A stretch of DNA of 64,000 bases from an uncultured delta proteobacterium (GCA_963727625.1 CAVSHR010000006.1:160001-224000); one strand, 5' to 3'. Counted from the stretch's first letter, positions 1 to 64,000 are shown. Made by a program: numbers and translations. The notes: a model not told the origin generated them from the letters alone.

Positions 1-14832: not shown

Positions 14833-15726
14833 ATGCCCCAATTCGTAAAAAGATCCCTGCTATTTTGCGTGACCGCCTTCCTGTTAGCCATCCCGCCGCT
14901 GCTCTGGTTGGAAACGGCGCACCGAGATCGCGATGACAAACCGGTGCAGGTTTTGAACGAATATCTTAAATTTCTCTACGCGCGCGATTTTCGCCACGCT
15001 TACCAATTCATTTCCGCCGAGGATCGCCGGTTAAAATCTCAAAACGATTACGTGCGCGAGCGCGGTCCGTTTACCGGCTTCACTCTAGAGGTAGCGCGCA
15101 AGCTCTCCAGCCTGATTGAAGCGCGTCCGGTCGCCCAACAGCCGGATGGCAACCGGAGTCGCGTCCGTCTGGACTTAAAACTTCCCGACGCCAACGCGGT
15201 TTCCGGATTATTGCTCGATTGGGACGAGCAACGCCTCAATAGTTTGCCGGCGTCGCAGCAGCGAAAAATCCTTTCTGCCATTGACGCGCTGAGCCGTGAA
15301 AATAAATTGCCCATGGTCGAAGGCGAAGAGGAGTTTGTTCTGGTTCGAGAAAGTTCCCGCTGGAAAATCTACCTTAACTGGGCGGCCGGCGTGCGCGTCA
15401 ATTTTGCGACCACGCTTCCAGCCAATGGATTGCTCGCGGCGGCGCCGACGATTAAGGAAACCGTCGCCCGCTCCGGAGACCTATTCACGATCGGATTTAA
15501 AGTAACAAACCGCAGCCCGAGCGAGATCATCACAAGAATCGTGCACAGGATTGAACCCAAAGATTTGGCGCCCTATCTGGATCTGGTTGAATGCGCTCTG
15601 TTGCTGCCGGTGCGGCTGCGCCCCGGCGAAGAGCAAGTTTTCAACAGCACCTATGTCGTGCGTGGCGACCTGCCCGATGGCAGCAAAGCTTTCAATGTAA
15701 CCTATGAATTTCAAATCGTACGTTAA
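14833..15726 (+). CDS. Membrane-anchored protein with a C-terminal CtaG/Cox11-like domain
   Basis: N-terminal TM; C-terminal YLDLVECALLLPVRLRPGEEQ...TYEF resembles the Cox11 beta-sandwich; adjacent to SCO. Confidence 0.55.
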   Translation: MPQFVKRSLLFCVTAFLLAIPPLLWLETAHRDRDDKPVQVLNEYLKFLYARDFRHAYQFISAEDRRLKSQNDYVRERGPFTGFTLEVARKLSSLIEARPVAQQPDGNRSRVRLDLKLPDANAVSGLLLDWDEQRLNSLPASQQRKILSAIDALSRENKLPMVEGEEEFVLVRESSRWKIYLNWAAGVRVNFATTLPANGLLAAAPTIKETVARSGDLFTIGFKVTNRSPSEIITRIVHRIEPKDLAPYLDLVECALLLPVRLRPGEEQVFNSTYVVRGDLPDGSKAFNVTYEFQIVR

Positions 15727-16324
15727 TCGGCGAATTTTGATGGTTCTGCTCGGCGTCATCTTATTGCCGACGGCGGGCTTTGCGCATGTTCCGATACCGC
15801 CCAAAGAGCCCGGCGACATCGGCCGAAGGTTGGTCAATACACCGGTGTCCGGTTTCAGGCTTACCGATCAAGACGGCAAGCCGTTTCGCTTCGCCGCGGC
15901 GCGCGGCAAGCTGACCCTGGTTACTTTTGTCTTCACCGCCTGCCCCGATGTCTGTCCGCTGCTGACTGCCAAGTTCGCCGCGATCCAGAGGACGCTCGAT
16001 GCAAAGCAGGTCAATGACTATTTGCTGCTGACTATTACTACCGACCCCGAGCGCGATAGCGCAGCGGTATTGAAAGAATATGCCGGGCGCTTTAAGGCCG
16101 ACTTCCGGCACTGGTCTTTTCTAACCGGAACGCGCAGCGAGCTTGCCAAAGTCTGGAGAAATTTTCGGGTCAACGTCACTAAAACCCAGTCCGGGGACGT
16201 TAATCACACGACCTTGACGACTCTCATCGATCGTCAGGGCAAGCGGCGCGTCGATTATTATGGCGACAAATGGCAGGATAGGGAAGTTCTTAAAGATATC
16301 CAATGGCTCGCTACATCCCAATAA
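15704..16324 (+). CDS. SCO/SenC-family copper chaperone (second copy)
   Basis: FTACPDVCP and VNHT motifs. Confidence 0.9.
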   Translation: MNFKSYVNRRILMVLLGVILLPTAGFAHVPIPPKEPGDIGRRLVNTPVSGFRLTDQDGKPFRFAAARGKLTLVTFVFTACPDVCPLLTAKFAAIQRTLDAKQVNDYLLLTITTDPERDSAAVLKEYAGRFKADFRHWSFLTGTRSELAKVWRNFRVNVTKTQSGDVNHTTLTTLIDRQGKRRVDYYGDKWQDREVLKDIQWLATSQ

Positions 16325-16887
16325 ACACCGGAAGAGTTGTATACGCGGTTGCCGCACTGGTATTCGTTTTCTGCATTATTGCGGCGTCGGCGATTGCGGC
16401 GGGGCGCGATCAGGGTGTGCTCGAGATCCAGGTCAAAGATCACCGCGAGGCCATCGGCGATTTCGCCAAGTTCGGCATCACCATTGACAAAATCTCGATC
16501 AGCCCAAAGCCCGGGCTGATGTTTTGGCAAACCGGCTGGGAAGATCTGATTCCATCGACTCCTACGGTAGATCTTACTCAATACGTCGGCAAAACAGCCC
16601 GAGTCTTTCACGCCGCGATCAAGGCCGGCGCGTTTGACGCCTTTCACGTAAAAATCAAGAGCATCGCCGCAGTGCTCAAGAAAAAACCGCGCAACGCGCC
16701 GGTCAAAAATACCTTGGGACCGGTAAAACTGTCCTTCGAGGTTCCCATCGAAGGCGAAACGGTTTTAATTCTCGATCTCGTCGTCACCGATTTTTCCGAC
16801 CATCCACCGCGCGGCTACGAACTAGGAATCAAGGGATACGAGCTCTACACTAACGGCAAACTGATTGATAAAGTTCCACCGGGATAA
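16303..16887 (+). CDS. Exported hypothetical protein (DUF4382-like)
   Basis: Signal peptide; GVLEIQVKD...VDLTQY pattern. Confidence 0.55.
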   Translation: MARYIPINTGRVVYAVAALVFVFCIIAASAIAAGRDQGVLEIQVKDHREAIGDFAKFGITIDKISISPKPGLMFWQTGWEDLIPSTPTVDLTQYVGKTARVFHAAIKAGAFDAFHVKIKSIAAVLKKKPRNAPVKNTLGPVKLSFEVPIEGETVLILDLVVTDFSDHPPRGYELGIKGYELYTNGKLIDKVPPG

Positions 16888-17033
16888 ACGCCGGACCAAA
16901 TTGTTTAACCAGCCCGCTTAATCTCGCCGCACAACGCGGAGTCGAGATAAAGTTTGTCATGCTCGCAAAGCAAAAAGGCTCCGCAAGCAGATAACTTCCA
17001 GAGCCTTCAGGTAATATGAGCAGGGGAGCTTAG

Positions 17034-19511
<2,478 letters not shown>

Positions 19512-19585
19512 GGGCTGACCTCCAACGGCACAAAACCCCAAAATTAATCAATCTTGTATAACGAATACGAGGGGGGGATTCAACC

Positions 19586-19861
19586 TTACTCGTGTTCATT
19601 GAATCGATGGTCGATAAGCTTTTCGATCGCCCTAACGGCACGTTCGGCGTCTTCGCCGTTCGCGTCCACTTGAATTTTGCTGCCTTGAGGCGCAGCCAGG
19701 GTCAAGACTCCCATGATGCTCCGGCCGTCGGTCGTTTGGCCGTCTTTGGAGAAATTCACCTGGGCGGAGAACTTGTTGACCGTCTGCACCAATAAAGCGG
19801 CGGCGCGCGCGTGTAAACCGAGTTTATTTTTGATTTCCAGCTTCTTGACGACCTTGCTCAT
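19586..19861 (-). CDS. ptsH: HPr/NPr phosphocarrier
   Basis: GLHARAA and GRSIMGV motifs. Confidence 0.92.
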   Translation of the reverse strand: MSKVVKKLEIKNKLGLHARAAALLVQTVNKFSAQVNFSKDGQTTDGRSIMGVLTLAAPQGSKIQVDANGEDAERAVRAIEKLIDHRFNEHE

Positions 19862-19865
19862 GGTT

Positions 19866-20732
19866 TTATTTGTCCACGTCCCGATGTTTGGCATGTATCC
19901 AAAAGCCGCCGTCGCCGAATCTTTTTTTGAGCTCTTCGACCAAAACAACCGAACGGTGTCGGCCGCCCGTGCAGCCCAGCGCGAGGGTCAAACTGCTCTT
20001 CCCCTCGCGCTCATAAAGCGGCAAGGCAAATTCAAGAAGCGCGAATAGCCGTTCGAGAAAGGCCCGCGTCTCGGCATCGCCAAGTAAATAATCACGCACG
20101 GCCGAATCGAAGCCGCTTTGCTCGCGCAGTTCGTTGACGAAATAGGGATTCGGCAGAAACCGCACGTCGAGAATCATGTCGGCATCGTGAGGGATGCCGT
20201 ATTTGTAACCAAAAGAGGTAAAAAATAAAGCCATCCGGCGCGCCGCCGCAGTTTGGCAAAATTGCTGCTCCATTTCGCGCTTAAGCTGGTGCACGTTAAA
20301 ATCACTTGTATCAATCACCTTGTCGGCCAAGGCGCGGATCGGCGCCAAGGCCTTCCTCTCGCGCGAAATGCCGTCTTGGATCGAACCCTCGCTCGCGAGC
20401 GGATGCGGCCGGCGGGTTTCGCTGAAACGGCGCAACAACACATCATCGGACGCGTCGAAAAAAAGAACCTGAATGTGGTGGCCCGCGGCGCGCACCTCGG
20501 CAAGCACTTGGGGTAAGGCCTTCAAGAACTGGCCGCCACGCAGGTCGACGCCGAGCCCGATGCGCCGGATTTCTTCCTGATAGCCCCGGCAAAGATCGAT
20601 AAACTTCGGAATCAGTGGCGCGGGTAGATTGTCGACGCAAAAGTACCCGTTATCCTCGAGGGCGCGAATGGCGAAACTTCTCCCGGACCCCGAAAGACCG
20701 GTGATAATGATGATGTCCAAGCCGTCGGCCAT
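19866..20732 (-). CDS. rapZ: RNase adapter RapZ (YvcJ)
   Basis: TGLSGSGRS, VDNLP, DVRFLPNP and GCTGGRHRSV. Confidence 0.95.
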   Translation of the reverse strand: MADGLDIIIITGLSGSGRSFAIRALEDNGYFCVDNLPAPLIPKFIDLCRGYQEEIRRIGLGVDLRGGQFLKALPQVLAEVRAAGHHIQVLFFDASDDVLLRRFSETRRPHPLASEGSIQDGISRERKALAPIRALADKVIDTSDFNVHQLKREMEQQFCQTAAARRMALFFTSFGYKYGIPHDADMILDVRFLPNPYFVNELREQSGFDSAVRDYLLGDAETRAFLERLFALLEFALPLYEREGKSSLTLALGCTGGRHRSVVLVEELKKRFGDGGFWIHAKHRDVDK

Positions 20733-20738
20733 AGCCGT

Positions 20739-21200
20739 TCAAAACTTCTCATCCTCTTCGGCGATGATCGTATAGAGATCCTGCGCGGTTTCGCCGGCGA
20801 TCAAACGGCGGCGAAATTCTTCGTCTTTAAGCAGTCGAGAAATTCGCGCTAAGGCCTTCAGGTGGTCGGCTGCGGCGTTTTCCGGCGCGATCAAAGCGAA
20901 AAACAGATGCGTCGGCTCGCCGTCGAGGGAGGCAAAATCCACTCCCTCCGCGCTGCGCGCGAACGCTCCCAGCACGCGGTCCACCCCGGCGAGTTTGCCA
21001 TGCGGGATCGCGACTCCCTCGCCGATCGCGGTCGTGCTGATTTTTTCGCGCTCCTGGAGCACATCAAGCACGAGTTTTTTGTCTAATTGCGGGTGAGCGG
21101 AAGCCAACCAACCGGCGATTTCGTCGAGCACGGCGTTTTTCTCCCTACTTTTAAGCTCCGGAATGACGGATCGGACGGTGAGAAAATCGGTGATCTTCAC
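20739..21200 (-). CDS. ptsN: PTS IIA-Ntr-like protein
   Basis: TTAIGEGVAIPHG motif. Confidence 0.92.
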   Translation of the reverse strand: MKITDFLTVRSVIPELKSREKNAVLDEIAGWLASAHPQLDKKLVLDVLQEREKISTTAIGEGVAIPHGKLAGVDRVLGAFARSAEGVDFASLDGEPTHLFFALIAPENAAADHLKALARISRLLKDEEFRRRLIAGETAQDLYTIIAEEDEKF

Positions 21201-21514
21201 GCGTTCGACCTTTTTCGCTTAAGCTTGGTTTTTTCTTTTTGTTTCTTGATCTGCCGCTCGATCTTGTCGATGGTCAAATCGATCGCCGCATATAAGTCTT
21301 GGTTCTCTTCTTTGCCGTGCAACGTTGCACCGTGGGCATGCAGTTCCACTTCGGCCAACTGGCATTCTCTCGATTCCACTGCGAGAATCACGTGGGCATC
21401 CAGCGGACGGGAAAAAAATTTGCCAATGCGGTGAAGTTTCTGCTCGACATACTGCTTCAAGGCCTCGGTCGGTTCAATATGCCGAAAAGTGACTGAAACT
21501 TTTATTTCGCTCAT
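21197..21514 (-). CDS. hpf: Ribosome hibernation factor (short form)
   Basis: VTFRHIEPTEALKQY...DLYAAIDLTIDKIERQ; start MSEIK at 21514. Confidence 0.9.
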   Translation of the reverse strand: MSEIKVSVTFRHIEPTEALKQYVEQKLHRIGKFFSRPLDAHVILAVESRECQLAEVELHAHGATLHGKEENQDLYAAIDLTIDKIERQIKKQKEKTKLKRKRSNA

Positions 21515-21536
21515 GAATGCTTCAGCTCCCTGAAAA

Positions 21537-23012
21537 TTATTTGCGCAGGAAAGGTTGGCGGCGCCTTGAAGAAGGAAGGATACCCATGGCCTCGCGATAT
21601 TTCGCCACGGTGCGCCGCGCGATATCGATGGAATCGATCGATAACATGGCGGCGATGTGTTGATCACTGTACGGCTTGCGCGGATCTTCGGCACCTATGA
21701 TGCCGCGAATTTTCTCTTTGACGCTTTCACTCGCCACATCCTCCCCGTTGCCGCCTTTGAGACCGCTCTGGAAAAAGAATTTGAGCTCGAAGAGCCCCTG
21801 GGGCGTGTGCACGTATTTGTTAGCGGTGGCGCGGCTCACGGTGGACTCATGCATGTGAATATCTTCGGCCACGTCGCGAAGCACCATCGGCTTGAGGTGG
21901 CTGACCCCGTGGTCGAGGAACTCCTGTTGGACCTTGAAGATGCTTTGCGTGACTCGAAAAAGTGTCTGTTGGCGCTGCTGGATGCTCTTGATCAACCAAG
22001 TCGCGGCGCGCACTTTTTCCTGCAAGTACTGCCGCGCTTGTTCTTCCTCCGCTCCCTCTTGGCCGGCCATGCGCCGATAGAGCGAGCTCACGCGCAGCCG
22101 CGGCACGCCGTCGTCGTTTAAATAAATGTGAAATTCGTCGCCGATTTTTTCGACGAAGACATCGGGCAGCACGGTGCGAACCTCATCCTGCTCGAAGCCG
22201 CGCGACGGTTTGGGCTCGAGGGACGCGATCAGGTGCGCCGCCTCGGCGATCTCGTCGATGGTAATGCCCAAATCCTTGGCCAACTTTTCGTATCTTTTCG
22301 ACTCGAGGAAACTTAGGTAATCGGCGACGATCTTCGCCGCCAGGCTGTCGATCAGTTGTAAGTTTTCCAGCTGAACCAGCAAGCATTCGCGCAGGCCGCG
22401 CGCGGCAACCCCGACCGGGTCGAAAAACTGAACGCGTTTTAGAACACTCTCGAACTCTTCCGGGCTGCTTTCCGTGGCGTTGCAGATCTCTTCGCCGCTG
22501 AGCGCCAGATAGCCATTTTCGTCGAGGTTCTGGATGATATACTGGCCGATTGCCGATTCTCGCTCAGTGATTTTGGAAAGACGCAACTGCCATATCAAAT
22601 GATCTTCCAAGGTGGTTTTCTTCGTCAGGCTGTTTTCCCATGACGGCGGCGAGTCGCCGTCTTCCGCCGTGGCTTCCGCCGTGAGCGAACCATGGATGGA
22701 ATTGGAATGGGTGTCGAGATATTCCTGCCAATCCAGCGTGCCGATCTTATCGACCGCCGAAAGCTCGCGGTTGACAACCAACTCTGCAGCATCGGGCGCG
22801 GCATTCTCTGGAATTTCGTTGCGCGGCTGCTCGCTGCTCTCGGCGTCTTCGCCAGGGCCTTCTTCCAAGGCGGGATTTTCCTGCAGCTCTTTTGACACCA
22901 TCTCTTCTAATTCGACGCGGGATAACTGCAATAGCTTGATCGCTTGCTGCAGCTGCGGCGTCATCACCAGTTGTTGGGCGAGCTTTTGAACCTGTCGGAT
23001 TTCGAGAGCCAT
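21537..23012 (-). CDS. rpoN: RNA polymerase sigma-54 factor
   Basis: MTPQLQQAIKLLQL, HESTVSR and the RpoN box ARRTVAKYR. Confidence 0.98.
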   Translation of the reverse strand: MALEIRQVQKLAQQLVMTPQLQQAIKLLQLSRVELEEMVSKELQENPALEEGPGEDAESSEQPRNEIPENAAPDAAELVVNRELSAVDKIGTLDWQEYLDTHSNSIHGSLTAEATAEDGDSPPSWENSLTKKTTLEDHLIWQLRLSKITERESAIGQYIIQNLDENGYLALSGEEICNATESSPEEFESVLKRVQFFDPVGVAARGLRECLLVQLENLQLIDSLAAKIVADYLSFLESKRYEKLAKDLGITIDEIAEAAHLIASLEPKPSRGFEQDEVRTVLPDVFVEKIGDEFHIYLNDDGVPRLRVSSLYRRMAGQEGAEEEQARQYLQEKVRAATWLIKSIQQRQQTLFRVTQSIFKVQQEFLDHGVSHLKPMVLRDVAEDIHMHESTVSRATANKYVHTPQGLFELKFFFQSGLKGGNGEDVASESVKEKIRGIIGAEDPRKPYSDQHIAAMLSIDSIDIARRTVAKYREAMGILPSSRRRQPFLRK

Positions 23013-23014
23013 AA

Positions 23015-23737
23015 TTAAAACTTGAAGCCTTCTCCCAGGTAGAATTTGCGCGCTTTGGCGCTCGCGGCGATAGTTTCCGGCGTGCCCTCTTCCAGCACGA
23101 CCCCTTCATTGACGATGTAGGCCCGGTCGCAGATTCCAAGCGTTTCCCGAACATTATGGTCGGTGATCAGAATTCCGATGCCGCTGTTAATCAGCCGGCG
23201 CACAATTTTCTGAATCTCGGCCACGGCAATCGGGTCGATGCCGGTAAAAGGCTCGTCGAGCAGTAGGAAATAGGGCGACAGCACCAGCGCTCGGGCAATT
23301 TCGACTCTGCGGCGCTCGCCGCCGGATAGGGTGATCGCCTTATGGGTTGCCAGGTGGGTGACACCGAGCATTTTCATCAACGCGTCGCCCCGTTCTTGCT
23401 GCTCCGCGGCGCTCAGTTCGAGGGTCTGAAGAATCGCCCGTAAATTTTCCTCGACGGTGAGCTGACGAAAGACCGACGATTCTTGCGGCAAGTAACTGAT
23501 CCCGGCCCGCGCTCGCTCATGAATCGGCGCGCCGGTTAAATCCTCATCGTTCATGAGCACTTTCCCGTCGTCGGGCTGAATCAAACCGACCATCATATGA
23601 AACGTAGTAGTTTTGCCGGCGCCATTCGGACCGAGCAAGCCGACGACCTCGCCGCCCTTCACCTCCAAGTTGATTCCGTTCACCACGAGCCGACCGCCGT
23701 AGGATTTGGCCACCGACGCCGCTTTGAGGACGCTCAT
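23015..23737 (-). CDS. lptB: LPS export ABC ATPase
   Basis: GPNGAGKTT, YLPQE, LSGGERRR and DEPF. Confidence 0.96.
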   Translation of the reverse strand: MSVLKAASVAKSYGGRLVVNGINLEVKGGEVVGLLGPNGAGKTTTFHMMVGLIQPDDGKVLMNDEDLTGAPIHERARAGISYLPQESSVFRQLTVEENLRAILQTLELSAAEQQERGDALMKMLGVTHLATHKAITLSGGERRRVEIARALVLSPYFLLLDEPFTGIDPIAVAEIQKIVRRLINSGIGILITDHNVRETLGICDRAYIVNEGVVLEEGTPETIAASAKARKFYLGEGFKF

Positions 23738-24306
23738 TTTTCCTTGGCATCCTTTTGCTCCCCACCCTTGAGCTCATCCGGAAATATTGTCGCTTGCACG
23801 CGAACTTTGCCATCGCCTTCGGCGATCGCCTTATCCTTTTCCATGTAGTACACGACCTTGACGCCACTCACCTGATTGTTACCCTGGCGCATGACGGGAC
23901 TACCGGTAAGCGTGACGGTCTTGGATTGATCGTCGAAGACCAACTTGTTGGCCGTAGCGACGCGATTGCCCTGTGTCGCATTCACTTTGCCTTCGGCGAT
24001 GATCTGCTTCATTTGCTTCATCTCAGGGTCATAATAGGCGGTGAGAGTCTCGCTGCGCATCGTCATGTCATTTTGAATCGTGACAACCCGACCCTTGTAG
24101 GTGATGGTATTCTGGTTCTGGTCGACTTCCATCCAATCCGCGGTGATATAAATCGGATCCTTCCTGTTGAATTCGAACGCTGGAGGGCTCTTCTTCTCAT
24201 CTTTTTTAGCGTCCTCCTTAGCCGCCCCGGGGGCGTTGGCTGCCACCACCGGGCGGCAGAGAAAAGCCAAAACAAAAACTAGTGAGACGATCACTGCGCG
24301 CGCCAT
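23734..24306 (-). CDS. lptA: LPS transport periplasmic protein
   Basis: OstA-like beta-jellyroll (PIYITAD, LTGSP) between lptC and lptB. Confidence 0.88.
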   Translation of the reverse strand: MARAVIVSLVFVLAFLCRPVVAANAPGAAKEDAKKDEKKSPPAFEFNRKDPIYITADWMEVDQNQNTITYKGRVVTIQNDMTMRSETLTAYYDPEMKQMKQIIAEGKVNATQGNRVATANKLVFDDQSKTVTLTGSPVMRQGNNQVSGVKVVYYMEKDKAIAEGDGKVRVQATIFPDELKGGEQKDAKEK

Positions 24307-24310
24307 CTTA

Positions 24311-24937
24311 TTATCCCCCGACCCGCTGGCTTGCGGAAGCTATATTTTTTTTCTTTGCCAACTTTTCGGGCTCAATTTTAGTTTTCACGTTCCGAATCAC
24401 ACGAATTTTTTTAGCCTCCAATTCGACTTCCATTCTGGACCCTTCTAAAGCGATCCCATCGCCGACTACGGTGGTATGGCTTGGCAGCACAATCTGATCC
24501 TTGGCCGGCAGATAATTGGCTTGCTCCGCCTTGAGCACATAGCCCTGAAAAGAAACCTGAACACCGCCGCGAAGCTCCATTCTATCCAATTCTCTTTCAT
24601 TTAGATAAATGAGCGCTTCTTCCCCCTGGGTCTCGGCCACCTCGCCTTTTTTGTCGTAGTAGTAAAACCTGGGTTTTTTGATCACGGCCTCCTTTTGTTC
24701 TTTGAAATAGTTTGCCTCGTCGCCGAAGAGCTCCCACACTTTGCGTCCGTCTTCGATCTTGGAGCGGTGGAAATCCTTCATGTGCAGGGCCGATTCAGGA
24801 AGGTAATCAAGCGCTTTCATGGGGTTGGTTTTAAATTCTTTTTGCACGTTACGAACGATGCCGGCCACCTTATAGCCCACCCCCCCTAAAGATAGCAGGA
24901 TCGCCAACAGCAATACCGAGCGTCTAGTTACATGCAT
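24311..24937 (-). CDS. lptC: LPS export protein LptC
   Basis: N-terminal TM plus beta-rich domain; synteny. Confidence 0.8.
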   Translation of the reverse strand: MHVTRRSVLLLAILLSLGGVGYKVAGIVRNVQKEFKTNPMKALDYLPESALHMKDFHRSKIEDGRKVWELFGDEANYFKEQKEAVIKKPRFYYYDKKGEVAETQGEEALIYLNERELDRMELRGGVQVSFQGYVLKAEQANYLPAKDQIVLPSHTTVVGDGIALEGSRMEVELEAKKIRVIRNVKTKIEPEKLAKKKNIASASQRVGG

Positions 24938-24957
24938 GGTGTTTCACCTAAAATGCA

Positions 24958-24986
24958 AAAGTAACACTCTTAGGGACAGCTGTAAA
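24958..24986 (-). promoter_or_regulatory. Internal sigma70 promoter for lptC-lptA-lptB-rpoN
   Basis: TTTACA-17 bp-TACTTT. Confidence 0.5.
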
Positions 24987-25034
24987 GGAATCGGCACGAA
25001 ATTTGCTTTGTGCGACTAACAATTCATCCGGAAA

Positions 25035-25568
25035 TCAACCAAGCTGGGCTATTGCCGCCGTCCACTTACCTTGAACTTTCATCAATAATTCGGCTACTTC
25101 ACGAACCGCGCCGGCGCCGCCTTTTGCATTGGTGACATAATCCACGACCGAGCCAAGTCCGGGCCAAGCATCGGCCACTGAAACCGCTAAGCCAGCTTGT
25201 CGGAGAATCGCAAGATCGACGATATCGTCCCCAATGTAAGCAATTTGGTTATCTTTGAGAGCCCGTCGCCGCTTGATCTCGTTGTAGGTGGCAAGCTTGT
25301 CGCGCACGCCCTGACGGACCAGGCCGATGCCCAGCTCGTTGGCCCGGTGGCGCACGCTCTGAGAGGAACGCGAAGTGATGATACCGACGTCTATGCCTGA
25401 GCGTAGAAGCAAGGAAATGCCTTGCCCGTCGCGCACGTGAAAGTGCTTGGTTTCGACACCGCGGTCATCGATGATGATTCGGCCATCGGTGAGGACACCG
25501 TCCACGTCAAGGAGAAGCAAGACAATGCTTTTGGCTTTCGAGCGCACGCCCGAGGAAATACGATTCAC
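25035..25568 (-). CDS. kdsC: KDO-8-phosphate phosphatase
   Basis: LDVDGVLTDG, YIGDD and GGAGAVRE; likely GTG start at 25568. Confidence 0.92.
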   Translation of the reverse strand: MNRISSGVRSKAKSIVLLLLDVDGVLTDGRIIIDDRGVETKHFHVRDGQGISLLLRSGIDVGIITSRSSQSVRHRANELGIGLVRQGVRDKLATYNEIKRRRALKDNQIAYIGDDIVDLAILRQAGLAVSVADAWPGLGSVVDYVTNAKGGAGAVREVAELLMKVQGKWTAAIAQLG

Positions 25569-25575
25569 CGAGAGC

Positions 25576-26556
25576 TTAAATCCCTGTCTTGAGTATATCG
25601 TGGAGATGAATGATGCCGATCGGCTTGCACTCGCGGTCGAGCACGAAAAGTGCGGTGATGGGCCGCGGCAAATTCTCTTCCATTTGAGCAAAGGCCTGGG
25701 CTGCGAGAACCTCTTTTTCAATGGTGCGCGGATTAGCCGTCATCACTTCGCCCGCGCTCTTATGGAGGATACCGTCGCCATGGGTCTGTAAGCCGCGGCG
25801 CAGATCGCCGTCGGTAATGACACCGATCAAAGTGCCACTGGCATCGATCACCCCGGTAACTCCCAAGCGTTTTGAAGTAATCTCGAACAGCGCTTCTTTA
25901 ACCGGTGTGTCCTGGCAGACCAGGGGAAGTTCTTCGGCTCTGTGCATCAAATCTTCAACACGTAAAATTAATCTCCGGCCCAGAATGCCACCGGGATGAC
26001 GCACCGCGAAGTCTTCTTCCTTAAAACCCTTTTCTTCGAGCAACACCACCGCCAGGGCGTCGCCCATCGCCAGCGCAACCGTAGTACTCGCTGTCGGCGC
26101 TAGGCCCAAGGGGCAAGCCTCCTCTTTCACCCTGACATTCAAGACGACATCACCGGCCTTGGCCAGCGATGAATCAGGATTGCCGGTCATAACGATCAAT
26201 TTGTTACCATTAATCGTGAAATGTGGCAGCAGCTTTAGAATCTCGTCGGTCTCGCCGCTATTCGAAACTGCCAAAACCACGTCGCAGCTCATGACCATGC
26301 CGAGATCGCCGTGAACCGCGTCGCCGGAATGGAGAAAAAATGCCGGTGTACCCGTGCTGGCGAGCGTCGCGGCAATTTTATGACAAATCAAGCCGGACTT
26401 CCCCAACCCTGTGACGACAACCTTACCGCGGCAATCGCGCAGCAATTCGACCGCGCGAACAAAATTTTCGTCGAGCCGTTCGATAATCGATAAAATTCCC
26501 TGCGACTCGATGCGCAGCACATCCGCCGCACGCTTGAGAATCTCACCATTCTTCAC
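25576..26556 (-). CDS. kdsD: Arabinose-5-phosphate isomerase (SIS plus CBS)
   Basis: GLGKSG, HGDLG, EACPLGLAPTASTT and HPGG. Confidence 0.95.
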   Translation of the reverse strand: MKNGEILKRAADVLRIESQGILSIIERLDENFVRAVELLRDCRGKVVVTGLGKSGLICHKIAATLASTGTPAFFLHSGDAVHGDLGMVMSCDVVLAVSNSGETDEILKLLPHFTINGNKLIVMTGNPDSSLAKAGDVVLNVRVKEEACPLGLAPTASTTVALAMGDALAVVLLEEKGFKEEDFAVRHPGGILGRRLILRVEDLMHRAEELPLVCQDTPVKEALFEITSKRLGVTGVIDASGTLIGVITDGDLRRGLQTHGDGILHKSAGEVMTANPRTIEKEVLAAQAFAQMEENLPRPITALFVLDRECKPIGIIHLHDILKTGI

Positions 26557-27389
26557 GGCTGGCCGCCTTGCTTGACCATGGCGTCGATCTCTTTGACCAC
26601 CTTGAGCAGGCTTTCAAAATGGCCCAAGTCAAGCGAATTGGGCCCGTCGCTCAGGGCATGATCGGGATCTTCATGGACCTCCAGGAACAGCGCATCGATG
26701 CCGACCGCCACTCCGGCCCGGGCCAATGCGGGAATATATTTGCGCTCGCCGCCCGACGCGTTGCCGAGACCGCCTGGCAGTTGGAGGCTGTGGGTGGCGT
26801 CGAACACTACCGGGTAGCCGAGCTCGCCCATGACCACCAGCGAGCGCATATCGGAAACCAAATTGTTGTAGCCGAAGGACGCGCCCCGCTCGGTCAAAAG
26901 AATTTGCTCGTTGCCGGTGGAAATAATTTTGTCGATGATGTTGCGCATGTCCCACGGGGCCAGGAATTGCCCCTTTTTGACATTCACGACTCGGCCGGAA
27001 TTCGCCACCGCCAGCACGAAATCGGTCTGGCGGCACAGAAAGGCGGGGATTTGTAGAATGTCGGCGACCTCGCGAACCGGCGCCACTTGATCGATTTCAT
27101 GAACGTCGGTCAGTACTGGCACGCCGATCTTGGCTTTTACCTCGGCGAGGATCTCTAGGCCTTTTTCCAATCCCGGGCCGCGAAAAGAATTCACCGAAGA
27201 GCGATTGGCTTTGTCGTAAGAAGACTTGAAGATATAAGGCACGCCGACATGATCGGCTTTCTCTTTGAGCGCGGCGGCGTGGCGCAGCGCCGACTCTTGA
27301 CTTTCGATCACACAGGGACCGGCGATCACGGCGAGGGGTAAACCAGCGCCGATTTTGAGCTGCCCAACCTTGACTGCCTTACTCGCCAT
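26553..27389 (-). CDS. kdsA: KDO-8-phosphate synthase
   Basis: GPCVIE, DKANRSS, IPAFLCRQT and KKGQF. Confidence 0.97.
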   Translation of the reverse strand: MASKAVKVGQLKIGAGLPLAVIAGPCVIESQESALRHAAALKEKADHVGVPYIFKSSYDKANRSSVNSFRGPGLEKGLEILAEVKAKIGVPVLTDVHEIDQVAPVREVADILQIPAFLCRQTDFVLAVANSGRVVNVKKGQFLAPWDMRNIIDKIISTGNEQILLTERGASFGYNNLVSDMRSLVVMGELGYPVVFDATHSLQLPGGLGNASGGERKYIPALARAGVAVGIDALFLEVHEDPDHALSDGPNSLDLGHFESLLKVVKEIDAMVKQGGQP

Positions 27390-27411
27390 AGGAACACAAA
27401 AAGAGCTGGAG

Positions 27412-29070
<1,659 letters not shown>

Positions 29071-29841
29071 CTATACGAGCGTTTTAAAATAGCGCTCGGC
29101 TTTTCGAAGATCCGCCGGAGTATCCACCTCCACCGATTTTTCGTCGACTTCCGCGACAAAAATTCGATAACCGTTCTCCAAGGCCCGGAGCTGTTCCAAA
29201 CTCTCGATTCGCTCCAGTAAGGTTGGTCGCAATCGGGCAAACTTCAAGAGAAAATCCCGCCGGTAAACGTAAAGCCCGAGGTGTCGATAGCCCCATAAAC
29301 GCCGATCGTCGTTCGATTGATTCTTTCGCCCGCTCGGATCAAGCTCCATGTTACGTGCGTAGGGAACCGGCGCGCGGGAAAAATACAGCGCGAAGCCGTC
29401 GTGATTGGCGAGGACCTTGACGATGTTCGGATTACGCCATTCTTTTAAATCGTAAATCGGCGCACACACGGTACCCATGGGGATCGCCGGATTCTGCCGC
29501 AGCGGGCGCACCGCACGCGCGATGGTTTCAGCATGAATAAAGGGCAAATCGCCCTGCACGTTTACCACCCAGTCCGCCCTTATTTTGCGCGCCACCTCGG
29601 CCAAACGGTCGGTGCCGCTGGCATGCCGGCGCGACGTCATCACCACCTCGCCGCCGAAGTTTTTGACCGCTCGTTCGATGCGGCGGTCATCGGTGGCGAC
29701 CAAAACCCGACTCAATTCCCGTGCCCGCGATGTGCTTTCATAGACATGCTGGATCATCGGTTTACCGCCGATCTTGGCCAATGGCTTTCCCGGCAGACGG
29801 GTCGAACCATAGCGCGCCGGGATAATCGCCACAACGCTCAT
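29071..29841 (-). CDS. kdsB: CMP-KDO synthetase
   Basis: IPARYGSTRLPGKPL, SGTDR, NVQGD and LEQLR. Confidence 0.96.
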   Translation of the reverse strand: MSVVAIIPARYGSTRLPGKPLAKIGGKPMIQHVYESTSRARELSRVLVATDDRRIERAVKNFGGEVVMTSRRHASGTDRLAEVARKIRADWVVNVQGDLPFIHAETIARAVRPLRQNPAIPMGTVCAPIYDLKEWRNPNIVKVLANHDGFALYFSRAPVPYARNMELDPSGRKNQSNDDRRLWGYRHLGLYVYRRDFLLKFARLRPTLLERIESLEQLRALENGYRIFVAEVDEKSVEVDTPADLRKAERYFKTLV

Positions 29842-29954
29842 CGGTCCAATAATTCAGAGGTGTAAAGACAACTCAACGTTTTCTAAGAGATGCGATTGGG
29901 CGCCTAAAAGAAAAAACCGTAATGGCTTTCTCGGAAAGCACATCACGGAATTTG

Positions 29955-29983
29955 AATATACGCGGTGGCGGAAAAAGTGTCAA
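29955..29983 (-). promoter_or_regulatory. Sigma70 promoter for the kdsB-pyrG operon
   Basis: TTGACA-17 bp-TATATT. Confidence 0.7.
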
Positions 29984-30118
29984 TGAGATTTTGCGTCGGT
30001 GTAGTAGCAAAGTGAATCTGACAGGGTCTAACGGCAAGGTACTTATGTCACCGGTTAACTACAACGCAACTAAGTCAGGCCGCAGGACGATTGTCGGGAG
30101 CGGCAGTGGATCGGAAAT

Positions 30119-33100
30119 TTACGACGTGCGTAGTGAATGGTCCGATTCGTTTTGGTTGCGCGGTTCTTCGGCAGCGACGACGATACGGTCGCGGCCAGCT
30201 TGCTTGGCCCGGTAAAGCGCTTGATCCGCCGCCTGGAGTAAGGATGGGTTGGTTTGTCCATGCGCCGGGAAATAGGCGATTCCCATCGAAACCGTGATGT
30301 TCTTGATGGTTTGCCCCTCTTCCCTGACGACCATCCGACGCAAGCCAATGCGCAGTTGTTCGAGCCGGTGGCGCGCCGGTTCGACCGAGATGTCTGGCAG
30401 TATGATGACAAACTCGTCGCCGCCGTAGCGGCAGACGATATCGCTGCCGCGAAACTTGGCCTTGAGCAGATTGCTCCATTCGCGTAGCACGGCATCGGCG
30501 GCCGTGTGGCCGTAAGTGTCGTTGAGCAGTTTAAAGTTATCGATATCCAGCATCGCCACCACCACGGCTTTAGCCGAACGCTCCGCCCGGCTCAGCTCAC
30601 GATCGAGGGTGTCTTCCATGTAGCGGCGGTTGAACAATCCGGTTTGCGGGTCGCGAATGCTCTGGTTCTTAAGCGTTTCCCGCAAACGCAAATTAGCCAA
30701 GATCAACGATAGTTGTTCCGCCACCGCTCGGGCGGAGTTAGCGATGATGTTCTTGGCCCCAGCGCTCTGATCCGAATAGCGTAGGTGCAATAGCCCCAGG
30801 TTCTCCCCGTGCGCGATCATCGGTAAACACAAGTAGCCGTTTTCGGGCTCGTCCTCGGTGCCGACATGTTGGCAAATCAGATCGGCTTCGCCTGGTGCCA
30901 TTCCATGCGGCTTATTGCGCCGCAAGGCCCAGCAATCGTCCGGGTCCAAGATACTGTCGAACTCGCCGGCCCGTCTTCCCCACTGGCTTACGCTCTCGAG
31001 CAAGCTTCGCGACGCCACCACCATGTAGAGCACGCCGCGGGTACCCTGCAGCAGCAGCGGCATCCGCCGGCTGATCACACCGTGGGCCTCGTCCAAATCG
31101 CGGCAGGACTCCAGCAACTCTACCATCTCGCTCACCAGGCGCATTTCTTGGTTACGCCTTTCCAACTCCAGAACCGACTTTTGGAGCTCATCGTGGGCCT
31201 GCTGCAGCTCGCGTTCGATCAGCCGCCGTTGGGCATTTTCCCCCTCAAGTTCTTTGGTCCGTTCCGCGACTCGGTGCTCCAAGCTGGCATTTAAAGCCTG
31301 GATCTCCTCGGTCCGCTCGTTCACCCGGCGTTCCAGGGTAACGTTTAGAGCGCGGATTTCCTCTTCGACTTGCTTGCGTTCGGTGATATCGACGACGGAC
31401 GCGAGCACTTGCGAGCTGCCCGGCCCCTGAATACGATTCAGGCCGATCTCAACGGGAATTTCTCGGCCATCGCTGGTCAAGGCAAGGAGCTCCCGACCGT
31501 GGCCCACGACGCGCACCTCGGCAGCATCGAAAAAATGCTCGCGCTGGCTTGGATGGCTAGCACGAAAACGCGCCGGCACGAGAAACTCAACGGGTTTGCC
31601 GACCAGCTCGTCACGACTATAACCGAACAGGCGCTCGGCTTGCGAGTTGACTAGAGTAATTGCACCGCTCGCATCGACACGGAGCATGCCGTAGGGTGCC
31701 GATTCGACCAATAAGCGAAGCTGCTCCTCAGCGCTTTTCTGCTCGCTATTATCGACGTACATGGCTCGCGTTCCGGTGACTTTGCCCGTCTCGTCGGTGA
31801 TCGGATCGCCGCGCACCAAGACCGGAATAATCTGCCCGTCACTGACCACCAGCTCTCGTTCTCCCGATACCACGCGGCCTTGCAACGCGTTGCGATAGCC
31901 GTTTTCGCCCAATAATTTAAGCCTTGAGTCGGCCGAGTGGAAATCGGCCAGCGAGCGGCCGATGACATCCTTGCGGTCGTACTTTAATGTTTGCAAAAAC
32001 AATTCGTTGCAATCGCAGATGATCGGCACGCCGTTCTGATCGCCGGTAATAACGTACATCGCGGGCGCAGCATCGAAGAGCGCCCGGTAATGGATCTCGG
32101 CCTGTTGCATCTGGGCCAAGGCCTGATCGCGCATCTTCAAATAAACGATAAGCGCCGCGGTGATCAAAACGCCGATCAACAGGATCCCGACCACGTCCCA
32201 AATCCTGCTGAAGCCGTTTTGCCCCGCGCCCGGCCGCACCAAAAAGAGTAACTGATGACCGCCGAGCTCGACCTGCGCGGTTTGGTGTACTCCGCCCTGA
32301 AGTTCGGCTAACTTATGGGCGCCGGCGGCTGCCGCTTCTTCGCTCGAGGCGACCGACGAACCGGAAAAACCGACGAACAATGGGTCTTCTTCATCGCTGA
32401 CGTCAAACAAGTAGATTTCGCGCTGGCGCGAGTTTTCGGCGATGTTGGGGGGGTTAACTAATTCGGCGATTGGAATTTCCACGCGGACAAAACCGAGCAA
32501 ACTTTCTCTCTGTGTCTGTACCGAGCCGTCATTGTCGACTTGATTCAAATAGACTGGCTTATAGAGGAAGGCGCGCCCATCTTGGATATTCTTCGCCGGC
32601 CAAGAACTGGCGAGCGCCAGAGTGATTCGACCGCTGTCGCGCGCCCTATTGAGCACCGGTAAAATATTGGGATTGGCCGCGATGTCGAGTCCTAACTCGG
32701 ATTGATCACGCCGACTCGGCTCGGAGTAGAGAATCGGAAAATACTCGGCGCGATTGCCGGCCGGGATTTTTTCGCCGAGCGCCGACCATTCGAAAATAGC
32801 ATAGCCGGGAACTCCGTCCTGCCGCGCTCCGGTCTCAAATTCCTGCCGATCGGCGAGCGAAAGGCGAGGCATCCATTGGATCAAACGAGGCGTCTGATCG
32901 TTTTCAGCGAGCCGAATAATAAATTTGCGGAAATCGTCGCGGCGTACTTTTTGCGCCGCGAGTAATAAACCTTCGACCGCCTGCACTCGTTCCACCGCGC
33001 GTTCACTGCTTCGTTGAAATTGACGCGCGATCTCGTGGGTGTCCTGGAGTAACCTTTGATTCGCCGCGAAGTTTTGGTTCTGCCAAACGACGTACGAAAC

Positions 33101-33745
33101 GACTAACGAAAGACCTAACCAAACCGTGGTGATCGGGAAGACAGTCGGTTCCAGAACATTTTTCTGCCGCCATGCCAGTATGATCATCATCAGCAGCGGC
33201 GTCAGGATCAAAATCCCGGCGTAATCACCTACCCACCAAGTCAGCCAAAGGGACGTCATGCTCTTCCAAGGTATCGACTCCGTGAGTCGCAAACTTGTTA
33301 CGGCGATGCTCGGTGATATCAGGGAGCTGAATCCGGTCAGACTGATGAAGTATAGAATGTCGCGCCCGGTGCTGGGCGATCGCCGATAACCACGGGATTG
33401 CGACCAGACACAAAGATCCGGGATGAATTGATGTACAAGGAACGTCCCCACCAGCATCGCGAGAGCGTCTCCGGTAGCCAACGCTGGCGCGCCGATATTC
33501 GCGGCCGGCCCGTAAAGCGATTGAAAGTTGACAAGCAACGCCCCCAACCAGGCGCCGATGACTCCCCGGTAACCGACAACCAACCCTGCGGCCAAGGCGA
33601 TAGCCGCCGGTGGCCACAAAGGCGACGCGCTCGCTTGGGCGATGGAAAAATGCGGCGTGATCTGCGCGCTCAACGCGTAGAGGCCGGCGACTGCAAAGCA
33701 CTCGATGGCGCGTTTAATCAAAAGTTTAAGTGAGACCATTCGCAA
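30119..33745 (-). CDS. Membrane diguanylate cyclase (MASE1-CHASE-PAS-PAS-GAF-GGDEF)
   Basis: MASE1 (LWPPAA, WWVGD), CHASE (YFPILYSEP, LGLD), two PAS domains, GAF (DCWALRR) and an RGSD I-site before GGDEF. Confidence 0.92.
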   Translation of the reverse strand: MRMVSLKLLIKRAIECFAVAGLYALSAQITPHFSIAQASASPLWPPAAIALAAGLVVGYRGVIGAWLGALLVNFQSLYGPAANIGAPALATGDALAMLVGTFLVHQFIPDLCVWSQSRGYRRSPSTGRDILYFISLTGFSSLISPSIAVTSLRLTESIPWKSMTSLWLTWWVGDYAGILILTPLLMMIILAWRQKNVLEPTVFPITTVWLGLSLVVSYVVWQNQNFAANQRLLQDTHEIARQFQRSSERAVERVQAVEGLLLAAQKVRRDDFRKFIIRLAENDQTPRLIQWMPRLSLADRQEFETGARQDGVPGYAIFEWSALGEKIPAGNRAEYFPILYSEPSRRDQSELGLDIAANPNILPVLNRARDSGRITLALASSWPAKNIQDGRAFLYKPVYLNQVDNDGSVQTQRESLLGFVRVEIPIAELVNPPNIAENSRQREIYLFDVSDEEDPLFVGFSGSSVASSEEAAAAGAHKLAELQGGVHQTAQVELGGHQLLFLVRPGAGQNGFSRIWDVVGILLIGVLITAALIVYLKMRDQALAQMQQAEIHYRALFDAAPAMYVITGDQNGVPIICDCNELFLQTLKYDRKDVIGRSLADFHSADSRLKLLGENGYRNALQGRVVSGERELVVSDGQIIPVLVRGDPITDETGKVTGTRAMYVDNSEQKSAEEQLRLLVESAPYGMLRVDASGAITLVNSQAERLFGYSRDELVGKPVEFLVPARFRASHPSQREHFFDAAEVRVVGHGRELLALTSDGREIPVEIGLNRIQGPGSSQVLASVVDITERKQVEEEIRALNVTLERRVNERTEEIQALNASLEHRVAERTKELEGENAQRRLIERELQQAHDELQKSVLELERRNQEMRLVSEMVELLESCRDLDEAHGVISRRMPLLLQGTRGVLYMVVASRSLLESVSQWGRRAGEFDSILDPDDCWALRRNKPHGMAPGEADLICQHVGTEDEPENGYLCLPMIAHGENLGLLHLRYSDQSAGAKNIIANSARAVAEQLSLILANLRLRETLKNQSIRDPQTGLFNRRYMEDTLDRELSRAERSAKAVVVAMLDIDNFKLLNDTYGHTAADAVLREWSNLLKAKFRGSDIVCRYGGDEFVIILPDISVEPARHRLEQLRIGLRRMVVREEGQTIKNITVSMGIAYFPAHGQTNPSLLQAADQALYRAKQAGRDRIVVAAEEPRNQNESDHSLRTS

Positions 33746-34110
33746 TCGGTCGAAATTTTACCAAGCCGTCAAAATTTTTTCTGACCTTGATCCCTTTCAG
33801 CTCCTTTCTCCGACAAGCGATTTTCCCTCGGGCGCGCGCCAACCTCATCGTGTACCGGAGTTAAGCGCAGACCCTTCGCGCGTGGTAACGATAAATCACC
33901 ACGCTGCCTGCATATTGATTTTCAACCGTCGTCCCAAGCATAAGAGATAGGGGTTACGACATCACTCACCCACAGTTCGGATTGACGGTTTAAAACTCTT
34001 GACTCCTTGGGGCCATCGGGTGTTAGGAGATATTTTAGTTGATCGCCAAAACCACACAACGTGATTAATCATGACAACTATGCGAAATTTCGGCACTTTT
34101 GAGGCAAAAT

Positions 34111-35055
34111 ATGGTGGAACTAATAAATCTTAACGCCGGCTTCGCCACCATCGGCCAAGGCGCCGGTCCGATGATGGTGACCTGGAAAGCTGGATTGTTT
34201 GAGAAACACGGCCTGGCCATCGACCGGCCGCGCATCATGGGCGGCGCCAAAGGCGTTGTCCGCGGATTGATGTCGGGCAAGATTCACTTCGGCAACATGG
34301 CCGCGCCGGCACCACTGCGAGCGAATCTCAAGGGTGAAGCGGATCTGGTTTTTTTGACCGGCGGCATCAACCAGCAATTCATCATGGGCCGGCCCGGCAT
34401 CAACAGCCGCGAGGAATTGGCGGGCAAAAAGATCGGCCTCGTCGGCGATGGCGGGCTTAACGACGCGCTGGTGAAATTCGCCATTGAAAAGTTGCGCGCC
34501 GCGGGCATCGAAGGATTGCGCCCGGAAGCGGTCGAAGCTGGCGGCGCCAAAGAGCTTAAAGCTCTATTGCACGGCAGATGCGACGCGATCGTCAGCACGC
34601 CGCCGGAGTGCATCGAGGCGCATCGAAAGGGCGGCAAATATTTGATCGATTTTGCCGAGTTCGGCCTTAACTATGCTCTCGGCGGCATCGCGGCGCGGCG
34701 CGACTACGTTGAAAAGAATCCCGAAATCACGCGGAAGTTCATCAGGGCCTACGTCGAGGGCATGCATCGCTATCGCACCGACCGCGAGTTTACCGTCGGT
34801 GTTCAGGCCGAATACAGCGGCATCGACGACCGAACCATCGCCGAGGAAACCTACGACCTCACCCAGCCCGGCATGCCGCCTGTGCCCTATCCCGTGGTTG
34901 CCTCGCTGCAAACCCTGCTCGATTTTATGGCCGCGGAGCTTCCCGAGGCGCAAAACGCCGACGCAAAAACATTTGTCGATGACCGTTTTATCCGCGAGCT
35001 TGAGGCGAACGGATTTATTGCCTCGCTGTCGGAAAAGGGAAGATCGGAAGCATGA
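34111..35055 (+). CDS. NMT1/THI5 (SsuA-like) substrate-binding-fold protein without an evident signal peptide
   Basis: GLFEKHGL, ELAGKKIG and KFIRAYVEG motifs. Confidence 0.8.
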   Translation: MVELINLNAGFATIGQGAGPMMVTWKAGLFEKHGLAIDRPRIMGGAKGVVRGLMSGKIHFGNMAAPAPLRANLKGEADLVFLTGGINQQFIMGRPGINSREELAGKKIGLVGDGGLNDALVKFAIEKLRAAGIEGLRPEAVEAGGAKELKALLHGRCDAIVSTPPECIEAHRKGGKYLIDFAEFGLNYALGGIAARRDYVEKNPEITRKFIRAYVEGMHRYRTDREFTVGVQAEYSGIDDRTIAEETYDLTQPGMPPVPYPVVASLQTLLDFMAAELPEAQNADAKTFVDDRFIRELEANGFIASLSEKGRSEA

Positions 35056-36071
35056 AGATCATGGCAAACCGCGGAGCGCTATGCGGCTGGGTGTCGCTGG
35101 CAGCGATCCTGGTCTTTTTCACTGCCGCCTCAGCCGCTACCAACGAGTCGCTCATCGAGGGCGCTAAACGGGAAGGCGAGTTGGTTTATTACGCATCGAT
35201 GAATTTGACCGAAGCCAACGGGGTGATCGGCGCCTTCGAAAAACGCTACCCCTTCGTCAAGGTGAAACTGCACCGCACCGGCAGCGAAAAGCTATTGACG
35301 CGAGTCTTGACCGAAGCGCGCGCCAAGAAAAACCTCGCCGACGTGATTCAGACCGTCGAGTTCAGCATGCATATATTCAATCGCAGCGGCATCCTGGCGC
35401 GCTACCTGCCGCAGGCCAACACGCTCTATCCTAAGGAGTTTAAGGAAGAAGGATTCTGGACGACGGTTTACTACAACGCTTACGTGACCGCATACAACAC
35501 CGGGCTCGTGCCGCCTCGCTCCCTGCCCAAAACCTACGACGATCTGCTGGATCCCAAGTGGAAAATCCAGTTGATGATGGAGGGGACCAAGGCCGATTGG
35601 TTCGCCGGCATGTTGCAGATCATGGGTCAGGAGCGCGGGCTCAATTACATGCGCGCGCTGGCCAAGCAACAGCCGAGCCCGCGCGAAGGCCATGAGCTCT
35701 TGGCGCAGTTGGTCGCCGCCGGCGAGGGGCTTTTCGATATCAATATTCCGGCGGCTTCGGTGGAGCGCATGAAAGAGCGCGGCGCGCCCATCGATTGGAC
35801 AGCGCTCGGACCGGTGCCGGCGATCATGGTCGGCATCGGCTTATCCGGTCAGGCGGCGCACCCCAATGCGGCGAAATTATTCTTGGAATTTGTCCTATCG
35901 CGCGACGGGCAGAAGCTCATGCAGACTCCCGGCAGGCTGGTCGCGCGTAGTGATCTCGACAACGAGCAAGCGGCCATGTTGAAACAGCTTAAGGTTGTCC
36001 CGGTCAATCCGGCGCTGGCCGAAAAGCTCAAAGAATATGCCAGGCGACTGAGGTCGATCTTTGGGAGCTGA
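35052..36071 (+). CDS. Extracellular solute-binding protein (AfuA/Fe(III)-like family)
   Basis: Signal peptide, GAKREGELVYY, PKTYDDLLDPKWK and AAHPNAAKLF. Confidence 0.85.
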   Translation: MKIMANRGALCGWVSLAAILVFFTAASAATNESLIEGAKREGELVYYASMNLTEANGVIGAFEKRYPFVKVKLHRTGSEKLLTRVLTEARAKKNLADVIQTVEFSMHIFNRSGILARYLPQANTLYPKEFKEEGFWTTVYYNAYVTAYNTGLVPPRSLPKTYDDLLDPKWKIQLMMEGTKADWFAGMLQIMGQERGLNYMRALAKQQPSPREGHELLAQLVAAGEGLFDINIPAASVERMKERGAPIDWTALGPVPAIMVGIGLSGQAAHPNAAKLFLEFVLSRDGQKLMQTPGRLVARSDLDNEQAAMLKQLKVVPVNPALAEKLKEYARRLRSIFGS

Positions 36072-36119
36072 GTCAATGATCAAACGCGAGACCGAGATGC
36101 CGGACAAAAGGAGACCATC

Positions 36120-36893
36120 ATGCGATTCATGTTTTTAAATCATTCGTACAAACGCCATTCCTCAGAGCTCGAAGCTCATATTCTTAAGTTGCTCAAGAGC
36201 TACTCCTCACCGGACACGACTTTTGAGCTCGCCTATCCCGAAGACCTCGGCGGCGGCGAAGTTTTAAGCTTGCTCGAAGAACGCAAGGCGCTTTCCGGAT
36301 TGCATCATATTCTGGAAACCCCGGCGCTGGTCAAAAAAGCCATCGAAGCGGAGCATCGAGGATTCGACGCGGTGATCCAGAGCAACACCTTCGATCCCGG
36401 CGTTGAGGCGAGCCGCTTGGCCGTGCGCATTCCGGTGATCGGCCTGCTGCGCGCGTCGCTCCATTTTACCGCGAGCATCTGTGACAAATTCGCTCTGATT
36501 GTGCCGCTCGAAACTCACATGCCCCACACCATGCGCATGGTGCAGACCTATGGCATGGCGAATTTTGTCTGCGGTATTCGCACCGTCGGCCTCTACGATA
36601 CCGGCGACTTGTCCGGCTACCACGACGCCGTCATCGAGCGCACGCTCGCCGTCGGCAAAGAATTGGTGCAGCAGGGCGCTCAGGCGATCATTCCGCTCGG
36701 CGGCAAGATTTATCCGTACGTCGTCACGCCTGAAGAGTTGGAACCCCATCTCGGTGTGCCCGTAATCAACACCAAAGCCGTCGGCGTGAGCTACGCCGAG
36801 CTGATGGCGCGCAACAAGATCAGCCACAGTATCAAGGCCTATCCTTGTCCCACCGGGCTCAATCCCGAGGCGGTTTCCCAGCGTTCAAAGTAG
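36120..36893 (+). CDS. Asp/Glu/hydantoin racemase-fold protein lacking the catalytic cysteines
   Basis: GFDAVIQSNTFDPG...IPVIG...GAQAIIPLGG...GVPVIN. Confidence 0.8.
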   Translation: MRFMFLNHSYKRHSSELEAHILKLLKSYSSPDTTFELAYPEDLGGGEVLSLLEERKALSGLHHILETPALVKKAIEAEHRGFDAVIQSNTFDPGVEASRLAVRIPVIGLLRASLHFTASICDKFALIVPLETHMPHTMRMVQTYGMANFVCGIRTVGLYDTGDLSGYHDAVIERTLAVGKELVQQGAQAIIPLGGKIYPYVVTPEELEPHLGVPVINTKAVGVSYAELMARNKISHSIKAYPCPTGLNPEAVSQRSK

Positions 36894-37006
36894 TCGCCGA
36901 CGAATTGGCGAATTTGCAACGGGCTAAAAAACCGGTGAATGTACGAGCGTATGGCAGACGTCCCTGATTTGTCATCACAGAATAATTTTCCCGCGAGGCA
37001 GCAGTC

Positions 37007-38101
37007 ATGATCATCGACGGTGACGGACACTTTTTTGAGACCGAGGAGATATTTGAAAAGCACATGGAGCCGAATCTGCGAAACTTTCGGCCGCGGCTCT
37101 TGACCGACGAAGAGGGTCACAACTTCTGGATCGTCGACGGTCAAACCTCGTACAAAAGGCCGACGATCAAGGGTGCAGGCGCGCCGGGGACAGCCGCCCC
37201 ACCAGGCAAAGCGCTCCAATCGGCTCGGCGCGCATCACCGGGCAGCCAGACACTGACCAATCTCAAAGAACGGCTGGAGGATCTCGATCGCGAGATGATC
37301 GACGTTCAGTTTATCTACCCGAGCTTTCTCTTGCACGTCAATTCATGGCCCGACGGCATCTTGGCCATGGGTGTCTGCCGCGCTTACAACACCTGGCTCG
37401 CCGAGGCTTGCAACCAGGCCGCCGACCGCCTCAAGGCCGTCGGTGTAGTCTCGTTGCAAGACGCGCAAGGCGCGGCCAAGGAACTCTCCCGGCTGCGCGA
37501 TATGGGCGTGATGGCGGTGATGATTAACGGCACCACGGGGGCGAAACGGCTGGATCATCCGGACCACGAGGTGTTTTTCGCCGAGGCGGATCGATTAAAG
37601 ATGCCCGTCGCCGTCCACTTCAGCTTGCAATTCCCGGTCGTCGACAAACTCTTCGAGCACCATTTTCCCAACCGGGTGTTGGCCGGCATCCTGCCGATCA
37701 TGGCCGGGCTTACCAGCGTGCTTTGTTCAGGCCTGCTCGATCGCTATAAAAATCTTAAATTTGCCTTTCTCGAAGGCGGCATCAGCTGGGTGCCGGCCCA
37801 TGTCGAGCGCATGGACGACCACTTTGAAAATCCGCGCTATGGGGCGAAAGATCTGATCAGTCATCCGCCCAGCGATTACCTCAAGACGGGGCGGATTTTC
37901 TTTGGTTGCGAAGGCAACGAACCGTTTCTCGGCCGCGTCCTCGAAGAAGTTGGCGAAGATTTATTCATGTTTTCTTCGGACTATCCCCACGCCGACCGAA
38001 CAGAAGGGACCGCCCGGACCCTCCGCGATCGCAACGATATCCCGGCCCCCATCCGCAAAAAGCTCTTGGAGGAAAATGCCCGGCATTTTTATGGTCTGTG
38101 A
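37007..38101 (+). CDS. Amidohydrolase_2-family protein
   Basis: IIDGDGH, AYNTWLAE, FLEGG and FSSDYPH. Confidence 0.9.
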   Translation: MIIDGDGHFFETEEIFEKHMEPNLRNFRPRLLTDEEGHNFWIVDGQTSYKRPTIKGAGAPGTAAPPGKALQSARRASPGSQTLTNLKERLEDLDREMIDVQFIYPSFLLHVNSWPDGILAMGVCRAYNTWLAEACNQAADRLKAVGVVSLQDAQGAAKELSRLRDMGVMAVMINGTTGAKRLDHPDHEVFFAEADRLKMPVAVHFSLQFPVVDKLFEHHFPNRVLAGILPIMAGLTSVLCSGLLDRYKNLKFAFLEGGISWVPAHVERMDDHFENPRYGAKDLISHPPSDYLKTGRIFFGCEGNEPFLGRVLEEVGEDLFMFSSDYPHADRTEGTARTLRDRNDIPAPIRKKLLEENARHFYGL

Positions 38102-38210
38102 TCACTCGTGACCCATTGACGGTATAGTTGGCCTTGTGTTTCAGCATTTTCCATGTTGATTTGAATTGACGCGGGGAAACCGCGTCTAACTGTTGAAAGG
38201 AGGTGATACT

Positions 38211-38492
38211 ATGAAAAACGCAATCAGAATTTTCGTTGTTGCATTGACCACTCTGGTATTTAGCGGCGTGAGCTTCGCTCAGGCGACGCCGGCTACCCCC
38301 GCGACACCGGCCGCGCCGGCGATGGAAAAGAAGGCGGAGAAAGCCGCAGACGCCACTAAGGGCAAGGCGAAGGCCAAAGGCAAATCCAAGGCGAAGAAAT
38401 CTACCAAGAAAGCCGCCGAGAAAATGTCTAACACGGCCAAAGAGAAAATGTCGGACAAGGCCGGCGATGTGATGGAAAAGAAAGGCAAATAG
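38211..38492 (+). CDS. Small exported Lys/Ala-rich low-complexity protein
   Basis: Strong RBS AAGGAGGT, signal peptide ending SFA, and PATPATPA/KAK repeats. Confidence 0.75.
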   Translation: MKNAIRIFVVALTTLVFSGVSFAQATPATPATPAAPAMEKKAEKAADATKGKAKAKGKSKAKKSTKKAAEKMSNTAKEKMSDKAGDVMEKKGK

Positions 38493-38513
38493 TCCCGACC
38501 CAGCCTCGCTTTT

Positions 38514-38553
38514 ATTCAGGGTAACCGAAGCTCTCGGTTACCCTGAATTTTTA
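38514..38553 (+). terminator. Intrinsic terminator
   Basis: ATTCAGGGTAACCGA-agctc-TCGGTTACCCTGAAT-TTTT. Confidence 0.8.
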
Positions 38554-38693
38554 ATGCAGCGGAAGCCTTACCGACGCCAACAGGTCGACTGCGCAATTCA
38601 GGCCCGTTGGTTGATTTCACCTACCCACTTGATTAAACTTTTGTTAGCTGCCGCCCGGGGTGAGTCTTGGGTTTTTGCGAAGGAGGTGTGGCG

Positions 38694-38876
38694 ATGGACC
38701 TGCCGAAATGCCAGAAATGTAATGACGGGCTGTTGATCCCGCTATCAGATTACGGCCAAGATGGCGCATCGGTCATGTATAAAGCCTGGGCTTGTACCAA
38801 TCCCGACTGTGGTTTTTCGATCCGCATCGATAAAGGCGAGGTAACCTACGGCAAACGGATCGAACCGAAGCACTGA
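38694..38876 (+). CDS. Small zinc-ribbon protein
   Basis: RBS AAGGAGG; CQKC...CTNPDC. Confidence 0.75.
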   Translation: MDLPKCQKCNDGLLIPLSDYGQDGASVMYKAWACTNPDCGFSIRIDKGEVTYGKRIEPKH

Positions 38877-38947
38877 AATTTAACTTTGCTTATCCTGGGC
38901 TTGATTGCAGCCCCTCAGAAATCCATCACTCCAGTACTCCATATTTC

Positions 38948-39604
38948 CTACGCCGGCATGCTCCGGTTAAAACTCTGAATCGCCCGCCCGAATAGCTCGC
39001 AGCCCTGCTTTAACGCGGCCAGACATTTTTGCTGCGTCGCGCCATCCTTGGCGTAGCGCCGCAGTATTTCCGGCGCGATCCACTCATGCCCCTCTTCATC
39101 GGCGAGCAAAGTATCACGATAAATCGACGCGGTTTGCGGATCGATGGAAGCGACCCGCTCGATAAAGGATTTGGACGTGCGCGGGAAAAACTCCTCGTGG
39201 CCGAACTGCACGCTGGCGATCAATTCGCAGAGCGAGCCGAGGTTCGCATGAAAGTCCCAGAGCTGCTTGAGCTCGGGCAACGGGCTATTCCACAGCGCAT
39301 CCGGGTCGCCGTTAAGCTCGCTGATTCGCCTGCGCAAGATCGACGCATGCTTGAGCTCGTTGACGACGTACTCCGACATAGGCTGCTGCAGTTCGAGGTC
39401 GGGAATTTTTCCAACCCACGGCGCAGTAACCTCAGCGGCCTTGCGTTCCATGACCACGCCGAATTGCAGCCGGCGTAAAACCACCGCGCTCGCGAGCGGC
39501 TTCTCCGCGCCGTAGCTTTTACGTTCGGCGTTCATTTTCTCCCAGAACGCCTCCCGCGTCGTGATCAGTTGATCGAGAAACTCTTCCGATTTCAGAGCTT
39601 CCAT
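38948..39604 (-). CDS. Ferritin-like di-metal protein
   Basis: Paired ExxH motifs (NELKH, DEEGH); helical sequence. Confidence 0.7.
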   Translation of the reverse strand: MEALKSEEFLDQLITTREAFWEKMNAERKSYGAEKPLASAVVLRRLQFGVVMERKAAEVTAPWVGKIPDLELQQPMSEYVVNELKHASILRRRISELNGDPDALWNSPLPELKQLWDFHANLGSLCELIASVQFGHEEFFPRTSKSFIERVASIDPQTASIYRDTLLADEEGHEWIAPEILRRYAKDGATQQKCLAALKQGCELFGRAIQSFNRSMPA

Positions 39605-39739
39605 GGATTCCTCCCGAAGATCGCCGCGCGACGATTGACACGCAGATTATTTAAGGTATTAACAATACAGGAAATTCACTCCGTGTAAAGCCTAGGTTTC
39701 CGGCCCTAATCGCGAGTGATTCAGGCACTCGAAGCCCCC

Positions 39740-40483
39740 ATGAAATCCGCCGATGCCAAAACATTCGTCGACAATCTTTATAAAGATGTCTACGCTCACT
39801 GGGATAAGAAAATCAATCACGGTGCCTTTATGACCCAACTGCGCGCCGGGACCCTGCCGCTGCCCTGCCTGCGCCGTTTTTTCAAGGACTGGAGCCTTTT
39901 TTCCATCGAAGTCGTGGCGCTCAACGCCGTGTCCTATTACGTCCACCTGCCGTTCTTCGTCGAGAATTACGATCTCTTACCGGCTTTTTCCGACAAGATC
40001 GCAGAAGAGCTTATCGCACCCAAGCCGCCGGGCCATATTCTAATCCTGCTCGAGACCGCCAACGCACTGGGGTTGTCGAAAGAAGAGATGTTCGAGCAGC
40101 CGGCCTCCGCTCCCGGCCGGGCGATCAGCGACTACTGCCGGCGGGTCTTTCAAGACGGCTCGATCATTGAGCTGTGGGGCGCCCACGCCTATGAAGAAAC
40201 CCTCGCCCACTGGTCGCAGCAATGGGGCAGGTCTCTTGTTGACCATTACGGTCTGAGCAAACGCCAGGCTATTTACTTTACCGCCCATGCCGAAGCCGAC
40301 CTGGTGCAGCATGAAGAGCGCATGGGCCATGGGCCGATGAACCGCATGATCCTCCAGCGCATCGTCGAACAGGGAAAGACCGCTCAAAAACTCGGCTACG
40401 ATCCCAAGTACTGCGCCTTCACCATGGTCGATCTGCACGCCCTCATGGAACAGCACGCCCTGGAAAATCCTTATCCCGCGTAA
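39740..40483 (+). CDS. Heme-oxygenase-like (PqqC/CADD/TenA-type) iron-containing redox protein
   Basis: KIAEE...GH, AYEE and YFTAHAEAD...H. Confidence 0.65.
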   Translation: MKSADAKTFVDNLYKDVYAHWDKKINHGAFMTQLRAGTLPLPCLRRFFKDWSLFSIEVVALNAVSYYVHLPFFVENYDLLPAFSDKIAEELIAPKPPGHILILLETANALGLSKEEMFEQPASAPGRAISDYCRRVFQDGSIIELWGAHAYEETLAHWSQQWGRSLVDHYGLSKRQAIYFTAHAEADLVQHEERMGHGPMNRMILQRIVEQGKTAQKLGYDPKYCAFTMVDLHALMEQHALENPYPA

Positions 40484-40493
40484 GTGAATCGGC

Positions 40494-41513
40494 GTGCCTG
40501 ATTCATTCAACGCGGCTTCGTTGCACCGCTCAGAGTTCAAGACACAACTTTCTCAATTGCGAGATTGGGCCCTGCGCCTTGTTCGCCTCATCGCGGCCGT
40601 CACTTGCCTGGTGGTTTTTATTTGTTTACCCGAGGGCACGGCCGCGCCGTTGCCGGGAAGTTGGCAGGCTCGCGCCGCCATGCCCTCGGCGCGCACTGAA
40701 GTCGCCGCCGCAGAACTGGCAGGCAAAGTCTACATTATCGGCGGTTACGAAAAGGGCCGCGGTCTCGTCGAAGCCTACGATCCAAGCAAAGACACCTGGC
40801 AGCGCCGCGCTTCCCTGCCTAAACCTTTACACCATGTCGGTGCTACTGCGATAAATGGAAAGATTTACGTCATCGGCGGCTTCATGACCGGTGTCGGGAC
40901 GGTCGATACGGTTTACCAATATGATCCCGACCATGACCGCTGGAGCGTCAAGCAACCCATGCCCACCGCGCGAAGCGCGCTTGCCGTGAGCAGCATTGGC
41001 GGCAAGATCTACGCGGTGGGCGGGATCGGCGCCAATGGGAAGGATACCCGCGCCAACGAAGAGTATGATCCGGCACAAGATCGTTGGTCTAAAAGAGCCG
41101 GCCTGCCGACGCCGCGGGATCATTTGGCGATCGGCGTCGTCGCAGGCAAACTCTACGCGATCGGCGGGCGTCTCAACGGCCGCCACGACCGCAACCTAAC
41201 CGCTAATGAGGAATACGACCCGGTCGCGAATCTTTGGAAGACCCTACCGCCTATGCCCACGGTGCGCAGCGGCATCGGCGCCGCCGTGCTCGATGGCAAA
41301 GTGTTTATTTTCGGCGGCGAATCGACACGAGGAACGCACGATCAAGTCGAATCATACGACCCGCAGAAACGCCGCTGGCAGCGCTGGGCGCCGATGCCCA
41401 CCGCGCGCCACGGCTTCGGCGTAGCCGTTCTCGGCCGATCGATCTACGTCATCGCCGGCGGCCCGAAGCCGGGCGCGAGCTTTTCATCGGTGAACGAAGT
41501 CTTCACGCCGTAA
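40494..41513 (+). CDS. Kelch-repeat beta-propeller protein
   Basis: Six repeats of GKxYxIGG...YDP..W...MPTAR. Confidence 0.92.
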   Translation: MPDSFNAASLHRSEFKTQLSQLRDWALRLVRLIAAVTCLVVFICLPEGTAAPLPGSWQARAAMPSARTEVAAAELAGKVYIIGGYEKGRGLVEAYDPSKDTWQRRASLPKPLHHVGATAINGKIYVIGGFMTGVGTVDTVYQYDPDHDRWSVKQPMPTARSALAVSSIGGKIYAVGGIGANGKDTRANEEYDPAQDRWSKRAGLPTPRDHLAIGVVAGKLYAIGGRLNGRHDRNLTANEEYDPVANLWKTLPPMPTVRSGIGAAVLDGKVFIFGGESTRGTHDQVESYDPQKRRWQRWAPMPTARHGFGVAVLGRSIYVIAGGPKPGASFSSVNEVFTP

Positions 41514-42515
41514 TTAGCGTTCGTCGAGGAACGATAAAATTCTCCTCGGCAGCCATTCAAGGCTTCCTGGAATCTTGCCCGTAACAAATCCGACATGGCC
41601 GCCCCGTTCGGGAAACTCCAAAGATACCGCGGCTGAAACTTCGCCATGGTCTGGCAACGCGGACTCCGGTAAAAATGGATCGTTGCGCGCGTTGATGAGC
41701 AAAGTCGGCACCTTGATTTCCTTCAGCCAGGGTTTGCTGCTCGACCGCGTCCAGTAATCGTCGGCGTCTTTGAAACCGTGGATCGGCGCGGTGAACAGGT
41801 CGTCGAACTGGCGAAAGGTCGAACTGGAGCGAAGCGCGCAGGCATCGATCGGCAGCTCGTGGGCGGCAATTTTTGCTAGTGCCCTCTGCCGCAAATATTT
41901 GAGGAAATATCGGGTGTAAATGAACCTATGGAGACCGCGGTCGAGCTGGTCCGCCGCGGCGACGAGATCCAGCGGCGTCGACACGGCGACAGCGCGATCG
42001 ATAACCGGCAGCGCTGCCGCGCCTTGTTCGCCGAGCCATTTCAAGAGCATATTGCCGCCGAGCGACACGCCGACGACGTCAATCTCGCTTCGCGGATTTT
42101 CGCTCTTGAGCCGTCGCAGAATCCAATCGATTTCGCGCGAGTCGCCGGAATGATAGGTGCGCGCCAAACGGTTCGGCTCGCCGCTGCAGCCGCGAAAGTG
42201 CGGCACCACACCTCGCCAGCCTCGCTTGCGAACCTCAGCCAGCAAGCTCAGCGCGTAGTGGCTGCGCGAACAACCTTCCAGGCCGTGAAACAGGACTAAT
42301 AATTTTTCACCGTCCAGCGGCGTGCCATCGAGCCAATCGAGATCGATGAAATCGCCGTCGGGCGTCTCCCAGCGCTCGCGCTTGTACAGGACCGAATAAT
42401 TGCGCCTTAGCCAACGCGCGTAAATCGTTTGCAAGTGTCGGCCCGGCAACCACCACGGCGCGCGGTAGCTCGACTGCACAGTTACGCCGGCGGCAGCTGT
42501 CCATTCGCGATACAT
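41514..42515 (-). CDS. YheT-family alpha/beta hydrolase
   Basis: HLQTI, HGLEG, GVSLGG, NDPF and GGHVGF; start trimmed to about 42515. Confidence 0.9.
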   Translation of the reverse strand: MYREWTAAAGVTVQSSYRAPWWLPGRHLQTIYARWLRRNYSVLYKRERWETPDGDFIDLDWLDGTPLDGEKLLVLFHGLEGCSRSHYALSLLAEVRKRGWRGVVPHFRGCSGEPNRLARTYHSGDSREIDWILRRLKSENPRSEIDVVGVSLGGNMLLKWLGEQGAAALPVIDRAVAVSTPLDLVAAADQLDRGLHRFIYTRYFLKYLRQRALAKIAAHELPIDACALRSSSTFRQFDDLFTAPIHGFKDADDYWTRSSSKPWLKEIKVPTLLINARNDPFLPESALPDHGEVSAAVSLEFPERGGHVGFVTGKIPGSLEWLPRRILSFLDER

Positions 42516-42544
42516 CGTTTTGAACGGCTTGAACGTTTTGAACT

Positions 42545-45508
42545 CTATTTTCCCAGCCTCTCCGGCGGCACAAACCCATGGCGCAGGGTATTTTCCGAAA
42601 TCGTTCTCGGTTCGAGAAACTGCAGGAGATAATCCGGACCGCCGGCCTTGGAGCCGATGCCCGAGAGCTTGAGCCCGCCGAAGGGCTGGCGCTCGACGAC
42701 GGCGCCGGTGATGCCGCGGTTGATGTACAAGTTGCCGACACGAAATTCTTGGCGGGCGATTTCGATATGCGCCGGCGAACGGGAAAAAATCCCGCCGGTC
42801 AAGGCAAAGGCTGAGGTGTTGGCAATCTCCAGCGCCTGGTCGAAATCCCGCGCTTTGATCACCGACAGCACCGGACCGAAAATTTCTTCCTGCGCGAGCC
42901 GGCTGCGCGGGTCGACATCGGCGAAAATCGCCGGACCGACGAAAAAACCTTCTTTCGGCGCGTTCATTTCGACGACGCATTTCGCTTCTCTCTTGCCCAG
43001 ACGGATATACTCGGCGATGCGCTCGCGAGCCGCGCTCTCGATCACCGGGCCGACGGCGTTTCCCGGATCCTCCGGCGGACCGATCTTGAGACTGCGCGCC
43101 GCTTCGGCAAGGCGGGACAACAGCCGATCATGGACCTGGTCGAGAAGAATAATCCGCGACGCCGCGGAGCATTTCTGCCCCTGGTAACCGAACGCCGAAT
43201 CGATGATGTGCAGCACCGCTTCGTCGAGATCGGCGTCGTCGTCGACGATCACCGCGTTCTTGCCGCCCATTTCGCACACCACTCGCTTCACATGCTGTTG
43301 CCCAGGCCGCTGGGTGTAGGCCTCGCGGAGAATTTCCAGACCCACTTCGCGCGAGCCGGTAAAGGCAATCAAGTGAATCTTCGGCGAGCGCACCAAATGA
43401 GCGCCGATCTCGCCGCCGCCCTGGAGCAGCTGGCATGCGTCTTCGGGCACTCCCGCTGCACGTAAGATATTGAGCAATCGCACCGCCATGATCGGCGACT
43501 GCTCGGCCGGTTTCATCAGCGCGCAGTTGCCGGTGACCAGTGCCGCCGCGGTCATGCCGGTCAGAATCGCCAAAGGAAAATTCCACGGCGCGATGATCGC
43601 GGCCACACCGCGCGGCTCGTAAAAATAGATATTGGTTTCGCCGGGAAGTTCTTGGGTCCGGCGCGGTGGCGCAAGACGGAGCATTTCGCGTGCGTAATAT
43701 TCCAAGTAATCGATCGCTTCACAGACATCGGCATCCGCTTCACGCCACCCTTTGCCGACTTCGAAAAGCTCCCACGCCGCCAACTCCCAGCGCTGCTTGC
43801 GCATGATGCCGGCGGCTTTGAAAAGGATTTGCGCGCGTTCGGCGGCCGGCGTGGCGCGCCATTTAGCAAAATACCGCGCCGCGCTGTCAACTGCCGCTTC
43901 CGCTTCATCGATGGAAGTAACCCGAACCCGGCCGACTATCTCTTTGGGATTGGCCGGGTTCACCGACTCGAGCCATTTGCCGCTGCTGCGCCGGCGGAGC
44001 GATCTTTTGAATTCGCCGCGAATCTCGTTAATCGCTTCACCGAAACGCTCGCGTTTCTCCCGCCGTGAAAAATCGGCGGGCGGCTCATTGCGAAACGGGC
44101 TCAAGGCATCGTTCGCTTTGGCGAACGGTGTGATCCTGTCTTCATCCGGGTTCGCTGGCCGTGCCGGCGCTTTGATCAAAGCGGCGATGTCTTTACGATC
44201 GGCGTAGGTCTGGCGCAAAAACGAGGTGTTTGAAGTGTTCTCCATTAAACGGCGAATCAGATAGGAAATCCCGGGCAGCAGTTCGCCCACCGGTAGATAA
44301 ACGCGCAATCTCTGGCCATTTTGAATGATCGCCCGGCGCACCGGCTCGGCCATGCCGTAGAGCATTTGGATTTCATAGCCGTTGGCCGGAACGCCCGACT
44401 CTTTGGCCGCTACAATAGCGTGGGCCAGGCTGCGCAGGTTGTGACTGCCGAATGCGGCGTCGATCATGTCGTGGTTTTCAAGAAGCAACCGACTGAGCCG
44501 CTCGTAGCTTGAGTCGGTCTCCGTTTTGTCGAGATAAACGGGAATCGGCCAGCCTTTCTGCTTGGCCCAGGCGATCTCGCTGTCCCAGTACGCGCCTTTC
44601 ACCAGGCGCACACCGATGCGCCGCTGGCGGCGGCGCGCCCAATCGATCAGTCCGCGCACGTCGGCTTCCGCATCGCGAAGATAGGCTTGCAGCGCAATCG
44701 CGGCGTGCGGTCCGTCGTGAAATTCCTCTTCCGCCAGCACGCCGCAAAAAATTTCCAGGGTTAGATCCTTGAAGGCGTATTGCTCCATGTCGACGGTGAT
44801 CGCCGCGCCCGATTGTGCCGCTTCACGCAACAGCTCGCGCAGCCGTTCACGCACGGTCTTTTCGCTATGGGGATCGAGCGGATCGAAGCGCGCGCACAGA
44901 GAAGACAACTTGACCGACAAGTTAACCCGAGGAATTTTTTCCAGGGGCGAATCATCGATTTGCGCGATGTCCGGCCATGTCACACTGACGTTGGCCAAGC
45001 GCCGTAACAGATCGAGATAGCGCCGCTGCATGGCGCTTGCTTCCGCGTCGCTGACGGTGGCCTCGCCGACGACGTCCAAGGTGAACGACGCGGGCTCCCG
45101 TCTCAGGCCGGTCAGCACTTTGATCAAAGGTTCGCCGCTCTCCTCGGCGATGAAGCGGCGCGCCAGCTTGATCACGTTGCGGCGCACGACGGGAGCAACC
45201 CAAGTTCCTGCGTGCAGCGCTTGGGCGAGGTAGGCCAGACCGCCGAGCGCGTGATCGACGCGGGTGAAATATTCTTGGAGATGGCGGCCGATCTCCGACG
45301 AAGATTCCAGGCTCGGCAGCACGTCGACAAAACGAAACAGGGCAACCCGCAGCGACTCGTCTTCGAGCGACCAGTCGATCATTCGTCCGAGTAGATCTTT
45401 GGCTTCGAAGAGCGACGGCTTATGCTGCGCCGCTTTCTGATAAAGCGCGCGCGCCAGCGTCTGCACCGCTTGCTCGGTTCGATCGTTACGCACAGTGTTG
45501 GCAGCCAT
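42545..45508 (-). CDS. putA: Bifunctional proline dehydrogenase / P5C dehydrogenase
   Basis: VRLVKGAYWD, YLIRRLMENTSN, EMGGKN, GQKCSA and EEIFGPV. Confidence 0.95.
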   Translation of the reverse strand: MAANTVRNDRTEQAVQTLARALYQKAAQHKPSLFEAKDLLGRMIDWSLEDESLRVALFRFVDVLPSLESSSEIGRHLQEYFTRVDHALGGLAYLAQALHAGTWVAPVVRRNVIKLARRFIAEESGEPLIKVLTGLRREPASFTLDVVGEATVSDAEASAMQRRYLDLLRRLANVSVTWPDIAQIDDSPLEKIPRVNLSVKLSSLCARFDPLDPHSEKTVRERLRELLREAAQSGAAITVDMEQYAFKDLTLEIFCGVLAEEEFHDGPHAAIALQAYLRDAEADVRGLIDWARRRQRRIGVRLVKGAYWDSEIAWAKQKGWPIPVYLDKTETDSSYERLSRLLLENHDMIDAAFGSHNLRSLAHAIVAAKESGVPANGYEIQMLYGMAEPVRRAIIQNGQRLRVYLPVGELLPGISYLIRRLMENTSNTSFLRQTYADRKDIAALIKAPARPANPDEDRITPFAKANDALSPFRNEPPADFSRREKRERFGEAINEIRGEFKRSLRRRSSGKWLESVNPANPKEIVGRVRVTSIDEAEAAVDSAARYFAKWRATPAAERAQILFKAAGIMRKQRWELAAWELFEVGKGWREADADVCEAIDYLEYYAREMLRLAPPRRTQELPGETNIYFYEPRGVAAIIAPWNFPLAILTGMTAAALVTGNCALMKPAEQSPIMAVRLLNILRAAGVPEDACQLLQGGGEIGAHLVRSPKIHLIAFTGSREVGLEILREAYTQRPGQQHVKRVVCEMGGKNAVIVDDDADLDEAVLHIIDSAFGYQGQKCSAASRIILLDQVHDRLLSRLAEAARSLKIGPPEDPGNAVGPVIESAARERIAEYIRLGKREAKCVVEMNAPKEGFFVGPAIFADVDPRSRLAQEEIFGPVLSVIKARDFDQALEIANTSAFALTGGIFSRSPAHIEIARQEFRVGNLYINRGITGAVVERQPFGGLKLSGIGSKAGGPDYLLQFLEPRTISENTLRHGFVPPERLGK

Positions 45509-45633
45509 CGAGAGTCACGATCCGTTTGAATTAACCGCCTTCATCATAATACGATCGCAGCACTTGCTGAAGCCCTCGGCCGGAGGTAACCGCAGGATTC
45601 GCACCGCCGGGGCGGAGAGGTCGACAGCCGATC

Positions 45634-47337
45634 ATGAGTGAAGCCGCCGCTTTGAAACTCGCAACGCTTACCGGCGCCGAAGCCGCCGTGGAGATGCTCA
45701 AGGCCCATGGCGTAGAAATCCTTTTTGGCCTATGCGGCGACACCAGCCTGCCGTTTTACGACGCGCTGGCGCGCTTGCCGCACGGCATGCGCCACGTGCT
45801 GGCGCGCGACGAGCGCTCAGCCGCCTACATGGCCGACGGCTACGCCCGCGTGTCAGGAAAAGTCGGGGTATGCGAAGGGCCGAGCGGCGGCGGCGTGACC
45901 TATATCGTGCCTGGCCTTGCCGAAGCCAACGAATCATCGGTGCCGCTGCTTTGCATTAATTCCGATATCTCCGTCGCGGCGCGCGGCCGTTACACGCTCA
46001 CTGAATTGGACCAAGGCGCGCTCATGCGCCCGGTGACGAAATGGAACACCGTGCTCAACCGCAGCGAAGACTTGCCGCGAACCTTTCGCGCCGCGTTCAA
46101 ACAGATCACCACGGGGCGGCCCGGCGCCGCGCATATCGCCCTGCCCTTCGACGTCCAAAACGGCCGAGTCAATAAAGCCGACGTTTGGGGCGAGCAGCGC
46201 TTTGGCCGCTACCCGGCTGCGCGCGTGGCGCCCGATGGCGACTCGGTCGAGCGCGCCGCCGCCCTACTGCGCGAGGCCGCAAGTCCAATTTTTATCTGCG
46301 GCGGCGGCGTGATGATCGCCGCAGCCGAGCCCGAGCTCATCGAGCTCGCCGAGCGCCTGTCGGCGCCGGTGGCCACTACGATCAGCGGCAAAGGCTCCCT
46401 TGCCGAAGACCACCCGCTCGCCGTCGGTGTGGTCGGCTCCAACGGCGGCACGCCGGAAACCCGCGCCCTGGTCGATCAGGCAGACCTGATTGTTTTCATC
46501 GGCTGCCGCGCCGGGTCGGTCACCACTGAGCGCTGGCGTCATCCAGCGCCGGGAAAAAATAAAGTCGTTCATCTCGACGTTGACCCGGCCGTGCCCGGCG
46601 CCAATTATCCAGTGGACGTGGCTTTGATTGGCGATGCCAAGCTGGCGTTGCGGATGTTGAATGAAGCGCTGGCGAGCACGCGCCGTCCGCTCGACGCATC
46701 GCGCGTGGCGTTCGCCAAGGAACAGAAGTTCGCCAAATTTCAAGCCCTCGCCGAGTCCATCGATCGCCCGATCAAACCCGAGCGCGTGATCGCCGAGCTC
46801 AGCCGTGTCCTCGACGCCGATGCGATCGTCGTCGCCGACGCCGGTACGCCCTGTCCGTATTTTTCAGCCTATTACCCGGTGCGCGCTACCGGGCGGCGAG
46901 TTTTCTCCAACCGCGCCCACGGCGCCCTCGGCTACTCGATGGCGGCGGCGATGGGTGCTCACTTCGCACGCCCCGAAGTGAATTGCGTGTCGGTGATGGG
47001 CGACGGCAGCTTCGGCTTTACCTGCGGCGAGCTGGAAACCGCCGCGCGCTACCGTCTGCCGATTACATTTATCGTGATTGCCAATGGCAGCTACGGCTGG
47101 ATCAAAGCCGGGCAAAAATCGGGCTACGGCCAGCGCTATTTCTCGGTCGATTTCAGCGCCACCGATCACGCCGCGGTCGCCAGTGCCTTCGGTGTCAAAA
47201 GCCGGCGCGTCACCGACCCGAATGAACTGGGTCAAGCGCTCAAGGAAGCATTGGCGCACGGCGGGCCCAGTCTGGTCGACATCGTTTGCCAGCCGCTCCA
47301 GGACGCCAAAGCGCCGGTGTCGGAGTGGGTGGCGTAA
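45634..47337 (+). CDS. Thiamine-pyrophosphate-dependent enzyme (acetolactate synthase-like)
   Basis: RDERSAAYMADGYAR and GDGSFG...N TPP motif. Confidence 0.9.
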   Translation: MSEAAALKLATLTGAEAAVEMLKAHGVEILFGLCGDTSLPFYDALARLPHGMRHVLARDERSAAYMADGYARVSGKVGVCEGPSGGGVTYIVPGLAEANESSVPLLCINSDISVAARGRYTLTELDQGALMRPVTKWNTVLNRSEDLPRTFRAAFKQITTGRPGAAHIALPFDVQNGRVNKADVWGEQRFGRYPAARVAPDGDSVERAAALLREAASPIFICGGGVMIAAAEPELIELAERLSAPVATTISGKGSLAEDHPLAVGVVGSNGGTPETRALVDQADLIVFIGCRAGSVTTERWRHPAPGKNKVVHLDVDPAVPGANYPVDVALIGDAKLALRMLNEALASTRRPLDASRVAFAKEQKFAKFQALAESIDRPIKPERVIAELSRVLDADAIVVADAGTPCPYFSAYYPVRATGRRVFSNRAHGALGYSMAAAMGAHFARPEVNCVSVMGDGSFGFTCGELETAARYRLPITFIVIANGSYGWIKAGQKSGYGQRYFSVDFSATDHAAVASAFGVKSRRVTDPNELGQALKEALAHGGPSLVDIVCQPLQDAKAPVSEWVA

Positions 47338-47340
47338 AAA

Positions 47341-47422
47341 TAGGCACGAGGCTTGAGCCGTGAGTGAAGAATTTAGATTCTGGATTCTCTGACTCGCGCC
47401 TCGTGCCTCAAGACTCACGCCT
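47341..47422. repeat. Heptamer-period imperfect palindrome between convergent genes
   Basis: AGGCACG AGGCTTG AGCCGTG AG ... CTCGCGC CTCGTGC CTCAAGA CTCACGC. Confidence 0.6.
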
Positions 47423-47884
47423 TCAGTTTTTCAGCCGCACTTTGGTTCCAAGGTTGGCGCAGTCCTCATCGGTCTTTAGGCCGGCGGCGCGGATGCCGTG
47501 AGCGGCGAGCTCTTCGTCGCGTTCCTGGGTATCGCCGGTGACGCCAACGGCGCCGAGCAACTCGCCGTTGGCGTTTCGGATCAGCATGCCGCCGCCTTCG
47601 GGAAAGAGCTGGTCATCAGAGGCGCGGATCAGATACTGCATGAAGAGCGGGCGCTCCTCTGTGCGCATGCGCACCAGCGATGATGAGCGTCCGAGCGAGA
47701 GAGCGGCGTAGGCTTTGCCGTAGGCCATCTCAAACCGCATCATCGCCGAATCGTCTTCTTTTTGAAACGCTTTGACTTTGGCGCCGGGCTCGACGACGAT
47801 GACGCTCATCGGACGGCAGTCGAGCTCGCGCCCGTGCGCCAGAATCGCCGCGATGATCCGATTCGCCTGTTCCAGTGTTATCAT
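47423..47884 (-). CDS. GlcG/HbpS heme-binding-family protein
   Basis: AYGKAYAA and GG...LLGAVGVTG...DE. Confidence 0.88.
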   Translation of the reverse strand: MITLEQANRIIAAILAHGRELDCRPMSVIVVEPGAKVKAFQKEDDSAMMRFEMAYGKAYAALSLGRSSSLVRMRTEERPLFMQYLIRASDDQLFPEGGGMLIRNANGELLGAVGVTGDTQERDEELAAHGIRAAGLKTDEDCANLGTKVRLKN

Positions 47885-47961
47885 GATCGCGTTCCCTCGC
47901 CCGCTCCTGAAAAGCTCTCAAGAGTCACAGTTCGGCCTCACCACGAGCAATGCACAGAATA

Positions 47962-48034
47962 TCTCCCGCTAAGACGCAAAGGCCGCAAAGGAAAACCCAA
48001 TTTCGAACTTGGCGTTCTTGGCGCCTTGGCGCGA
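47962..48034. repeat. REP-like 9-mer-period palindrome
   Basis: CGCTAAGACGCAAAGGCCGCAAAG ... CTTGGCGTTCTTGGCGCCTTGGCG. Confidence 0.55.
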
Positions 48035-48047
48035 GCAAATCCGTTTC

Positions 48048-48902
48048 TTAGCTAAACAGAACCTTGGCGAGCTCGGAGCGATATTTGTCCGTCAGCGGAT
48101 CGTCCGAACCCAGCACTTCGAAGATCTGCACCATCGCCTTGCGCGCGCCGTCCTCTTGAAACTCGCGATCCGCCTTGACGACGCCGAGAAATTCTTTGAG
48201 CGCTTCGTCGTACTTTTCCGCGCCCGCCAGCGCCTGGGCGAGCTCGAACTTCGCGGCAATGTTGTTAGGCTCGGCCTTGACCTTATCCCTGAGCACCGTA
48301 AGGTTTTCCGCCGCGCCGCTTTGGAGGTTTAAGCGTGCGATCAGCCGGTCGGCTTCCTTGCGCTCGTCGGCGACGATGGAAATTTTATCGAGATATTCCA
48401 GAGCCGCGTCCGACTCCCCTTCGTTCATCGTCAATTGACCGAGCCCGAGCAGCGCCTTGGGATGGTTCGGATCGGAATCGAGGATCTTTTGGTAGAGCGC
48501 CTTCGCCTCATCGCTTTTTCCCAGCTCTTCGAGGGCCCGCGCTGCCAGCGCTTGCTTGTCCGCCGCGGTAGGCAAGAATTTGGTTAGAAACTCGCGCAAC
48601 ATCGGCTCGGGCAACGCGCCGGTAAATTCCGAGGCGAGATCGCCGTCCTTGAAAAGCTTCACGGCCGGGATGCCCTGAATGCCGAACATGCCGGCGAGAT
48701 TGGGATTCTCATCGACGTTCAGCTTGGCGAGCAGGAAATCGCCGGCATATTCCTCGGCTAGTTTTTCCAACATTGGGCCGAGGGTTTTGCAAGGGCCGCA
48801 CCAGGGCGCCCAAAAGTCCACCAGAACCGGAACTTCGAGGGAGCGTCCCAGGACCTCCGCTTCGAAATTCTCTTCGCTAACGTCGATCGTCCACTGATTC
48901 AT
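48048..48902 (-). CDS. cnoX: Thioredoxin-TPR chaperedoxin (CnoX/YbbN)
   Basis: WCGPC thioredoxin followed by TPR repeats and DGARK..YR..L. Confidence 0.9.
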   Translation of the reverse strand: MNQWTIDVSEENFEAEVLGRSLEVPVLVDFWAPWCGPCKTLGPMLEKLAEEYAGDFLLAKLNVDENPNLAGMFGIQGIPAVKLFKDGDLASEFTGALPEPMLREFLTKFLPTAADKQALAARALEELGKSDEAKALYQKILDSDPNHPKALLGLGQLTMNEGESDAALEYLDKISIVADERKEADRLIARLNLQSGAAENLTVLRDKVKAEPNNIAAKFELAQALAGAEKYDEALKEFLGVVKADREFQEDGARKAMVQIFEVLGSDDPLTDKYRSELAKVLFS

Positions 48903-49165
48903 TTCAGCTGTTTTCTCCCACCTTGAATGTTTTGAACGGCTTGAATGAGTTGAACAGGATTATTTCGCGATGATCGCCTTGGCAAAGTTGCGCACGTTGG
49001 CCGCCACCGGTCGCATGGCATCGACCACGCTTTCCCAAATTTTTAAATCCTAAAAATTATTGCGAGCCGCGAATCGGGTTTTTTTGAAATTTGACATTGT
49101 TTCGAGCTTCAGATTTCGTGCTTCGAATTTTTCTTGGCGAACTCTGCGCGCCCGCGGCGAAGAAT

Positions 49166-49657
49166 TTATTTCTTAAACGCCGCCGGGTCGAACGCCGTAC
49201 CATTGAGTGTGTATGCGCTCTTCACGGCCGTCGGATTGCGGATCGTTTGAATCACATAGCAGCCGGCTTCGGCGTTGCGCACCACCTTGGCGATTTTTTC
49301 CGGCGCTTCCTTGGAGGTAATCTCGCAGCGCGTCTCGACACCCAGCCCTTCTGCCTGCACGGTCTCGCGCAGCACCGAACCTTCGTTCTTGAAGCGCGCG
49401 GTGACGTAGACCTTGGCTTTTTCAATATGAGTCTTGAGCATTTCCCCGTACCGGGAAATTTGTGTGAGCAGTCAAAACCCGACCGAGAGGCCAAAGTAAG
49501 CCAATGGCGGCGGTGCGGTATTGTCGCCGCCGATACGTTCCCCTTCATCACAGAAAACCGTGAAGCCGCGGGCGTGCCCTTCCTTGCGCATGCGTTGCAG
49601 CGTCTCGGCGTCAGCCTCTAAAACAATCTCTCGCTTGATTTGCAGCTCTTCGGCCAT
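49166..49657 (-). CDS. OsmC-family protein, probable selenoprotein (in-frame TGA at 49472-49474)
   Basis: Track ORFs 49472..49669 and 49166..49441 are in one frame: DEGERIGGDNTAPPPLAYFGLSVGF-U-LLTQISRYG...AEAGCYV. A hairpin follows the TGA. Confidence 0.8.
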
Positions 49658-49742
49658 GAGTTCTCCCAATGGTGAAATTTATTCGCCCGGAGCCAATATA
49701 TTCAGAATCGGCCGCTATGCCAACCGCGCCGGTAAGTTTTCC

Positions 49743-50810
49743 CTAGCTCTGCTCGGGAGTCGAATACTCCTCGGAATAAAGGTCGAGCAACGCCCGCAAC
49801 AGGGCGAACAGGGCCGGACCGAGGACGATGCCCACCGCACCGAAGAGCGAGATACCGCCGAGGATGCCGAAGAATAGAAACAACACCGGCAGGCCGAGGC
49901 GATTACCGATGAGCAGCGGTTTCAGAATATTGTCGATCATGCCGACGACGCCCAGGCACCAAACGAGCAGGAGGATGCCGTTCACGGTTTCGCCCTGAAC
50001 GAATAGGTAGATCGACGCCGGAATCGACACGATGGTCGACCCGCCCACGGGCAGCAGCGCCACAAAGCCCGTCAGCACGCCCCACAACACCGCAAAGGGA
50101 ACACCCAATAACCAGTAAGCCAGTCCGGCGAGCAAACCCTGGAGCATCGCCACCACCAGCGAACCATGAACCACGGCGACCACGGTATCGACGATATTTT
50201 TAAACAAACGGGTTTGGTGCTCATGCCCCATCGGCAGCAGCCGTTGCACGCGAGTTACGAAACCCGCGCCGTCGCGAAGAAAGAAAAAAAGCGTTACCAG
50301 GGCGATCACAAAGTTGACCGCGAAGAGCAAAACATTTTGCGCGATGCCCTTGACCTGCCCCACCAAAAACGACGATGAAGATTGCGCGCCTTGAATCAGC
50401 AGGTCCTTCCAGTTGATTTTAAAATCGACCAGCTGAAAAGTCATTCGGTCCCACCAGCTCAACAGCACTTGAACCCACGGTAGGGATTGCCACGGGGTGC
50501 CATTCTCGTTGTTCAAAAGCGAGCGCACCGACTGCACCAGCAAAACCGCCTCGTCGGATAAGAACCAAGCCAGCTGGATTCCCGGCGCAATGACCAACAC
50601 CGTGATCAGAACGATGACGATCAGCGCCGCCAGAGTCTCCCGTCCGCGCAGGCGCCCGAGTAGCCAGGCGTAGAGCGGGTATACCAGAATGGCGAGAATC
50701 AGCGCCCAGGTGATCGCCTTTAGGAACGGGCTGAGAATCAAAAACGCGCCGTAGAGTATGAGCAGCAGCAGCGCGAAGAAAAACCCGGTCACGAGCCAAG
50801 TTTGGTTCAC
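49743..50810 (-). CDS. AI-2E family transporter
   Basis: Multi-TM protein with FFFLRDG, DNILKP and GIVLGP; GTG start after RBS AAGGAG. Confidence 0.9.
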   Translation of the reverse strand: MNQTWLVTGFFFALLLLILYGAFLILSPFLKAITWALILAILVYPLYAWLLGRLRGRETLAALIVIVLITVLVIAPGIQLAWFLSDEAVLLVQSVRSLLNNENGTPWQSLPWVQVLLSWWDRMTFQLVDFKINWKDLLIQGAQSSSSFLVGQVKGIAQNVLLFAVNFVIALVTLFFFLRDGAGFVTRVQRLLPMGHEHQTRLFKNIVDTVVAVVHGSLVVAMLQGLLAGLAYWLLGVPFAVLWGVLTGFVALLPVGGSTIVSIPASIYLFVQGETVNGILLLVWCLGVVGMIDNILKPLLIGNRLGLPVLFLFFGILGGISLFGAVGIVLGPALFALLRALLDLYSEEYSTPEQS

Positions 50811-51033
50811 CGATTGAACTCCTTTTGCGGCTCGTTGAACTCTACGCACAAGGCTCGCGTCCTTCAAGCGCTGTACCACAGGCGGGCATTTCGGTCGCGA
50901 CGCAAGCTTGCTACAGGGTGTATCAAACCGACTACTACAAGGCCCAGCCAGCGGCACTGGCCGCTTCTGGCCTCGGTGGAAATTGTCATGCCAATTCAAC
51001 GGCTTACTTCAAAGGAAAAACTCAGTTAGCGCC

Positions 51034-51049
51034 TGGTACAACAGTTGCG
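51034..51049 (+). promoter_or_regulatory. Putative sigma54 (-24/-12) promoter upstream of the binding-protein array
   Basis: TGGTAC-AACAG-TTGC (GG-N10-GC). Confidence 0.45.
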
Positions 51050-51166
51050 CTATGACAGCTCCGACCGGGTATGCAGCGCCTAGCGGGCTACCAACGTTAC
51101 CCAAGATCAATCATTTCGGCTGGTGGATTTTTCCATGCAGTCCTGCCGGAAGGCTACGCAAATTTT

Positions 51167-52138
51167 ATGATGAACAAAGTTATTTTAGGCACGGCTCTAT
51201 TGTTGTTCAGTCTCACCTGTAGCGCCGCTGGACAGCCGGCGAAACCCTATCGGATCGGGGTTCTTCTTCCCGGCGGCCCTCAGTACGAAACCCTCGACGG
51301 ACTGCGCCAGGGCTTGAAAGAGCTAGGGCTCCGGGAAGGCAACCAGTACACTCTGGAGATCAGAGATGTCGAAGGAGATGCAACCGTCGCTCATGAAGGG
51401 GCCAGGGTCATGGAAAGAGCCAAAGTCAGTCTTATCTATGCGCTGACGACACCAGTCATTACGCAAGCCAAGGCGGCGACAGGTCACACTCCGATTGTCT
51501 TTTCGATCGGCAGCGATCCCGTCACCGGCGGGCTGGTCGAGAGTTTCGCCAAGCCAGGCGGCCGGCTCACCGGAGTCCATTATCTCGTCCGCGATCTCAC
51601 CGCCAAGCGCCTCGAAGTTTTGAAGGAGATCCTTCCCAAGATCGACCGAGTTCTTACCTATTACGATCCCGCCAATCGGGTTGCCGCCGAGGGCGCGACC
51701 CTGGCGCGCAACGAGGCGAAACGAATCGGCATCAAGCTCATCGAACGGCACGTTAGCTCCGTCGGCGAGCTGAAAAGCGAATTGCACAAGCTTAAGACCG
51801 GCGAAGCCGACGCCTTTTTCTTCACCGCGGACCTAATGGTGGGCAGTCAATCACAACTCATTATCGATAGCACCAAAGCAAAAAAGCTCCCGGCGATGTT
51901 TCAGGAGCGAACGCTAGTGGCCCAAGGCGCGCTCGCGAGCTACGGCCAGAACTACCGAGAGATCGGCCGGCTCTCGGCCAGGTACGTCCAGCAAGTTCTC
52001 ACCGGCACCCAGCCGAAGGATTTGAAAATCGAGACCGTCGACAGCGTCGAGCTGGCGATCAACTTGCAGACTGCCAGACAGCTCGGCATTACGATCCCGC
52101 CGCAAGTCCTGGCGCGCGCGCAGAAGGTGATCAAGTGA
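51167..52138 (+). CDS. ABC_sub_bind-type substrate-binding protein, array copy A
   Basis: RIGVL...GLKELG..EG, DPV.GGLVESFAKPGG.LTG and terminal IPPQVLARAQKVIK. Confidence 0.9.
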   Translation: MMNKVILGTALLLFSLTCSAAGQPAKPYRIGVLLPGGPQYETLDGLRQGLKELGLREGNQYTLEIRDVEGDATVAHEGARVMERAKVSLIYALTTPVITQAKAATGHTPIVFSIGSDPVTGGLVESFAKPGGRLTGVHYLVRDLTAKRLEVLKEILPKIDRVLTYYDPANRVAAEGATLARNEAKRIGIKLIERHVSSVGELKSELHKLKTGEADAFFFTADLMVGSQSQLIIDSTKAKKLPAMFQERTLVAQGALASYGQNYREIGRLSARYVQQVLTGTQPKDLKIETVDSVELAINLQTARQLGITIPPQVLARAQKVIK

Positions 52139-52140
52139 AG

Positions 52141-53143
52141 ATGGGCAACAGGCAACAGCGATAAAGCGAAATTCGTTGCTCTCGCGCTCTGCGCTACGCT
52201 CTTTGCGCTATTGGGATCTGCTGAGGCGCAGCAGCCGAAGAAAGTCGAACGCATAGGGTATCTGGTATCAGTTCGTGGTGGGCTCGCGTCGACCGAAGAC
52301 GCGCTGCGAGCCGGTCTGCGCGAGCTAGACTACATCGAAGGACAGAATTTTGTCGTCGAGTCGCGATCTGCCGAAGGGAAGGTCGAGCGGTTACCGGGGC
52401 TTGCAGAGGATTTGATACGCCTGAAAGTTGACGTCATCGTTGTCACAAGCGTGCAGGGCGCTCTGGCTGCCAAAAAGGCTACTCAATCCATCCCCATTGT
52501 CTTTGCCGTCGCTCAAGATCCCGCAGGAAGCGGTCTGGTTGCCAGCCTTGCGCACCCAGGTGGAAATGTTACCGGAGTGACGGACTTCGCCCGAGAGTTA
52601 GCCGACAAGCGGCTGGAACTACTCAAGGAGACCGTTCCCAAGATCTCACGCCTAGCGCTCCTTTTGTGGAAACCGGCCGGACCGGACTATATGGCCGAGA
52701 GAAATGATATCGAGATGGCCGCCACAACCTTGCGAATCAAGATTCGGCCGGTCGAAGTGGGAAGCGCCAACGAGCTGGAGAGCGCCTTCGTGCGCATGGC
52801 CCAGGAGGGCGCCGATGCTTTTATGGGGCTGACGGACACGAGATTCGCCACCAATCGAAAACGGATCATCGAGCTGGTTGTGAAGAACCGTCTGCCGGCA
52901 GTGTATCAGGACTGGGTGTTCGTTCAGACCGGCGGTCTGATGTCTTACGGGACAAACCGTGTTCAGTGGCGGCGGCGCATAGCGTGGTACGTCGACAAAA
53001 TCCTTAAAGGCACGAAGCCGGCTGATCTTCCGGTCGAACGACCAACGAAATTCGAATTCGTTGTAAATCTCAAAGCCGCCAAGCGGATCGGCCTGTCGAT
53101 CCCGCCCAACGTGCTGGTGCGAGCGGATAGGGTGATTCAATGA
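52141..53143 (+). CDS. ABC_sub_bind-type protein, copy B; signal peptide is out of frame with its ATG
   Basis: Body intact from 52211. The ATG at 52141 is shifted by a duplicated GGCAACA heptamer. Confidence 0.8.
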
Positions 53144-54144
53144 AAACAAGCCATAGCAAAAAAGCCAGCGTCATTGGCCTTACGCTTTTCGCCATGCTCT
53201 TTGCGCTTTGCCGTCCAGCCGAGGCGCAGCAAGCGGAGAAAGTCCCCCGGATTGGATACCTAAGCGGTAGCCCGCCTTCCGCTATCGCGGAACACAACGA
53301 GGCCTTCCGCCAAGGTCTGCGCGAGCTTGGATATATGGAGGGTAAAAATATTGTGATTGAGTGGCGATCTGCAGAGGGAAAACGTGACCGCCTACCGGCG
53401 CTTGCTACCGAGCTAGTGCACCTCAAGGTCGACGTCATCGTGACGGCTGGACCGTTAGTAACCCGTTCTGCCAAACAAGCAACTTCCACAATTCCGATTG
53501 TCATGGCGCAGGATCCCGATCCGGTCCGCAACGGGTTCGTTGCCAGCTTGGCACGGCCGGGCGGTAACATAACTGGACTTTCCAGAATTGCCCCGGAGCT
53601 AAGCGGAAAACAAATGGAGCTTTTGAAGGAGATCGTTCCCATGCTATCCCGCGTGGCCGTCTTCGGGACTTCAACCAGGCCGGGAAACGCACAAACGTTA
53701 AAAGAAGTGGAACTTGCTGCGGAGGGGTTCGGGGTGAAACTTCAATACCTAGACATCCTAAGTCCCAAAGATATTGTGACTGCATTCCGAGCCGCAGTTA
53801 AGGAACGGGCCGACGGCGCACTCTGGATCGTAACGGGCTCGATTGGGAATCCTCACCGAAAAAAGATTGCGGACCTCGCGGTGAGCAGCCGGCTCCCGGT
53901 GATATACTTTCAGCGAGTAGATGTGGAAGCCGGGGGGCTTATGTCCTACGGGGTGAACGTGGTCGACTTGCACCGCCGCGCCGCGGTGTACGTGCACAAG
54001 ATCCTGAAGGGCGCCAAGCCGGCTGATTTACCCGTTGAGCAGCCCACAAGGTTTGAGTTCGTAGTCAATCTCAAGACCGCGAACCAGATCGGCGTGACGA
54101 TTCCGCAGAACGTGCTGATGCGGGCGGATCGAGTTATTAGGTGA
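53140..54144 (+). CDS. ABC_sub_bind-type protein, copy C
   Basis: Family motifs; ATGA overlap with copy B. Confidence 0.92.
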   Translation: MKTSHSKKASVIGLTLFAMLFALCRPAEAQQAEKVPRIGYLSGSPPSAIAEHNEAFRQGLRELGYMEGKNIVIEWRSAEGKRDRLPALATELVHLKVDVIVTAGPLVTRSAKQATSTIPIVMAQDPDPVRNGFVASLARPGGNITGLSRIAPELSGKQMELLKEIVPMLSRVAVFGTSTRPGNAQTLKEVELAAEGFGVKLQYLDILSPKDIVTAFRAAVKERADGALWIVTGSIGNPHRKKIADLAVSSRLPVIYFQRVDVEAGGLMSYGVNVVDLHRRAAVYVHKILKGAKPADLPVEQPTRFEFVVNLKTANQIGVTIPQNVLMRADRVIR

Positions 54145-54193
54145 AGAAGTTCGACCCGGAAACCAAATCGGGAGGCGGTTTGCCTATCTGGCG

Positions 54194-54544
54194 CTACCCG
54201 ACAAACCCATCTACGGGAATTAATCGCTTGGCGACAGGATCGACGCCGAGAAATAGGCTCTCAAGCGCTACGGCGCCGAGCAGCGGCGGACCGTCGGGCG
54301 CGATAAAACACGGAGTCGTGATCTCAGTGCCGTTCAGCGACAAACGTGCTTCGGCTACCGGCCAGACGTCTCGCTGTCCGCCGGCGATCACAACGCGTTG
54401 CGAGCGAGTGGATTTCAGCTCAAGCCTTTCCGCCAGGGACCGTGGCACTACGCTAAGAGTCGCACCGGTGTCCACCAAAAGCTCGACTTCTTCGCCACGC
54501 CCCGTGGGGCCAGTCAGATGCCCTTTTACGTGGAACAATCCCAT
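54194..54544 (-). CDS. Clan AA (retropepsin-like) aspartyl protease
   Basis: LLVDTGAT and LLGAVALE motifs. Confidence 0.85.
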   Translation of the reverse strand: MGLFHVKGHLTGPTGRGEEVELLVDTGATLSVVPRSLAERLELKSTRSQRVVIAGGQRDVWPVAEARLSLNGTEITTPCFIAPDGPPLLGAVALESLFLGVDPVAKRLIPVDGFVG

Positions 54545-54628
54545 ATCAAAGGTCTTCCGAAAAACATGGTCATTGTAGCGCAGCTAGACAACAAAGCAAC
54601 AAAACTGGTTAGTCTATACAGGTTTGCC

Positions 54629-54755
54629 AACCCACAGATCTCCCGTCGAGCATCCGACCAAGTTCGAATCCGTGATCAATCTTAAAACCGCCCAGCAGAT
54701 CGGCATGACGATCGCGCCGAACGTCCTGGCGCGGGCGGATCGGGTCATAAGATGA
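54629..54755 (+). repeat. Orphan 3'-end copy of the binding-protein gene (tail repeat)
   Basis: Encodes ...[36 protein letters not shown] with no gene body upstream. Confidence 0.9.
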
Positions 54756-54846
54756 CAGCACTGAGTTACGAGTGCTGAGGACTGAGGTGGTGATCTGTAA
54801 AGACCGGCACTCATGGCTCAGCACGCAGCACGTTTAGGGAGGAGAG

Positions 54847-55812
54847 ATGAGAAATAGTCTATTGCTTCTATTGGTCATAGTGGCCCTGGCCGTTGTCACC
54901 GCGGCTCAGGCGCAACAACCAGGGCGGATGCCGCGGATAGGTTATTTAAACATCGGGTCCAAAGTCGAGCGGCCATCTGAAGCATTCCTCCAAGGGCTGC
55001 GCGATCTCGGCTATGTCGAGGGAAAGAACATCATCATCGAGTACCGAGGGGATCCCCAAAGAAGGGAAGATCGACTGCCGGAGTTGGCGGCGGATCTGGT
55101 CCGTCTCAAAGTAGCCGTTATCGTTGCCCTGAGCCCACCGGCGGCGCGCGCCGCAAAGAACGCCACTCAGACAATCCCCATCGTCATTAGGACCACGGGA
55201 GACCCGGTTCGGGCAGGATTTGTTCAAAGTCTTGCTCGGCCGGGCGGAAATATCACGGGCGTTACCTCCATCTCATCGGAGTTATATGGCAAGCGGTTGG
55301 GGCTGCTCAAAGAGGTGATCCCGGGACTTTCCCGCGTGGGCGTTTTGCACAATCCGGACCGCAGCAACTTCAAGAAAATGCAGAGTGCGGCCAGGCCGCT
55401 AGCGTTGGAGCTTCGATCCTTAGAGGTCCGAACTTCGAATGATTTTGCCCCTGCGTTCACAACCGCAACCCGAGCCCACGCTCAAGCGCTCATCACCATA
55501 AGGACTCCACTTTTGAATAATCACCGAAAACAGATTGCCGAGTTGGCGATAAAGAGGCGGCTGCCGTCGATTTACGATGAAGTGCAATATGTCGATGTTG
55601 GCGGCCTGATGTCTTATGGGACGCACTTGGGTGACCTGCACCGGCGCGCCGCGGTTTTCGTCGACAAGATCCTCAAAGGAACTAAGCCGGCCGACATCCC
55701 AGTGGAGCAGCCAACGAAATTCGAGTTCGTGATCAATCTTAAAACCGCCAAGCAGATCGGTCTGACGATCCCGCCGAATGTGCTGGCGCGGGCGGACAGA
55801 GTAATTAGGTAA
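54847..55812 (+). CDS. ABC_sub_bind-type protein, copy D
   Basis: Signal peptide, family motifs and RBS GGAGG. Confidence 0.92.
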   Translation: MRNSLLLLLVIVALAVVTAAQAQQPGRMPRIGYLNIGSKVERPSEAFLQGLRDLGYVEGKNIIIEYRGDPQRREDRLPELAADLVRLKVAVIVALSPPAARAAKNATQTIPIVIRTTGDPVRAGFVQSLARPGGNITGVTSISSELYGKRLGLLKEVIPGLSRVGVLHNPDRSNFKKMQSAARPLALELRSLEVRTSNDFAPAFTTATRAHAQALITIRTPLLNNHRKQIAELAIKRRLPSIYDEVQYVDVGGLMSYGTHLGDLHRRAAVFVDKILKGTKPADIPVEQPTKFEFVINLKTAKQIGLTIPPNVLARADRVIR

Positions 55813-55859
55813 GTCCTGATCGGCGGACCGGTAATTTTCAAGAAAAGGAGGTGCAAGGC

Positions 55860-56834
55860 ATGATCACAAGGTCTCTCACCGTCCTGTTCGCTTGTGCGAT
55901 TCTGTTGTTTCACGAACCCAGCCAAGCGCAACAGCCGAAGCGAATCTGGCAGATCGGTTTGTTCCATGTGGGGTTGGACCATGTTCCGCCGTCATTTCCC
56001 GCGCTAAGGGAAGCAATCAAAGAACTGGGCTACGAAGAGGGAAAAAACAGCCATTTGGACTGGCGCAACCTGCCCGACGATGCGGCGGCCCTTGCTACCG
56101 CCCAAGAATTTACCCGCCAACCGGTCGATTTGATCGTGGCCTTTGAGGACCAGACGATTCGCGCTGCCAAGGCAGCCACCTCTGAAGTGCCAGTTTTATT
56201 CCTGCACGCGAATGCTCCTGTGAAGGATGGGTTTGTGAAAAGTTTTGCCCACCCTGGCGGTAATATGACCGGCTTCGTCACATGGCCCGTGTCCTATGGC
56301 AAGCGTGTCGAATTGTTCAAAGAGTTGATTCCTGATCTCCGCAGTCTGCTCCTGATCGCTCATCCGGACGATCCCGTCGGGCATCGCTGGCTGCAAGAAA
56401 TGCGCAGCGCCGGCGCCGCGCTGAAGCTTCGTTTGATCGAGCGCGAAGTCAGCAATCAAGCGGAAATCGAACGGGTGATGCGGTCCGTAAGGCGAGATGA
56501 AGTCGGCGGAGTCTTGGTAGCGTCTCTGATTCTCCGCAACAGTTACAGTTCGCTGATCGTCGATATTGCCTCGGAGCGGCGTCTACCCTTGGGGATGCAT
56601 CGCAAAGAATGGGTCGAGCGGGGCGCGTTGTTTTCCTATGCGGCGGACCTCGCCTCCGTCGGCCGGGCCGCCGCCCCCTATGTCGACAGGATTCTCAAAG
56701 GTACCAAGCCGGCGGATCTGCCGGTCGATCAGGTATCGCGATTCGAGCTGGTGATCAATCTGAAATCAGCCCAGAAACTTGGCCTGACGATTCCCCAATC
56801 GGTTCTGTTTCGCGCAACCAAGGTGATCAAATGA
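55860..56834 (+). CDS. ABC_sub_bind-type protein, copy E (divergent subfamily)
   Basis: IGLFHVGLDHVPPS variant; RBS AAGGAGG. Confidence 0.9.
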   Translation: MITRSLTVLFACAILLFHEPSQAQQPKRIWQIGLFHVGLDHVPPSFPALREAIKELGYEEGKNSHLDWRNLPDDAAALATAQEFTRQPVDLIVAFEDQTIRAAKAATSEVPVLFLHANAPVKDGFVKSFAHPGGNMTGFVTWPVSYGKRVELFKELIPDLRSLLLIAHPDDPVGHRWLQEMRSAGAALKLRLIEREVSNQAEIERVMRSVRRDEVGGVLVASLILRNSYSSLIVDIASERRLPLGMHRKEWVERGALFSYAADLASVGRAAAPYVDRILKGTKPADLPVDQVSRFELVINLKSAQKLGLTIPQSVLFRATKVIK

Positions 56835-56931
56835 TCGAGCCGAAGTCGCAAGTCGCGGAGGGCGAAACACGGCCCCTAGGAAACCTCGCAAGCGATAGCC
56901 CAATTAATTAAATCCTTCAAGGAGGTGGGTT

Positions 56932-57523
56932 ATGACGCGCAACAAAATGATTTTGTCCGTGCTGCTGGCGGCCATCGTCCACGCGGGCGGAGCATGGGCA
57001 CAACAATAGTTCACCATCAAGAATCTTGTCGAGAAAAAGGTGTAAGAGTCACCGGCAGGGTCGCTTTACTGGCGGATCGAGAACTTTGCCGGCCTCGCCG
57101 AGGCGCAGGCCGCCGCCGGTCCTACGGCACTGGCAGCTCCATCGATGGGCAAGGTTTGGCTCTTTACGCTCGGCGGCACCGGTGGATCAACACCGGGAGG
57201 CATCAAGGTCCTGAGGTCGGACCCATTCCCCTGTTCGTTGCGCCGGACTATCTCCTGCGTATCAACGAGGCGAGCGGCCCTCCTGGCAGCGTAACGTCCC
57301 AGCACACTCATCCGGGCTTCGAGACCTTCTACGTGCTCGCTGGGGAGCAAACCATTCGTACGCCTCAAGGCGTGCTCCGTGTTCGGGCTGGCCAACCCGC
57401 GACCGACCGTGACGCAGACAATCCGATGCGTTCTCGAGCAGCGGCTCGACAGATCTTCACTCCTTGGCGATGTTCGTGGTAGATGCCACCAGGCCTTTTT
57501 CATATCCGGCCACGCTGCCCTAG
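56932..57523 (+). pseudogene. Exported cupin-domain protein pseudogene
   Basis: MTRNKMIL...AWAQQ*FTIKNLVEKKV*ESPAGSLYWRIENF... then HTHPGFETFYVLAGE: two in-frame stops and two frameshifts. Confidence 0.8.
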
Positions 57524-57544
57524 GCTGGCTGCGGTCCCGCATAC

Positions 57545-57594
57545 TCTCGATTCCTCCGAACGTGCTGGCGCGGGCGGATCGGGTGATCAAATGA
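57545..57594 (+). repeat. Orphan tail repeat
   Basis: CGATTCCTCCGAACGTGCTGGCGCGGGCGGATCGGGTGATCAAATGA ([14 protein letters not shown]). Confidence 0.9.
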
Positions 57595-57787
57595 CCTACG
57601 GGAATGCTCGGATCGAACTTTGTTCTCCATCAACTAAGTGTCGCATGAAGCCAAACTGAAGCGTAGTTCAGTTCAATCGGACGTTGAATGAGCATCTTCC
57701 CCCGAAGCACCGGTTCCCTTTCCACTATAATTCTTATTATTCTCAGCTTCCGTCTTTATCTTACATACGCTCGCGAACGAGGTGGAT

Positions 57788-58771
57788 ATGAAAAGACTTG
57801 GTTCACTATCAATCCTGGTTGCAGTGAGTTTGCTTACTGTTGCGATTCCGGCCGAGGCGCAGCAGGCAGTTCAACCGGCGCGTATCTGTTGGCTTTCCGC
57901 CGGTGGGGGCGGTGATCATTTGGCTCTCAATGCATTCCGCGACGGCATGCGTGACCTAGGGTACGTTGAAGGCCGCAATCTAGTGATCGATGCACGTTGG
58001 GGCGATGGATCTAAAAAGCTCCTCGACCAGTACGCGGTCGAGCTAGTACGCTCAAGCCCCCGGGTGCTCGTGACGCAAGCAGGACAGGCGATCTTTGCCG
58101 TACGTCGGACAAAGCCGACGATCCCGATCGTGTTCGGGCTCAGCGGCGATCCGGTGGAAGCTGGATTAGTCGACAGCTTCGCGCATCCCGGCGGTAATTT
58201 TACCGGCGTGTCTTTTCTTTCCCTTGACCTTGTCGGCAAGCGCATGGTGCTGCTGAAGGAAACCATTGTCTCGCTCAAGCGCGTCGCCGTGCTCGCTAAT
58301 CCGAGTCATCCAGGCGAGAAAAGCGAGCAGAGCGCAACCCGCGCTGCGGCAAAAGCGCTCGGTCTCGATTTTGAGTATTTTCCGGCACGGCCAGGACAGG
58401 ATTACGACCGCGTCCTTCCCGCCGTCGCCAAATCTCGTAGCCAAGCGTTATTTGTTTTTCCCGATGCTGGAGTAATCGGAAACAGTGAAAAGATCGCCGC
58501 CTTCTCAGTGAAGAATCGCATCCCGGCGATGTCCGGTTGGGCCGAATTTGCCGAGCGAGGAAATCTTATGACCTACGGTCCAATTTTGAATGAAGGTTAC
58601 CGGCGGCTGGCAACGTACGTCGATAAAATTCTTAAGAGAGCCAAGCCGATGGATCTGCCGGTCGAGCTGCCGAAGAAGTTCGAGCTAGTGATCAATCTGA
58701 AAACCGCCAAGCAGATCGGCCTGACGATTCCGCCGAACGTGCTGGCAAGGGCAGACAGGGTCATTCGATGA
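57788..58771 (+). CDS. ABC_sub_bind-type protein, copy F
   Basis: Signal peptide and family motifs. Confidence 0.92.
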   Translation: MKRLGSLSILVAVSLLTVAIPAEAQQAVQPARICWLSAGGGGDHLALNAFRDGMRDLGYVEGRNLVIDARWGDGSKKLLDQYAVELVRSSPRVLVTQAGQAIFAVRRTKPTIPIVFGLSGDPVEAGLVDSFAHPGGNFTGVSFLSLDLVGKRMVLLKETIVSLKRVAVLANPSHPGEKSEQSATRAAAKALGLDFEYFPARPGQDYDRVLPAVAKSRSQALFVFPDAGVIGNSEKIAAFSVKNRIPAMSGWAEFAERGNLMTYGPILNEGYRRLATYVDKILKRAKPMDLPVELPKKFELVINLKTAKQIGLTIPPNVLARADRVIR

Positions 58772-58797
58772 ATGGTCAGGCGAAAAGCTTGAGTTTC

Positions 58798-59262
58798 TCA
58801 GCTCTGAAGAAAATCGCACAGGACCAGTATTTCGATGGCGTTAACTTTCTTCACGCGCTTATCGTTGGTCAAAAACAGAGTGGCCTCCTGTTGAATGGCC
58901 GCAGCGATTTGCAGGGCATCGGGCAGCCGGAGCGTGTAGCGCGCCCGAATGAGCGCCGCGGCTTCAGCCAGTTTCTCGTCGATTGTTACGACGGAGAGCG
59001 AAGCGAAAGACTTCAGGCTGAATTTGATTTCATCGGCCAGAGAAAAGTTCTTATCGGCAAACGGTTTTGCGAGGATCTCGGCCAGTGTCACGGCCGAGGT
59101 GACGGCACGCAGAGCATGATTCTCCAAAAGACTAAATACCGGATCGAGAAGATCGGCATACGGAGTAACTTCCTCGATATAATAAATGAAGGGCGCGGTA
59201 TCGAGACCAACGACCTTGTGCTTTTCGATGACCCGTCGCAGTCTATGCGCGTTGCCATTCAT
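58798..59262 (-). CDS. vapC: PIN-domain (VapC-like) toxin
   Basis: LDTAPFIY, TLAE, LPDALQIA and TND acidic PIN residues. Confidence 0.9.
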   Translation of the reverse strand: MNGNAHRLRRVIEKHKVVGLDTAPFIYYIEEVTPYADLLDPVFSLLENHALRAVTSAVTLAEILAKPFADKNFSLADEIKFSLKSFASLSVVTIDEKLAEAAALIRARYTLRLPDALQIAAAIQQEATLFLTNDKRVKKVNAIEILVLCDFLQS

Positions 59263-59488
59263 CCCGCAGCTTCTCTAGATAGGCATCAATCTTGGCGCGA
59301 CTGCCCCAGGTGCCTTTGCCGAGACCGCGCAGACGCCCGGCAGAACTTTTCGGTTTAGGCCGGAGGATAATTTTGTTGCCCTCAACGACAGCGGCCAACT
59401 GGTCGCCGGGCTTTAAGTCCAAGCTCTTGCGGATCTCTTTGGAAATGACGATTTGCGACTTTTGATTAAGAGTTAGCACCGATTCCAT
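59243..59488 (-). CDS. AbrB/MazE/SpoVT-type antitoxin
   Basis: KSQIVISKEIRKSLDLKPGD...IILRP; overlaps the toxin start. Confidence 0.9.
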   Translation of the reverse strand: MESVLTLNQKSQIVISKEIRKSLDLKPGDQLAAVVEGNKIILRPKPKSSAGRLRGLGKGTWGSRAKIDAYLEKLRDEWQRA

Positions 59489-59497
59489 AATTATACT

Positions 59498-59547
59498 CCA
59501 AATGATCGATTTGGGATAAATTTATCAGACTTGGGTTACTGAATCAA
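59498..59547 (-). promoter_or_regulatory. TA promoter/operator
   Basis: TTGATT-17 bp-TAAATT with palindromes GATAAATTTATC and CCAAATGATCGATTTGG. Confidence 0.5.
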
Positions 59548-59554
59548 CTGACAC

Positions 59555-59624
59555 AACCGCGAAACAAATCGGCCTGACGATCCCGCCGAATGTGTTGGCG
59601 CGGGCGGACCGGGTCATCAGATGA
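59555..59624 (+). repeat. Orphan tail repeat
   Basis: Encodes [22 protein letters not shown] with no gene body. Confidence 0.9.
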
Positions 59625-59704
59625 CACTGCTGAGGACTGAGTTGAAAATCAGGAAAAACTCAGTACTCATGGCCCAGCACTCAGGACTTCCGTGGGGCGG
59701 AGCG

Positions 59705-60685
59705 ATGAAAAATATTTATTGTTTTCTTTTAATCGTCGCGTACTTGGGCGGCGGTGCAATCGCCGAGGCGGAGCAGCCGAAGAAGGTCTCTCGGATAGGG
59801 TATCTATCGGCGCTCTCACAACCCGCTGACTCTTACCGCAGCGAGGCATTCCGCCGAGGGCTGCGCGAGCTCGGCTATGTCGAGAAAAAAAACGTCACCA
59901 TCGAATACCGATATGCGAAAGGTAAGGTCAATGTCCTCTCCGAGCTTGCGGCCGAGCTTGTTCGTCTCAAAGTAGACATCATTGTTACGCAGAGCACGCT
60001 CGATGCCTATGCTGCCAGGCAATCGACAAGCGCAATTCCCATCGTCATGATCGCCAGCGACGATCCGGTGGGCACCGGGCTCGTCGCCAGCCTGGCGCGG
60101 CCTGGTGGTAACATCACCGGGCTGACATCTCTTTCCCGGGAGCTAAGCGGTAAGCGGCTGGAGCTGCTCAAGGAGGCGGTACGCGGACTCGCGCGCGTGG
60201 CGGTCCTCTGGAATGCGGCTAACCCAGACAAGGCCCGCGATGTCGAAGCGACGCAGGTCCAGGCAAGAACGTTAGGTCTAGAGCTTCAATCCCTAGAGGT
60301 GCGGGGTCCCGATGATTTTGACGGCGCATTCCAAACCGCCACCAGAAAGCGTGCTGGCGCGCTCCTCATGTTAGCAGACCCCTTGACCATTACTTATCAA
60401 TCACGGATCGTAAACCTGGCGACAAAAAGCCGGCTGCCGTCGATGCATGAGCAGAGGGAGTTTGTGGATGCTGGAGGCCTGATGGCCTATGGGCCCAGCC
60501 TTCTCGGTCTGTTCCGGCACGTCGCTACCTATGTGGACAAGATTCTCAAAGGCGCCAAGCCTGCCGACCTCCCTGTGGAGCAGCCGACGCAGTTTGAGCT
60601 GGTCATCAACCTGAAGACCGCTAAGAACATCGGCCTTACCCTCCCGCCTGAACTGCTTGCCCGGGCAAACAAAGTTATTAAATGA
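59705..60685 (+). CDS. ABC_sub_bind-type protein, copy G
   Basis: Family motifs; an alternative in-frame ATG at 59621 overlaps the orphan-tail stop. Confidence 0.92.
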   Translation: MKNIYCFLLIVAYLGGGAIAEAEQPKKVSRIGYLSALSQPADSYRSEAFRRGLRELGYVEKKNVTIEYRYAKGKVNVLSELAAELVRLKVDIIVTQSTLDAYAARQSTSAIPIVMIASDDPVGTGLVASLARPGGNITGLTSLSRELSGKRLELLKEAVRGLARVAVLWNAANPDKARDVEATQVQARTLGLELQSLEVRGPDDFDGAFQTATRKRAGALLMLADPLTITYQSRIVNLATKSRLPSMHEQREFVDAGGLMAYGPSLLGLFRHVATYVDKILKGAKPADLPVEQPTQFELVINLKTAKNIGLTLPPELLARANKVIK

Positions 60686-60795
60686 TAGCGCGCCTTGCAT
60701 GTGGAATCTTTTGCCTCTCGAAGAGAAGGATCTTTCAGCACTCGGCCAGATAAATGCGCCATGGACAACCTGGGCTCCTAAGAAGGGATAGAACG

Positions 60796-61338
60796 ATGAA
60801 GAGAAAAAAGCCTCTCATGGCAATCTTTCTAGGCGGCCTGCTTCTCCTGCTATCGACGCCGCTTCTTGCGGTGAACGTCGGGGATAAGGCACCGGACTTT
60901 GAACTTCCCAGCACGAGAGGAGGAAAACTCAAGCTGAGCAGCCTTCGGGGGAGAAATGTGCTGATTAACTTTTACCTCACTGATTACAGCCCCACGTGAA
61001 CCAAGCATATTCTCTCGTCCGGTGCGGACAATTACGCAAAGTTCAAGGCAGAGAATACCGAGGTTTTGGGCATAAGCGCCAATGCGCCCTTTTCTCAAAA
61101 GGCCTTCGCGGAGTTTCTGAAATTGAATTATCCCCTTCTCAGTGATTCTCAGGACCAAAAGGTCATGAAGTCCTACGGCGTATTCGACAAAGCGAGCGGC
61201 GGTGTCAAGCGTTCGTATTTTCTTATCGACAAGAAGGGCATTGTCCGTTTCAAGAGCGTCAGGCCCAGCGCCCTGGAACAAGACCTTCTCTCCACCGACG
61301 AGCTACTGAAAGAGGTCAAGAAAATCAACAAAGGTTAG
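60796..61338 (+). CDS. Exported AhpC/TSA (peroxiredoxin-like) redoxin, probable selenoprotein (TGA at 60997-60999)
   Basis: Track ORFs 60754..60999 and 61066..61338 share a frame: [11 protein letters not shown]...[13 protein letters not shown]...VLGISAN...YPLLSD...[11 protein letters not shown]. Confidence 0.85.
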
Positions 61339-61340
61339 GG

Positions 61341-61448
61341 AAGCAGCCGACCAAATTCGAGCGGGTAATTAATATCAAGGCCGCCAAGCAGATCGGTCTG
61401 ACGATCCCGCCGAATGTGCTGGCGCGGGCGGACAAAGTGATTCGATAG
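61341..61448 (+). repeat. Orphan tail repeat
   Basis: Encodes [34 protein letters not shown]; begins 2 bp after the redoxin stop. Confidence 0.9.
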
Positions 61449-61488
61449 CATTTTCGGCTTTGGATTTTCGATTTGAGGGAAACGAACG

Positions 61489-62538
61489 ATGAATGTAGTT
61501 TCTTTGAAGAGAATTTCCGAGCCTTACTCCGACAATCTAAAATCGGCAATCCAAAATCCAAAATGGTGGGGAATCTTTGCATTCTCGCTCGCATTGGTCT
61601 TCGGTGGGTTTGAGGCACGGGCGCAGGAGCAACGCAAAATCCCCCGGATCGGCTATTTGTCCAACACCGATCCAGATCGAGATTCCGCCCGTGCCACGGC
61701 CTTTAAGCTTGCACTGCGCGACCTGGGGTACATCGAAGGAAAAAGCGTCGCCATCGAGTACCGAGACGCTAGGGGCGGGCGCGATCGGCAACGGAAATAC
61801 GCTGCCGAGCTGGCGAGTTTGCCCGTCAATTTAATCTTTGCAACGTCAACAACAATGGCCCTGGCTGCCAAAAGTTTCACCAAAGCGATTCCAATCATCT
61901 TTCTTAGTGCCACAGAGCCTGTGACATCGGGACTCGTAAAGAGCCTGGCACGCCCCAGCGGAAATCTTACAGGGTTTGCCACGATCGCAGCGGCATTAGC
62001 TGGCAAACGCTTGGAGTTGCTCAAGGAGACCCTTCCCAACCTTACGCGACTCGCCATCTTGTGGCAGCCGCAAAATAAAGGATCTGAAGAATCGTGGAAG
62101 GAAAGCCAACTGGCGGCTCGACAGCTCGGCTTGAAGATCCATTCCATGGAGGTCAGCAGCCCTGACAAGTTCGAGAGCGCTTTCGGTCTTGCGAGCAAGG
62201 CGAACAGCGATGCGCTAGCCGTGACGTTGAGTAGTTTATTCAGTTTAAATCGAAAATTGATTGTTTCCCTAGCAGCCAAACATCGGCTACCCGCGATCTA
62301 CACGCGCGATGAATTCGCCGATAGGGGTGGTTTGATGTCCTATGGTGCAGATGAAGGTGAGCCATTCAAGCGCATCGGCGTGATGATCGACAAGATTCTG
62401 AAAGGCGCGAAGCCTGCCGACCTACCAGTAGAGCAGCCGACGAAGTTCGAGTTGGTCATCAATTTAAGAACGGCCAAACAGATCGGCCTCACTATCCCGC
62501 CCAACGTGCTGGAAAGGGCGGATCGGGTGATCAGATGA
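61489..62538 (+). CDS. ABC_sub_bind-type protein, copy H
   Basis: Family motifs; the N-terminus includes AATCCAA heptamer-derived NLKSAIQNPK. Confidence 0.9.
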   Translation: MNVVSLKRISEPYSDNLKSAIQNPKWWGIFAFSLALVFGGFEARAQEQRKIPRIGYLSNTDPDRDSARATAFKLALRDLGYIEGKSVAIEYRDARGGRDRQRKYAAELASLPVNLIFATSTTMALAAKSFTKAIPIIFLSATEPVTSGLVKSLARPSGNLTGFATIAAALAGKRLELLKETLPNLTRLAILWQPQNKGSEESWKESQLAARQLGLKIHSMEVSSPDKFESAFGLASKANSDALAVTLSSLFSLNRKLIVSLAAKHRLPAIYTRDEFADRGGLMSYGADEGEPFKRIGVMIDKILKGAKPADLPVEQPTKFELVINLRTAKQIGLTIPPNVLERADRVIR

Positions 62539-62631
62539 CAGGACTGAGGGCTGAGCAATGAGTGCGAGTCTCCGGGCCTCTCCAACTCAGTACTCAGTCT
62601 TCGCTGGTCAGTCCTTTGCTGAAGAGGAGCG

Positions 62632-63612
62632 ATGAAAACCATTCCATGCCTAATCCTAATCATCGGGTTGATGGGCGGTGGCGCAATCGCCCAGGCGCAG
62701 CAGCCAAAGAAAATCCCGCGGATAGGATTCCTCTATAGCGTTACCTCTTCCTCGGTGGCGGCCCGCGCCGAGGCATTCCGGCAAGGTCTGCGCGAGCTTG
62801 GCTACATTGAAGGGAAGAACATTGTTATTGAGTGGCGATTTGCAGAGGGAAAACTAGATCGCCTCCCCGCGCTTGTGTCGGAGCTGGTGCGTCTTAAGGT
62901 AGACGTGATCGTCACGAGTGGCTCGTCACCAACCCGCTCTGCCAGGAAAGCAACTGTTTCGATTCCCATTGTGATGGCGCGCGAAACCGATCCTGTTGGG
63001 AATGGATTCGTCGCCAGCTTGGCGCGGCCTGGCGGGAACATCACTGGATTGTCAATTCTCGCCCCGGAGATAAGCGGGAAACAGGTGGGGCTTTTGAAGG
63101 AGATTGTTCCCAGGCTCTCACGCGTGGCCGTCCTCGGGACTTCGACCACTCTAGGTTGGGCACACTCGTTAAACGAGATGGAGATCGCTGCGGGGGCATT
63201 GGGAGTGAAGCTTCAGTACCTAGATGTGCTAAATGTCAAAGACATTGTGACTGTATTCCGAGCCGCAATTGAGGAGCGTGCTGACGCAGTCCTCGTGCTA
63301 GGGAGCCCAATTTACGCTTCTCATCGAAATCAGATTGCGGGCATCGCGGTAAAAAGCCGGCTTCCGACGATATACCGCAATTCACAATATGTGGAAGCCG
63401 GGGGACTTATGTCCTACGGGGTGAACCTGCCCGACTTGGACCGGCGCGCCGCTATTTATGTGGACAAAATTCTGAAAGGCAGGAAACCCGCAGACCTTCC
63501 CGTAGAGCAACCGGTCAAGTTCGAGTTTGTCATCAACCTGAAAACAGCAAAGCAAATCGGACTCACGATTCCGCCCAATGTACTTGCGCGGGCGAATAAA
63601 GTAATAAGGTGA
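62632..63612 (+). CDS. ABC_sub_bind-type protein, copy I
   Basis: Signal peptide and family motifs. Confidence 0.92.
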   Translation: MKTIPCLILIIGLMGGGAIAQAQQPKKIPRIGFLYSVTSSSVAARAEAFRQGLRELGYIEGKNIVIEWRFAEGKLDRLPALVSELVRLKVDVIVTSGSSPTRSARKATVSIPIVMARETDPVGNGFVASLARPGGNITGLSILAPEISGKQVGLLKEIVPRLSRVAVLGTSTTLGWAHSLNEMEIAAGALGVKLQYLDVLNVKDIVTVFRAAIEERADAVLVLGSPIYASHRNQIAGIAVKSRLPTIYRNSQYVEAGGLMSYGVNLPDLDRRAAIYVDKILKGRKPADLPVEQPVKFEFVINLKTAKQIGLTIPPNVLARANKVIR

Positions 63613-64000
63613 ATACACCGCCCATGAGCCACTGGACCGCAAAGCTTCGGCAAATGCCTTTCTTAAGAATCTTTGGAGCGCCGCGCCGAGGGCGGTTAGT
63701 GCGCGACTACTTTCTGATCTCGGTCATCTTAATTGGCGGCGGGCTGATCACCAGCGGCCTCGTCGAAATCTATTTTCGCTATCACGAAAGCCGCGATCAG
63801 TTGGGCCGCTTGCAGAAAGAGATCGCCGCCGGCGCCGCCTTCAAGATCGAGAGCTTCGTTCAGGAGATTCACAATACCCTCAAGGGCGCGACTAAAAGCC
63901 GCGACATCGCGCCCAAGGGACTCACTCCGGACTTTCGCTTCGAGCTCGAAAAACTTTTGCTGATCGCGCCGGCAGTGACCGAAGCCGTAGCGCTCAATGA
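63609..64000 (+). CDS. N-terminus of a membrane sensor protein (TM plus probable Cache domain; kinase or cyclase), truncated by the window end
   Basis: Open frame from the GTG overlapping the copy I stop: ...RGRLVRDYFLISVILIGGGLITSGLVEIYFRYHE...AAFKIESFVQEI...LLLIAPAVTEA. Confidence 0.65.
   Translation, partial: MNTPPMSHWTAKLRQMPFLRIFGAPRRGRLVRDYFLISVILIGGGLITSGLVEIYFRYHESRDQLGRLQKEIAAGAAFKIESFVQEIHNTLKGATKSRDIAPKGLTPDFRFELEKLLLIAPAVTEAVALN

Follow-up and report, generated by a model that had tools for sequence, protein, structure and literature searches.

A tandem array of binding-protein genes and orphan gene ends

In the window, a 64,000-nucleotide stretch from an uncultured delta proteobacterium (GCA_963727625.1, CAVSHR010000006.1:160001-224000), orphan PF04392 substrate-binding-protein genes of a soil bacterium form a tandem array that evolves fast (Table 1). 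An AI-2E family transporter gene forms the left border of the array and served as the anchor for finding orthologous loci; its orthologues in same-genus genomes share 68-77% amino acid identity. All nine binding-protein genes of the window exceeded the curated PF04392 cut-off in a genome scan, and F4, for example, matched positions 19-292 of the 293-position profile (E 6e-47). A 126-nt profile built from 227 gene tails (nhmmer) located 13 tails in the window, all on the plus strand between 52019 and 63612 and spaced 611-1177 nt end to end. Nine of these terminate full-length PF04392 ORFs and four are orphans, the same counts, and much the same 0.6-1.2-kb spacing, as were given in a preliminary description of this DNA. 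A 26-nt core pattern allowing up to three mismatches had eight matches in the window against an expectation of none (100 shuffles, largest count 0), and a repeat search recovered families of 12 x 52 nt and 11 x 90 nt.

Table 1 Features of the array and its left border (positions in the window)
Feature	Position	Strand	Evidence or remark
AI-2E family transporter gene	49743-50999	-	Pfam PF01594, E 1.9e-53
F1, full PF04392 substrate-binding gene	51071-52138	+	Divergent tail
F2, full PF04392 gene	52211-53143	+	Family profile match
F3, full PF04392 gene, followed by cargo 1	53140-54144	+	Family profile match
Cargo 1, small retropepsin-like aspartyl protease (Asp_protease_2)	54194-54544	-	PF13650, E 8e-13
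O1, orphan tail, ~123 nt	54633-54755	+	Profile (nhmmer) positions 3-126; HMM positions 291-327
F4, full PF04392 gene	54847-55812	+	Tail has the 26-nt core with 0 mismatches
F5, full PF04392 gene, followed by cargo 2	55851-56834	+	Subfamily with its own tail type
Cargo 2, ORF with partial Cupin_2 match	56925-57482	+	E 1.4e-4; 21.9 bits, below the 27.2-bit cut-off
O2, orphan tail, ~51 nt, canonical type	57544-57594	+	Profile (nhmmer) positions 76-126
F6, full PF04392 gene, followed by cargo 3	57782-58771	+	Family profile match
Cargo 3, predicted type II toxin-antitoxin pair	58798-59488	-	PIN, 58798-59262; MazE/AbrB-type antitoxin, 59243-59488
O3, orphan tail, ~72 nt	59553-59624	+	Profile (nhmmer) positions 55-126
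F7, full PF04392 gene, followed by cargo 4	59621-60685	+	Family profile match
Cargo 4, exported AhpC/TSA peroxiredoxin	60754-61338	+	PF00578 matches both halves; read-through translation
O4, orphan tail, ~105 nt, ends TAG	61342-61446	+	Profile (nhmmer) positions 20-124
F8, full PF04392 gene	61489-62538	+	Family profile match
F9, full PF04392 gene, last array member in window	62632-63612	+	Family profile match

Every orphan in the window is preceded by non-family DNA that itself lies directly 3' of a full gene. The four unrelated cargo modules, two on each strand, are thus each enclosed between a full gene and an orphan tail, as had been described. The repeated tails are real; however, the ~47-bp core originally proposed as the unit of repetition does not describe the orphans, which are not uniform in length (Table 1). 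They are 3' gene fragments readable as the last 16-39 codons. O1, the longest, reads in frame as the last 39 codons and lacks the gene start codon, the stop codon of O3 overlaps the ATG of F7, and the junction of O4 with cargo 4 is identical in locus L056 of another genome.

Homologous cassettes of the protease gene, with 77-78% nucleotide identity, are found in genome G018 (L014, 4134-4558) and on metagenome contig L159 (173-527). The cargo 2 ORF covers only positions 6-43 of the 70-position Cupin_2 profile and is probably degraded. Cargo 3 comprises two ORFs overlapping by 20 nt, with PIN (PF01850, E 5.6e-15) and MazE_antitoxin (PF04014, E 1.7e-9) domains; as adjacent small genes with toxin and DNA-binding antitoxin domains, they are predicted to form a type II toxin-antitoxin pair. 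At its peroxidatic position the peroxiredoxin gene has an in-frame TGA (60997-60999). The L056 and L123 homologues share this codon and the genome has a tRNA-Sec, suggesting that cargo 4 probably encodes a selenoprotein.

Recurrence and turnover of tail-bounded units

The association of orphan tails with cargo is a general feature of Candidatus Binatia and neighbouring lineages. The layout recurred with independent cargo: PIN pairs in G018, G012, G005 and L046, mazEF on a second contig of the genome under study (G000, contig C2), the protease in L159, and cupin, monooxygenase, hydrolase and transporter genes elsewhere. Taking gaps of 350 nt or more as cargo gaps, we found orphans in 20 of 54 cargo-bearing gaps versus 21 of 306 tight gaps across genome loci and a metagenome set (combined odds ratio 8.0). 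The association held in the genome loci (15/40 versus 15/166, odds ratio 6.0) and in the independent metagenome set (5/14 versus 6/140, odds ratio 12.4); because the loci are not independent, p-values overstate its significance. The earlier view that the tail is special and enriched after non-family genes is therefore borne out, C-terminal fragments being far over-represented and tied to cargo.

Comparison of orthologous AI-2E loci revealed extensive differences in unit content. The arrays beside the transporter gene contain from 1 to 17 or more units, varying by species, and order is not conserved past the first gene. Of the array members, F1 alone has positional orthologues, which head the arrays of G018, G017, G006 and G005 (64-79% amino acid identity); F6 has orthologues on metagenome contigs (60-75%). 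The unit comprising F7, the peroxiredoxin gene and O4 is common to two other genomes: F7 is 81% identical in amino acids and 87.6% in nucleotides to L056 2995-3975, and L123 matches with 86.9% nucleotide identity over 1615 nt. Different genes follow this unit in G000 and L056, F8 being no orthologue of L056_6318 (45% amino acid identity), and the neighbours of the protease cassette in G000 and G018 are likewise non-orthologous. The cargo cassettes, with 72-87% nucleotide identity between genomes, look old and largely vertically kept.

Gene ends as proposed anchors for capture

The last ~150 nt is the only block of the gene that stays nucleotide-similar between paralogues: mean pairwise identity among random paralogues was 0.66-0.79 in this block versus 0.41-0.67 upstream, and tails are 73-80% identical between paralogues. 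We tentatively favour, while stopping short of calling it probable, the explanation that units are captured duplicatively and reshuffled through homology anchored in this conserved 3' block, with orphans as the scars. The tail block would serve as portable homology for the general recombination machinery of the cell. Tail-bearing DNA, whether a popped-out unit, a neighbouring unit or DNA arriving from a related array, would recombine with a resident tail, and a single-crossover or 'ends-in' event would leave the upstream gene intact with captured DNA behind it. The same event would generate a 5'-truncated, 3'-complete tail joined to the native spacer and next gene, and this route may also account for the gain, loss and exchange of whole binding-protein units. 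Orphans would then be both scars and re-usable substrates of homology-guided capture, decaying once made, with no dedicated integrase. A circle may have entered by single crossover, or the joining may have been illegitimate and facilitated by homology; we infer dependence on RecA-type recombination and not on a dedicated enzyme.

Transformation experiments using high-identity anchors have revealed two related processes, homology-facilitated illegitimate recombination and Campbell-type single-crossover integration. The array resembles both in its short shared anchor and irregular second junction. Unlike in those experiments, the anchors here are ~75-80% identical overall, with a better-matching 26-47-nt core. 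No excision circle, empty site or recent event was seen, the only public runs consisting of short contigs whose joints are unreliable.

Some 3' ends are shared between unrelated paralogues. A ~140-nt 3' mini-cassette is present on nine genes scattered across the family tree (nine changes needed on a 225-gene tree; shuffles, 8-9). The bodies of its carriers are 52% identical in amino acids, with four-fold-site identity of 0.37, and extra similarity starts only ~50 nt before the stop codon. In L082, which provides a single clear case of recent tail exchange, two genes with 52% identical bodies have 93.5% identical tails. Divergent bodies seldom have near-identical tails (3 of 1079 within-genome pairs and 11 of 21275 between-genome pairs), so homologous exchange between tails cannot be frequent. 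Furthermore, 34 of 54 cargo gaps (63%) are orphan-free, indicating that the tail route is not the sole means of cargo entry or that scars have been lost.

Orphan breakpoints and decay

Orphans are always 3'-complete and 5'-truncated, with the truncation almost always in the last ~150 nt. Of the C-terminal fragments, 37 of 44 in the first set begin at HMM position 279 or later and 7 of 12 in the metagenome set at 277 or later; pooled, 44 of 56 begin within the final ~50 positions of the 327, about 20 times more per position than random end-points would give, in a census whose detection bias favours the tail and in which short heads could not be scored. Twenty N-terminal fragments (15 and 5 in the two sets) are evenly spread, and there are four middle fragments. 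Random pseudogene debris, expected in proportion to length across the gene, was rejected on this distribution. The 5' ends of orphans scatter over ~90 nt (profile positions 3-92), with a shared junction only within one module family; variable 5' ends within the conserved block and a constant 3' end would arise from a short anchor combined with an irregular other junction.

Ordinary decay offers a different origin for the orphans, as remains of full genes deleted or overwritten on the arrival of foreign DNA, with tails over-represented only because the C-terminus, as the best conserved part of the gene, would be the easiest to detect. Decay evidently occurs in these arrays: two genes are internally deleted, retaining head and tail (O5 on C2, and one in L029), several orphans (O8, O9, L014:14931, L049, L077 and L159:625) have stops, indels or many substitutions, and the isolated orphans on contig C4 sit amid an IS and broken genes. 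Longer 3' fragments (7 and 5 in the two sets) exist alongside the N-terminal ones, and among first-set fragments of at least 35 amino acids tails (~17) outnumber heads (15) only slightly. Nevertheless, random end-points predict a gene-wide spread rather than the observed concentration, and fragments of 35-67 amino acids include ~10 tails versus 3 heads. Wherever cargo was read, in the window (four cases) or elsewhere, the intact gene's stop codon adjoins the cargo on its left, with no head remnant. Ordinary decay also leaves the 3' module on unrelated paralogues unexplained, and we consider it unlikely as a general account of the orphans.

The relationship of each orphan to the gene before it bears on both readings. 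Orphan and preceding tail are 0.58-0.83 identical, the preceding tail ranking 4-21 among 22 tails, although the age of the events could mask an original identity; O2, for instance, is 0.62 identical to the tail of F5 (rank 21 of 22). The orphans are thus not the twin of the preceding gene's tail that the displaced-tail interpretation in the preliminary description implied, and such dissimilarity is expected under ordinary decay if the orphan derives from a different, lost gene. F5 and C2-F15 retain subfamily-specific tails, so any crossover in homology-guided capture must have been at their extreme 3' ends.

A possible constraint on the tail sequence

Third-position identity of tails is 0.54 within and 0.53 between genomes, compared with 0.39 upstream, and tail codons 313-322 favour NNG. 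This equality within and between genomes gives no sign of pervasive within-genome homogenisation and points to a nucleotide-level constraint outside the capture model. One candidate is that the canonical tail core functions at the nucleotide level, as an operator, a signal for RNA processing or stability, or some other cis signal that acts on the following gene or the end of the transcript, and that selection retains it ahead of the downstream gene when the array is rearranged. Consistent with this idea, 15 of 20 gaps with cargo and orphan show the normal spacing between the orphan and the binding-protein gene after it (26-188 nt from orphan end to gene in 10 of 15 at genome loci and 5 of 5 in the metagenome set), a placement that also favours homology-guided capture, the recoded-tail module restores a canonical short non-coding core downstream of its stop codon, and orphans are on average about as near the family consensus as coding tails, in a set that also includes edge-cut genes.

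However, the tail had no Rfam match, RNA fold z-scores ranged from -1.51 to +0.30, and RNAalifold predicted zero pairs in 120 tails. The sole candidate stem, of 5 bp, was paired in 76% and had only pair-breaking variation, with no compensatory change, and no promoter consensus was recognisable in the core by eye. Solitary genes and the last genes of arrays bear the same canonical tail, the genes downstream of the 34 orphan-free cargo gaps do without one, and two C4 orphans have no binding-protein gene downstream. Moreover, orthologous orphans decay: that of the protease cassette is intact in the window, decayed in L159 and near-unrecognisable in G018. Selection for such an element is a distinctly unlikely reason for the persistence of orphans.

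Comparison with integrons and other systems

In integrons and CALIN, short co-oriented units are each closed by a related repeat, attC. This imperfect palindrome forms a single-strand hairpin and has conserved outer cores. In an integron IntI adjoins the array, and a CALIN has at least two structure-recognised attC and no integrase; their cassettes often encode toxin-antitoxin pairs or small stand-alone enzymes, and unit content differs between related genomes. The array is similar in its co-oriented repeat-ended units, its cargo and the large unit differences between related genomes. The preliminary description proposed integron-like cassettes; its interpretation is partly supported overall, but the integron analogy itself is not supported. 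Under such a dedicated site-specific system, the tail would be an attachment site, units would move as circles and the recombinase would be encoded elsewhere. The cargo types, the conservation of tail synonymous sites beyond protein need, the canonical non-coding short tails kept behind genes with a recoded tail, and two consecutive cargo units in G005 (an unpublished genome; L020), each with a tail at its end, are in keeping with it, and the genome encodes one true integron integrase (TIGR02249 above cut-off).

That integrase lies on a contig other than those of the arrays (C4:370957-371898), and tblastx of five G000 cargo regions against its 40-kb neighbourhood returned no match. As previously noted, the window contains no tyrosine or serine recombinase; none was found within ~130 kb of either array (contigs C6 and C2), the nearest PF00589 matches being at C6 356166 and C2 478002. 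DNA folds of four tails on both strands revealed no attC-like hairpin (z-scores -1.44 to +0.40). The varying 5' ends of orphans are at odds with a fixed crossover, most cargo gaps are tail-less, orphans decay in sister lineages and the cassettes are old. An assignment to integrons or CALIN was rejected for the missing IntI adjacency, hairpin and single site per cassette, and a site-specific system is the least probable of these alternatives. Also unlike integrons, the repeat here comes from the coding 3' end of a single gene family, there is no attI, most units are paralogues of one gene with their own spacers, and the repeat occurs on 37% of non-family cargo. An integrative element with attL and attR was rejected, as there is no identical flanking core and the four window cargo units carry no integrase or directionality factor.

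The array has parallels in other systems as well. Genomic islands and prophages integrate at the 3' ends of tRNA, tmRNA or protein genes, restoring the gene and displacing the old end; the array shares the sequence of intact gene, foreign DNA and 5'-truncated, 3'-complete copy joined to native downstream DNA. It differs in that its cargo is 0.5-1.5 kb without an integrase, each genome has many tandem targets, the two flanking copies resemble each other no more closely than any pair of family tails, and the displaced copy is ~35-125 nt. Neisseria pilE/pilS, Borrelia vls and Anaplasma msp2 are cassettes with conserved flanks that undergo segmental gene conversion. Unlike those surface antigens, the array proteins bind solutes in the periplasm of a soil bacterium, the array has no expression-site/silent-copy design, its full genes are ~50% identical and exchange is rare. 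In common with them, it combines tandem paralogues with conserved ends and a variable middle, truncated beside full copies, and exchange of 3' segments.

Orphan gene ends follow unrelated cargo in a substrate-binding gene array

The genome assembly comprises 6.6 Mb in 15 contigs, with the window at 160001–224000 of contig C6, and its relatives carry the labels Candidatus Binatia or 'delta proteobacterium' soil MAGs. Nine full, co-oriented PF04392 substrate-binding genes (F1–F9) extend from the AI-2E transporter gene to the end of the window. A 126-nt nucleotide profile of the gene end gave 13 matches in 52019–63612, nine at the ends of full genes and four in orphan tails, confirming the count in the preliminary description; matches to a 26-nt core were far beyond chance (8 at up to 3 mismatches versus 0 expected). 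The tail had been described as a uniform 47-bp unit, which we correct here: the orphans are 51–123-nt 3′ fragments of the gene. Each does lie, as previously noticed, behind unrelated cargo in either orientation that follows an intact gene, the non-family DNA beginning 27–90 nt past the stop codon. Read-through or fusion of orphans to their neighbours was rejected, because the orphans have no gene start codon and a short tail behind a gene on contig C2 is out of frame.

Positions of array features and related elements (window positions unless a contig is named)
Feature	Position	Strand	Remark
rRNA operon, complete	951–6461	-	16S, tRNA-Ile, tRNA-Ala, 23S, 5S
AI-2E transporter gene	49743–50999	-	left edge of array
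Orphan tail O1	54633–54755		126-nt profile
Orphan tail O2	57544–57594		126-nt profile
Orphan tail O3	59553–59624		126-nt profile
Orphan tail O4	61342–61446		126-nt profile
Cargo 1		-	retropepsin-like protease
Cargo 2		+	degraded cupin ORF
Cargo 3		-	PIN/AbrB-MazE pair
Cargo 4	60754–61338	+	exported peroxiredoxin, in-frame TGA at catalytic position
Heptamer spacers	52139–52210, 54756–54846, 59625–59700, 61447–61488, 62539–62631
Gene-head conserved blocks	52220–52263, 53218–53261, 59762–59805, 62689–62732
Second binding-protein array (L103)	C2:163567–172426
Copy of ~140-nt 3′ module	~C2:168040–168178
Heptamer spacer	C2:168091–168130
Orphan N-terminal 'head'	C2:172139–172426		in C2 array
Isolated orphan tail	C4:195096–195218	-	far from any binding-protein gene
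Isolated orphan tail	C4:1302134–1302233	-	far from any binding-protein gene
Integron integrase	C4:370957–371898	-	TIGR02249

The fourth cargo gene encodes an AhpC/TSA peroxiredoxin whose in-frame TGA (60997–60999) occupies the peroxidatic position and is kept in the homologues at two other loci, L056 and L123. A tRNA-Sec is encoded in the genome, and cargo 4 is probably a selenocysteine peroxiredoxin. The unit formed by F7, the peroxiredoxin, O4 and the spacer is 84–87% identical across the three loci, and the paralogue that comes next in L056 differs from that in the window. At L056 3978–5515 an IS4-like element, accompanied by a short AT-rich target duplication, has inserted at the F7 orthologue's stop codon, and in the related genome G018 an IS5/IS1182-like element (L014 6672–8141) splits a binding-protein gene exactly ahead of the 45-nt core; both are ordinary insertions of IS elements into tails.

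Genome-wide, the profile identified 29 tails, 9 of them orphan; the window accounts for 4 of these and a second array on contig C2 for 3, and the other 2 are isolated on contig C4. The C2 array also contains two genes split by frameshifts, which may be long-read assembly errors, one gene with an in-frame TAG, an NMT1-like binding-protein gene, and an antiparallel mazEF pair sandwiched by a full gene and an orphan. Of the two isolated C4 orphans, one is interrupted by an internal stop, with an IS1182-like transposase gene ~550 nt away; the other lacks 3 nt, and its neighbours are a BNR-like gene with a frameshift and a truncated globin fragment.

Orphan tails are enriched behind cargo in genomes and metagenomes

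At AI-2E-orthologue loci of same-genus genomes, binding-protein genes number from 1 (G008) to at least 17 (G012), and only the first gene, F1, is conserved in position. Cargo followed by an orphan recurred with PIN pairs in G018, G012, locus L046 and the unpublished genome G005 (locus L020), and with the protease in L159. Elsewhere, cupin, luciferase-like monooxygenase, alpha/beta hydrolase, MFS/TLC transporter and DUF6036 nucleotidyltransferase genes precede orphans; toxin–antitoxin cargo is mostly antiparallel to the array.

Gene fragments were counted by chaining HMM matches across six-frame translations. In a first set (this genome, the loci of six relatives and 79 genome-contig loci), 408 chains included 275 full genes and 44 C-terminal, 15 N-terminal and 4 middle fragments, a count that includes three overlapping loci and some frameshift-rich assemblies; 37 of the 44 C-terminal fragments began at or beyond position 279 of the 327 in the HMM. 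In 80 metagenome contigs, analysed as an independent set, 214 genes were full, and C-terminal fragments numbered 12 (7 beginning at or beyond position 277) and N-terminal fragments 5. We then defined a gap as running from a full gene to the next family member, and a cargo gap as one of at least 350 nt. Orphans occupied 15/40 cargo gaps versus 15/166 tight gaps in genome loci, and 5/14 versus 6/140 in metagenome contigs. The suspected enrichment of orphan tails behind non-family cargo thus held in both sets, with a combined odds ratio of 8.0, for which p-values overstate the significance because the loci are related. The distance from orphan end to next gene was 26–188 nt, an ordinary spacer distance, in 15 of the 20 gaps with both cargo and orphan. 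The pattern of cargo and orphan tail is real and general.

Orphan 5′ ends almost always fell within the last ~150 nt of the gene, where random paralogues have a mean pairwise nucleotide identity of 0.66–0.79, compared with 0.41–0.67 upstream, and they coincide with this block of raised identity. The protease cassette is 77–78% identical in three genomes; its orphan looks intact in the window, is decayed with stops in L159 and in G018 is a barely alignable relic without the core. Four other genomes have homologues of the mazEF cassette (72–75% identical) after binding-protein genes, without a detectable orphan. The best-supported mechanism, which we advance tentatively, is duplicative capture and reshuffling guided by homology in the conserved 3′ block, the orphans being decaying scars. 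That the orphans are instead plain deletion remnants is unlikely; one C2 orphan is an internally deleted gene, because a signal-peptide fragment precedes it.

Gene ends are constrained at the nucleotide level

Third-position identity over the last 35 codons was 0.54 within genomes and 0.53 between them, compared with 0.39, both within and between genomes, over the preceding 45 codons; codons 313–322 favour NNG. Pervasive within-genome concerted evolution of tails was rejected (0.541 versus 0.528, with 20 of 200 label shuffles giving as large a difference), and near-identical tails on divergent bodies, such as an L082 gene pair with tails 93.5% and bodies 52% identical, were rare. The equal identity within and between genomes and the rarity of tail sharing therefore indicate a constraint common to all genomes, not within-genome homogenisation. 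The mean closeness of true orphans to the consensus was nearly that of coding tails, a comparison limited to named true orphans and made with caution because the automatic set of 100 'orphans' also takes in tails from genes truncated at the edge of a locus. The tail could be a functional nucleotide element, a reading that fits this constraint and that we consider improbable. An RNA element was rejected: an Rfam scan of 50000–64000 at E up to 1 gave no match, folding of either strand as RNA or DNA was not significant (z-scores −1.5 to +0.4), and RNAalifold predicted no structure for 120 tails.

About a dozen genes of different genomes end in a common ~140-nt 3′ module, consisting of AT-rich, synonymously recoded last 17 codons, the stop, a heptamer-repeat spacer and a canonical non-coding 45-nt tail. 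The bodies of ten module genes are just 52% identical, with a 4-fold-site identity of 0.37, and the extra similarity of the carriers sets in only ~50 nt ahead of the stop. With tail columns excluded from a 225-gene tree, nine carriers require nine changes, a number equalled by shuffled labels. From this dispersal and the divergence of the bodies it follows that the module either moved between paralogues or was kept by selection with many losses. The proposal that tail-bounded units are exchangeable is therefore upheld in part: the module sits on unrelated paralogues and shared cassettes have different neighbours, those of the protease cassette being non-orthologous between this genome and G018, and the L082 pair points to exchange of tails, but features of integrons or att sites are not found.

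Tails lack the features of integron and att sites

The preliminary description had interpreted the array as integron-like. The tails do not show what defines integrons or classical att-site elements: neither tyrosine nor serine recombinases occur near the C6 or C2 array, the tails do not fold, orphan starts are not fixed (they spread over profile positions 3–92), a tail is missing from 34 of the 54 cargo gaps, and orphans decay. An attC-like DNA hairpin was excluded by the fold z-scores, the RNAalifold result and the sole plausible 5-bp stem, in which variation is only pair-breaking. Orphans are not closest to the tail of the preceding gene, on which ground a target-site-type duplication of that tail was rejected. 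A single true integron integrase is encoded in the genome, on C4 (467.8 bits versus a cut-off of 265), and after it come small ORFs and tandem repeats of 9 nt (GTTCAANNC; L101 6000–15000); this locus could represent a chromosomal integron whose sites are unusual. A link between it and array cargo was rejected, as tblastx of five cargo regions of this genome against the 40 kb around intI gave no match.

Public sequencing runs, possibly including the sample of origin, contributed only small shares (0.13, 0.08, 0.05, 0.02 and 0.00), as contigs. Their contigs matched 51000–64000 in 150–700-nt pieces, some spanning the F7/cargo 4, cargo 1/O1 and O4/F8 junctions with 0–2 differences; the sides of the joints (20–48 letters at 90% likeness) were indistinguishable from paralogues and uninformative on circles or empty sites. 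F6 orthologues from metagenomes were likewise uninformative on empty sites, because the closest are 60–75% identical in amino acids and too distant in nucleotide sequence. The least probable of the readings is a dedicated site-specific system of Binatia and neighbouring soil lineages, in which the last ~45–125 nt of the PF04392 gene would serve an unrecognised cassette exchange as its attachment site, with tail-bounded binding-protein genes and small cargo (toxin–antitoxin pairs, redox enzymes) the mobile units, and the recombinase encoded away from the arrays; if true, selection for unit mobility would explain both the cross-genome synonymous conservation of the tail and the canonical non-coding tails retained behind recoded gene ends.

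Arrays as possible sites of gene capture

The orphan-tail arrays are akin to two known kinds of arrangement, gene-end integration and the cassette array. The titles and abstract openings returned by a full-text literature search contained no description of these tails or arrays, and to our knowledge little is known of transposase- and integrase-free movement of small chromosomal toxin–antitoxin modules and stand-alone genes. The window locus and dozens of similar loci in uncultured soil bacteria share a repeatable footprint (intact gene, cargo, truncated gene end) that links cargo capture to the 3′ block conserved within an expanded gene family. Should general recombination at 3′ blocks be responsible, large paralogue arrays would be natural landing pads in which foreign genes are trapped and shuffled; were a dedicated enzyme at work, this would be an integron-like system whose attachment site is protein-coding. 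Under either cause, the arrays account for the fast turnover of Binatia solute-binding repertoires. The synonymous-site conservation of the tail presents a concrete, testable puzzle.

At many loci, the spacers behind the binding-protein genes consist of 2–5 degenerate heptamers in tandem, of several types (ACTGAGG, GCGTGAG, GGTCAGA, GATTTTN/AATCCAA and GGCAACA), which vary between orthologous units, are barely registered by Tandem Repeats Finder and resemble cyanobacterial STRR repeats. Gene-head codons around the signal-peptide cleavage site (Ala-Gln-Gln...) form a direct-repeat family with reduced synonymous diversity at positions 24–26; they make up another block of nucleotide conservation besides the tail, where the mature protein has its 5′ end.
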